This document shows positions 1 to 36,992 of a stretch of DNA of 36,992 nt, piece by piece. Source of the stretch: an uncultured Candidatus Saccharibacteria bacterium (GTDB lineage Bacteria; Patescibacteriota; Minisyncoccia; Phycocordibacterales; CAYRGE01). Location: contig CAYRGE010000001.1 of assembly GCA_964423985.1 (NCBI GenBank), positions 1-36,992 on the forward strand. The letters are read 5' to 3'. The position numbers and the translations under genes were made by a program. The notes beneath the pieces are model-generated. The model was not told the DNA's origin and ran no database searches. It saw only the letters and a list, made by a program, of their open reading frames with translations. Position 1 is the stretch's first letter; the number at the start of each line of letters is the position of its first letter.

Positions 1-125
1 GCAAAGACGGGACCTAAACATTGGGTTGCTTCGTCGTTCCATTTAATTACACTTATTGCAAAGATGATGTTCGAATATTAATTTGTCATTGCAAGAAGTG
101 TGAAAATTCTGATTTATGGTTGAAG
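1..125. repeat. Dispersed intergenic repeat family, locus A (one unit truncated by the window edge, one full unit, one degenerate inverted unit)
   Basis: gcaaagacggg (1-11). ggttgcttcgtcgttcc-N12-ttattgcaaagatgatg (24-69) matches the units at 6673-6718 and 23598-23645. A degenerate opposite-orientation copy gtcattgcaagaagtg lies at 85-100. The repeat is GC-richer than the AT-rich flanks. Confidence 0.6.
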
Positions 126-295
126 GATAATAAAAAATGACTGACTTGTTGCAGTGGTTTTTAAGTACTGTTGTTGTCATAAAATTACACAAATCTAGGC
201 TGTGGTGGTTTGGAAATAGTTTTATTGCTTATATAAAAATAAAACCACACAAAAACACAAGCATTATAAATATAATAATTCAAGAAAGTGTTATT

Positions 296-2041
296 TTATG
301 GTTTCTTTTGTAAAATATTTATAAGTTCATCAGTGGTTTTTTCGCCTATTTTACCATCATCTCTGCTTTCAACCATGGTTTTTTTTGTAGTACACTCATT
401 ATCTCCTATGACAATGAAGTAGGGCACTTTTTCAAGCTTGGTTATGCGTATTTTCTTGCCCAATGATTCGTTGCTGTCGTCTAGCTCCGCACGAATATTG
501 GTATTTTTAAGTATCGAAAAAACTTCCCGAGCATATTCTTTGTGATTTTCTCCAATAGGTAGTATTTTAATTTGGACAGGAGCAAGCCATACTGGGAATG
601 CTCCGCCATAGTGCTCAATTAAAAATGCTATTATTCGTTCAATTGCTCCAATTGATGAGCGATGTATTATGATGCATTGCTTTTCTTTGTTTTCCTTGTC
701 TATATAAGTTAGATTAAATTGCTTTGCCCCAACAAAATCATATTGCACAGTAAAAGCAGTATCTTCCTTGCCGTTTACATTGCGCATTTGTATGTCAATT
801 TTGGGGCCATAAAAAGCGGCTTCATCTTTTTCTTCAACAAAGTCACTTTTTCTCTCAGTAAGAACTTCCCTCAATGTTTTTTCAGAAGCATTCCAGGCAT
901 CATCATCTTTATAGTATTTTTTTTCATTCAACCTATCGCCAAGAGACAAGCTATACCAATAATTTTTTCCAATTTTTAATCCAAAAACTTTTGAAATATA
1001 TTCTATTAAGTCAAGGGCTTTAGCAATTTCTGTCTTTGCTTGCTCTTTGTCTGCACAGATTATGTGTGAGTCTGCCAAAGAAAAAGAACGTGCACGAATA
1101 AGCCCAGAAAGTTCACCAGATTGCTCATATCTATAGAGCTTTGCTACTTCTGCCATACGGATAGGTAGCTCTTTGTAGCTATGTGGTTTTCGTAAATACA
1201 GCTCGTAATGATGAGGGCAAGACATTGGTCGCAACATAAACTGCTCATCGTCTATTACTATTGGTGAGTACATTGAGTCCTTGTAATATGGATAATGTCC
1301 TGATTTTTTATATAACTCAATACTAGCTATGTCTGGAGTAATCACATGTTTATATCCTCGTTTAATTTCCTCGTCAACAATAAATCGCTCAAGAACGCGT
1401 CGTATAGTAGCTCCCTTCTCAGTCCAAAGAGGAAGTCCTTTTCCAACCACATCAGAGAATGTAAACAAATCAAGTTCTTTGCCGAGTTTTTTATGGTCGC
1501 GTAATTTCGCTTCTTCTTTTTGTGCAATATTTTGTTTAAGTTCGTCTTCTGTATTGAATACAATTCCATAAATACGAGTAAGCATTGGTCTGTTTTTGTC
1601 TCCCTGCCAGTATGCACCAGCAATATGTGTAAGAGTAAAAGCATTGGGGTCTATATCTTTTGTGTTTGAAACAGGTGTGTTGTCAGAAATATCTGTAAAT
1701 CCATTAATCGTATGCGTAGTAATCTCTTTTTGCTTGAGTTTGTGTATAATCTCAAGTTTATATGGTTCATCCTTAAACATCTCTGTAGCTTGCGGATTTG
1801 TTACTTTTGTTGTTTCAAAAGTTAACCCTTGTTTTATTCGGGAACGAATACTTTTTTTAAACTTCTTAAGCAGTGCTGGGCTAGGAGTTTTTCCATCAGA
1901 AAATTTAAAATCATAATAAAAACCATCTTCTGTAACTGCTCCTTCACCAATTTTTACATTTTTATCATATGCAACCATAGTCATTGCTAGAAGATGTGCA
2001 ACAGAGTAGCGAATTTTATGTAACTGTTCTTGTTTTTTCAT
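296..2041 (-). CDS. thrS: Threonyl-tRNA synthetase (no N-terminal TGS domain)
   Basis: 581-aa ORF with an ATG start. It opens at the ThrRS editing-domain motif (HKIRYSVAHLLAMTM...GFYYDF). It has a class II core and the ThrRS-typical HRSSIGAIERIIAFLIEHYGGAFPVWLAP junction to the anticodon-binding domain. Confidence 0.93.
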   Translation of the reverse strand: MKKQEQLHKIRYSVAHLLAMTMVAYDKNVKIGEGAVTEDGFYYDFKFSDGKTPSPALLKKFKKSIRSRIKQGLTFETTKVTNPQATEMFKDEPYKLEIIHKLKQKEITTHTINGFTDISDNTPVSNTKDIDPNAFTLTHIAGAYWQGDKNRPMLTRIYGIVFNTEDELKQNIAQKEEAKLRDHKKLGKELDLFTFSDVVGKGLPLWTEKGATIRRVLERFIVDEEIKRGYKHVITPDIASIELYKKSGHYPYYKDSMYSPIVIDDEQFMLRPMSCPHHYELYLRKPHSYKELPIRMAEVAKLYRYEQSGELSGLIRARSFSLADSHIICADKEQAKTEIAKALDLIEYISKVFGLKIGKNYWYSLSLGDRLNEKKYYKDDDAWNASEKTLREVLTERKSDFVEEKDEAAFYGPKIDIQMRNVNGKEDTAFTVQYDFVGAKQFNLTYIDKENKEKQCIIIHRSSIGAIERIIAFLIEHYGGAFPVWLAPVQIKILPIGENHKEYAREVFSILKNTNIRAELDDSNESLGKKIRITKLEKVPYFIVIGDNECTTKKTMVESRDDGKIGEKTTDELINILQKKP

Positions 2042-2157
2042 TTTGTTTATTTATTATTTCCATTATGCACTATTTGTATGTGTTTTTATTTCAACAATAT
2101 GGCTGTTTCAATATTTCTAAGATTACTTATTTTTATAGATCTTGATATCGATTAGAT

Positions 2158-5100
2158 CTATAGAAATTTAAGTGCCTCAATGACTAGGCTTTTTTCATTG
2201 TTTCTTTCAGATATCCGTCCTTTAATTTTTATACACCTGTTTTTTGTTTCAAGCAGGTCTTTATGTTTATTAAAAACATCAGGAAATGCAACAGCTTCAA
2301 TATCATCATTATAATCAGAAATCTTTAAAAATGCCATATGATCACCGCGTTTTGTATTTACAACTTTCATTTCGGACACTATTCCAGCAACTATTGTTAA
2401 CATACCTTCTCGTAGTTTTTTAGAGCTAGCTATTGCGATATTGGAGCTCTTTAGCTTGTCTCGGTGTTCATCAAGTGGGTGTCCCGTAACATACAGACCA
2501 AGCAGTTCGTGTTCCCAGCTTAATTTTTCAATTGCCGATGCAGGAGGTGATTCCTTCAGACTTAAAGAGGGTGCTGAAGAGCTATTTTTAAGTCCATCAA
2601 ACAATGATCCTTGGTTCGATGGACCACTCAATTGTTCTCTATGGTAAGCAAGAATCTCCTCCATGTTTGCAAGAATAACCCCTCTCTCACCAAGATGGTC
2701 CATTGCACCAGATTTTACAAGAGCATCAAGAGATTTCTTATTTAAGTTTTTGTGTTTAATGCGATCCAAAAAGTCAACGAGTGAAATAAACTTGCCTTTG
2801 TTTTGGCGTTCACTAATTATCGCATCTGATATGTCACCACCGAGATGTTTAATTGTATATAAACCAAACCGAATTTGCACCTTGTTTTTTTGAGTGGTTT
2901 TTGCTGCACTATTGTCTTTTTGCGAATCAATCAAAGTAAAACCACCGAAGCTCTCATTGATATTTGGTGGAAGTACAGGAATATTCATTTGCTTACATTC
3001 ATTAATAATTTTTGCAATTTTTTCGGTATCTCCAGATTCAGCGGTGAGCACAGCGGTCATATATTCACCAGGGAAGTTTGCTTTCATATATGCGGTTTGA
3101 TACGCTAACCTTCCATAGCTAGCTGCGTGAGCCTTGTTAAATCCATATGCAGCAAATGGTTCAATTAGATTCCAGATGGCTATGGCTTTTTGTTTTGCCA
3201 TCTTGCCATTCACACATCCATCTATAAATTTTTTCTTTTCTTTTGCCATAACTGAAGGAATTTTCTTTCCCATCGCCTTTCGTAGCATATCTGCTTCAAG
3301 CCATGAATATCCCGCTAGTTTTATAGCAATCATAAGCACATCGTCTTGGTATGTAACCACGCCAAAAGACTGGTCAAGTATTTCTTCCATTCGTGGATCT
3401 AGAAAGGTTATCGCTTCTTTTTTTTGTTTGCGAGCTATATAGTGAGGAATGTTTTCCATGGGGCCAGGGCGATAAAGTGCCACCATTGCATTTATGTCGT
3501 GTATAGTCGTTGGTTTGAGCTCCTTTAAGTAACGAGTCATTCCACCTCCAGAGAGCTGAAACACACTCATTGTGTCTCCTTTTGCAAGCATTGTGAATGT
3601 TTTCTTGTCGTCCAAAGGAATGTTTTCTATGTCTATTTCTATGTTTCGTAGTTGCTTTACGAGTATTATTGCACCAGCAAGAGTTGCCAGATTTCGTATA
3701 CCTAAAAAATCAAATTTCAAAAGCCCTGCATCCTCTACGGCATGCATATCGTATTGTGTAATAATTTTTCCTCCTCGTGGGTCAAGTTGTGTTGGTACAA
3801 AATCAGTTAATGGTGTTGGAGCTATAACAACACCTGCTGCATGAACCGAAACATGCCTAACACATCCTTCTAATAGTTTTGCCAAATTAATTATTTCTTT
3901 CGTTGTGTCATCTTTTTTGTATAGCTCTGCGAGTTCTGGTTCAATTTCAAGAGCCTTATCTATTGTCATTGGAAAACCCTGAGAACCAAGCGGAATTAAA
4001 TTTGCAATTTTGTCTCCTTTTATATATGGATGACCAAGAGCACGCGTTACATCGCGAACAGCTCCCTTTGCAAGCATTGTTCCGAAGGTGCCAATTTGAG
4101 CAACATTCTCTTCTCCGTATTTTTGTTTAACATACTCAATCACTTCATCGCGTCGGTTGTCTGCAAAATCCATATCAATATCAGGGGCTGACGGGCGTTC
4201 AGGGTTTAAAAATCTTTCAAAAGGTATTTTATATTCAAGTGGATCTATGTTGGTAATTCCAAGTAAGTAGGTTACTATTGAACCAGCAACAGAGCCCCTA
4301 ATATTAGTTAAAATACCACTTCTGCGTGCATAATAGATAATATCCGCAACAACAATAAAATAAGGAGAATATCCTTTTGTTTTAATTATATCAAGTTCAT
4401 ACTCTATGCGAGAAACGACATCTTTTGTTTTCTCTAGCTTGCGTTTTGATATTCCTTCGTAAACAACTCGCCGCAGTTCTTCGTCGTGGCTTAATCCATT
4501 TGTTGTGGCAAAATCAGGGAATACCCACTTGCCGAGTTCTATTTCTACTTCACACATATCTGCGATTTTCATTGTATTTGAGACAGCCTCAGGTGTATCT
4601 TTAAAACATTCAAGTGCTTTTTTTGTGTTAATAAATGAATAATCATCAGAACTCATTGAAAAACGATCGCTACTAGAAAGATCTGTATTTGTCTGTATTG
4701 CAAGAAGTGTTTCGTGTGCTTTTTGGTGTTTCATTTCAGGGTAGTGTGAGTCTTGTGTTGCTACAAGCGGAATGTCTAACTCTTTTGAAAGGCTTATTAT
4801 TTTGTTTTTTACGACTTCAAGTCCTTCCACATTTGGGTGATGCATAATCTCTAAAAAATAGTTTTCCTTGCCGTAAAAACCTTGATGTTCTTTTATTATA
4901 TTTCTTGCCTCTTCTGTTTTTCCTGCTTTTAATGCTTGTGAAAGCTCCCCACCATAACACCCAGAAAGACAAACAATTCCATCGGAGTGTTTTTGTAAAA
5001 GCTCTTTATCAACACGAGGTTTATAGTAAAAACCCTCAATAAATGATTTAGTAACTAGGGTTATAAGATTTTTATATCCAGTTTTGTTTTTAGCTAAAAG

Positions 5101-5421
5101 GGTAAGGTGAAATCGCTTTGTGTCAATACCTGGTTGTTTACTGTGTCTAGAACCAGGCGTTACATATAGCTCAACACCAATGATTGGTTTTATTCCAGCC
5201 TTTTTGCATTTTTTATAAAATTCTATGGCTCCATACATATTGCCGTGGTCGGTTAAGGCAATCGCTGGAACCCCATCTTTTTTTGCAAGCTCAACTAAAT
5301 CATCTATTTTTGATAAACCATCAAGCAAGCTGTAATGGCTATGGGTATGCAAATGAACGAATTTTGTTTGATTATTATTCAAAGTATAAGTATTATAACA
5401 CCACAATAGGCTTGCTTTCAA
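2158..5421 (-). CDS. dnaE: DNA polymerase III alpha subunit
   Basis: 1087-aa ORF with the N-terminal PHP motif FVHLHTHSHYSLLDG, pol III alpha core segments (e.g. LLKFDFLGIRNL, HAAGVVIAP) and a C-terminal OB-fold region. The start is uncertain: the track start at 5421 is TTG and no ATG precedes the PHP motif. Confidence 0.93.
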   Translation of the reverse strand: MKASLLWCYNTYTLNNNQTKFVHLHTHSHYSLLDGLSKIDDLVELAKKDGVPAIALTDHGNMYGAIEFYKKCKKAGIKPIIGVELYVTPGSRHSKQPGIDTKRFHLTLLAKNKTGYKNLITLVTKSFIEGFYYKPRVDKELLQKHSDGIVCLSGCYGGELSQALKAGKTEEARNIIKEHQGFYGKENYFLEIMHHPNVEGLEVVKNKIISLSKELDIPLVATQDSHYPEMKHQKAHETLLAIQTNTDLSSSDRFSMSSDDYSFINTKKALECFKDTPEAVSNTMKIADMCEVEIELGKWVFPDFATTNGLSHDEELRRVVYEGISKRKLEKTKDVVSRIEYELDIIKTKGYSPYFIVVADIIYYARRSGILTNIRGSVAGSIVTYLLGITNIDPLEYKIPFERFLNPERPSAPDIDMDFADNRRDEVIEYVKQKYGEENVAQIGTFGTMLAKGAVRDVTRALGHPYIKGDKIANLIPLGSQGFPMTIDKALEIEPELAELYKKDDTTKEIINLAKLLEGCVRHVSVHAAGVVIAPTPLTDFVPTQLDPRGGKIITQYDMHAVEDAGLLKFDFLGIRNLATLAGAIILVKQLRNIEIDIENIPLDDKKTFTMLAKGDTMSVFQLSGGGMTRYLKELKPTTIHDINAMVALYRPGPMENIPHYIARKQKKEAITFLDPRMEEILDQSFGVVTYQDDVLMIAIKLAGYSWLEADMLRKAMGKKIPSVMAKEKKKFIDGCVNGKMAKQKAIAIWNLIEPFAAYGFNKAHAASYGRLAYQTAYMKANFPGEYMTAVLTAESGDTEKIAKIINECKQMNIPVLPPNINESFGGFTLIDSQKDNSAAKTTQKNKVQIRFGLYTIKHLGGDISDAIISERQNKGKFISLVDFLDRIKHKNLNKKSLDALVKSGAMDHLGERGVILANMEEILAYHREQLSGPSNQGSLFDGLKNSSSAPSLSLKESPPASAIEKLSWEHELLGLYVTGHPLDEHRDKLKSSNIAIASSKKLREGMLTIVAGIVSEMKVVNTKRGDHMAFLKISDYNDDIEAVAFPDVFNKHKDLLETKNRCIKIKGRISERNNEKSLVIEALKFL

Positions 5422-5497
5422 ATTGCATTACTTAAACCCCATGAAACATAGATTTTGTCTAAAAAATAGAATAAACTTATAGCGAAATTAAAAGTAT

Positions 5498-6106
5498 ATG
5501 AACAAAAAACATATCATAGGAATAGACGAAGCAGGAAGAGGTCCTGTTGCTGGTCCTGTGTCAATTGGAGCAGTTATTGTCCAAGATGTTTTTCTAGAAG
5601 ATTTTTTGGTGTGTTTTTCTGGCGTCAAAGACTCAAAAAAATTATCACCCAAGAAGCGTGAGCTGTGGTTTTTGCAAATGAAGGAAGCCAAGAAAAAAGG
5701 TTTAATTGATTTTAGTGTGTCGCTTATTAAATCGGGAGTTATTGATAATATTGGAATTGCCCCCGCAATAAGAATGGGAATACAAAAAACACTTAGTAGG
5801 TTGGACCATAAAAAAGCAGATACAAAGATTTTACTTGACGGAGGGCTTAAAGCACCAGATTGCTATAAAAAACAAGAAACAATTATTCGCGGAGATGAAA
5901 AAGAGATAATTATTGCACTTGCGTCAATTGTGGCTAAGGTTTCGCGAGATGCCCATATGATTAAAATTGCTGAAAAATTTCCAAAATATATTTTTGAACA
6001 ACACAAAGGATATGGGACAGCTGAGCATTATAAAAGAATAAAACAATATGGCTTATGTGAAATACATAGAAAAAGCTTTTTAAAAAAACTGAAACTTGAC
6101 ATTTAA
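5498..6106 (+). CDS. rnhB: Ribonuclease HII
   Basis: 202-aa ORF with an ATG start, the catalytic GIDEAGRGPVAGPV motif, and typical RNase HII length and C-terminus (HRKSF). Confidence 0.9.
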   Translation: MNKKHIIGIDEAGRGPVAGPVSIGAVIVQDVFLEDFLVCFSGVKDSKKLSPKKRELWFLQMKEAKKKGLIDFSVSLIKSGVIDNIGIAPAIRMGIQKTLSRLDHKKADTKILLDGGLKAPDCYKKQETIIRGDEKEIIIALASIVAKVSRDAHMIKIAEKFPKYIFEQHKGYGTAEHYKRIKQYGLCEIHRKSFLKKLKLDI

Positions 6107-6243
6107 AACTATTTCCTAAAAACAGGTTTTAATTTATTTTTTAAAACACATAAGTATTTTAAAAATTACAGAAAATTAATAAAGCATTAATTATTCTATG
6201 TTTATTGTAAACCAACAAAGTTTTAAGACGGTGTGGCATAGGG

Positions 6244-6272
6244 TTGACAAATCTATAATCATAATCTATAAT
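6244..6272 (+). promoter_or_regulatory. Consensus sigma70-type promoter (TTGACA-17 nt-TATAAT)
   Basis: TTGACA at 6244-6249 and TATAAT at 6267-6272, with exactly 17 nt between them. It lies 52 nt upstream of the ATG at 6325, which has a GGAG Shine-Dalgarno at 6316-6319. Confidence 0.6.
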
Positions 6273-6324
6273 TATTATAGTTTGTTCGTTTAGAAATTAA
6301 ATAGAAATAAAAAAAGGAGAAAAA

Positions 6325-6528
6325 ATGAAAAATAGAGTAGATTCTATTGTGCTCGGAGGTGTTGCAAAAACCTCCTTGTTGGTTTTTTTTGTGGGCATTG
6401 TATCTTCCGTGGTGTTAATTATTGGCACTGCAGAAGAAACAACTATTATTATAGCCAGGATTGTATTGGTTTTTGTTGTATTCTATTTTTTGTTAACCTG
6501 TGTGTTTTTATTTTTCTGGAGAAATTAA
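6325..6528 (+). CDS. Small two-TM membrane protein, unknown function
   Basis: 67-aa ORF with an ATG start and GGAG 5 nt upstream. It has two long hydrophobic stretches and is bracketed by a consensus promoter and an intrinsic terminator. Confidence 0.6.
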   Translation: MKNRVDSIVLGGVAKTSLLVFFVGIVSSVVLIIGTAEETTIIIARIVLVFVVFYFLLTCVFLFFWRN

Positions 6529-6540
6529 AAACACACAACC

Positions 6541-6573
6541 CCCCCATTGTTATAAAAACAATGGGGGTTTTTT
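6541..6573 (+). terminator. Rho-independent terminator
   Basis: 11-bp perfect stem cccccattgtt (6541-6551) / aacaatggggg (6557-6567), 5-nt loop, then a T6 run (6568-6573). It starts 13 nt after the stop at 6528. Confidence 0.8.
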
Positions 6574-6612
6574 ATAAAGGACACAGAGTAAACTTGAAGA
6601 CGAACACTATCT

Positions 6613-6725
6613 GTCGTTGCGAGGCACGAAGCAATCCAGAGTTGTCGTTTCGGGTATTTAGGGTTTTGTACTAGATTGCTTCGTCGCTCCATTTCATTAC
6701 AATCCTCTCAAAGACGGGATATAAT
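6613..6725. repeat. Dispersed intergenic repeat family, locus B (inverted pair of units)
   Basis: Unit gtcgttgcgaggcacgaagcaatcc (6613-6637) faces unit agattgcttcgtcgctcc-N-cctctcaaagacggg (6673-6718). The arms acgaagcaatc (6626-6636) and gattgcttcgt (6674-6684) are perfectly complementary, and the outer arms match 10/12. The locus ends in atataat (6719-6725), as locus C does. Confidence 0.7.
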
Positions 6726-6776
6726 CTAGCCAAAAAACATATTTCTGTAAAGCTTTAAAATAAAACCTGTCTGTCT

Positions 6777-8966
6777 TTATTTGTCTTTGTTTATTTTATG
6801 GGGGTTGTGCATTTCGCAACCCTTATCACTACACCTTTCTGGTATGGTTTTAGTTCCCTGCATCATAAGTGCACTGCAGAGAGGGCATTTTCTTCCTGTT
6901 GGGCGGGCTTTTATTGCAAGTTTACAGTCAGGATAGTTTGAACAACTGTAAAACACACCAAACCTTCCTTTTCGCTCAACCATAACTCCAGTGATGTTTT
7001 CTTTGGTAGATTTTTTTGCACACTCAGTGCAGGATACACCTGTTGATCGTTTTGCGACTTCTTCCTCGCTTTCTTTAATAAATTTACATTTTGGATATTT
7101 ATCACAAGATATAAATTTACCAAATCGTCCTTCCCGTAGTATTAGGCGACCGTTACATTTTGGACAATCTTCACCAGTCTCTTTCGGTCCCTCAATCTCT
7201 GCTCCATCCATAGTTCTTGCTCCCATACATTCAGGAAATTTACCACAAGAAAGAAATTTACCGTTTTTGCCAAGCTTTATAATCATATTGCTTTTACAAG
7301 ATGGACAAAATAGAGACGGATCTGCATTACCAAGGTTTGTTAGTTTTTCAATTCCCTTTTTATTTTCAATATCTTTTCTGAATGGACCATAAAAATCTTT
7401 TAACGTTTTTAAATATTTTCGCTTACCATTTGCAATATCATCTAGTTCGTTTTCCATTTCTGCTGTAAAAGAATCATTTATATAATCTGCAAAATATTTT
7501 TCAACAAAATCACTTACGACTTCTCCTGTGTCTGTTGGAAATAGCGTTCGTCCATTTTTTTCTACATACCCTCGTGTGTTTAAATTTCTTATTGTTGTTG
7601 CGTATGTGCTCGGTCGCCCAATACCTCTTTTTTCAAGCTCTTTAATAAGCCCTGCTTCTGTGTATCGTGAAGGGGGTTGCGTTTGTTTTTCTTCAGACTC
7701 GATTTTTGTAAGAGAGAGAGAATCTCCCACAGACAGTTTTGGTAATTCAACATCTTCTCCACGAGCTGTTGTATCAACCATAAGCCAACCATCAAATAAA
7801 AGCCGTGATCCATTAACCGCAAAATCAGGAATGACACGACCTTTTATGTTTGCAGTAATTTTTGTGCGTAATATTTTTGCATCAGACATTTGGCTCGCAA
7901 CGGTTCTTTGCCAAATTAGTTCGTAGAGCTTTTTTTGCTCATCGGTTGTTCCAGCTGTTGTCTTGGAAATACTCGTTGGACGCACCGCCTCATGTGCCTC
8001 TTGTGCGGACTTGCTTTTGGTTTTATAAACGCGCATTTGTTTATATTTATCTCCATACTTTTTTATTATCTCAGAATGAACCATACTAAGCGCATCATTT
8101 GAAAGAGTTGTGCTGTCTGTTCGTATGTAAGTTATAAGCCCAGCCTCATATAGTCTTTGTGCGACCAACATTGTGCGAGAAGGAGAGAATCCAAGTCTTG
8201 TGCTAGCAACTTGCTGTAGTGTTGATGTTGTAAAAGGTGGTTTTGGGCTACTTTTTGCTTCGGTTTCTTTTATTTTTGAAATGCTCCACGAACCTTTTTT
8301 CCCTTCAGACAGTATTCGTTCAGCTTCATTAAAATTTGTGGGCTCTTCAGTGCATACAAAAGGTACTTCATTTTTTTGCATATTAAACAAAGCAGTAATA
8401 ACCCAAAAAGTTACAGGGTTAAAAGCTCGTATTTTTCGCTCTCGCTCCATTATCATACGAAGTGCTGGTGACTGAACACGACCAGCTGAAAGACCGTATC
8501 TAACTTTTCTCCAAATAAGTTCCGATAAGTCGTAACCAAACAATCTATCAAGAACTCTGCGAGCCTCCTGTGCTTTTCGGAGGTTTTCGTCAATATCACG
8601 CGGACTACTCATTGCGGTCTGTACGGTGTTTTTTGTGATTTCATTAAATACCACTCGTCTTGGATTTTCTAAACCACAAGCTTCTTTTATGTGCCACGCA
8701 ATAGATTCACCTTCTCGATCGGGGTCAGTGGCGAGGATTACTTCTTTTGCGTTTTTTGCAAGAGACTTAATATCTCTAATAATTTTTTCTTTTCCTTTTG
8801 AAACAACATAACTAGGAACAAAACCATTTTCTACATCAATCGCTTGTTTGTTTGATTTAGGTAGGTCGCGAATATGCCCAACACTGGCTGTCACCTTATA
8901 TTCACTGCCTAGGTATTTTTCAATCGTTTTAGCTTTTGCTGGTGACTCTACTATTAAAAGTTTCAT
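6777..8966 (-). CDS. topA: DNA topoisomerase I
   Basis: 729-aa ORF with an ATG start. It has a Toprim N-terminus (MKLLIVESPAKAKTIEKYLG, DPDREGE), the catalytic-Tyr region LITYIRTDST, and four C-terminal Cys4 zinc-ribbon repeats. Confidence 0.95.
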   Translation of the reverse strand: MKLLIVESPAKAKTIEKYLGSEYKVTASVGHIRDLPKSNKQAIDVENGFVPSYVVSKGKEKIIRDIKSLAKNAKEVILATDPDREGESIAWHIKEACGLENPRRVVFNEITKNTVQTAMSSPRDIDENLRKAQEARRVLDRLFGYDLSELIWRKVRYGLSAGRVQSPALRMIMERERKIRAFNPVTFWVITALFNMQKNEVPFVCTEEPTNFNEAERILSEGKKGSWSISKIKETEAKSSPKPPFTTSTLQQVASTRLGFSPSRTMLVAQRLYEAGLITYIRTDSTTLSNDALSMVHSEIIKKYGDKYKQMRVYKTKSKSAQEAHEAVRPTSISKTTAGTTDEQKKLYELIWQRTVASQMSDAKILRTKITANIKGRVIPDFAVNGSRLLFDGWLMVDTTARGEDVELPKLSVGDSLSLTKIESEEKQTQPPSRYTEAGLIKELEKRGIGRPSTYATTIRNLNTRGYVEKNGRTLFPTDTGEVVSDFVEKYFADYINDSFTAEMENELDDIANGKRKYLKTLKDFYGPFRKDIENKKGIEKLTNLGNADPSLFCPSCKSNMIIKLGKNGKFLSCGKFPECMGARTMDGAEIEGPKETGEDCPKCNGRLILREGRFGKFISCDKYPKCKFIKESEEEVAKRSTGVSCTECAKKSTKENITGVMVERKGRFGVFYSCSNYPDCKLAIKARPTGRKCPLCSALMMQGTKTIPERCSDKGCEMHNPHKINKDK

Positions 8967-9049
8967 AGTTGTTGTTTATTATAAATTTTTAAAATTAATA
9001 ATTCTAGTAAGAAATTTTATTTTATATCTTAAATAACTCCGTGTATAGA

Positions 9050-9928
9050 TTATGTAGAATTTTCATTTCGTAAGTTATAAATTTTTCCATTAGATTTTTT
9101 TATAATTCCTTTAATTTCCAACATAGAAATTAAAGGAATTATTTTTATGGAAGGCAGTTTCGTGATGTTTATTAATTCATCTATATGTAGTGGCTCTGAC
9201 AGGGCGGATAATATATGTTTTTCATCTGTGGTTAGATTGTGTTTATATTCATCAATTTCTTTTATTGTGTCAATGCCTAATGTTTCAAGTATGTCCTTGC
9301 TTTCAGTGATTGGTGTTGCTCCATTTCGGATTAAATGGTTTACTCCAATGCTCCCTGATTGAAATATTGGTCCTGGAACAGCAAGAATCTCACGATTATA
9401 ATCAAGCCCCAAGCGTGCTGTAATAAGTGTTCCTGATTTTTCTTTTGCTTCAACAATAAGTATTGCGTGTGAAATTCCTGCCATAATTCTATTGCGTTTT
9501 GGAAAACTCCACACTGTTGCGCGAAAATCTGGCTCATACTCTGAAATGAGTGCTCCTCCAGTATCTAATATTTTTTTTGCTAGGGTTAGGTTTGTTGCAG
9601 GATAGATGACACTATCGTTAAGTCCCGACCCGGGGACTGCAATTGTTTTTAAGTTTGCAGAAATTGCTGCACGGTGTGCTTCTGTATCAATACCAAATGC
9701 GAGCCCTGATACAATAACAATATTATAGCCAGAAAGTCCACTAATAAGCTGAGCACAGGCATCCTTTGCATAATTACTTGCTTTTCGTGAACCAACAACA
9801 CACAAATAATGCGGATTGTTTTTTGGCAGAGTGCCGCGAACAAATAAATAATTCGGAGGCCCAGGGGTTTCTTTTAAAAGGCTTCCAAATGGTAGTTCTT
9901 TTATTTTATATTTACGAAGATCACTCAT
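9050..9928 (-). CDS. dprA: DNA processing protein DprA/Smf
   Basis: 292-aa ORF with an ATG start. It has the DprA Rossmann-like core (VVSGLAFGIDTEAHRAA, GTLITARLGLDYNREILAVPG) and a C-terminal winged-helix-like tail. Confidence 0.9.
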   Translation of the reverse strand: MSDLRKYKIKELPFGSLLKETPGPPNYLFVRGTLPKNNPHYLCVVGSRKASNYAKDACAQLISGLSGYNIVIVSGLAFGIDTEAHRAAISANLKTIAVPGSGLNDSVIYPATNLTLAKKILDTGGALISEYEPDFRATVWSFPKRNRIMAGISHAILIVEAKEKSGTLITARLGLDYNREILAVPGPIFQSGSIGVNHLIRNGATPITESKDILETLGIDTIKEIDEYKHNLTTDEKHILSALSEPLHIDELINITKLPSIKIIPLISMLEIKGIIKKSNGKIYNLRNENST

Positions 9929-9979
9929 ATTGTGTATTTTATTGATATGACACAGACTGTATTATATACTATAAATATA

Positions 9980-10010
9980 GTTGTATTGAAATTAAAAGAT
10001 ATAATACAAC
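9980..10010. promoter_or_regulatory. Inverted repeat overlapping a TATAAT box; candidate operator/promoter of the HTH-led cassette
   Basis: gttgtatt (9980-9987) and aatacaac (10003-10010) are perfect 8-bp inverted arms 15 nt apart. TATAAT at 10000-10005 sits across the right arm. No good -35 hexamer is visible. Confidence 0.3.
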
Positions 10011-10096
10011 CTTCATTCAATAGCTTAACCAAACACTTTTAATAAAACAAGAATAAAATAAGGTTGAATTATGAAAAGAATAAATTTGGAGAGAAA

Positions 10097-10249
10097 ATGA
10101 AAAAGATACACTTAGAAAAGGAAATGTCGCAAGACGATGTTTGCCGAGCGTTATACTTGGACAGGTCGCACATCAGCAATGTTGAAAATGGAAAACAAAA
10201 TCTTACAATTAGTGCAATGGAAGAGATCGCTAAGCACTTGATACAATAG
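10097..10249 (+). CDS. XRE-family helix-turn-helix protein (short)
   Basis: ATG at 10097 is preceded by GGAG (10088-10091); the track start at 10064 is TTG. MSQDDVCRALYLDRSHISNVENGKQNLTISAMEEIAKHL matches the HTH_3/XRE pattern (..SQ..lA..lg.srs.is..E.Gk.n.....l..ia..l). Confidence 0.75.
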   Translation: MKKIHLEKEMSQDDVCRALYLDRSHISNVENGKQNLTISAMEEIAKHLIQ

Positions 10250-10281
10250 TCTATCAATTATTAGAATAACTAAAAAATATT

Positions 10282-10446
10282 ATGAACAATAAATCAAGCA
10301 ATCAAAAACAAAAAAAGATCATAAATACTGAAGCTAGGGGAAATGACAAAATTTATGGATACATGGCAAATGTTGTGAAAAAAGCAAAAAAGGACTTAGA
10401 AAAAATCGAAGCGGAAATAGAGGGACTTGAAAAAATTAACAATTAA
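10282..10446 (+). CDS. 54-aa Lys/Glu-rich predicted helical protein (below the ORF-track cutoff)
   Basis: Hand translation gives MNNKSSNQKQKKIINTEARGNDKIYGYMANVVKKAKKDLEKIEAEIEGLEKINN*. It starts 33 nt after the HTH stop, and its TAA (10444-10446) ends 4 nt before the ATPase ATG. The tight packing suggests it is co-transcribed. Confidence 0.45.
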   Translation: MNNKSSNQKQKKIINTEARGNDKIYGYMANVVKKAKKDLEKIEAEIEGLEKINN

Positions 10447-10450
10447 AACT

Positions 10451-12136
10451 ATGGAAAATTTTGAACTTAAAAAACAAATAGAACAAGCGAGCGATCCAGA
10501 GGTTTTGAAAACTACTCTTTTTGCTTTGCTTGATAAAATAGATTTGTTGGAACAACGTCTCTCAATTGTTGATAAAAGCGGAGATGGTCAAGAGAATGTT
10601 TCTGATATTATTGCCAACAAAAGAGACAGGTTGGAAGAAATTCGTCATGGGTTGACTGAATTAAACGAAAGAATGGAAAAGCCGTATCTTGTTTCCGCAG
10701 AGCTTGAGGCAGTAAAAGAGGTTTTAGATATTTTATCTGAAGCGGGAGAATGTAATTCTGTAATTCTTGAGGGAGAGCCTGGAACAGGTAAAACACAGTG
10801 GGCATATTCTGAAGTAGGACAAGAATTGCAAGACGGAAAAGATGTTTCTCTTGTGCATGTTCGCGTTAAAGACACAATGCGTGCTCAGGATTTATTATAT
10901 AGTATTGATGATGTTCGTCGCTTGAGTGACGCACAAGCACAAGCACAGGTTCCCGACCAAATCCGTCAGGAAGCTGGCGAATGGAAACAAAAAATAATAG
11001 CTGGCGACATAAACCCAAACGAAGACAAAGAATATGGGATTTTTAAAGCAAAAATGGAAGCAATTGTTGAGTTAGGAGAAACAGCGAAAGATTTGAATTA
11101 TTTAAATTATGTTGATTTGGGTCCACTTGGTGAAGCAATTCATCAATCAGGAAAGGGACAGAGAGTATATTTAGTGATTGATGAAATTGAAAAAGGGCGT
11201 GAAGAACTGATGACAGGTATTTTAGACGAGATTGAAAACCTAACTTTCACAATTGGAGAAACTGGAACCGTGGTAAAAGGAGACAAAAAGAACATGCGAA
11301 TAGTTATTACTACAAATACAGAGGATTCTGATAAGATTCCTCCTTCATTTCGCAGGCGAAGTTTATACCACTACATAGATTATCCGAACCGAGCGGATAT
11401 GAAAAAGATTGTAGAGTTGAATTTTCCAGATATTCAAAGAGAGTTACTTGATTATACTATTTCTATTTTCTATCAATACCAAGAAAATAATGAAGTAGAG
11501 AAAAAGCCTTCTACCCCAGAGTTTTTGGCGTGGATTAGAGTTTTGAGCAAAGAATTTGACGGATCAATTCCCGACAATATTCCACATAAAGAAATCTTAT
11601 TGAAGTATCAAGAAGATATGGAATTGGATATTGGAAGAATAAATGTAGAGGCACATGAGGAAATGGAACAATCAGAAGAAGTACTTCCACATTTTGTGCA
11701 AAGAGCATTTCGTGGTGATCAAATTTATCACATTACCGACAATATAAATAATCACAATAATCAAGATAAATATTCTGCATTTTATGCAAAGCTTCAAAAT
11801 AAGGGCGTAAATTTTATGACTCCAAAATTTGGTGAGGAATATGATAATCGCTGTAGTAAGCATGTGCAGAAAGTACAAAGAAGTTTTCAGATTGTTGTGC
11901 CAGGAGTTGAACATCTTGGAAATGGTTATTACGTAATTCCTGATGATAAATTATCTTTACTTGATGAAGTTATTGATACAGAAACAAAAGTTTTATCAGC
12001 AGGACAAAATTTCTCATCCATAAAAGAAAAAAGTGGCGATGTGACGATTGGTCAAATTGAGATTGACGGATACCAACGAGAAGCGTTTATGGGGGATGAC
12101 GGTAGAGTTGTGGTAAATAAACCCTACAATCGATAA
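10451..12136 (+). CDS. MoxR/CoxD-like (AAA_5-type) AAA+ ATPase with N-terminal coiled-coil and unassigned C-terminal domain
   Basis: Walker A GEPGTGKT (nt 10772-10795), Walker B VYLVIDEIE (DE at 11180-11185), sensor-1 ITTN, and the arginine cluster PPSFRRRSLYHYIDYP typical of MoxR/AAA_5 proteins. The start is ATG 10451 or the in-frame TTG at 10427. About 170 C-terminal residues have no recognisable motif. Confidence 0.8.
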   Translation: MENFELKKQIEQASDPEVLKTTLFALLDKIDLLEQRLSIVDKSGDGQENVSDIIANKRDRLEEIRHGLTELNERMEKPYLVSAELEAVKEVLDILSEAGECNSVILEGEPGTGKTQWAYSEVGQELQDGKDVSLVHVRVKDTMRAQDLLYSIDDVRRLSDAQAQAQVPDQIRQEAGEWKQKIIAGDINPNEDKEYGIFKAKMEAIVELGETAKDLNYLNYVDLGPLGEAIHQSGKGQRVYLVIDEIEKGREELMTGILDEIENLTFTIGETGTVVKGDKKNMRIVITTNTEDSDKIPPSFRRRSLYHYIDYPNRADMKKIVELNFPDIQRELLDYTISIFYQYQENNEVEKKPSTPEFLAWIRVLSKEFDGSIPDNIPHKEILLKYQEDMELDIGRINVEAHEEMEQSEEVLPHFVQRAFRGDQIYHITDNINNHNNQDKYSAFYAKLQNKGVNFMTPKFGEEYDNRCSKHVQKVQRSFQIVVPGVEHLGNGYYVIPDDKLSLLDEVIDTETKVLSAGQNFSSIKEKSGDVTIGQIEIDGYQREAFMGDDGRVVVNKPYNR

Positions 12137-12141
12137 TAATT

Positions 12142-13920
12142 ATGAGCGAAAAATTTTTCAAAAGAGAATTTATTCCCCCAGAAGAAAGAGATTTGCGCAA
12201 ATTCAAAGGCTCTAATCTCAAAGAAGTTATTGAGTTTTTAGAAGGTGCAGATACAGAAAATATAAAGGAATATACTGGTGACAAAGAATGGAAGGAGTAT
12301 TTAGACAGGGAGGGTCAAAGTATTTTTGATGGTTTTTTGACTTTACTTCGTGAAAAAGGTGTGCGAGTTTCCACTCCAGAATGGTTGCAATTTCTTCAAG
12401 TCATAGAAAAGAAAACAACTGCAGAAGATTTGAAAAAGATCGTTGGAACAAACGAACTTTTAAATAAAGTTCGTTTGTTCGCGCAAACCACTTTAGTAAA
12501 GGACAAATCAGAAGAACTATCATTTCATGAAGCATTTGATGAATACTTTGAATTAGCGGCAAAAATATACAGTCGCGAATTGCAGGATGAAGAAGCAGAA
12601 AAAAAAGAAACAGAAGTGCAAGACAGTCGCGACAGTGGTATAGAGCCTGAAATAAAAGAACAACTTGGAATAGATGAGGTTGATGAAAATTTAGATCTAC
12701 CGGAAGGTGGAGAGCATGATGATGACGAAAAAAAGCATGGTGGAAAAGAGGATCAACACAACGACATTTTGAAGAAAGAAGATTTGGCAAAAAAGGGTGG
12801 CGGAAACAAAAAAGATGGAGAAACTGGTGAAGGAGATAAAGGTCAGCCAAGTGAGGGAAAAGGTAAAAAAGGAGAAGCTGGTCATGGTGAGGGAGACAAA
12901 GGAAAGGAGGGGGAAGGAAAAGGCGATAAGGGTGAAGTTGGAGCAGGTAAAGGAAATAAAGGCGACCCTTCTGGAATGGGTAAAGGTAGTAAAAAGGGAG
13001 CCGAAAATAACGAGTCAGGAAATCAGTCAGTACCACCAGAATCTCCCGAATCTGAACAACAAAAAGTTAGTCAAAAAGGATTTTTAGTCGGCGGCGGAAA
13101 AGGTAAATCTATTTTTGCAGAACGAGTCAATCAGCCGCATATTACTCACAGAGGCGAAAGATTAACGAAACAAGATATAAAAGACAGAAAGAAAAAAGTT
13201 GGAAAAGTTGACCGACGAATGAGATATGAAGTGAGACCAGATAAAGCAAGTATGCGAGAAGTTATTAGAAATCTTCGCAGGATTATTATGGATGTTTCTG
13301 AGGTAAAAAGTAGCGATGTTGATCTGAAAAGAACTGTTAAAAATTTTGCTCGTCGTGATTTTCGCTTTGACTATGAACGAGAAAGAGAGAAACAACCAGA
13401 AGTTGTTTTGCTTATAGATGTTGGCGGTTCTGTTAACAAGTGGAGTCCGCTGATGAAAGAGGTTGTTGAAGAAATGGCGAAAGGACTTAGTAAATTAGAA
13501 GTGTATCTTTTTCATAATAATTTATATGGATATGTTTGGAAACCAGACCCAAAAGACCTGCTTGCTTCAAGTTATGCAAAACCAAATTCTTTGATTGATT
13601 TAAAAAAAGTTGTTAAAAGAAGAAAAAAAGTAATTGTTTACGGAGATGCAGATATGTCATATTCTGAATTTGAAGGAGATTGCTGGCTACCAAGCGGGAA
13701 TGATAAATTAGTAGAAAAATTTGGAATGGGCGGAGAAGAAAGTCTAAAATTTATAAAAAAGAAAGCAGACTCGGTTGTATGGATAAATCCAATATTTGCA
13801 AAAGAGTGGGATAAGCAAGATGATTCTAGAGCAATTGAAGCTATCAATGATATTATACCTATGCACGATTTAACTGTCGGTGGAGTTGAAGACGCAATAA
13901 AGGAATTAATGAAAAAGTAA
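12142..13920 (+). CDS. CoxE-type von Willebrand factor A (VWA) protein with long disordered linker
   Basis: The ATG lies 5 nt after the ATPase stop. The N-terminal FLTLLREKGVRVSTPEWLQFLQVI resembles the CoxE-family N-terminal helix pair. The C-terminal VDLKRTVKNF..PEVVLLIDVGGSV..VYLFHN..VIVYGDADM..VVWINP matches the VWA_CoxE layout. The MIDAS position reads DVGGS rather than DxSxS. Confidence 0.8.
   Translation: MSEKFFKREFIPPEERDLRKFKGSNLKEVIEFLEGADTENIKEYTGDKEWKEYLDREGQSIFDGFLTLLREKGVRVSTPEWLQFLQVIEKKTTAEDLKKIVGTNELLNKVRLFAQTTLVKDKSEELSFHEAFDEYFELAAKIYSRELQDEEAEKKETEVQDSRDSGIEPEIKEQLGIDEVDENLDLPEGGEHDDDEKKHGGKEDQHNDILKKEDLAKKGGGNKKDGETGEGDKGQPSEGKGKKGEAGHGEGDKGKEGEGKGDKGEVGAGKGNKGDPSGMGKGSKKGAENNESGNQSVPPESPESEQQKVSQKGFLVGGGKGKSIFAERVNQPHITHRGERLTKQDIKDRKKKVGKVDRRMRYEVRPDKASMREVIRNLRRIIMDVSEVKSSDVDLKRTVKNFARRDFRFDYEREREKQPEVVLLIDVGGSVNKWSPLMKEVVEEMAKGLSKLEVYLFHNNLYGYVWKPDPKDLLASSYAKPNSLIDLKKVVKRRKKVIVYGDADMSYSEFEGDCWLPSGNDKLVEKFGMGGEESLKFIKKKADSVVWINPIFAKEWDKQDDSRAIEAINDIIPMHDLTVGGVEDAIKELMKK
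12826..13005 (+). repeat. Three imperfect 60-nt (20-aa) in-frame tandem repeats inside the VWA gene
   Basis: GEGDKGQPSEGKGKKGEAGH / GEGDKGKEGEGKGDKGEVGA / GKGNKGDPSGMGKGSKKGAE. At DNA level ggtgaaggagataaagg (12826) recurs as ggtgagggagacaaagg (12886) and ggtaaaggaaataaagg (12946). Confidence 0.8.
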
Positions 13921-13921
13921 A

Positions 13922-14191
13922 GGCTACGATGTTGTTTTTAAAAATGTAGATTGGAAGAAAAAATTATCACAACAGACTTTCGAGATATCTGAAGACTCAG
14001 TGATTTTTGGTTTCTCTCTAGGTGCTGTTCTTTCATGGTTAGTGGCTCAAGATTATAAATGTAAACAAATAATACTTGCTTCTATGACACCTCAATACTC
14101 TTGAGAAGATGGAGAAACAAAAAAAGCTCTGATTGATTTACTAGGTAATCCTTCCCCAAAAAGAACTGGTTTTAAAAAAGTCTTAAGATAA
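13922..14191 (+). pseudogene. Truncated alpha/beta-hydrolase gene remnant
   Basis: The frame has no start codon and begins immediately after the VWA stop. It reads GYDVVFKNVDW...SVIFGFSLGAVLSWLVAQ with a nucleophile elbow G-F-S-L-G (14009-14023). There is an in-frame TGA at 14102-14104 and TAA at 14189-14191. The same frame stays open again to TAG at 14303-14305. Confidence 0.6.
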
Positions 14192-14362
14192 CAAATTAAA
14201 AGAGTACAGAATTTATTAAAAGGAATACCTAGAAAAACCTTAACTCGGTGTACACCTTACGAAGTTTTTGATAAACTAATGAATAAGCGCTCGGTTAGAG
14301 ATTAGAAACTAAGCAATAAGAGTATCTTACAATATAAAATTAGTAAATAATAAATAAATAGT

Positions 14363-15637
14363 ATGCTAGATATTAAATTTATTCAAGAAAATAAAGATAT
14401 TGTGCAGGCGGGAGCAAAAAAGAAACACATTGATTTTAATGTTGATGCACTTATTGTTGCTGATAATAAAAGAAAAGAGATGATTAATGAAGTTGAGTCT
14501 ATGCGTGCTGAACAAAACATAGCATCTGAAAAAATAAGCCAAACTCAAGACCAAGACATACGCCAAAAACTTATAAATGAAGTTCGTGGTTTTAAGGAAA
14601 TACTTCAATCAAAAGAAGAAGAGTTAAAAATCATAATGCAGGAATGGCAAAATCTGATGATTAGGGTTCCGAATATTCCAGATATGTCTGTGCCAGAAGG
14701 AGCTTCAGATCAAGACAATAAAGAAATAAGTAAATGGGGTGAGATATCTGAGTTCCAAACTGGTTTTAAAAACCATATTGAATTAATGCAAGACCTTGAT
14801 ATGGTTGATTTTGAGAGGGGTGTCAAGGTTGCTGGATTTAGGGGGTATTTTTTGAAGAATGAAGGAGTTACATTGTCTGTTGCTCTTTGGCGGTATGGTA
14901 TGGATAAACTTATTCAGAAAGGATATCAACCAATGATGGTTCCATCTTTGTTGAACAAAAACTCGTTTTTAGGAACTGGTTATTTGCCTCAAGGTGAGGA
15001 AGATTTATATAAAACTCAAGACAATAACTATCTTGCCGGTACATCTGAGGTTGGAATAATGGGATACTATATGGGTGATACCATAAACATAAATAGCTTA
15101 CCTAAAAAAATAGTTGGATTATCTCCTTGTTTTAGGCGCGAGGCGGGTAGTCATGGGAGAGACACGAAAGGGCTAATGCGTGTACACGAGTTTTTTAAAC
15201 TAGAACAGGTTATTTTCTGTGAAGCAAACCACGACGAGAGTGTTAAGCAACATGAAGAGCTTCTTTGTAATGCAGAAGAAATTATGAAAGGACTTGAAAT
15301 TCCGTATCGCGTAGTTGTAAATTGTGGAGGAGATCTTGGATTAGGGCAGGTGAAAAAATATGATATTGAAGCGTGGGTGCCGTCTGAAGACAAATATAGA
15401 GAAACACACTCCGCCTCATATTTTCATGATTTTCAAACACGCAGATTAAACATAAAATATCGTGACCAAGAAGGAATCCTCAGGTTTGTACATTCATTAA
15501 ACAACACAGCAGTAGCAACACCACGCCTTTTAATCTCATTGCTTGAAAATCACCAAAATGCAGATGGAACAATAAAAATTCCAGAAGCACTACAGCCATA
15601 TATGGGGAATAAAAATATTATTTCTTTTAAAAATTAA
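14363..15637 (+). CDS. serS: Seryl-tRNA synthetase
   Basis: 424-aa ORF with an ATG start. It has an N-terminal coiled-coil arm, class II motif 2 (CFRREAGSHGRDTKGLMRVHEF) and motif 3 (NNTAVATPRLLISLLENHQ). Confidence 0.95.
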   Translation: MLDIKFIQENKDIVQAGAKKKHIDFNVDALIVADNKRKEMINEVESMRAEQNIASEKISQTQDQDIRQKLINEVRGFKEILQSKEEELKIIMQEWQNLMIRVPNIPDMSVPEGASDQDNKEISKWGEISEFQTGFKNHIELMQDLDMVDFERGVKVAGFRGYFLKNEGVTLSVALWRYGMDKLIQKGYQPMMVPSLLNKNSFLGTGYLPQGEEDLYKTQDNNYLAGTSEVGIMGYYMGDTININSLPKKIVGLSPCFRREAGSHGRDTKGLMRVHEFFKLEQVIFCEANHDESVKQHEELLCNAEEIMKGLEIPYRVVVNCGGDLGLGQVKKYDIEAWVPSEDKYRETHSASYFHDFQTRRLNIKYRDQEGILRFVHSLNNTAVATPRLLISLLENHQNADGTIKIPEALQPYMGNKNIISFKN

Positions 15638-15757
15638 ACCTTGTTTTATTTTGTTTGGTGGTAATTTAAAACCAATAGCAGAAAAAGCAGTGCGCAGAAT
15701 ATTTGAAAGAGAGTGCGTAAAAAATAGATTGGTATATAAAAGCAAAACAACAATAAA

Positions 15758-16627
15758 ATGAAACGAAAGCGTAATTTTCTAGAAACACCAAAGCGTATTC
15801 GTCGCAGGAGACAAAGGCGTATTATAAAAACAGTAGCATCCGTGTTGATTTTTTTGTTTACAACACTTGGCTTGTTTTTTATAGTCAATAATGAACGATT
15901 GTTGATTTCAAGTATAGAAATAACCAACAACGATGTTGTCAAAACAGAACATTTAAGGGATATTGTAGAGGAAGAGATTAGTGGAAAATATTTTTTTCTT
16001 TTTGCAAGAAAAAACGCACTTTTTTTACCACGGAAATCTATTGAAAAAAAAATACTTAATAAACACAAAAGAGTAGAAAGTATACACATTAATCTTGTTG
16101 GGTTAAATACATTAAATCTAAGTATTACTGAACGGGTCCCGTATGCATTGTGGTGTGGGGAAAAACAATCAAAAGAAATAGAAAATTTCACTGTAACTGA
16201 TTCTTGTTTTTTTATTGATCGTACAGGTTTTGTTTTTGACAAAGCCCCTGGTTTTTCAAGATATGTATATTTTACGATATATAGCCCGCTTGATAAGGCA
16301 ATAAAAAACAACACAAACTGTCCAAAAGGAAGTTTTATAAGTTCAGAGGTTCCTTTTAAGTATCTTGTAAAATTTAGAGAAATACTTGCTTCAAGAAAAT
16401 TAAAAACAACACATTTAGTAATTCTACCGAACAAAGATTATAAGCTGATTCTTGTTAGTGGAGGGGAGTTGATTTTTAGCGGGAAACAGAATCCAAATAC
16501 AGTGTTGGATGATTTACTTTTTGCAATAGATAGAAAAAAAGTAGAATCTCCAGATATGTTTAAAAATCTCAAATACATAGATGCTAGGTTTATATCAACA
16601 CAAAGAGTGTTTTTCAAATTTCACTAA
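15758..16627 (+). CDS. ftsQ: Cell division protein FtsQ/DivIB-like (POTRA domain)
   Basis: 289 aa. It has a basic N-terminus, a single TM helix (VASVLIFLFTTLGLFFIV), then a POTRA-like segment ISSIEITNNDVVKTEHLRDIV...INLVGLNTLNLSITERVPYALW. Confidence 0.7.
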   Translation: MKRKRNFLETPKRIRRRRQRRIIKTVASVLIFLFTTLGLFFIVNNERLLISSIEITNNDVVKTEHLRDIVEEEISGKYFFLFARKNALFLPRKSIEKKILNKHKRVESIHINLVGLNTLNLSITERVPYALWCGEKQSKEIENFTVTDSCFFIDRTGFVFDKAPGFSRYVYFTIYSPLDKAIKNNTNCPKGSFISSEVPFKYLVKFREILASRKLKTTHLVILPNKDYKLILVSGGELIFSGKQNPNTVLDDLLFAIDRKKVESPDMFKNLKYIDARFISTQRVFFKFH

Positions 16628-16726
16628 CTCGTTCTTGCTTTGAAGTGGTATACTATATGACATAGAATTTGTAGCTAGTTTTTAAGAGATGTTTGTTTGA
16701 TAATTTAAAATATTCAACAAGGAATA

Positions 16727-17116
16727 ATGAGCACATTTAGTCTATTAAAAACATATTTTGCATGGCACTACTCTGTTGCCTTGCTTGGAATTTGGAAAAT
16801 ATTTATTGATATAGAGTGGTTTTTATACAATTTTTTTTCAACAAAACTCCTTTTGCAGACACTATTTTCTAAATGGAGAAGACTTGGAGAAAAAAGAACC
16901 AAGAAAGTTGACATAATGGATTTTTTCACTGTTTTGATTGTAAACACACTTATGCGAATAATAGGTGTGTTTGTGCGACTTTTTCTAATAATTACTAGTA
17001 TTGTTTTTATGGTTGTGTGTGGCGTAATTAGTATTGTTGTGTTTTTCGTATGGCTTGTTTTGCCATTGTTAATTATCAGCTCTCTTGTCGTTGGGCTAAA
17101 ATTATTGTTTTTATAA
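16727..17116 (+). CDS. Small polytopic membrane protein, unknown function
   Basis: 129-aa ORF with an ATG start. It has one hydrophobic segment near the N-terminus and a long hydrophobic C-terminal half. It ends 7 nt before the Clp-like gene. Confidence 0.55.
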   Translation: MSTFSLLKTYFAWHYSVALLGIWKIFIDIEWFLYNFFSTKLLLQTLFSKWRRLGEKRTKKVDIMDFFTVLIVNTLMRIIGVFVRLFLIITSIVFMVVCGVISIVVFFVWLVLPLLIISSLVVGLKLLFL

Positions 17117-17123
17117 AAAAATT

Positions 17124-19610
17124 ATGATATTTCCTCGTGACATAATAAAAAGCACTAAATATCCAGTTTTTAAACTTGAAAACTTTTTGTCGCATAGTCT
17201 TAGGCATAAAACACAAAACACCATAGGGCTTATTGTTGTATTGCTTATACTAACAGAAGTTGCTGTTCGTATGCTTAATTACCTTAATCTGCTTGGGGGT
17301 GAAATCAGAGAGTTCTCTGTATTCTTTGTACCTAAAATTACGGGAATTGCACTAATTCTCTTTAGTGTATGGGTTATCTTTTTTTTAATGGAGGCATTTT
17401 TTTATTCAAAAAGCTATAAAGAAAAAGACAAAAAAACTAAAGTTAAAAATTTTTCTAATGAAGTAGACCTATTGAGTTTTGAGGTTGGAAAAATTATATA
17501 TCGCGCGAATAGAAACGATGAAGATATAACAAAGGGATTTTTCCTGTCTTCAATGGGTAGGCGCATTTTACTTCGCTCAGGTGTTAGTATTCGTGAGCAA
17601 GAATATTTTTTTGGCGTTCGTGTAGGTACCTTATATGGAATACAAATTCCAGTTGATAAGCAAGAACAGCTTTTTATACTTCCCGACCTTGTGGAGTTAA
17701 TCTTAAATAAAGACACAGAGCTTAAGGAATTTTTGTTTAAATTGGGTGTTCAAGTAGGTGAACTTCGTGGTGCCGCGGAGTGGGTGTGCAGAGAAAATGA
17801 AAATAAGAAAATAAAAGAAAGATGGTGGTCACGTGAAAACCTTTCTCAAATCCCTGGAATTGGGAAAGATTGGGCATATGGTGGTGCATATAAGTTAAAA
17901 AAATATGGACACGAGATAGTCGGCACTAATTATGGGAATATGAGTAATATTGGTCTTTTAAAACGCGAGCCCGAATTTAATCAACTCAAGGACGCATTGT
18001 TGCGAGCAAGCAAGTCAAATGTACTTTTGGTTGGTAGTCTTGGTGTTGGGGTAATGGATTTAGTGTATGTTCTTGCTCGTAAGGTTCACTCAAAAACAAT
18101 AAACCCAGCATTGGAGGGCAGGAAGGTTGTGTTGTTGGATACGAACCTTTTAATATCTGAAACAAGAAACAAGGGAGACTTTGAACATGAGGTTATGTGT
18201 ATTTTTGAAGACGCCATTGGTGCTGGAAATATTATTTTAGTCATTAAAAACTTGCCAGAATTTACAATGAGTGCTCGTGCAATAGGGTCAAATATATCCA
18301 GTATTCTCGCCCCATATTTTTCTTCTAGCGCAATACAAATTATTGCAACAAGCGATAAAGATGCATACCATCATATTCTTGAGCGAAATGCGTACATAAT
18401 GAACGAATTTGAAAAAATCTCAATAAACGAGACAGACAATGAATCTACTATTGCTGTGCTGGAAAAAACAGCAGAGCAGTTTGAGTTGACGGAAGGGTTG
18501 TTTTTTACCTATCCTGCAATTCTTGAGATTGTAAATAGTGCAAATCAATATATTACAGAAGGAAGTATGCCTAATAAGGCTATTGATTTATTAATCAACC
18601 TTGTTTCTGTTGTGCATAGAAAACAAAAAACTGTAGTCGTAAAAGAAGATGTGCTTGATTTAATAGAGGATAAAACAAGTATCCCGGTTGGGAAAATTAA
18701 ACAGAAAGAACGCGAACAGCTTGAACAAATGGAGGATTTTTTACACAAGCGAGTTGTTGGTCAAAATGAGGCAATCCACGCAATTTCAGATGCAATGTGT
18801 CGCTCGCGTGCTGGTGTTCGCAATATGTCAAGACCAATCAGCTCCTTTTTATTTTTAGGTCCTACAGGTGTTGGTAAAACAGAGACAGTAAAAGCACTCG
18901 CAGAAAGTTTTTTTGGCGACGAGAATAAAATAACACGCTTTGATATGTCTGAGTATCAAGGAATGGATGCACTTATTCGGCTTATTGGTGAGAGCAGGAC
19001 AAACTCTGCTGGTGCACTAGCTACTAGTTTAAGGGACCGTCCTTATGGAATCCTGCTTCTTGATGAATTTGAAAAAACAAACACAGATGTACATAATTTA
19101 TTTTTGCAAATTCTTGATGAAGGATTTTTTACCGATGCATATGCCAAAAAAATCAATGTAAGGAATATGATTATCGTTGCAACCTCAAATGCTGGTAGTG
19201 ATATAATTTGGGATATCACAAAGAAAGGTGGGGATCTTTTGGCAAGTAAAAATGAATTTATCGATGAAATAGTAACAGAGGGAACATTTAAGCCAGAATT
19301 GCTTAATAGGTTTGATAAGATTGTTTTGTTTCACCCATTAAGCAAAGAACACTTGCGTGATATAGCTGAGATATCTCTTTTGCGACTCAGCAAGCGACTT
19401 CGCATTAAAAACAGCATTGAATTTATAGTGAATGAAGCTGTTATAAATTTTGTTGCTAGGCAAGGGTATAAACGATCGTTTGGCGCTCGTCCAATGAGGC
19501 GTTTTATTCAGGAAAATATTGAACAAAATATCGCAGAGAATATTATAAATGGACAAATACAAAAGGGGCAACACATAGGGTTTGACTCAGAAGGAAACAT
19601 AAAATTATAA
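17124..19610 (+). CDS. Membrane-anchored Clp/Hsp100-like AAA+ protein with degenerate D1 and intact D2
   Basis: 828 aa with 1-2 N-terminal hydrophobic helices (aa 33-53, 64-94) and Clp_N-like repeats. D1 is alignable to ClpB/ClpC, but Walker A reads GSLGVGVM (nt 18033-18056), Walker B reads ILVIKN and the RRFQ position reads NEFE. D2 is intact: GPTGVGKT (18858-18881), ILLLDEFEK, ATSNAG, ELLNRFD, GARPMRR. There is no IGF/LGF ClpP loop and no long M-domain. Confidence 0.8.
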   Translation: MIFPRDIIKSTKYPVFKLENFLSHSLRHKTQNTIGLIVVLLILTEVAVRMLNYLNLLGGEIREFSVFFVPKITGIALILFSVWVIFFLMEAFFYSKSYKEKDKKTKVKNFSNEVDLLSFEVGKIIYRANRNDEDITKGFFLSSMGRRILLRSGVSIREQEYFFGVRVGTLYGIQIPVDKQEQLFILPDLVELILNKDTELKEFLFKLGVQVGELRGAAEWVCRENENKKIKERWWSRENLSQIPGIGKDWAYGGAYKLKKYGHEIVGTNYGNMSNIGLLKREPEFNQLKDALLRASKSNVLLVGSLGVGVMDLVYVLARKVHSKTINPALEGRKVVLLDTNLLISETRNKGDFEHEVMCIFEDAIGAGNIILVIKNLPEFTMSARAIGSNISSILAPYFSSSAIQIIATSDKDAYHHILERNAYIMNEFEKISINETDNESTIAVLEKTAEQFELTEGLFFTYPAILEIVNSANQYITEGSMPNKAIDLLINLVSVVHRKQKTVVVKEDVLDLIEDKTSIPVGKIKQKEREQLEQMEDFLHKRVVGQNEAIHAISDAMCRSRAGVRNMSRPISSFLFLGPTGVGKTETVKALAESFFGDENKITRFDMSEYQGMDALIRLIGESRTNSAGALATSLRDRPYGILLLDEFEKTNTDVHNLFLQILDEGFFTDAYAKKINVRNMIIVATSNAGSDIIWDITKKGGDLLASKNEFIDEIVTEGTFKPELLNRFDKIVLFHPLSKEHLRDIAEISLLRLSKRLRIKNSIEFIVNEAVINFVARQGYKRSFGARPMRRFIQENIEQNIAENIINGQIQKGQHIGFDSEGNIKL

Positions 19611-20548
19611 TGGTAAAAATCTTATATATATTGCAAAAAATAACAGAAAACCACCTCATTGTTATATCCATTGCTTTTTTTGTTGGCATTGTCTATGCAG
19701 AACAAATGATGAGCATAGCACATTTGAGCACATTTTTTTTGGCAATAATTTTCTTCTTAAGTTCTCTTAAAATTAACTTTTCAAAAATACGAGAACATTT
19801 AGATGATAAATGGATGTTGTTTGTAGTTAACATTTTTACACTACTTGTCTTACCTGTAGTTGTGTATTATATTGCTTCAGCAATATACCCACCAATAGCC
19901 TTGGCATTATTGTTGTTAGCAGCTATGCCTGCAGGAATGACGACACCACTTTTGGCAGAAATCTGTGGAGGCAAGCAAAGCTTGGCACTCGTTCTTACTA
20001 TTACTACATCTCTTCTGGCCCCGATTACGGTGCCATTGATTGTTAAATTAGTCGCTGGGTCTTATATTGATGTTAGTTTTATTGATATGTTCAAGACACT
20101 GGTGTTGGTTATATATATACCCTTCATTGTCGCTCAGATAGTTAAAATGTTTTGGCAAAAAAACATTGACCGCGTCTCTAGTGTTTTCAAAACAATGTCT
20201 ACAATTTTTTTGTGTCTATTAATCTCGTCTATAGTTGCAAAACATTCCGATGTGATAGTAGTAAGCCTTGGAGGTGGCGGGGATGTTTTTATTTATTTAG
20301 CAGTTTTGTTTTTCTTTTTTTTAGTACTTCATTTTTTAGGATATTTAGCGGTTTTTTGGAGAGAAAAGAGAGATCGTGTTACCATAGCAGTGTGTCTAAC
20401 TTATATGAATTTTACGCTTGCAATAGAATTAGCTAGTAAGTTTTTTCCAGAACCAAACATTTTAATTCCAGTAGTGTTGTCTGTAATTCCGTGGGCGTTA
20501 ATGATTGTTCCGTGTAAGATTGCTATTCGTAGATTACATATGGTTTAG
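19610..20548 (+). CDS. Bile acid:sodium symporter (BASS/SBF-like) family transporter
   Basis: 312 aa with about 9-10 hydrophobic helices. The segment LLLLAAMPAGMTTPLLAEICGG resembles the SBF core motif. The ATG overlaps the upstream stop (TAATG at 19608-19612). Confidence 0.6.
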   Translation: MVKILYILQKITENHLIVISIAFFVGIVYAEQMMSIAHLSTFFLAIIFFLSSLKINFSKIREHLDDKWMLFVVNIFTLLVLPVVVYYIASAIYPPIALALLLLAAMPAGMTTPLLAEICGGKQSLALVLTITTSLLAPITVPLIVKLVAGSYIDVSFIDMFKTLVLVIYIPFIVAQIVKMFWQKNIDRVSSVFKTMSTIFLCLLISSIVAKHSDVIVVSLGGGGDVFIYLAVLFFFFLVLHFLGYLAVFWREKRDRVTIAVCLTYMNFTLAIELASKFFPEPNILIPVVLSVIPWALMIVPCKIAIRRLHMV

Positions 20549-20615
20549 TGTTAAAGTTTATATTTTGAATAATTGCAGAACATAAACTCTTGCTGTTTTT
20601 ATTACATAAAAAACA

Positions 20616-21572
20616 ATGACTTCATTTTGGAATAATCTTAAAAAACCATTTTTTGCTTTAGCACCACTTGCTGATGTTACAGACCCAGCGTTTCGTAGTA
20701 TTATTGCAAAATATGGCAAACCAGATGTTATTTGGACAGAGTTTGTGTCGGCAGACGGGCTTGCACATCCTGAAGCAAGAGAAAAATTACTTCACTCTTT
20801 TTTGTATAATGAAAACGAAAGACCTATTGTGGCACAAATCTTTGGAGCGAAACCAGAAAATATAAAAACAGCCTCTCGGCTTGTAGCTAGTCTTGGTTTT
20901 GAGGGTGTTGATATAAATATGGGCTGTCCAGATAAGAGAATTGACAAACAGGGTGCTGGTGCGGCACTAATAAAAACACCTAAACTTGCACGAGAAATAA
21001 TTCGCGCAGCAAAAGAGGGAGCGGGAGACATTCCAGTGTCTGTGAAAACTCGCATAGGTTATAATAAAAATGAAATTGACGAATGGATACCAGAGATACT
21101 TGCAGAAAACCCCGCTGCTATTACTGTGCATTTGCGTACACGCAAAGAAATGTCCAAAGCTAAAGCACAGTGGAGTTTAATGCCAAAAATAGTTGAACTT
21201 GTAAAAGAAACCGATATTGTCGTAATAGGTAATGGCGATGTGCTTGACATAAATGACGCAAAAGAAAAAGCAAAAGAAAGCGGAGTAGATGGTGTTATGC
21301 TTGGCAGGGCAATATTTGGAAATCCGTGGCTTTTTAATCAAGAAATAAACAAAAAAGATATTACAATCAAAGAGCGAATGCAAGTAATGGTTGAACACAC
21401 AAATCTTTTTGAAAAATTATGTGGCTGTAGGAATTTCGCAATAATGAAAAAGCACTATAAAGCATATTCGGCGGGGTTTGAGGGGTCAAAAGAATTACGA
21501 ATTAAATTAATGGCAACAAAAAATGCAAAGGAAGTAGAGCAAATTGTTACTTCAAGCTCTATTTTTAGTTAA
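20616..21572 (+). CDS. dus: tRNA-dihydrouridine synthase
   Basis: 318 aa with LAPLADVTDPAFRSI, VDINMGCP and a TIM-barrel FMN-site pattern (VSVKTRIG, ITVHLRT). Confidence 0.9.
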   Translation: MTSFWNNLKKPFFALAPLADVTDPAFRSIIAKYGKPDVIWTEFVSADGLAHPEAREKLLHSFLYNENERPIVAQIFGAKPENIKTASRLVASLGFEGVDINMGCPDKRIDKQGAGAALIKTPKLAREIIRAAKEGAGDIPVSVKTRIGYNKNEIDEWIPEILAENPAAITVHLRTRKEMSKAKAQWSLMPKIVELVKETDIVVIGNGDVLDINDAKEKAKESGVDGVMLGRAIFGNPWLFNQEINKKDITIKERMQVMVEHTNLFEKLCGCRNFAIMKKHYKAYSAGFEGSKELRIKLMATKNAKEVEQIVTSSSIFS

Positions 21573-21683
21573 TTTTTTTATAATTTGAAGGTTTTGTTAT
21601 TTAAGACTAGAAACATATATAAATTTATATACCACAATTTTACTAAATAGTTTTAGTAATACTAAATATAGGGTATAATAATA

Positions 21684-21971
21684 ATGATGATGGAAGGAAT
21701 ACTAAAAGCAGACATTTTTTTTGTTGTAACAACAATAGTGATTGTGTTTGTTGCGATTGCTGTAATAGTTGCAGTCGTTTATGTTATTTTAATTCTTCGT
21801 GATATCAAAAACATTTCATTTTGTGCACGAAAAGAGATTAAACATATTTCAGAAGATTTGGTTTTATTGAGAGAAAACACTCGTAGTAGAGGGTTAAGGG
21901 TGGTACATTTTTTAGAGTTCCTTAGCAGGTTCTTTAAAAGGAATAGAATTAAGAATAGAAGAAAGAAATAA
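21684..21971 (+). CDS. Small membrane-anchored protein (DUF948/YtxG-like layout?)
   Basis: 95 aa with one N-terminal TM helix followed by a charged helical tail. TATAAT at 21673-21678 lies just upstream. The family assignment is tentative. Confidence 0.4.
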   Translation: MMMEGILKADIFFVVTTIVIVFVAIAVIVAVVYVILILRDIKNISFCARKEIKHISEDLVLLRENTRSRGLRVVHFLEFLSRFFKRNRIKNRRKK

Positions 21972-21996
21972 GATTATAAAATAATTATATTAGACT

Positions 21997-22410
21997 ATGG
22001 CAATAAAAAAACAGAGCAATAAAAAACACAATAAGCAGGGATTGGCAATAACAGCCGTAGTGGCGTCTCTTGTTGCTGGAGCATATTTTCTTAGTGATAA
22101 CAAGCAGGTGAAAAAAAATAAAAAAATAGTAAAAGGTTGGATGTTAAAAGCAAAAGGCGAAGTTCTTGATAAAATGGAGAAAGTTCAAGATCTCAAAAAG
22201 TCAGACTATGAAAAAATAATAAATTCAGTTTCCAATAAATATAAAAAACTAAAGAGTGTAAACAGTAAGGAAATTCAAGATCTCACACGAGACCTAAAGA
22301 AGCAATGGGTTCACATAAACAAAGACATAATAAAAAACTCTCCTGCGAAAACTCCAGCAAAAAAATGCAAAAGAACAAAAGTTGCTAAGGTTAAAGCCAA
22401 AAAGAAGTAA
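21997..22410 (+). CDS. Lys-rich membrane-anchored protein (YtxH-like layout?)
   Basis: 137 aa with an N-terminal hydrophobic segment LAITAVVASLVAGAYFL followed by a long K/E-rich helical region. The family assignment is tentative. Confidence 0.4.
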   Translation: MAIKKQSNKKHNKQGLAITAVVASLVAGAYFLSDNKQVKKNKKIVKGWMLKAKGEVLDKMEKVQDLKKSDYEKIINSVSNKYKKLKSVNSKEIQDLTRDLKKQWVHINKDIIKNSPAKTPAKKCKRTKVAKVKAKKK

Positions 22411-22455
22411 GCGTAATATATTTTTTGCTTATTATTCATAAAAAATAGTATTAAT

Positions 22456-23517
22456 ATGCAAAATATTGTATTTTATCGCAAATATAGACCAAAGGTTTTC
22501 TCGGATGTTCTAGGGCAGGAGCATATAGTTAGTGTGCTTGAAAATGCAATTAAACAAAGCAGTGTTGCACATGCGTATCTGTTTGAAGGACCTCGTGGAA
22601 CAGGCAAAACTTCTGTTGCTAGAATCTTAGCAACAGAAGTTGGTGTTACTAACAATGATCTTCACGAAATTGATGCAGCAAGCAATAGGGGAATTGATGA
22701 CATACGACAATTGCGTGAATCAGTGCAAAACCTTCCGTTTGAGTCTGAACAAAAAATATACATAATAGACGAAGTTCATATGCTTACAAAAGAGGCTTTT
22801 AATGCGCTTTTGAAAACCCTTGAAGAGCCACCTAGACATGTAATATTTATACTTGCAACAACTGAACTGAGTAAAATTCCAGAAACAATAGTTTCTCGTT
22901 GTCAGGTATTTCATTTTAAGAAACCAACACTGGCTATTCTAAAAAAAACAGTTTTAAGTATTTCAAAAAAAGAAGGACTAAGTATTGATTTAAGTACTGC
23001 TGAATTAATTGCATTTTTAGGAGATGGTTCGTTTCGTGACACACTTGGTGTGCTTCAGAAAATTACTATATCGGCGAATAAAAAGAAAATAACAAGCAAA
23101 GAGGTTGAAAAAATTACTGGAATACCAAAGAATGTGCTTGTAAATAAAGCAATAAGAGGGCTTGTTTTTTGCGAAGGCAATACAGCACTAGATGCTGTGA
23201 ATGAAGCAGACAAAGAGGGAGTAGAAATTAAAATATTTTTAAATCTTATTTTACAAAAACTTCGTATCATACTTTTAATACGATTTGGAAGTAACCTAGA
23301 AAGTATAGCGAAAGAACAAATCACAGATGAAGACTTTATGTTCTTAAAAGAAATAAGCCAAGATGGGAATATAAAACTTAATTCTGGTACAATAAAAACG
23401 CTACTTGAAGCATATGATAATATGAGATATTCTTCAATTTCTACACTACCGCTTGAGCTTGCAATTATGGAAATTGTTGAAAAACAAAAACAAGATTGCC
23501 AAAAGCACGCATCTTAA
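22456..23517 (+). CDS. dnaX: DNA polymerase III gamma/tau subunit (short form, domains I-III only)
   Basis: 353 aa with YRKYRPKVFSDVLGQEH, Walker A GPRGTGKTS, Walker B IYIIDEVHML and the SRC motif VSRCQVF. There is no tau-specific C-terminal extension. Confidence 0.92.
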   Translation: MQNIVFYRKYRPKVFSDVLGQEHIVSVLENAIKQSSVAHAYLFEGPRGTGKTSVARILATEVGVTNNDLHEIDAASNRGIDDIRQLRESVQNLPFESEQKIYIIDEVHMLTKEAFNALLKTLEEPPRHVIFILATTELSKIPETIVSRCQVFHFKKPTLAILKKTVLSISKKEGLSIDLSTAELIAFLGDGSFRDTLGVLQKITISANKKKITSKEVEKITGIPKNVLVNKAIRGLVFCEGNTALDAVNEADKEGVEIKIFLNLILQKLRIILLIRFGSNLESIAKEQITDEDFMFLKEISQDGNIKLNSGTIKTLLEAYDNMRYSSISTLPLELAIMEIVEKQKQDCQKHAS

Positions 23518-23573
23518 TTTTTTTTATTGAGTATTCCTCTGTGTCTTTCTAGTGTATTAAAGCTCTTTGACGA

Positions 23574-23685
23574 TTTGCAATAACAGTGGACTAAACTGGT
23601 TTGCTTCGTCGTTCCGCTACCGCTACACTCCTCGCAAAGACGGGGATATAATGTCATTTTGTTTAACTTCTCGCAAAGACGGTGG
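23574..23685. repeat. Dispersed intergenic repeat family, locus C (head-to-tail units)
   Basis: Degenerate unit end tttgcaataacagtgga (23574-23590). Full unit ggtttgcttcgtcgttcc-gctaccgctaca-ctcctcgcaaagacgggg (23598-23645) followed by atataat. Partial unit cttctcgcaaagacggtgg (23667-23685). The lead-in actaaactgg matches acctaaacattgg in locus A. Confidence 0.7.
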
Positions 23686-23813
23686 ACGGAGAGTTGTGCT
23701 TGGTTGTTGAAGTATTGATTACTGGGCTTGACAAAATTGATTTTATATGTTTTTCTATATATAGATGTTTTGTTGTTTTTTAGTTCTTTGATTTAATACA
23801 AGGAGAGAGAAAA

Positions 23814-24374
23814 ATGAAATCAGTAATATTGTTTCCCATAACTTTTTTAGCCATTTTAGCTATTTGGGTGTTGGCGCTAGTCTCCATTGATGGCGTCCTC
23901 TCGATTGAGAAAAGCGAGAGCACCATATTTTCAACAGAAGATATGGTTAATACAAATATTGTTGCCGTCTCAAGTGAGGGGCTGCAACAAACATTAGCTA
24001 GCGAAAGAGTTTTTTTGATATCTAAGTTTGTTGATTTTGATAGGGGCGAGATAGACCTTGCCCTTGCGGTTAGCAACCATGTTTTTGGATTCATTATTGT
24101 TGAGTCCAAAAACGAAACTCTCACAGAGAAGGTTGTGAGAGTTTTAAGTTTTCTTACCTTAAATCAAGAATCAAGAAAAGAAGTTGCTAACACAAAATTT
24201 TCTTTGGTGGATTGGAGTGGCGATGTGTTCTATACACACCACATCATTATCCACCAAACCACCAAAGGGTGGACCCACCCTTTGGTGGTTGAGGAAAAAG
24301 TACTAGCCCTCTTTATTGAGGGACTTAAACAACAACAAGAAGAAGCTTTAGTGGCTTTATATGAGGAATATTAA
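23814..24374 (+). CDS. Hypothetical secreted or membrane-anchored protein
   Basis: 186 aa with an ATG start preceded by aaggagagag. It has an N-terminal signal-like hydrophobic segment (ILFPITFLAILAIWVLALVSI) and no recognisable motif. A strong terminator follows. Confidence 0.55.
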   Translation: MKSVILFPITFLAILAIWVLALVSIDGVLSIEKSESTIFSTEDMVNTNIVAVSSEGLQQTLASERVFLISKFVDFDRGEIDLALAVSNHVFGFIIVESKNETLTEKVVRVLSFLTLNQESRKEVANTKFSLVDWSGDVFYTHHIIIHQTTKGWTHPLVVEEKVLALFIEGLKQQQEEALVALYEEY

Positions 24375-24400
24375 TTCTTTGCAAAGCCAGCTAAGGCAAA

Positions 24401-24433
24401 GCCGTTCATTTTTTAAATGAACGGCTTTTTTTT
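24401..24433 (+). terminator. Rho-independent terminator
   Basis: 11-bp perfect stem gccgttcattt (24401-24411) / aaatgaacggc (24415-24425), 3-nt loop, then a T8 run (24426-24433). It sits between the convergent 23814-24374 (+) and 24473-25672 (-) genes. Confidence 0.8.
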
Positions 24434-24472
24434 GCAAGAGCAATCAGTTTATTCTTTTTGTGATAAATAACA

Positions 24473-25672
24473 TTACCTTGTATCAATAATTTTGTGGCTG
24501 AACCATATACCAATAAACATAATAAAACCAAGAATAAGAAACAAGTGCTTAAAGTCAATGTCTGTAATATAAAATAAGATGGTTGCAATAACAGGAGCAA
24601 TAATATATGCAACAGGTCGTGCATTGCGATAGAAGCTTATTATATTTGTATCCGAGGCATTTATTTGCTTAAAGAAATAACTTTCTGTGGTAACTTCAAT
24701 TAAACTTGCTCCTGTACGAGTAATAAACAATGCAATAACCCAAAGCCAAAATGTTTGTGTATTTATGAAAACAAGACATATGGTTGAAACACCAGTAATT
24801 AAGAAACCCAGTGTTAATATTTCTTTTTCTCCCCATTTTGTGTCTGCCAATTTGCCTGCTGGCCATTCAAATAAAACAAAAGGCAAAAGCATTATGGAGA
24901 AAATAAGACCCAGTTCGCTCCATGCAAAACCAATGTGTTCATGTAGATATATTGGCATATAAATAACCATCCATGCATAGAAAAACCTTAATAGCATTCC
25001 TGCCATAAAAATATTGTAAATATTTTTATTTTGTAATACTAATTTAAGAGTAGTTCGCGTATCAGTATGGCTATAAGTGGGGTCTTTGAACCCTCTAAAA
25101 TGAAACACAAAAAGAACAAGCATAAACATCATTAATACAGCAGAAATAAGATATAATTTTGTGTACCCTCCCGTTGTTATAAGTATCCCAGCAATTAAAG
25201 GAGATATCAGCAGTGCTGTATTTAGCACGGTCAAAAACACACCTCTTATTTCTCCGGTATGGTTGTCTTTAGAGTATTTTTCTAAAAATATATCAAGGTT
25301 TAAATAAACAAAAGATGTAGCGGCAAAATAGGCAATAAACATAGGAATAATCAAAAATGGAGATGTTGTAAATGCAAAACCCAATAAAAGCAAAATCATT
25401 ATCAAAACCAAGAAAAGAGTAGTTTTGTAATTCCCAAATCTATTTAATACAGTTGGAATGCAAAGTATTCCAACTGTTGTTGCAATAGAGCCCAATGTAT
25501 ACAATACACCAACAAGGTTTTTTGCTGTTTGGTGATCCCAGATAGTAGATAGCGAGTCGCTTATAAATGTTGAATTTATATATACTGGGATAGCAACAGA
25601 AAATGTAAAAATAAAAACCAGAATATTAATAAACCATATAAGGGATCGTCTGTCTTTTGTGGTGGAACTCAT
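24473..25672 (-). CDS. MFS-type transporter
   Basis: 399 aa with about 12 hydrophobic helices in a 6+6 layout. The loop after TM2 (PTVLNRFGNYK) sits at the position of the MFS signature. Confidence 0.65.
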   Translation of the reverse strand: MSSTTKDRRSLIWFINILVFIFTFSVAIPVYINSTFISDSLSTIWDHQTAKNLVGVLYTLGSIATTVGILCIPTVLNRFGNYKTTLFLVLIMILLLLGFAFTTSPFLIIPMFIAYFAATSFVYLNLDIFLEKYSKDNHTGEIRGVFLTVLNTALLISPLIAGILITTGGYTKLYLISAVLMMFMLVLFVFHFRGFKDPTYSHTDTRTTLKLVLQNKNIYNIFMAGMLLRFFYAWMVIYMPIYLHEHIGFAWSELGLIFSIMLLPFVLFEWPAGKLADTKWGEKEILTLGFLITGVSTICLVFINTQTFWLWVIALFITRTGASLIEVTTESYFFKQINASDTNIISFYRNARPVAYIIAPVIATILFYITDIDFKHLFLILGFIMFIGIWFSHKIIDTR

Positions 25673-25751
25673 ATTGGTATTTTTATGGTTTAGTTGTTCT
25701 GTAAAATAAAATATTTTTATTAATGTACCATACTTATTAACTGAATTGTCA

Positions 25752-27695
25752 CTAAATTCCTAATAACACTGGAAGTACAATAGGGCGTTTTGCAGTTTGT
25801 TGCAGTAGATATTTTTCAACATCGTTTGTAACACGCTTTTTAATTGAATCAAAGTCTATTGGTGTTGAATTTTTAGACATATTCTCTATTGATTTTTTAG
25901 TTATATATCGTGCTTGTCTTAATAAGTCTTGTGATTCTCTTAAGTATACAAAACCTCTTGAAATTATATCTGGCGATTTTCGTAACTGTCTTGTACGCAT
26001 ATCAATAATAGCAATAATAACAAATATACCATCTTGTGCCAGCATTTGCCTATCTCGTAAGACAACTTCTTGTACACCACCAACAGAAAGCCCATCAACT
26101 ACAATCATTTCACTCGGTGCTCGCTCTTTTAGTACGTTAATTTTAGAGCCGTTTTCACTTGTTTCAATCACCATTCCATTGTCTGGAATAATAATATCCT
26201 TTTTTTGCATTCCAACTCGCCTTGCAACCTCCGCATGTTCGCGAAGCATTGAATGATATCCAAATGCTGGCATAAAAAACTTTGGATTTATTTTCTTTAT
26301 AAACCAAGCAAGCTCTTCTTGTGTTGCATGTCCTGTTGAGTGAACATCACTCGTTTTGTAGGTGATAATTTTTACTCCATGCCTACAAAGATTGTCTTTT
26401 AATTTCCTAACACTAAGTTCATTCCCTGGGACAACAGAAGAAGATAGAATTATAGTATCCCGTTCAGTTAATCGTATGTACTTATGTTGCTTTCTTGTAA
26501 TCCTAGAAAGAGTTGCAAATTCTTCTCCCTGTGCTCCTGTTGCAATTATTACAATTGAGTCAGGCGGGTAATTATCAATTTCAGAGATACTTACAAGTGT
26601 GTTTGTTTGTATTTTTAAGAGCCCAGCTTTTTTTGCCACTTCAATATTTGTTTTAATACTTCTGCCGTCGGTGATAACTTTTTTATTGTATTTTTCGCAA
26701 ATTTCTATAATTTTAATCATTCGCTGAAATTGCGATGCGAAGGTTCCAATAATAAGTCTTTCTGGTGCTGTCTTGATAATTTGTTCAAGGTTTTTTTGTA
26801 TAACTTGTTCTGTAATAGAAAAACCTGGTTGCTCTGCATTTGTTGAGTCCGCAATAAATAATATGTTTTTTTCTTTTCCAAGCTCACTCCATATATCCTC
26901 CTCTTTTTTTACCGCTACTCCATCAACATGTTCAAGTTTAAGGTCACCAGTGATTATTACATTACCTTCTGGAGATTCAAAAACGATACCCATTGAATCT
27001 GGAATAGAATGAGTGACAGAAAAAAATTTTACTGATAAATCATTAAAGGAAATTCTCTCATTAGGTTTAACTATCTTATAATCAATTTCAGGCAAGTCAG
27101 GGAATTCTGTTTGGCGTTTTTTGATTAAAAGAGAGGTGAGTTCCATTGTGTAGATTGGAGGATTTCCTAATCGTTCTATCATATAGGGAATTCCACCAAT
27201 ATGATCAAGGTGTCCATGTGTTATAATAAGTCCTCTAATTTTGTCCTTTCGCTCTTCTAGATATTTTGTATTTGGAAGAATATAGTCAATTCCAGGAGAA
27301 TCTTCTTCATTTACAAACTGAAAACCAGCATCTACTATAAGGATATCGTTTCCATATTCAAAGGCATACATATTTCTTCCAACTTCCTCAACACCACCAA
27401 GAGGGATTACCCTGAAATTTCCTTTCGCAAGATCTGGGATTATTACGGGTTTCTTTTTTTGAGCGACAGCAGTATTTCGGCGTTTTGTTTGTGTGCCAAA
27501 AGAACCAGAGCGGCTGTTTTGTTTTTGAGAGCTTCTTTTATTAAAGTTATTTTTAGTTTGCATATTTTGTGAATTTCTTTTTATTGTTTTATTTATAATT
27601 TCTGTTTTAAGATTATGCGATGCGTTCTTGTTTTGCGTTGCTTCGTTGTGGTCGGCAAAGCCATTGTGGTTATTCTTGAATGTCTTTATATTCAT
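25752..27695 (-). CDS. rnj: Ribonuclease J with N-terminal low-complexity extension
   Basis: 647 aa. The canonical start-like segment RVIPLGGVEEVGRNM appears only after about 90 N/K/Q/S-rich residues. It has the metallo-beta-lactamase motif ITHGHLDHIGG, a beta-CASP region and an RNase J C-terminal domain. Confidence 0.9.
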   Translation of the reverse strand: MNIKTFKNNHNGFADHNEATQNKNASHNLKTEIINKTIKRNSQNMQTKNNFNKRSSQKQNSRSGSFGTQTKRRNTAVAQKKKPVIIPDLAKGNFRVIPLGGVEEVGRNMYAFEYGNDILIVDAGFQFVNEEDSPGIDYILPNTKYLEERKDKIRGLIITHGHLDHIGGIPYMIERLGNPPIYTMELTSLLIKKRQTEFPDLPEIDYKIVKPNERISFNDLSVKFFSVTHSIPDSMGIVFESPEGNVIITGDLKLEHVDGVAVKKEEDIWSELGKEKNILFIADSTNAEQPGFSITEQVIQKNLEQIIKTAPERLIIGTFASQFQRMIKIIEICEKYNKKVITDGRSIKTNIEVAKKAGLLKIQTNTLVSISEIDNYPPDSIVIIATGAQGEEFATLSRITRKQHKYIRLTERDTIILSSSVVPGNELSVRKLKDNLCRHGVKIITYKTSDVHSTGHATQEELAWFIKKINPKFFMPAFGYHSMLREHAEVARRVGMQKKDIIIPDNGMVIETSENGSKINVLKERAPSEMIVVDGLSVGGVQEVVLRDRQMLAQDGIFVIIAIIDMRTRQLRKSPDIISRGFVYLRESQDLLRQARYITKKSIENMSKNSTPIDFDSIKKRVTNDVEKYLLQQTAKRPIVLPVLLGI

Positions 27696-27752
27696 TTAAA
27701 AATGGTTTAGTTTAATAAAAGCTTGTTTTTAATTCTAAAAATTGAAAATAGC

Positions 27753-27785
27753 CCCTAGGGATTTTATATTATAAAATCCCTAGGG
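27753..27785 (-). terminator. Perfect 15-bp hairpin; probable terminator of the SBP gene
   Basis: ccctagggattttat (27753-27767) / ataaaatccctaggg (27771-27785) with a 3-nt loop, 11 nt downstream of the minus-strand stop at 27796. The trailing U-tract is weak (gctattttcaattttt on the minus strand). Confidence 0.5.
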
Positions 27786-27795
27786 TTAGTAATTT

Positions 27796-29598
27796 TTATC
27801 TTGTGAAGAATTTCCAAACACTGTTTGTATCCATATACCACTTGTGTATATTTGCAAATCTTTCGTAAGGTGCGGATATTGTATCTATTCCAAATACATT
27901 TATATTTTTTGGAAGTACATAGATAAAACTGGGTGCATATAAAAATATAGCAGGGATGTCGTTTGCTATCTGCTCTGTAAACGATTCGTATTTAACTATT
28001 CTTGCATCCACCTCTGTTGTTTTTCGTGCTTCTTCAAGAATTGTGTCAACTGCAATGTTTGTGTAAAGAGAAATGTTTAAACCAGGATCAAGTCGCTGTG
28101 AAGAGTGCCAAAAAGCAAATGGATCAGAATCTCTGCCTATTATTTTTCCAAATAAAAGCGCATCATACTCTCTTGGTCGGATAACGGACTGGTTTAAGTT
28201 TTCGTGTTCAAATACTTCCACCTCGACAAGTATGCCAATTTCACGCCACATATACTGAAGTAATTTTGCTGTCTTTTTTAACTCAGGAACTATTGATGTT
28301 GAGACAGTAAAACCAAGATTTTCTCCATCAGAATTGGTTCGGATTTTAGTCTCGTCATTTAATTTCCAGCCACTTTCGTCAAGGAGTTCACCAGCTAACA
28401 CAAGTTGTTCTTTTTTTGTAGAAACAAAAGTTTTAGGAGGTGTGTATCCAATAGAACCAGGTGGTATTGGTCCGTCTATCATTGTTCCATATCCGTAAAG
28501 AACCTCATTTATTATTTTTTGCTTGTCAACAGATAAATTTAATGCTTTGCGTATTTTATCACTAGCAAAAATATCCGCATTGTTTTGATTAAAAAATAAA
28601 CCAAATATACGAGGAAGTGCAGAGCTTTCAACTCGGTAACCTTTCTCGACTAAAGTTTTTCCCGAGACAGGAGATACTGAACCCATACTCACTATATCAC
28701 CCTTTTCAAATGCTTGTATGAGTTGTTCTTCGTTTGGATAAAATAATAGCTCAATTCTCCGCAAATTAGGCTCTCCAAGAGCAAAATATTTAAATGGTCT
28801 TAGTGTGTATGATATCGGTATACCACCATCGTCTTTTTTTATACGAGAAACCTTATATGGACCAGATCCAATAGGGTTTGTATTTAACTTGCTTAGTGCA
28901 AATTGTTCTGTCGTCACCTTATTCCAGAGATGATATGGAAGAATTCCCAATACTGTATTTTCAAGAAAAGGAGCATATGGTTTATTCAACACAAACTGTA
29001 TTGTTTTATCATCTATTTTTTCTACAATTACACCATCCCAATTTGCTCGCCTAGGACTTCGTAGTTCAGTGTTTTGTGCTAGTGACACCGTAAACACAAT
29101 ATCTTTAGCGGTTATTGGTGTTTTGTCATGCCAAACCAAATTGTCTTTAAGTGTAAAAGTATATATAAGTCCATCATCTGATATTCTGTATGATTTTGCT
29201 AGGTCTGGCATAAGTATCCCATCTACAGATACACGCATAAGACCAGAATAAACGAGCATTGTTAAATCACGATCAGCGTTTGAATTTGCGAGAATAGGAT
29301 TAATAAAACGCGGAGAACCAATAATTCCTTCAGTAAGTGTTCCTCCATGGCTGGGAACAACTATACGGTGCTTGTTGCTTACTGTCAATACAAGAATAAA
29401 TGCACTTATTATAAAAACAATAATTAGCAAAGATAAAATAAAACGATTTTTATAATCAAGTTTTTTTATCGCCACAGAAACACCAACCTGTGTTGAGAGT
29501 GTGTATTTTCGCTCTACCAACAAATAGACAACTTTTTTAATTAATTTCATGAGAATTAAGGCGTTGCTCAAGGAATTATTTTTGGTGTTATAAAACAC
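27796..29598 (-). CDS. ABC transporter substrate-binding protein, family 5 (peptide/nickel type), membrane-anchored
   Basis: About 584-600 aa. The track start at 29598 is GTG, and ATG at 29550 (MKLIKK) is an alternative. It has an N-terminal TM anchor followed by a family-5 SBP-like body (GGTLTEGIIGSPRFINPI..., GPYKV, WHS). No permease or ATPase genes are adjacent. Confidence 0.7.
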   Translation of the reverse strand: MFYNTKNNSLSNALILMKLIKKVVYLLVERKYTLSTQVGVSVAIKKLDYKNRFILSLLIIVFIISAFILVLTVSNKHRIVVPSHGGTLTEGIIGSPRFINPILANSNADRDLTMLVYSGLMRVSVDGILMPDLAKSYRISDDGLIYTFTLKDNLVWHDKTPITAKDIVFTVSLAQNTELRSPRRANWDGVIVEKIDDKTIQFVLNKPYAPFLENTVLGILPYHLWNKVTTEQFALSKLNTNPIGSGPYKVSRIKKDDGGIPISYTLRPFKYFALGEPNLRRIELLFYPNEEQLIQAFEKGDIVSMGSVSPVSGKTLVEKGYRVESSALPRIFGLFFNQNNADIFASDKIRKALNLSVDKQKIINEVLYGYGTMIDGPIPPGSIGYTPPKTFVSTKKEQLVLAGELLDESGWKLNDETKIRTNSDGENLGFTVSTSIVPELKKTAKLLQYMWREIGILVEVEVFEHENLNQSVIRPREYDALLFGKIIGRDSDPFAFWHSSQRLDPGLNISLYTNIAVDTILEEARKTTEVDARIVKYESFTEQIANDIPAIFLYAPSFIYVLPKNINVFGIDTISAPYERFANIHKWYMDTNSVWKFFTR

Positions 29599-29629
29599 TA
29601 AAAAATTACAATAGCTACAAAATTTTTAT

Positions 29630-29860
29630 TTATATTATGAGAGGTAAGAACACAGAAAAAGAAAACAATATAGCAATTATAATTGTAAGCTGAAATAAGA
29701 TTTTTTCTGCTCCGCGTCTAGTGTGGTTTATTGTGTCTTCGCTTCCACCACCAAATGCACCACCAGCACCAGCACTGCTTTGTTGAAATAATATTACGAT
29801 AACAAGTATCACTGAAAGTGATACTTGAATCCACGGTAATGAGTTTGTGAGTAATTCCAT
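29630..29860 (-). CDS. secG: Preprotein translocase subunit SecG
   Basis: 76 aa from ATG at 29860; the track start is TTG two codons upstream. It has two TM helices flanking the Gly-rich loop SSAGAGGAFGGGS typical of SecG. Confidence 0.75.
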   Translation of the reverse strand: MELLTNSLPWIQVSLSVILVIVILFQQSSAGAGGAFGGGSEDTINHTRRGAEKILFQLTIIIAILFSFSVFLPLII

Positions 29861-29911
29861 AAACAAAGATTATTATATCAGGAGTTTCATAAAATACAAT
29901 AGCTTTTATTA

Positions 29912-29944
29912 ACACATATAAAATATGGTATATTTTATATGTGT
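29912..29944. other. Perfect 15-bp AT-rich inverted repeat
   Basis: acacatataaaatat (29912-29926) / atattttatatgtgt (29930-29944) with loop ggt. It lies about 50 nt upstream of the secG start on the minus strand and about 50 nt upstream of the ABC remnant on the plus strand. Confidence 0.6.
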
Positions 29945-29994
29945 ATGAGGGAAATAAAATAATAGTTTAAAAATGGAAAAGAAACAAAAATTAA

Positions 29995-30159
29995 ATATAC
30001 AATATAGTAATAATACACAGGTTTTCATCAACTCAAGATAAAGACTGTATTGTCGTCGTCAATAGTGGCGTAGTTGCTGAACAAGGGGAACACAAAGAAC
30101 TTCTTGAAAAGAATGGAATTTATGCAGAGCTATGGAAATTACAAGTAGGTGGTTTTTGA
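29995..30159 (+). pseudogene. C-terminal remnant of an ABC exporter ATPase (MsbA-like tail)
   Basis: The frame has no start. It reads IVIIHRFSSTQDKDCIVVVNSGVVAEQGEHKELLEKNGIYAELWKLQVGGF*. This matches the H-loop-to-C-terminus pattern (t.iiiaHRLsti.nad.I.vl..G.i.E.G.H.eLl...G.Y..lw..Q). Everything upstream (TMD, Walker A/B) is absent. Confidence 0.7.
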
Positions 30160-30369
30160 AATGAATAAACAGCAGAGATATTGCTTTAAGTGTTTGTTGT
30201 TTGTTATAATTCTATTTAATAAAAAGGGTGTACATTTTTTATGTAGGCGTAGTGTTGTTGGGTAGGCGAAAATAGTTGATATTTTGTTTTTTGCAAATAT
30301 GATAAAAATAAAGATGTTGCATAGATAAGGCTGTAGTTAAGGTTTTTATGTGTTAATTAATTAAAAAAT

Positions 30370-32793
30370 ATGAGCCACCAAGCACTCGTGCAAATAAACA
30401 AAAAGAAAAACGAATCTATACAACAGGCGTCAACAGCGTTGAAAGACATAAATACAAAAAAACAAAACAGAAAAACACCTAAATATTCTTTTTTTGACAA
30501 AATATCTTATGCAACTCTATTTTTCTTAATGGCATTATTGCCTGTTTTTGTTTTGTCGCAAGAACTAAACTTGCAGATAGGGATTAGTAAAATAATACTA
30601 CTTTCTTTTGGTGTAGTAATAGCGCTCATTTTTTGGTTAATTGGGCGTTTTAGGGATGGTGTTGTTGTATTACCTAAAAGTTGGATCTTGGGTATCGGTG
30701 GGCTACTTGCGGTCACATTTTTAATATCAGCTCTTTTTTCTGTAACACCAGAGATGTCTTTAATGGGGTTGATAATGGAAACAGGGACAGCAAGCTCCAT
30801 CTTTACTTTAGTGTTCTTAATGGCTTTAGCTAGTTTATATTTTCAGAAAGAAGGAAGATCGATATATTTTTATACAATATTATTGTTATTGAGCTTCGTG
30901 TTGTTTTTTTATCAGATATTTCGCACATTAATAATAGTTGAGGTTTTTCCACCAGAATGGATAGCAAAAATACCACAAAATCTTTTTGGAGAATGGAATG
31001 ATCTAGCTGTATTTTTTGCACTCACTGCACTCCTTGTGTCGCCTGCTCTTGATATTTTGCGTTCTCGAATAATTATAAAAATTATTCTTTATTTATCGCT
31101 TGCAATTTCTCTTTTGAGTATGTTGGTAATTAGCTTTTTCATAGGTTGGGTTGTATTGGGGATAATTTCCCTGATTGCTGTTGTGTATATATTGTTATTT
31201 AAGGAGGAAAACAAGAAATACAGATTGCCAATTGCTTCGCTTATTGTACTTATTGTCTCTTTATTTGCTATTGCAATGCATAGCCCAATAAATGATTTCT
31301 CATCTAAACATACTGGAATTCCACAAGAAACATTACATCCAAGCTGGACAGAAACACTTGTTGTTGCAGAGCATACATTAAGAGAAAGTCCTGTGTTGGG
31401 TGCTGGACCAAACAGGTTTGCTGCACAATGGGCATTATTCAAGCCAACGAGTGTAAATGATTCGCAATTTTGGATGTTGGATTTTGATTTTGGTGCAGGT
31501 GTCATACCTACTTTTGGTATAACTACTGGTTTATTGGGTTTATTGGTCTTTTGCTTGTTTGTAGCCGTATATTTAAGGTCTGGAGTGCGTGCTTTGTTTT
31601 ATACAAACAAAGATATGTTTATGCAATACAGACTATTGTCTGCTTTTTTGGCGTCATTCTTTTTGTGGATTATATTATTTGTTTATGTTGCAAATATTGT
31701 AATTCTAGGACTTGCATTTTTTATTACAGGCATATTTATAGCTGAGCTTGTTAATGCAAAAATAATCAATAACAAACAATTTTTTCTGTCCAGGAAAACA
31801 CGTAAGGGGTTCGCTTCTTTGGTGTTTTTGATTTTAGTAATGATTGTTATTGTTGTGTGGAGTTTTTTTATGGTTCAAAAATCTACAGCAATTTTTTATG
31901 TACAAAAAAGTTTTAACACAGAAAATATAGCAGAAGCACAGGAATTAATGTCAATAGCAGTGTTTGTTGATTCAAGTGATGTTTTCTACAGAAGAATATC
32001 TGAGTTATATATGCTCAACGCTCAAGGAGTTCTGAGTGATGAAAAATTAAGCCAAGAGGAGGTGCGAAATCAATTTCAACTGAATACTTCAAATGCCATT
32101 AGAAATGCACTTAAGGCTCGCGATAAGAATCCATTAAATTATCAAAACCTACTTACCTTAGGATCTCATTATCAAGCACTTGGAGAAGCTGGCCTATCTG
32201 AAGGATATAAAAATGCCAGAGAGTCATATAAACTAGCTCAACTATTAAATCCTAATAATCCTAATATCCCACTATTGTTGGCGCACATCGCATGGAGAGA
32301 GGGCGACATAGAGCTTTCTAGAAAATATATAGAGCGTTCACTTTTTTTAAAAGATGATTTTGTGCAGGCATTTTTTCTGCTTTCTCAAATTGAAGCAAGT
32401 AAAGGTAATTTACGCGAAGCAATCATTGCCGCAGAGTCTGTGACAATAGCCTTACCTAATGATGCTAGGGCATTTTTTCAACTAGGACTTCTTAATTATC
32501 AGGATAATAACTATGAGAATGCCATCATCTCGCTAGAGAGGTCTGTTGCTTTGCAACCTAATTATTCAAATGCAAAATATTTTTTAGGGCTTAGTTATAA
32601 TAGGGTTGGCAGAAAAGAAGAAGCAGTAATTCAAATTGAAGGCGTATTTAGATTAAACCCAAACAACGAAGAGGTAAGTACTGTGCTAAAGAAGATGATA
32701 GAAGGGGAAGATATCTTTGTAGGAGATCTAAAAAATGAAGAGAGTTCTGTAGATTCTGAAAGGCTGATAACAGATGAAGTGAGTCCTAATTAA
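30370..32793 (+). CDS. O-antigen ligase/polymerase-like polytopic membrane protein fused to C-terminal TPR repeats
   Basis: 807 aa with at least 10 hydrophobic helices. A periplasmic-loop segment RESPVLGAGPNRFAAQW resembles the Wzy_C/O-antigen ligase G.G.g.F motif. The C-terminal 250 aa or so contain TPR-like repeats (e.g. AFFQLGLLNYQDNNYENAIISLERSVALQPNYSNAKYFLGLSY). Confidence 0.6.
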   Translation: MSHQALVQINKKKNESIQQASTALKDINTKKQNRKTPKYSFFDKISYATLFFLMALLPVFVLSQELNLQIGISKIILLSFGVVIALIFWLIGRFRDGVVVLPKSWILGIGGLLAVTFLISALFSVTPEMSLMGLIMETGTASSIFTLVFLMALASLYFQKEGRSIYFYTILLLLSFVLFFYQIFRTLIIVEVFPPEWIAKIPQNLFGEWNDLAVFFALTALLVSPALDILRSRIIIKIILYLSLAISLLSMLVISFFIGWVVLGIISLIAVVYILLFKEENKKYRLPIASLIVLIVSLFAIAMHSPINDFSSKHTGIPQETLHPSWTETLVVAEHTLRESPVLGAGPNRFAAQWALFKPTSVNDSQFWMLDFDFGAGVIPTFGITTGLLGLLVFCLFVAVYLRSGVRALFYTNKDMFMQYRLLSAFLASFFLWIILFVYVANIVILGLAFFITGIFIAELVNAKIINNKQFFLSRKTRKGFASLVFLILVMIVIVVWSFFMVQKSTAIFYVQKSFNTENIAEAQELMSIAVFVDSSDVFYRRISELYMLNAQGVLSDEKLSQEEVRNQFQLNTSNAIRNALKARDKNPLNYQNLLTLGSHYQALGEAGLSEGYKNARESYKLAQLLNPNNPNIPLLLAHIAWREGDIELSRKYIERSLFLKDDFVQAFFLLSQIEASKGNLREAIIAAESVTIALPNDARAFFQLGLLNYQDNNYENAIISLERSVALQPNYSNAKYFLGLSYNRVGRKEEAVIQIEGVFRLNPNNEEVSTVLKKMIEGEDIFVGDLKNEESSVDSERLITDEVSPN

Positions 32794-32805
32794 TAACACC
32801 CCGTA

Positions 32806-34485
32806 ATGGTTAGTAAAATCCTCCATATTTTTTATAAAGAAATCAACGGTCTACACCAAGCCGCTTTTGTTTTGGGTGCGTTTGCTCTTTTTTCGCAAAT
32901 ACTTGCACTTGTGCGAGATCGTATTTTTGCACACTCATTTGGAGCAGGCACAACCCTAGATCTTTATTATGCAGCCTTCCGTGTGCCAGACCTTTTGTTT
33001 GTGTCTATAGTTTCATTTGTTTCAATAACTGTTTTAATCCCATTTATAATAGAAAAATCTGGCAAGGGAATAGTTTTTACACAAAAATTCATAAATGATG
33101 TTTTTACTGTTTTTTTTGTTTCAATAATTTTTGTAAGTACTGTCATCTATGTATTTATGCCAGACATTGTGAGGGTATTGTTTGTTGGTTTTAGTGGTGA
33201 TGAGCAAGCGACATTGTCTTTAATGGCACAAATATTGCTTTTATCACCGATTCTTTTAGGTTTTTCGAATTTACTTGGTAGCATAACACAGGCATCAAAC
33301 AGGTTTTTTGTTTATGCCTTAAGTCCAATATTCTACAATCTAGGTATTATTTTTGGAGTATTGTTTTTGTATCCAACACTAGGTATCGTGGGTCTTGTAT
33401 ATGGTGTTGTTTTAGGTGCTCTTTTTCATGTTCTGGTTCAGATTCCAGTTGTTTTTAAAGAAAAACTAATTCCAAGATTTTCACTTAACATTAATTGGAC
33501 AGAAATGAAGCGAGTAATTGCTCTGTCTTTACCTCGTACATTAGGCCTCTCTTCTAAACACATTGCCTTGTTGGTGTTGTTTGGTATTGCTTCGACAATG
33601 GCAGAGGGCTCAGTTGCTGTATTTAATTTATCATTTAATCTTCAATCAGTGCCGTTGTCTATAATAGGAGTTAGCTATGCGGTGGCGACATTTCCAACAT
33701 TATCGCGCCTCTTTTCTAGCAACAATATTACTAAGTTTGTAAAAAATATATACACAGCAGCAAGACATATTATTTTTTGGACACTGCCTATTTTGGCTTT
33801 ATTTATTGTGCTTCGAGCACAGATTGTTCGTACAATATTAGGGTCGGGAGAGTTTACTTGGGCAGATACTCGTCTTACTGCGGCAGCGTTAGCGCTGTTT
33901 ATGGTCTCTTTGGTCGCTCAGTGTTTAGAGCTTTTATTTGTAAGGGGTTATTTTGCGGCTGGCAAAACAAGAACCCCTGTTATTATTAGCGTGTTTTCTG
34001 CGGCAAGCATAGTCGGATTTGCATATTTGTTAGTATTTTTATTTACAAACAATGATGTATTTAGATTTTTTATTGAATCACTTTTGCGCGTTGAGGGTAT
34101 TTCTGGAACAGCGATACTTATGTTGCCACTTGCGTTTTCAATAGGAACACTTCTGAATATTGCACTGCTGTTCGTGTTCTTTAAAAAGAGCTTTAGAATT
34201 ACAAACACATTCTTGCATGTAACATTCTGGAATAGCTTTGCTGGATCTGTCTTTATGGGGTTTTCTACCTATCAATCGCTTAAGATATTTGCACTTGTTT
34301 TTGATTTAAATACCTTCTGGGGAATATTTATGCAAGGATTTTTATCTGGAATTATTGGCATTGCCGTAGGGGTGTTTATGTTAAAATATATTATTAAGAG
34401 CAGAGAAATAAATGAAGTAATTAAGTCTATTCACGGAAGATTTTGGAAAGCAAGACCTCTTGCACCAGACAAAGAAAGTTTGTAG
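32806..34485 (+). CDS. murJ: Lipid II flippase MurJ (MviN family)
   Basis: 559 aa with about 14 TM helices. The N-terminal FALFSQILALVRDRIFAHSFGAG..LDLYYAAFRVPDLLF matches the MurJ signature region. Confidence 0.8.
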   Translation: MVSKILHIFYKEINGLHQAAFVLGAFALFSQILALVRDRIFAHSFGAGTTLDLYYAAFRVPDLLFVSIVSFVSITVLIPFIIEKSGKGIVFTQKFINDVFTVFFVSIIFVSTVIYVFMPDIVRVLFVGFSGDEQATLSLMAQILLLSPILLGFSNLLGSITQASNRFFVYALSPIFYNLGIIFGVLFLYPTLGIVGLVYGVVLGALFHVLVQIPVVFKEKLIPRFSLNINWTEMKRVIALSLPRTLGLSSKHIALLVLFGIASTMAEGSVAVFNLSFNLQSVPLSIIGVSYAVATFPTLSRLFSSNNITKFVKNIYTAARHIIFWTLPILALFIVLRAQIVRTILGSGEFTWADTRLTAAALALFMVSLVAQCLELLFVRGYFAAGKTRTPVIISVFSAASIVGFAYLLVFLFTNNDVFRFFIESLLRVEGISGTAILMLPLAFSIGTLLNIALLFVFFKKSFRITNTFLHVTFWNSFAGSVFMGFSTYQSLKIFALVFDLNTFWGIFMQGFLSGIIGIAVGVFMLKYIIKSREINEVIKSIHGRFWKARPLAPDKESL

Positions 34486-34625
34486 TCTGATTGCAGTTTG
34501 TTGACTAGCTTTTAAAATACACAACTTTTGTCTTACAAGATAAAGTTTTTAAAATCAAAATGTTGTTAGCTTGGTGTTGAGTCTAAATATAATACCAAGT
34601 ATTATGATATGCTTATAAAATAAAT

Positions 34626-36416
34626 ATGAAAAATATACGAAACTTTTTAATAATGGCACATATAGACCACGGCAAGTCCACTTTGGCTGATCGGATGATA
34701 GAGATAACCAATACTGTGGAAAAGCGAAAAATGAAAGACCAGGTTTTGGATTCAATGGAGCTTGAGCGAGAACGGGGTATTACAATAAAAATGCAACCTG
34801 TTCGTATGTTGTATGAAAAAGAAGGAACACAATATACCCTAAACCTAATTGACACTCCGGGTCATATAGATTTTTCTTATGAAGTTTCTCGCGCATTACA
34901 AGCCGTTGAAGGTGCGTTGCTTTTGGTTGATGCGACACAAGGTGTTCAAGCACAAACACTCACAACTCTTTCTATGGCACAAGAATTAAATCTTGTTATT
35001 ATTCCAGTAATTACAAAAGTTGATTCTCCGCTAGCAAGAGTTGATGATGTGAGGCTTGAGTTATTGCAACTGCTTGGATGTTCTGACGATAGTATTTTTG
35101 AGGTTTCTGGCAGGACTGGACAAGGAGTAGAAGAGTTGTTGGGCGAGATAATCAAAAGCATTCCTTCACCAAATGATACAACCGAAAAAGATTGTATCCG
35201 TGCACTCATTTTTGATTTTGAGTACTCAAACCATCGTGGAGTTATTGTATATATTAGGATTTTTGATGGAAAAATTAAAAAAGGGGATTCTTTGTTTTTC
35301 ACTAAAGCTAAAAGCAATTTTCAAGCAGGGGAGGTAGGTGTGTTTCAGCCAGCACCCAAGGCTGTAGATAGTTTATGTGGTGGGGATGTTGGATATATCG
35401 TTACGGGAATAAAAGAGCCGGGGATTGCTTCTGTTGGGGATACTATTACAGGTTTTAAAAAGCCACAGACTGCTCTTCCAGGATATCACGACCCACAACC
35501 TGTTGTATGGGCAAGTGTATACCCAGAAAGTGCAGATAATTTTATATTATTACGCCAAGCATTGTCGCGAATTAAACTTTCAGATCCATCTATTTCGTTT
35601 GAAGAAGAGGCATCTGGTGTTTTGGGCAGGGGGTTTAGGTGTGGTTTTTTAGGTATGCTACATCTTGAAATTATAATGGAACGACTGCGTAGGGAATTTG
35701 ACATCGGGCTTATAATGACAATTCCGAGTACGATTTATGAGATAATACACACAAATAATAAAAAAGAAGTTATTTATTCACCAGTACTTTTCCCTGACTA
35801 TGGGCAAGTAGGCACTATCAGAGAGCCATGGGTTTCTGCTAAAATAATTACCCCTGGTGAATACATAGGAGGAATTATGCAAATTCTATATGACCACGAA
35901 GCTGATGTTGGAGCATCTAGCCTTTTTGGAGATAATCGCACAGAGATTAGTTTTACAATGCCTATTAGAGAACTTATGCGTAATTTTTTTGATGAAATAA
36001 AGAGTATTTCGTCAGGTTTTGCTTCACTATCGTACGAGATTGCTGGAATGAAAGAAGCAGATGTTGTTAGGCTTGATATATTGGTTGCTGATGAAGTTAT
36101 TCCAGCATTTTCAAAAGTAGTATCACGGCGTAAGGTTGAAAAAGAAGCACAAGAGATGGTTGAGCACTTACATAAACTATTACCAAGGCAGATGTTTGTT
36201 GCTAAAATACAAGGGAAATCCATGGGTCGTATTCTTGCATCACGAACACTAGCTGCATTTAGGAAGGATGTAACTTCAAAGCTGTATGGTGGAGATATTA
36301 CTCGAAAAAGAAAACTTCTTGAGAAGCAAAAGAAGGGCAAGAAAAAAATGAAGGAAAAAGGGAAAATAAATATTCCTCATAGCGTGTTTTTGAAAATTGT
36401 AAAAAAAGATTCTTAA
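34626..36416 (+). CDS. lepA: Elongation factor 4 (LepA)
   Basis: 596 aa with G1 AHIDHGKSTLADR and G3 DTPGHIDF, LepA-specific C-terminal domain length, and a K-rich tail. Confidence 0.95.
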   Translation: MKNIRNFLIMAHIDHGKSTLADRMIEITNTVEKRKMKDQVLDSMELERERGITIKMQPVRMLYEKEGTQYTLNLIDTPGHIDFSYEVSRALQAVEGALLLVDATQGVQAQTLTTLSMAQELNLVIIPVITKVDSPLARVDDVRLELLQLLGCSDDSIFEVSGRTGQGVEELLGEIIKSIPSPNDTTEKDCIRALIFDFEYSNHRGVIVYIRIFDGKIKKGDSLFFTKAKSNFQAGEVGVFQPAPKAVDSLCGGDVGYIVTGIKEPGIASVGDTITGFKKPQTALPGYHDPQPVVWASVYPESADNFILLRQALSRIKLSDPSISFEEEASGVLGRGFRCGFLGMLHLEIIMERLRREFDIGLIMTIPSTIYEIIHTNNKKEVIYSPVLFPDYGQVGTIREPWVSAKIITPGEYIGGIMQILYDHEADVGASSLFGDNRTEISFTMPIRELMRNFFDEIKSISSGFASLSYEIAGMKEADVVRLDILVADEVIPAFSKVVSRRKVEKEAQEMVEHLHKLLPRQMFVAKIQGKSMGRILASRTLAAFRKDVTSKLYGGDITRKRKLLEKQKKGKKKMKEKGKINIPHSVFLKIVKKDS

Positions 36417-36566
36417 AACCCAGAAAAAGAACACCTGTGTGTTTTGAGAGTTTTTCTAGGTTCGTAGTGAAGAATTAATTAAACAAACAAGGTAGTTTTT
36501 TAGACAATATAACACCACAAAACATACTACTTGAAACTCTGTGTTTACACAATATAAGAAAGTTTT

Positions 36567-36677
36567 TTAGAAAAATGCTGGTCCAGAAAAAAGGAACACC
36601 ATACTAATTATAATAAGTATGCTCACTATAATCCAAAAGACTTTAAATGTTTTGCGATGTTTTTTATTAAAAATCAT
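36567..36677 (-). CDS. Possible 36-aa single-TM micro-protein
   Basis: Hand translation gives MIFNKKHRKTFKVFWIIVSILIIISMVFLFSGPAFF*. It has a positive-inside N-terminus and one TM helix. No clear Shine-Dalgarno is present. Confidence 0.3.
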   Translation of the reverse strand: MIFNKKHRKTFKVFWIIVSILIIISMVFLFSGPAFF

Positions 36678-36768
36678 AAAGAAGTAATATTAATTTGTGT
36701 ATTATAAATAGAAAATATATTTGAATGTTATTTTATAAACTTAATCAATATATATAAAATATAACACA

Positions 36769-36992
36769 ATGAGTAGATATAAACAAAAAACAAAAATTAT
36801 TAAATGGAGAAAAATAAAAAGGTCGGTTTATACAAAAATTGTAGCTATAATCCTTTTTATTATTGTGGTGTTTTCCTCTATTGGTGTGTGGGGTATGTAT
36901 AAAAAATCCCAACTTGCAAAAGAAAAGAGAGATGAAGCAAAAGAAGAGTTGCAGCTCCTTGTTAAACGCAAAGAGAGTATTTCAGAAGAAAT
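36769..36992 (+). CDS. Partial CDS: membrane-anchored coiled-coil protein, FtsB/DivIC-like septation factor (runs off the window)
   Basis: ATG at 36769. It reads MSRYKQKTKIIKWRKIKRSVYTKIVAIILFIIVVFSSIGVWGMYKKSQLAKEKRDEAKEELQLLVKRKESISEE... This is a basic N-terminus, one TM helix and a coiled coil, with no stop before the window ends. Confidence 0.5.
   Translation, partial: MSRYKQKTKIIKWRKIKRSVYTKIVAIILFIIVVFSSIGVWGMYKKSQLAKEKRDEAKEELQLLVKRKESISEE

Follow-up and report, generated by a model that had tools for sequence, protein, structure and literature searches.

A mobile micro-protein, ATPase and VWA cassette of a CPR bacterium as a putative remodelling machine outside the characterised MoxR-VWA pairs

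The window, i.e. the whole stretch of 36,992 nucleotides that we analysed, comes from a CPR (Patescibacteria) bacterium and contains tightly packed genes in the 4434 bp between dprA and serS. In the ORF listing and the raw sequence we recovered all four ORFs that the first-pass annotation had reported, with their coordinates and the gaps of 4 nt and 5 nt. The features are as follows.

9050-9928, minus strand: dprA (ORF listing and raw sequence)
9942-10010, plus strand: candidate promoter/operator upstream of the HTH gene (sequence inspection)
10097-10249, plus strand: XRE/Cro-C1-type HTH gene, 50 aa, ATG at 10097 and stop at 10249, with a TTG at 10064 also open (Pfam HTH_3; PADLOC)
10282-10446, plus strand: micro-protein gene, 54 aa, TAA at 10444-10446
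10451-12136, plus strand: AAA+ ATPase gene, ATG at 10451, 4 nt after the micro-protein gene
10451-10741, plus strand: ATPase residues 1-97, long coiled-coil-like helices (AF2)
10742-11635, plus strand: ATPase residues 98-395, MoxR-class AAA+ core and lid (invariant columns, AF2, Foldseek)
11684-12136, plus strand: ATPase residues 412-561 and stop, orphan alpha+beta C-terminal domain (AF2)
12142-13920, plus strand: VWA gene, 5 nt after the ATPase gene
12142-12606, plus strand: VWA-partner residues 1-155, helical N-domain (AF2, invariant columns)
12607-13161, plus strand: VWA-partner residues 156-340, G/K/E-rich disordered linker (AF2 pLDDT <50)
13162-13920, plus strand: VWA-partner residues 341-592 and stop, divergent VWA domain (Pfam VWA_CoxE at the cut-off, Foldseek)
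13921-14362, plus strand: non-coding remnant between cassette and serS (three-frame translation gives only stop-interrupted frames)
14363-15637, plus strand: serS (ORF listing)

The cassette genes are genuine and not chance ORFs, as seen from their homologues (239 for the ATPase, 132 for the VWA protein), the conservation of the micro-protein and dN/dS. Compared to the nearest relative, dN/dS is 0.03-0.20 across the genes, with an omega of 0.03 on the ATPase core, and all cassette genes are under strong purifying selection. The divergence within the family is old (dS to the nearest relative of ~1.2); thus, high protein identity reflects constraint and not recent transfer. In Pfam, the HTH protein matches HTH_3 (33 bits, cut-off 23, E = 5.7e-8) and the ATPase matches AAA_5 (31 bits, cut-off 22). 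The sole family matched by the VWA protein is VWA_CoxE, at 26.4 bits, which is exactly the gathering threshold. The remainder of the window is housekeeping, comprising a class II tRNA synthetase, DnaE, RNase HII, TopA, DprA, SerS, a Clp ATPase, Dus, DnaX/HolB, RNase J, MurJ and LepA. As had been annotated, neither CODH nor NOR nor RuBisCO is encoded within the window.

The dprA-serS interval carries a real insertion of ~4.4 kb. A relative with ~70% nucleotide identity (L147) is collinear with the window from topA through dnaX and lacks the cassette, its dprA-serS spacer being 72 bp compared to 4434 bp in the window; a conspecific contig (L149) also has the insert. We found no terminal repeats or target-site duplication at the insert. 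The right flank (13921-14362), which had been described as a decayed gene, is absent from L147. Its broken reading frames are real; their identity is weakly indicated. In frame 2, one broken ORF has a GFSLGA motif (alpha/beta-hydrolase-like) and a second resembles the C-terminus of an IS30-family transposase. With tblastn against plasmids, IS30-family transposases make up three of four matches, though the E value is 2, and there are no NCBIfam matches.

The proposal of a self-contained four-gene cassette holds for three of the genes. A trio of a helical micro-protein (46-67 aa), the AAA+ ATPase and the VWA partner was seen in all 15 distinct contexts examined, and it is retained even where relatives share 30% identity. 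The XRE gene, on the other hand, is confined to the window, the conspecific L149 and the closest relative L001, and is a lineage-specific add-on outside the conserved unit. Nucleotide homology between the window and L001 starts at 10084 and ends exactly at the VWA stop. The HTH protein is C-terminally truncated through a 1-nt deletion, and the same deletion was verified in L149. A PADLOC check, suggested at first pass, was informative for this regulator: it matched Control_protein (E = 3.8e-12) and capH (E = 1.9e-7) and resembles restriction-modification controller proteins; neither the ATPase nor the VWA protein matched any PADLOC model. The region upstream of the HTH gene contains a promoter-like site (TTGATA-17-TATACT, within 9942-10010), an imperfect inverted repeat (9958-9974/9992-10008) and a perfect 8-bp inverted repeat (GTTGTATT/AATACAAC, 9980-9987/10003-10010). 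As this region is AT-rich and not conserved in L001, the promoter/operator call is tentative.

The location of the trio differs in each of the 15 contexts. Besides the window, eight contexts contain mobile or defence markers (integrases, recombinases, transposases, restriction-modification or toxin genes). For instance, the surroundings include an HNH type II restriction enzyme, a HinfI-family gene, a methylase, a PDC-S06/LmuB-like ATPase and MazE in L001; two serine recombinases, an IS481 transposase and DUF4238-Pers in L006; and three tyrosine integrases, Fic and an excisionase-like HTH in L150. The others have an rve_3 fragment (L007), an IS3 transposase immediately upstream (L009), a serine recombinase and a Toprim primase (L154), two type II methylases, a YgjP-like gene and HATPase_c_4/AlbA_2 genes (L155) or a Zeta toxin (L156). 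A tRNA gene immediately upstream is the sole mark in L003 and L014, no mobile feature was seen in L010 and L012, and the contexts of L004, L153 and the window are plainly housekeeping. This association, a plain count over the 15 contexts, is suggestive. Together with the cassette-free synteny in L147, the varying sites bear out the earlier view of an accessory, inserted module. Only three GTDB species representatives carry relatives at >50% identity, and the module is absent from nearly all Patescibacteria representatives; relatives occur in a gammaproteobacterial MAG.

The trio could also benefit the mobile element itself, by assembling or remodelling element structures, by element maintenance or by counter-defence against host immunity. 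The integrases, excisionase-like HTH, primase and recombinases adjoining the cassette in L150, L154 and L006, the IS3 transposase in L009 and a repressor that resembles the phage or controller type are consistent with this explanation. Furthermore, an archaeal virus uses a MoxR/VWA pair for tail development, a precedent documented in work that PMC7159879 cites. However, the nearby recombinases are not of one family, there is no consistent linkage to a structural, replication or transfer gene, and the trio persists without an intact element in the window and L004. IMG/VR, INPHARED and PLSDB contain no close relatives of the cassette (the nearest annotated relatives of the ATPase in PLSDB are termed 'MoxR family ATPase'), and a PHROG search gave no informative match. 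We thus regard a benefit to the element itself as rather improbable.

Two contexts bear on a function in remodelling a surface or pilus complex in the episymbiotic CPR lifestyle. In L003 the cassette adjoins T4SS-pilin-like genes and a Bat-type MoxR/DUF58/VWA operon, and in the window it adjoins the competence gene dprA; in addition, adhesion is often mediated by VWA domains. Nonetheless, pilin linkage is found in just one of 15 contexts, adjacency to dprA is not conserved, relatives occur in the gammaproteobacterial MAG, and inspection of the translations by eye revealed no signal peptide or transmembrane segment in the four proteins. A surface function is therefore very unlikely.

We next consider the ATPase. 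Its N-terminal region is predicted to form helices at residues 16-43, 48-76 and 83-97 (pLDDT 46-86), and its core is modelled with a pLDDT mostly of 85-94. Walker A (GEPGTGKT), Walker B (D244-E245), sensor-1 (N289) and R302-R303 are invariant columns among 55 sequences. About 100 residues between strands 2 and 3 form an expanded helix-2 insert, and the pre-sensor-1 hairpin comprises residues 265-276. The top Foldseek matches are NorQ (9qh9_C, E = 4e-11, TM 0.71 normalised to NorQ) and CbbQ (6l1q_A, E = 1.5e-10), with McrB and Rea1 also among the matches; the predicted core fold is thus of the NorQ/CbbQ type within the MoxR class. When 1.84 billion representatives were searched exhaustively with HMMER, the C-terminal domain (pLDDT 80-93) had 12 matches: six are family ATPases already among the homologues counted above, five are new, mostly short proteins and one is a spurious repeat match. 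In L009 and L003 this domain has 50-54% identity compared to 82-83% for the core; it evolves faster than the core. Some family ATPases have ~495 aa and align over just ~70% of the query.

The VWA partner has an N-domain at the position of the NorD/CbbO N-domain, with predicted helices at residues 63-160 (pLDDT ~66-81 over residues 61-140), invariant residues F65, L66, S77, E80, W81 and F84, and a weak match to the NCBIfam MadC N-terminus (E = 0.013). The linker varies in length, whole partners ranging from 458 to 663 aa. Among 56 sequences it nevertheless contains two near-invariant motifs: H192-x-D-[ND]-E-x-V-H-G-G-K-x-D-Q-H-N-D-I-L-K-K-x-D-L-x-K-x-G-G-G (nt 12715-12804) and G-G-G-K-G-K-S (residues 317-323). 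At the DNA level the linker has no tandem repeat, and the sole small repeat (12521-12543) lies outside it. In the VWA domain, the core aspartates D426 and D502 are invariant in column counts of the 56 sequences. The MIDAS serines are replaced (D-V-G-G-P in 53 of 56 sequences, D-V-G-G-S in the window protein), so the MIDAS reads as degenerate. The C-terminus ...GGVEDAIKELMKK is near-invariant. Among the top fold matches are the RGLG2 VWA (E = 9.5e-4) and, weakly, the solved NorD VWA domain (9qhf_G, E = 1.9e-3).

The micro-protein occupies the same position, directly upstream of the ATPase gene, in 15 of 15 contexts. Its N-terminus is basic and polar and is followed by a [VI][ILV]N motif, in which the Asn is invariant, and then by an amphipathic helix. 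The protein belongs to no Pfam, NCBIfam or PADLOC family.

These data also bear on a possible decay of the cassette, as the non-functional remnant of an old insertion. The frameshifted HTH gene and the pseudogenised right flank would fit decay, as would L010, with an ATPase broken into two ORFs and a VWA gene that lacks the normal N-terminal part. Yet in the window the three core genes are intact, the catalytic motifs are all invariant and the tight spacing is preserved, consistent with translational coupling. The dN/dS of 0.03-0.20 largely refutes decay, which we consider highly improbable.

When comparing the cassette to characterised pairs, we find that NorQ/NorD and CbbQ/CbbO are alike in the AAA+ core and in the order of an ATPase gene directly followed by the VWA partner gene. 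Furthermore, NorD likewise has an N-domain, a long flexible linker, a C-terminal VWA domain and a conserved C-terminus (PMC13036017). In contrast to these pairs, the cassette ATPase has an additional N-terminal coiled coil, an enlarged helix-2 insert and the orphan C-domain, the micro-protein is obligatory, the MIDAS is DxGxP instead of DxSxS, and the module is mobile and patchy with no NOR or RuBisCO neighbour instead of lying in a client operon. For CoxD/CoxE, the VWA_CoxE match spans 76 residues only, so that membership is borderline at best, and no CODH lies near the cassette. The first-pass suggestion that both large proteins lie outside the characterised pairs thus stands: the NorQ/CbbQ match covers ~300 of 561 residues by structure at ~15% identity, the NorD VWA match is weak, and the NCBIfam scores fall well short of their cut-offs.

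A classical assembly or metal-insertion chaperone (NorQD, CbbQO or CoxDE type), whose client is encoded elsewhere and common to many hosts, would explain the shared domain order and closest core structures, the very strong purifying selection, the lack of an effector domain and the copies amid housekeeping genes. Its conserved His/Asp/Glu-rich linker motif (H-x-D-x-E-x2-H-G-G-x2-D-Q-H-N-D) would handle metal or bind the client, metal binding being pure conjecture. We consider such a chaperone unlikely, since a client enzyme is linked in none of the 15 contexts, the module is missing from L147 and nearly all GTDB Patescibacteria representatives, and the MIDAS serines are lost. Complex metalloenzymes are, moreover, scarce in CPR genomes.

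The vWA-MoxR ternary conflict systems described by Kaur, Burroughs, Iyer and Aravind in 2020 (PMC7159879) also combine a MoxR-vWA pair with a third protein and frequently lie amid conflict genes. Their third component is, however, a VMAP, iSTAND, FtsH or beta-propeller protein and not a 46-67-aa helical peptide; effector or EAD domains are fused C-terminally to the vWA, which in the cassette is itself C-terminal; and they occur in multicellular or colonial bacteria, whereas the cassette hosts are ultra-small CPR bacteria (PMC7159879). The VWA partner matches NCBIfam SAV_2336_NTERM weakly (E = 8.6e-8, 31.5 bits, cut-off 200). Such systems had been mentioned at first pass; in its domain order, however, the cassette partner follows the NorD/CbbO chaperones, and the published third components and effectors are absent. 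McrBC and Rea1/Midasin share the AAA+ clade, in which a partner or domain inserts in the ring pore (PMC13036017); the likeness is a functional analogy only; the cassette has no McrC-type nuclease and its ATPase is single-module instead of six-module.

The earlier interpretation is thus partly supported: the cassette represents a mobile variant of the MoxR-VWA type of remodelling machine and matches none of the characterised motor-adaptor pairs, and its role lies most plausibly in genetic conflict or with mobile elements. Our preferred reading, to which we give a probability of roughly 45%, is an accessory, horizontally mobile trio with NorQD-like remodelling and a putative role in genetic conflict. 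We take this role because the trio travels without a client, often amid mobile-element and defence genes. It would consist of anti-phage or anti-MGE defence or competition between elements and not of the maturation of a resident enzyme. Counted against this reading are the lack of a PADLOC match for ATPase and VWA protein, the chaperone-type domain order, the housekeeping contexts, the old divergence and the absence of terminal repeats and of close relatives in phage or plasmid collections. Nor does the cassette encode any effector domain that we could recognise, be it a nuclease, protease, TIR or pore.

NorQD works by finger-in-pore docking, C-terminus contact and linker stretch (PMC13036017). 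By analogy to this pair and to CbbQ/CbbO, we infer that the ATPase forms a hexameric ring on which the partner's C-terminal VWA domain docks, with an extension entering the pore and touching the enlarged helix-2 inserts and the invariant C-terminus touching the ring. ATP hydrolysis would twist the VWA domain against the N-domain and stretch the ~185-residue linker, remodelling a polypeptide held by N-domain, linker motifs and VWA aspartates. The translationally coupled micro-protein may be a stoichiometric partner, i.e. an adaptor, regulator or loaded substrate, that probably binds the N-terminal coiled coil, and the orphan C-domain may confer specificity. In the lineage of the window, the trio lies behind a controller-type XRE repressor and was inserted between dprA and serS, probably within a larger element with a now decayed transposase.

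Outside the CPR family, the nearest relatives of the AAA+ core are MadB/MadC (NF047784/NF047783), for which a literature search found no paper, and ~300-aa ATPase/VWA pairs of Myxococcota and Promethearchaeota. The cassette scores 43 bits (cut-off 475) and 14 bits (cut-off 600) against the two NCBIfam models. These relatives have 27-34% identity to the cassette ATPase over residues ~80-395 and lack its N- and C-terminal extensions. In the one such locus checked (L040, Corallococcus), the gene after the ATPase again encodes a VWA-type partner.

Between dprA and serS, the window carries a cassette of four open reading frames, and all coordinates that the first-pass annotation had given for this layout agreed with the ORFs listed in six frames and with the raw sequence. 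The locus reads as follows, with Pfam scores where a family was matched:

9928, reverse strand: end of the dprA ORF
10097 (ATG) to 10249: HTH gene; HTH_3 at 33 bits, cut-off 23
10282-10446: micro-protein gene of 54 codons
10451 (ATG) to 12136: AAA+ ATPase gene, starting 4 bases past the TAA of the small ORF; AAA_5 at 31 bits, cut-off 22
12142-13920: VWA partner gene, 5 nt past the ATPase gene; VWA_CoxE at 26.4 bits, exactly the cut-off
14363: start of serS

The other 20 large ORFs of the window gave only housekeeping families in Pfam (tRNA synthetases, DnaE, RNase HII, TopA, DprA, Clp ATPase, Dus, a clamp-loader subunit, RNase J, transporters, MurJ and LepA). No CODH, NOR, RuBisCO or other obvious metalloenzyme client was found among the large ORFs of the 37-kb window, which bears out the earlier description of the surroundings as housekeeping without a candidate client. 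The cassette had no Rfam match and no tRNA gene in or near it. Its GC content (0.34-0.40) does not differ from that of the window (33-40%), and we thus rejected compositional distinctness. Together with the named homologues, the composition of the window assigns it to Patescibacteria (CPR). The cassette lies at a strand switch and at a local minimum of the cumulative GC skew (window ~9000-10000); genes to its left are mostly on the minus strand, and those to its right are on the plus strand up to about 24 kb.

To compare the interval with relatives, we used two contigs traced from the matches of a DprA protein search: L147, a collinear relative, and L149, a conspecific contig. A SerS scan of metagenome contigs for synteny gave a best relative of only 56% identity on a 2.7-kb contig. 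Of the relatives available for the host backbone, L147 is the best (DprA 68% identical). It is collinear with the window, with a nucleotide identity of 65-72%, from topA-dprA through serS, two unknown genes, Clp ATPase, Dus and the clamp-loader gene. The two unknown genes past serS (289 aa and 129 aa; window 15758-17116) have no Pfam family and are kept in order and size in L147 (7298-8646), upstream of the Clp-type ATPase. In L147, dprA and serS are divergent neighbours 72 bp apart, compared to 4434 bp in the window. As judged from this comparison, the dprA-serS interval is an insertion, as had been proposed. The right flank of the insert (13921-14362, 442 bp) contains stop-interrupted reading frames in frame 2, one of them with the motif GFSLGA, which we take to be a typical alpha/beta-hydrolase nucleophile elbow. 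The remnants have no NCBIfam match, and for the stretch LLKGIPRKTLTRCTPYEVFDKLM the only database similarity was to C-termini of IS30-family transposases (tblastn, E = 2, non-significant). The interrupted frames fit the earlier reading of this flank as a decayed gene; the IS30-like match indicates the identity of that gene only weakly. Around the insert, no terminal inverted or direct repeats were found beyond one 11-mer of AT-rich sequence.

We examined the cassette in 15 contexts, i.e. the window and the loci L001, L003, L004, L006, L007, L009, L010, L012, L014, L150 and L153-L156 of relatives. In all 15, an ORF of 46-67 codons lies directly 5' of the ATPase gene and a partner gene directly 3' of it; several of these partners are themselves homologues from the VWA search (e.g. 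P0149, P0220, P0214 and P0228). The three-gene order is kept even at only ~30% ATPase identity (L006, a gammaproteobacterial MAG; L007; L012, from WWE3; and L014). The micro-proteins can be aligned. All have a short N-terminus that is polar and often basic, the motif [VI][ILV]N, whose Asn is invariant, and an amphipathic helix; these helical proteins of 46-67 aa had no family match in Pfam, PADLOC or NCBIfam. On this comparative evidence the conserved unit is a trio of micro-protein, ATPase and partner. Together, the conserved position and the tight 4-nt spacing, which is consistent with translational coupling, argue for the micro-protein as a stoichiometric partner that may serve as adaptor, regulator or loaded substrate.

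The first-pass annotation had described a self-contained cassette of four genes. The trio part of this claim stands, whereas the small HTH gene, first in the operon, is confined to the window (with L149, 99.2% identical) and L001, the closest relative carrying the cassette, among the contexts examined. This limited presence suggests that the XRE gene is a lineage-specific add-on. Its product matches the PADLOC family Control_protein (E = 3.8e-12), so that the window and L001 modules have acquired a putative controller-type repressor. Nucleotide homology between the window and L001 runs from 10084, 13 nt before the HTH ATG, exactly to the VWA stop. Compared to L001, the HTH gene of the window has a 1-nt deletion near 10231 that displaced the ancestral C-terminus; this terminus (...AKALDTIVYQLLE, followed by the stop) can still be read in the +1 frame at window 10215-10275, and the actual product is 50 aa long and ends in ...AKHLIQ. 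Since the independent contig L149 has the same sequence and the same deletion, it is probably no assembly error.

For the ATPase (561 aa), an AlphaFold2 (AF2) model from 55 homologues (mean pLDDT 82, pTM 0.72) gave the following domains:

1-97: long helices (coiled-coil N-terminus)
98-395: AAA+ module with lid
412-561: compact alpha+beta C-domain

Pfam AAA_5 matches two stretches of the protein, above the gathering score. The MoxR-class features are all intact (Walker A, Walker B, sensor-1 and an arginine finger before strand 5): Walker A (GEPGTGKT; G108, G111, T112, K114, T115), Walker B D244-E245, N289 and R302-R303 are invariant in 55 sequences. In the model, ~100 residues separate core strands 2 and 3 (132-138 and 238-244), which is an enlarged helix-2 insert with invariant Y150, D153, R157, D160, P168, W178, F198 and Y220, and a pre-sensor-1 hairpin lies at 265-276. 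The best Foldseek match in the PDB was NorQ (9qh9_C; E = 4e-11, TM 0.71 normalised to NorQ, 15% identity), followed by CbbQ (6l1q_A; E = 1.5e-10) and then by McrB, dynein and Rea1 modules. By its predicted fold and conserved residues, the ATPase belongs to the MoxR-class AAA+ proteins (helix-2-insert clade). For placement among the named MoxR subfamilies (MRP, RavA, CGN, YehL, TM0930, APE2220, PA2707), it was searched as a sequence profile against PDB sequences and retrieved only weak Clp/Hsp104 matches (E = 5e-5 or weaker) and none of NorQ, CbbQ or RavA; it has no NCBIfam equivalog, and the nearest annotated plasmid genes are labelled 'MoxR family ATPase'.

The C-domain contained no known domain in any variant scanned. 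Searched exhaustively with HMMER against 1.84 billion representatives, it gave 12 proteins, including six ATPases of the same family and five new, mostly short proteins; a match to an RTX/cadherin adhesin was dismissed as a spurious repeat match. The C-domain is an orphan, and it evolves much faster than the core, with amino-acid identities to L009 and L003 of 50-54% compared to 82-83% in the core. For some family members of ~495 aa, the alignment covers no more than about 70% of the ATPase query.

The model of the VWA partner (592 aa; mean pLDDT 62) has three parts (AF2):

~60-155: helical N-domain (helices at 63-160)
156-340: disordered, G/K/E-rich linker
341-592: Rossmann-like VWA domain

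The best fold matches of the C-terminal domain were the VWA domains of RGLG2 (E = 9.5e-4) and of NorD in the NorQD complex (E = 1.9e-3); against PDB sequences, the partner had no match at E ≤ 1. The metal site of vWA domains is defined by two aspartates at the ends of strands 1 and 4 (PMC7159879). Both metal-site aspartates, D426 and D502, are invariant across 56 partner sequences. The canonical MIDAS motif DxSxS is not present, its serines being replaced (D426-V-G-G-P in 53 of the 56 sequences, D-V-G-G-S in the window). The last 20 residues are almost invariant, with a conserved end ...ELMKK. Within the predicted-disordered linker, we found near-invariant motifs. The most notable one, at residues 192-221 (window 12715-12804), is H192-x-D-[ND]-E-x-V-H-G-G-K-x-D-Q-H-N-D-I-L-K-K-x-D-L-x-K-x-G-G-G, possibly a docking peptide or a site of metal binding; an HNH-like reading was dropped, since we take its spacing to be unlike that of HNH. 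The DNA of the linker contains no tandem repeats. A 211-codon ORF on the minus strand (window 12401-13036) overlaps the linker and is a by-product of purine-rich, low-complexity coding sequence rather than a gene.

When comparing the trio to known systems, we find the same partner architecture as in NorQ/NorD, CbbQ/CbbO and CoxD/CoxE, with an N-domain, a flexible linker and a C-terminal VWA domain (AF2). Unlike these pairs, the trio has no client linkage, and its partner has neither DxSxS nor a full-length profile match. The VWA_CoxE match spans only 76 residues at the cut-off, and the NorQ match is one of fold; the earlier view that the cassette matches no described MoxR-VWA pair thus holds. 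In the cryo-EM structure of NorQD, a finger of the VWA domain enters the NorQ pore and touches the helix-2 inserts, the N-domain binds the lid, and, driven by ATP hydrolysis, the VWA domain rotates and the linker is stretched; this mode is proposed by the authors as general for AAA+/VWA pairs (PMC13036017). Given the intact ATPase, the enlarged and conserved helix-2 insert, the tripartite partner and its invariant C-terminus, we infer that the ATPase-VWA pair would work in the same way, with a VWA finger in the ring pore, ATP-driven rotation of the VWA domain and stretching of the linker.

The partner domain order is that of chaperone pairs, and the trio might accordingly be read as a chaperone for an unlinked client. 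Several negative results also speak against a conflict role. In PADLOC-DB 2.0, the sole match of the ATPase was TRIP13 on the P-loop (E = 0.0088) and the VWA protein had none, so that no defence-system model covers either protein. No effector domain is present in the trio, and the components of published conflict systems are absent: in vWA-MoxR ternary conflict systems, the third component is VMAP, iSTAND, FtsH or a beta-propeller, whereas here it is a helical peptide of 46-67 aa, and variable effector/EAD domains lie C-terminal to the vWA, whereas here the vWA is itself C-terminal (PMC7159879).

The genomic contexts point in another direction. In each other genome examined, the trio sits at a different chromosomal site, with the following neighbours:

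L001: HNH type II restriction enzyme, HinfI-family gene, methylase, PDC-S06/LmuB-like ATPase, KilA-N, MazE
L006: two serine recombinases, IS481 transposase, DUF4238-Pers
L007: rve_3 fragment
L009: IS3 transposase, immediately upstream
L150: three tyrosine integrases, Fic, excisionase-like HTH
L154: serine recombinase, Toprim primase
L155: two type II methylases, YgjP-like gene, HATPase_c_4/AlbA_2 genes
L156: Zeta toxin
L003 and L014: tRNA gene directly upstream
L004, L153, L010 and L012: nothing mobile

Mobile or defence genes are thus neighbours in eight of the 14 other contexts, with two more behind a tRNA gene, a raw count that makes the association suggestive. A copy of >50% identity occurs in at least three GTDB species representatives, and its distribution across genomes marks the module as mobile and patchy. 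Among these representatives is L010 (Paceibacterota MAG STD2_77, 10001-13657), where two overlapping ORFs (144 and 431 aa) make up the ATPase and the VWA gene has no normal N-terminal part; this broken copy may reflect decay or an assembly frameshift. In L003, a second, unrelated Bat-type MoxR system (AAA_3 MoxR, DUF58, two VWA; 11520-16987) follows shortly after the cassette on the other strand, and T4SS-pilin-like genes lie upstream. A phage or plasmid origin was rejected, as IMG/VR, INPHARED and PLSDB gave only generic MoxR/Clp ATPases of ~25-31% identity; PHROGs gave nothing informative for the cassette.

No linked client enzyme (cNOR, RuBisCO, CODH) was found in any of the 15 contexts, the window included, the collinear L147 lacks the module, and the trio recurs in islands that carry integrase, transposase, restriction-modification and toxin genes. 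All this stands against the chaperone for an unlinked client, which we consider unlikely. The missing client, the absence from L147, the rarity among the listed representatives, the mobile and defence islands and the gain of a repressor instead favour a conflict-related role of the trio, to which we assign a probability of roughly 45%. As a specific form of this conflict role, we tentatively put forward, with considerable doubt, that the trio is an unrecognised effector-less immune or inter-element competition system spread via genomic islands in CPR bacteria and a few other lineages, in which the MoxR ring would be the executioner or switch, forcibly remodelling a VWA-captured invader protein or the micro-protein. 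That the trio serves the mobile element itself seems improbable, and surface remodelling, the other role suggested earlier, very improbable.

Could the module instead be a dead relic? The selection data exclude this. Relative to L001 (82% nucleotide identity, dS about 1.2), dN/dS was 0.11 in the N-terminal helices, 0.03 in the AAA+ core and 0.10 in the C-domain of the ATPase, and 0.10 in the N-domain, 0.20 in the linker and 0.08 in the VWA domain of the partner. The trio genes are thus functional and strongly constrained, and their divergence is old. With this dS and an omega of 0.03, the high identity to the nearest relative reflects constraint, and recent horizontal transfer was rejected as its cause; positive selection on the C-domain or linker was likewise rejected (omega at most 0.34). 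CPR genomes measure roughly 1 Mb. Under such very strong purifying selection, a 3.7-kb accessory module is probably important to hosts with genomes of this size.

To our knowledge, few AAA+ machines are as poorly understood as the MoxR-VWA pairs, and those few pairs whose function is known each serve one neighbouring enzyme. We found no paper describing the trio family, and among the papers listed by a search pairing MoxR with CPR or Patescibacteria, none mentioned MoxR. The kind of machine, a MoxR-class ATPase with a VWA adaptor, is already known; the trio family is a variant not yet described, set apart by its obligatory micro-protein, its coiled-coil N-terminus and orphan C-domain, its degenerate MIDAS and its conserved linker motifs, and it is mobile, client-less and largely found in CPR bacteria. 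As it is client-less and mobile and has an obligatory micro-protein, its target must be encoded in the cassette, universal or foreign, which makes the trio a compact and clean system in which a poorly understood class of motors can be tested. If the trio serves defence or competition, such a remodelling motor that lacks a classical effector would be mechanistically a new class, and one of few systems native to CPR bacteria. Should the trio be a chaperone, finding its client would bring to light a cofactor-dependent process not yet known from these bacteria.

Lastly, a collection of 5.8 billion proteins contained 239 homologues of the ATPase and 132 of the VWA protein. For the ATPase, ~110 cluster representatives lie at 44-100% identity, followed by a step to about 30%. 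We dropped the name 'Mad' for the family: literature searches on MadB/MadC gave nothing relevant, and the cassette proteins score far below the cut-offs of these NCBIfam equivalogs (43.3 bits vs 475 and 14.3 vs 600). Outside CPR, the nearest relatives of the AAA+ core are compact ATPases of ~300 aa from Myxococcota and Promethearchaeota (Asgard), at these loci:

L040 (Corallococcus): 9914-12058
L070: 9884-10738

These compact ATPases reach 105-110 bits on NCBIfam MadB (cut-off 475), and the one from Corallococcus is followed by a 401-aa protein matching NCBIfam SAV_2336_NTERM.

Follow-up and report, generated by a model that had tools for sequence, protein, structure and literature searches.

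The AAA+ ATPase encoded at positions 10451 to 12136 of the window (the whole stretch of DNA that was analyzed, 36,992 nucleotides from an uncultured Candidatus Saccharibacteria bacterium) has an intact NorQ/CoxD-like motor, to which its lineage has added three parts, namely a coiled-coil head, an insert of helices, and a C-terminal domain without a recognizable fold. Its gene is the middle member of a conserved three-gene unit that also encodes a small helical protein and a CoxE-type VWA protein, and this cassette is horizontally acquired. The unit varies the MoxR-VWA theme in a new way and is probably a mobile remodelling switch in which the tail of the ATPase serves as recognition module. 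We lean slightly toward a reading in which the ATPase is the motor of a self-contained, horizontally acquired system, with the tail as the likely recognition module and a target that is more likely to be found in conflict or stress than in housekeeping. MoxR-VWA pairs are widespread, but those whose mechanism is understood are few, and each of these acts on a single client enzyme. The present cassette is a compact version of such a pair that moves between bacterial genomes of about 0.5 Mb without a known client, and it brings with it a structural domain that is new, a uniquely enlarged predicted pore-lining element, and an obligatory micro-protein. The inserted segment and its genes are as follows:

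9929..14362, no strand assigned: whole inserted segment between dprA and serS (defined by the junction in same-order relatives)
10064..10249, plus strand: XRE-type helix-turn-helix gene, 61 aa, at the head of the inserted segment (Pfam HTH_3, E 5.7e-8)
10282..10446, plus strand: small 54-aa protein, first gene of the cassette (open reading frame, upstream counterparts, tblastn)
10451..12136, plus strand: AAA+ ATPase gene, 561 aa, the feature under study
12142..13920, plus strand: CoxE-type VWA partner, 592 aa (Pfam VWA_CoxE, E 5.6e-6; downstream homologues)

The ATPase reading frame at 10451-12136 (plus strand) is real, and translation from the ATG at 10451 gives 561 aa. An alternative TTG start at 10427 yields the 569-aa version whose numbering was used in a preliminary description of this DNA. 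Homologues do not use that start, which also runs into the small ORF upstream. The following elements can be placed along the protein:

10484..10684, plus strand: heptad-patterned helical hairpin, residues 12-78 (AF2 model, heptad test, missing in short sister proteins)
10772..10795, plus strand: Walker A, GEPGTGKT, residues 108-115 (homologue alignment)
10937..11071, plus strand: clade-specific two-helix insert, residues 163-207, between beta2 and Walker B (alignment gap, model helices)
11168..11188, plus strand: Walker B, YLVIDEI, with D244/E245 (homologue alignment)
11306..11359, plus strand: sensor 1, ITTN (286-289), and Arg-finger segment, FRRR (300-303) (conservation in 67 sequences)
11390..11623, plus strand: AAA+ lid, residues 314-391 (model helices 314 to 390; short sister proteins stop here)
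11624..11686, plus strand: acidic flexible linker, residues 392-412 (pLDDT 43-60)
11687..12133, plus strand: C-terminal alpha/beta domain, residues 413-561 (domain model, no Pfam or Foldseek match)

The preliminary description had recognized a single MoxR-type module with intact catalytic motifs (GEPGTGKT, DEIE, TTN, and RRR), and both points are confirmed. In the predicted structure, the ATPase is one complete MoxR-class AAA+ core plus lid with a NorQ/CbbQ-like fold. Foldseek searches with the full-length AF2 model (pLDDT 81) gave NorQ (E 3e-10, TM ~0.7 on the target), CbbQ (6l1q and 5c3c; CbbQ2, cso-CbbQ), and McrB as the top PDB matches. Walker A, Walker B, sensor 1, and the FRRR segment are invariant or nearly invariant across 67 homologues, with T287, N289, R302, and R303 invariant throughout. 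The lid carries a further invariant motif, K351-x-P353-S354-x-x-E357, and pairwise alignment places its end, at about residue 391, at the exact end point of the short sister proteins. The Pfam AAA_5 match exceeds the gathering threshold (31 bits, cut-off 22), with residues 240-303 as its only aligned part; in orthologues, residues 104-303 cover the whole 139-position model and are about 60 residues longer than it. A whole-protein search of the PDB returned marginal ClpC1 matches only, and by sequence the ATPase falls outside the CGN subfamily (CbbQ/GvpN/NorQ), with no CbbQ_C, NorQ, or GvpN match in Pfam or NCBIfam. The best NCBIfam matches of the ATPase and its VWA partner are MadB and MadC (NF047784 and NF047783), but they score 43 and 14 bits where 475 and 600 are required, and the MadB alignment (43.3 bits) spans only positions 122-262 of 298. 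With scores this far under the curated cut-offs the two proteins are not members, and a literature search on the Mad system found only unrelated MadB proteins.

The closest relatives outside the long-form family are short ATPases of about 270-340 aa that also have a CoxE-VWA partner and are without head, insert, or tail. Along residues 72-391 these sister proteins share 31-33% identity with the long form, and the C. difficile protein matches at E 7e-40. Comparison with them bears out the earlier suspicion that the Walker A to Walker B spacing (then put at about 125 residues) is larger than normal and holds a helical insert. The distance from the Walker A Lys to the Walker B Asp is 130 residues in the studied ATPase and 120-131 in 114 of 115 close homologues, whereas its mode in the wider sister family is 75-76. 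Pairwise alignments to the C. difficile short form and to P0129 show a clean 45-aa gap at residues 163-207, which sizes the insert beyond the range of the nearest relatives; relative to sister proteins generally it measures 45-55 aa. The insert is strongly conserved, with P168, W178, and F198 kept among homologues, and in the tree all insert-bearing proteins lie on one side of a branch with 100/98 support. Its helices are predicted at 169-183 and 193-212 (AF2 model). As there is no heptad periodicity (1799 of 2000 shuffles score as well), the insert is helical and not a coiled coil. Short strands at 150-152 and 221-223 flank it and others at 265-267 and 274-276 precede sensor 1 in the predicted model, which was used for element order only. 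This is the order expected for a helix-2 insert followed by a pre-sensor-1 beta-hairpin, and we infer that the addition sits at the helix-2 insert position.

The second addition is the N-terminal head, previously taken as a coiled coil of about 100 aa. Its heptad-patterned helical character holds up, with the observed score reached in 35/2000 and 0/2000 shuffles, but its length comes down to about 65 aa (residues ~12-78). The AF2 model places the two helices at 16-43 and 48-76.

The third addition lies beyond the lid. Residues ~400-569 in the older numbering had been described as free of recognizable motifs, and this remains true of the tail domain in searches of Pfam, the PDB, and BFVD, the last two by Foldseek at E<=1e-3. 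Neither is the region an ordinary lid with a familiar appendage, as the lid covers residues 314-391 only and the tail fits no known accessory domain. The compact 150-aa domain is modelled confidently (pLDDT 93.6) and is a separate and modular domain without a recognized fold. Two candidate folds were considered and set aside. The best Foldseek matches, to RnlA or TBP-like folds, are too weak (E 6.7e-3, TM 0.26-0.31). An EAP/MAP (EapH1) beta-grasp gave a profile match of E 1.3e-4 over about 70 positions and is absent from the Foldseek top 50, making it a weak lead.

Conserved positions in the tail are mostly Gly, Leu, and Phe, and the only conserved polar residues, N43 and T50, are not of catalytic type. 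The absence of conserved catalytic-type residues makes an enzymatic effector role, one of the two functions initially suggested for this region, unlikely. The tail is 31-50% identical between orthologues, compared with 52-69% for the whole protein, and at least three replacements or losses have occurred, some orthologues carrying HEAT-like or acidic tails instead. An HMM scan of 177 loci found it only on long-form ATPases, and a word-indexed search with residues 408-561 returned orthologues only. A profile search did yield five short proteins as candidate stand-alone tails. One comes from an ATPase gene that is split; the other four, of which three lie on contigs shorter than 3 kb, begin at an internal Met of the domain and resemble miscalled fragments. 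Given the lack of catalytic-type residues, evolution faster than that of the core, and exchangeability, the tail is most likely a recognition or adaptor module that links a target or signal to the ATP-driven remodelling.

Of 29 long-form loci, 28 have a counterpart of the small protein, 46-67 aa long, just upstream of the ATPase gene, and tblastn gave matches in L090, L091, and L092. The protein has a basic N-terminus with a (V/I)(I/L)N motif followed by a heptad helix (score reached in 10 of 2000 shuffles), and it has no Pfam match. On the other side, almost all ATPase genes, long-form and short-form, are directly followed by a VWA homologue. The VWA partner consists of a conserved N-terminal helical region, a charged low-complexity linker of about 170 aa, and a C-terminal VWA domain at which the protein ends; residues ~56-137 are conserved with sister-family partners. 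Its VWA_CoxE score of 26.4 bits equals the cut-off. The first MIDAS loop lacks its first Ser, reading D-x-G-G-S here and D-V-G-G-P in the closest relatives, so that canonical metal-dependent peptide capture may not apply. A simple scan found no intrinsic terminator 3′ of the VWA gene. The XRE gene is an optional companion of the cassette: an HTH_3 gene occupies the same position in L169 and L183 and is absent from most other loci.

A reference for how these parts might work together is NorQ-NorD, a MoxR AAA+/VWA pair that inserts non-heme iron into nitric oxide reductase (PDB 9qh4-9qhg; PMC13036017). NorQ is the best structural match to the ATPase, both systems have an adjacent VWA gene with a long linker, and in both a ring would be expected with helix-2 inserts lining the N-terminal pore. 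By analogy, the ATPase would form a hexameric ring as NorQ does, and the VWA partner would dock on the N-terminal face and pore of that ring. The N-terminal hairpin and the two added helices, which would sit at the helix-2 insert's tip, could further form a helical collar around the pore entrance. Such a collar may engage the VWA partner, the heptad helix of the small protein, or both, while the tail would tie ATP-driven remodelling to a target or signal, perhaps in a conflict or stress setting involving a phage, a mobile element, or a host interaction. The likeness has limits. NorQ is about 260 aa long and lacks an N-terminal coiled coil, a C-terminal domain, and any helices that expand the helix-2 insert; structural alignments give only 14-17% identity between NorQ or CbbQ and the studied ATPase; and the present unit has a third, small protein.

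The genomic setting shows the cassette to be an insertion at an otherwise conserved dprA|serS junction. The gap between these genes is 52-309 bp in 14 of 15 same-order relatives, compared with 4.4 kb here. The cassette occurs in one of 41 same-order genomes and in about one of 401 genomes of the phylum, which corresponds to less than 1% of the phylum's species. Against one Falkowbacteria genome, the ATPase and VWA proteins are 69% and 66% identical, whereas SerRS and TopA are only 35% and 46% identical. Cassette proteins are far more alike across classes than housekeeping proteins, which supports horizontal acquisition.

These features bear on whether the cassette is a true defence against phages or mobile elements, in which the tail or VWA protein would sense the invader and the ATPase would unfold or activate a lethal or protective factor, possibly the small basic protein. 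The patchy distribution, horizontal transfer, and island-like insertion all fit, as does the modular, faster-evolving tail, and an XRE regulator is attached in three loci. Neighbours differ from locus to locus, and in about 5 of 13 loci they are of restriction-modification, toxin-antitoxin, Abi-like, or integrase type. Examples include restriction-modification, KilA-N, AAA_13, and MazE genes; integrases with Fic; a serine recombinase with a Toprim protein; recombinases with rve and Hypoth_Ymh; and a Zeta toxin. There is also precedent, as CoxD-CoxE pairs have been exapted into conflict systems (Kaur et al., 2020; PMC7159879). However, such context is found in fewer than half of the loci, the cassette is present once in the genome, and no cassette protein has a recognizable effector domain. 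PADLOC-DB 2.0 gave no defence match either, the ATPase hitting only TRIP13 at E 0.0088 on the P-loop and the VWA protein nothing. We regard defence in this strict sense as possible but doubtful. The conflict-system framing of the preliminary description draws only circumstantial support, from the insertion, patchiness, transfer, and neighbours, though none from PADLOC, and a conflict role for the cassette is plausible.

The closest described parallels on the conflict side are the MoxR-vWA ternary systems of VMAP, iSTAND, beta-propeller, and FtsH types, which likewise combine a CoxD/CoxE-derived pair with a third component in a patchy, island-like distribution, and in which VMAP-type MoxRs are reported with N- and C-terminal extensions (PMC7159879). 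In the present cassette, by contrast, the third component is a helical protein of 46-67 aa and not a VMAP, iSTAND, or beta-propeller protein, no effector is fused to the VWA protein, and there is no match to Pfam bpMoxR, VMAP, or iSTAND components. The present family is found for the most part in Patescibacteria, not in multicellular bacteria. We hold only tentatively the bolder proposal that the cassette is a mobile ternary conflict system not described before and carried mostly by Patescibacteria. It would be made up of the small helical protein, an elaborated MoxR ATPase, and a VWA protein with a degenerate MIDAS, with the new-fold tail as sensor of invader or host and an enlarged pore collar handling the small protein as switch or effector. 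If this is right, ultra-small epibiotic bacteria would have their own module for defence or host interaction.

An alternative that we consider unlikely is a maturation chaperone or metal insertase of the NorQD, CoxDE, or CbbQO kind, which would be dedicated to remodelling one host enzyme (cofactor in, inhibitor out), with the tail binding the client. Every biochemically characterized MoxR-VWA pair acts in this way (PMC13036017, PMC7159879), the nearest structures are NorQ and CbbQ, the partner is of CoxE type, and several cassette loci lie among housekeeping genes. CoxD-CoxE, an APE2220-type MoxR with a CoxE VWA protein that matures aerobic CO dehydrogenase, forms together with the short MoxR/CoxE-VWA pairs widespread in Clostridia, Actinomycetota, and other groups the sister family at the sequence level. 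The VWA partners are homologous in the N-terminal helical region and in the VWA domain, including the D-x-G-G-S loop, but the ATPases differ in the length, Lys-to-Asp spacing, and additions described above, and no upstream small gene was found at short-pair loci by sequence similarity. CbbQ-CbbO, the RuBisCO activase, is likewise a MoxR-class ATPase with a VWA partner. The clients of these systems are nevertheless missing. RuBisCO (PF00016), Mo-hydroxylase (PF02738), and heme-copper oxidase or nitric oxide reductase (PF00115) are all absent from the 95%-complete genome, and no Mo-hydroxylase or CO dehydrogenase gene occurs in any neighbourhood examined. No client gene is conserved beside the cassette among the loci examined, where the neighbours vary every time. 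Over 99% of related species lack the cassette, which was inserted into an otherwise conserved junction. Should it be a chaperone after all, the tail would point to a client other than the known ones.

Another reading gives the cassette a role in the mobile element's own maintenance, transfer, or addiction, without direct host benefit. It is suggested by the integrases, recombinases, and Toprim primase-like gene that flank the cassette in L171, L172, and L003, but is very improbable given that no mobility gene accompanies it in the window or at several other loci, no convincing att-like direct repeats flank the insertion, and searches of viral and plasmid collections found no copies. IMG/VR, INPHARED, and PLSDB contain short MoxR relatives only and no long-form ATPase, on which grounds a phage or plasmid origin was rejected, and comparison with PHROGs gave nothing specific.

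For the mobile remodelling switch that we prefer, the absence of known clients together with behaviour typical of mobile cargo makes a target in conflict or stress (phage, mobile element, or host interaction) more likely than housekeeping maturation. As a conflict or host-interaction module, the cassette would be among the few such systems known in Patescibacteria and would offer a tractable three-protein model for the rewiring of MoxR-VWA switches. Its C-terminal domain (413-561) and small ORF (10282-10446) are unannotated features at the level of the family and deserve names.

The ATPase is an intact MoxR-class motor that carries three conserved, lineage-specific additions: an N-terminal head (residues 12-78), an insert (163-207) and a C-terminal tail (413-561). 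Its frame, 10451-12136 on the forward strand, is open and encodes 561 aa counted from the ATG. An alternative TTG start at 10427 would give 569 aa and overlaps the conserved upstream 54-aa ORF (10282-10446); translation of homologues starts at the Met of MENFE. The four catalytic motifs that the preliminary description quoted as intact were all located, namely GEPGTGKT (108-115), YLVIDEI (D244/E245), ITTN (286-289) and FRRR (300-303), and are invariant or almost so in an alignment of 67 sequences. Pfam returned AAA_5 alone, as a partial match of 31 bits over residues 240-303, and the top NCBIfam match, MadB, scored 43 bits where the cut-off is 475. A sequence search of the PDB gave marginal matches to ClpC1 only, and the PADLOC search of the ATPase gave nothing useful.

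Structural statements throughout rest on predicted models. The AlphaFold2 model of the ATPase, built from 67 homologues (pLDDT 81, pTM 0.73), is divided as follows.

Residues 16-43 and 48-76: two long N-terminal helices
Residues about 100-310: Rossmann-type AAA+ core
Residues 314-390: helical lid
Residues about 392-412: low-confidence linker
After the linker: well-ordered C-terminal alpha/beta domain

Foldseek against the PDB ranks NorQ first (9qh6, E 3e-10, TM about 0.7 normalised on NorQ), followed by CbbQ, McrB, Lon, dynein and RavA-type MoxR structures. Because NorQ and then CbbQ and the others lead these matches, the ATPase is assigned as a single MoxR-class module, which bears out the initial proposal.

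The additions can be sized against relatives, of which an exhaustive profile search with the ATPase retrieved 6,066 representatives. The nearest large group consists of ATPases of 270-340 aa (the short forms, or sister family) whose alignment with the query falls into two stretches; they occur in Clostridia, Actinomycetota, Desulfosporosinus and others. The 273-aa short form of C. difficile shares 33% identity (E 7e-40) with residues 72-391, shows a single clean gap facing residues about 163-208, and stops exactly at the end of the lid. The same 45-residue gap, at 163-207, is found in a 526-aa relative (P0129) that has the head and tail and lacks the insert. The distance from the Walker A Lys to the Walker B Asp is 130 residues in the window ATPase and 120-131 in 114 of 115 close homologues, against a mode of 75-76 (range mostly 70-110) in the sister family, so the suspicion that the insert is longer than usual was correct. 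The N-terminal coiled coil first put at about 100 aa stands as a heptad helical hairpin, with significant periodicity (observed score reached by 35/2000 and 0/2000 shuffles), and is shortened to about 65 aa; helix 83-97 lies outside the head since it already aligns with the short sister proteins. Heptad periodicity of the insert was not significant in the shuffle test.

The insert comprises helices 169-183 and 193-212 in the model and is strongly conserved at P168, W178, F198 and K213, as are its flanks at Y150, D153, R157, L158, D160 and Y220. Beta2 precedes it and Walker B follows, with short strands (150-152 and 221-223) on either side, and in the model it occupies the helix-2 insert position. 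In NorQ, the helix-2 insert is a long beta-hairpin that lines the N-terminal pore (PMC13036017). From the order of elements in the model, we infer that the addition enlarges the tip of this element. In a maximum-likelihood tree of ATPase cores, a branch with 100/98 support has every insert-bearing protein on the same side of it, and tail-bearing, insert-free forms branch between this group and the short forms. Among the insert-bearing proteins there have been three or more losses or replacements of the tail, and some orthologues have a HEAT-like or acidic tail in its place.

Residues 408-561 modelled alone give a domain in which helices mix with ten or more strands (pLDDT 93.6, pTM 0.84). With this model Foldseek found no match at E<=1e-3 in the PDB or BFVD, the top matches being RnlA (E 6.7e-3, TM 0.26) and TBP-like proteins (TM about 0.3), and Pfam assigned no family, in agreement with the early remark that the tail has no recognisable motif. 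A likeness to staphylococcal EAP/MAP, from a weak PDB profile match (E 1.3e-4, about 70 positions), was uncorroborated by the fold search and counts only as a weak lead. In an alignment of 16 loci from DNA references, which includes a distant clade at about 20% identity, G15, L41, F48, F72, G127 and G144 are invariant and A12, N43, T50 and V107 almost so. The conserved positions in this alignment form no catalytic signature. The tail is without detectable relatives. Identities of 31-50% for the tail against 52-69% for the core at the same loci indicate that the tail diverges faster. It occurs only at the C-terminus of this ATPase family; none turned up elsewhere when 18,532 ORFs from 177 loci were scanned with an HMM. 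Of five short database proteins with a match to it, one is part of an ATPase gene that is split, and the other four start at an internal Met of the domain and resemble miscalled fragments rather than stand-alone tail proteins. One copy in the distant clade (L183, 3714-5240) looks decayed, as its ATPase coding sequence is broken into a 387-aa gene and a separate 79-aa piece of the C-terminal domain; the HTH_3 gene and small gene (62 aa) upstream are still present.

The VWA partner and the micro-protein are obligatory to the cassette.

10282-10446, forward strand: 54-aa ORF immediately preceding the ATPase gene, too short for the default ORF-length cut-off
12142-13920, forward strand: CoxE-type VWA gene (Pfam), downstream of the ATPase

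A homologous VWA gene follows the ATPase at nearly every retrieved locus, long-form and short-form alike, with similarity spanning both the VWA domain and an N-terminal stretch of helices (about 56-137). At about residue 426, the window protein has D-V-G-G-S as its first MIDAS loop (D-V-G-G-P in the closest relatives), and D-x-G-G-S loops that miss the first Ser are found family-wide, clostridial and actinobacterial sister proteins included. Therefore, metal coordination of the canonical DxSxS type is probably modified throughout the family. Of 29 long-form loci, 28 have an ORF of 46-67 aa immediately 5' of the ATPase. Two types of this ORF can be told apart by sequence, matching the two ATPase clades, and each shows a hydrophobic-I/L-N motif and, after it, a heptad helix (10/2000 shuffles for the window ORF). 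In the window, in L183 and at the locus of an orthologue (L169), the cassette has an XRE HTH gene in front of it. Upstream of the window XRE gene, an imperfect 17-nt inverted repeat (9958-10008, 82% complementary, 17-nt spacer) overlaps promoter-like hexamers and could be an operator.

The cassette is inserted, rare and horizontally transferred cargo. The genes dprA and serS are adjacent and divergently oriented in 14 of 15 same-order genomes, with 52-309 bp between them; in the window this distance is 4,434 bp and is taken up by the cassette. One same-order relative (L181, G003:C4:7500-10300) has an unrelated 2.5-kb insert at this junction, with a 581-aa PolX/PHP-like gene and a 205-aa ORF, so the junction seems to accept cargo repeatedly. 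A stop-interrupted frame between the VWA stop codon and serS (13922-14305) is probably part of the inserted segment. The ATPase is found in 1 of 41 same-order genomes, and in a phylum sample of 401 genomes the orthologue is confined to the window's own genome, with one other, weak partial match. Among the matches listed, GTDB species representatives hold at least about seven long-form copies, in Falkowbacteria, Paceibacterota, Saccharibacteria, WWE3, Portnoybacteria and one MAG labelled Gammaproteobacteria. Identity to a Falkowbacteria genome is 69% for the ATPase and 66% for the VWA protein, against 35% for SerRS and 46% for TopA; for one Saccharibacteria genome the values are 60% (ATPase), 31-34% (SerRS) and 46% (TopA). 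No long-form copies were found in IMG/VR, phage or plasmid records, nor att-like repeats flanking the insertion.

Neighbours of the cassette vary from locus to locus in a small sample of about 15 informative loci, counts from pattern-based locus retrieval being lower bounds.

L169 (orthologue 87% identical): HinfI, HNH, methyltransferase, KilA-N, AAA_13, MazE
Another locus: integrases, Fic
Another locus: serine recombinase, Toprim protein
Another neighbourhood: recombinases, rve, Hypoth_Ymh
Another locus: Zeta toxin
L179, 7001-10149: cassette just after rplC (rpsJ-rplC ribosomal genes), in a genome where TGA encodes Trp
Other neighbourhoods: ordinary housekeeping genes
Other neighbourhoods: BatA-type MoxR-DUF58-VWA operon

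The presence of the cassette in a genome where TGA is Trp shows transfer between lineages that differ in genetic code. Mobility and context tentatively favour a conflict or stress module. A client-specific chaperone is less likely. The known clients RuBisCO (large subunit), Mo-hydroxylase and haem-copper oxidase were absent from the 95%-complete, 537-kb genome, in searches that were all positive in control genomes.

General MoxR-vWA logic (PMC7159879) and NorQD (PMC13036017) serve as the model for the cassette. By analogy, the ATPase would be a hexamer whose N-terminal pore is contacted by the VWA protein, and the N-terminal hairpins and insert would elaborate its N-terminal face. The heptad helix of the micro-protein may pair with the N-terminal hairpin, and the flexible linker could allow the tail to reach a target. 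The cassette falls outside the definitions of the published VMAP, iSTAND and beta-propeller ternary systems and of MadBC, and the ATPase outside that of the CGN subfamily; the cassette is classified as of the MoxR-VWA kind, in a previously undescribed form.

On the C. difficile chromosome (L030, 5980-11600), a short-form ATPase and CoxE-VWA pair lies immediately upstream of a CspB-prodomain/subtilase gene, the germination protease of cspBA type. From this arrangement, the sister family may be tied to spore germination. The pair also adjoins an IS605 OrfB/TnpB-like gene.
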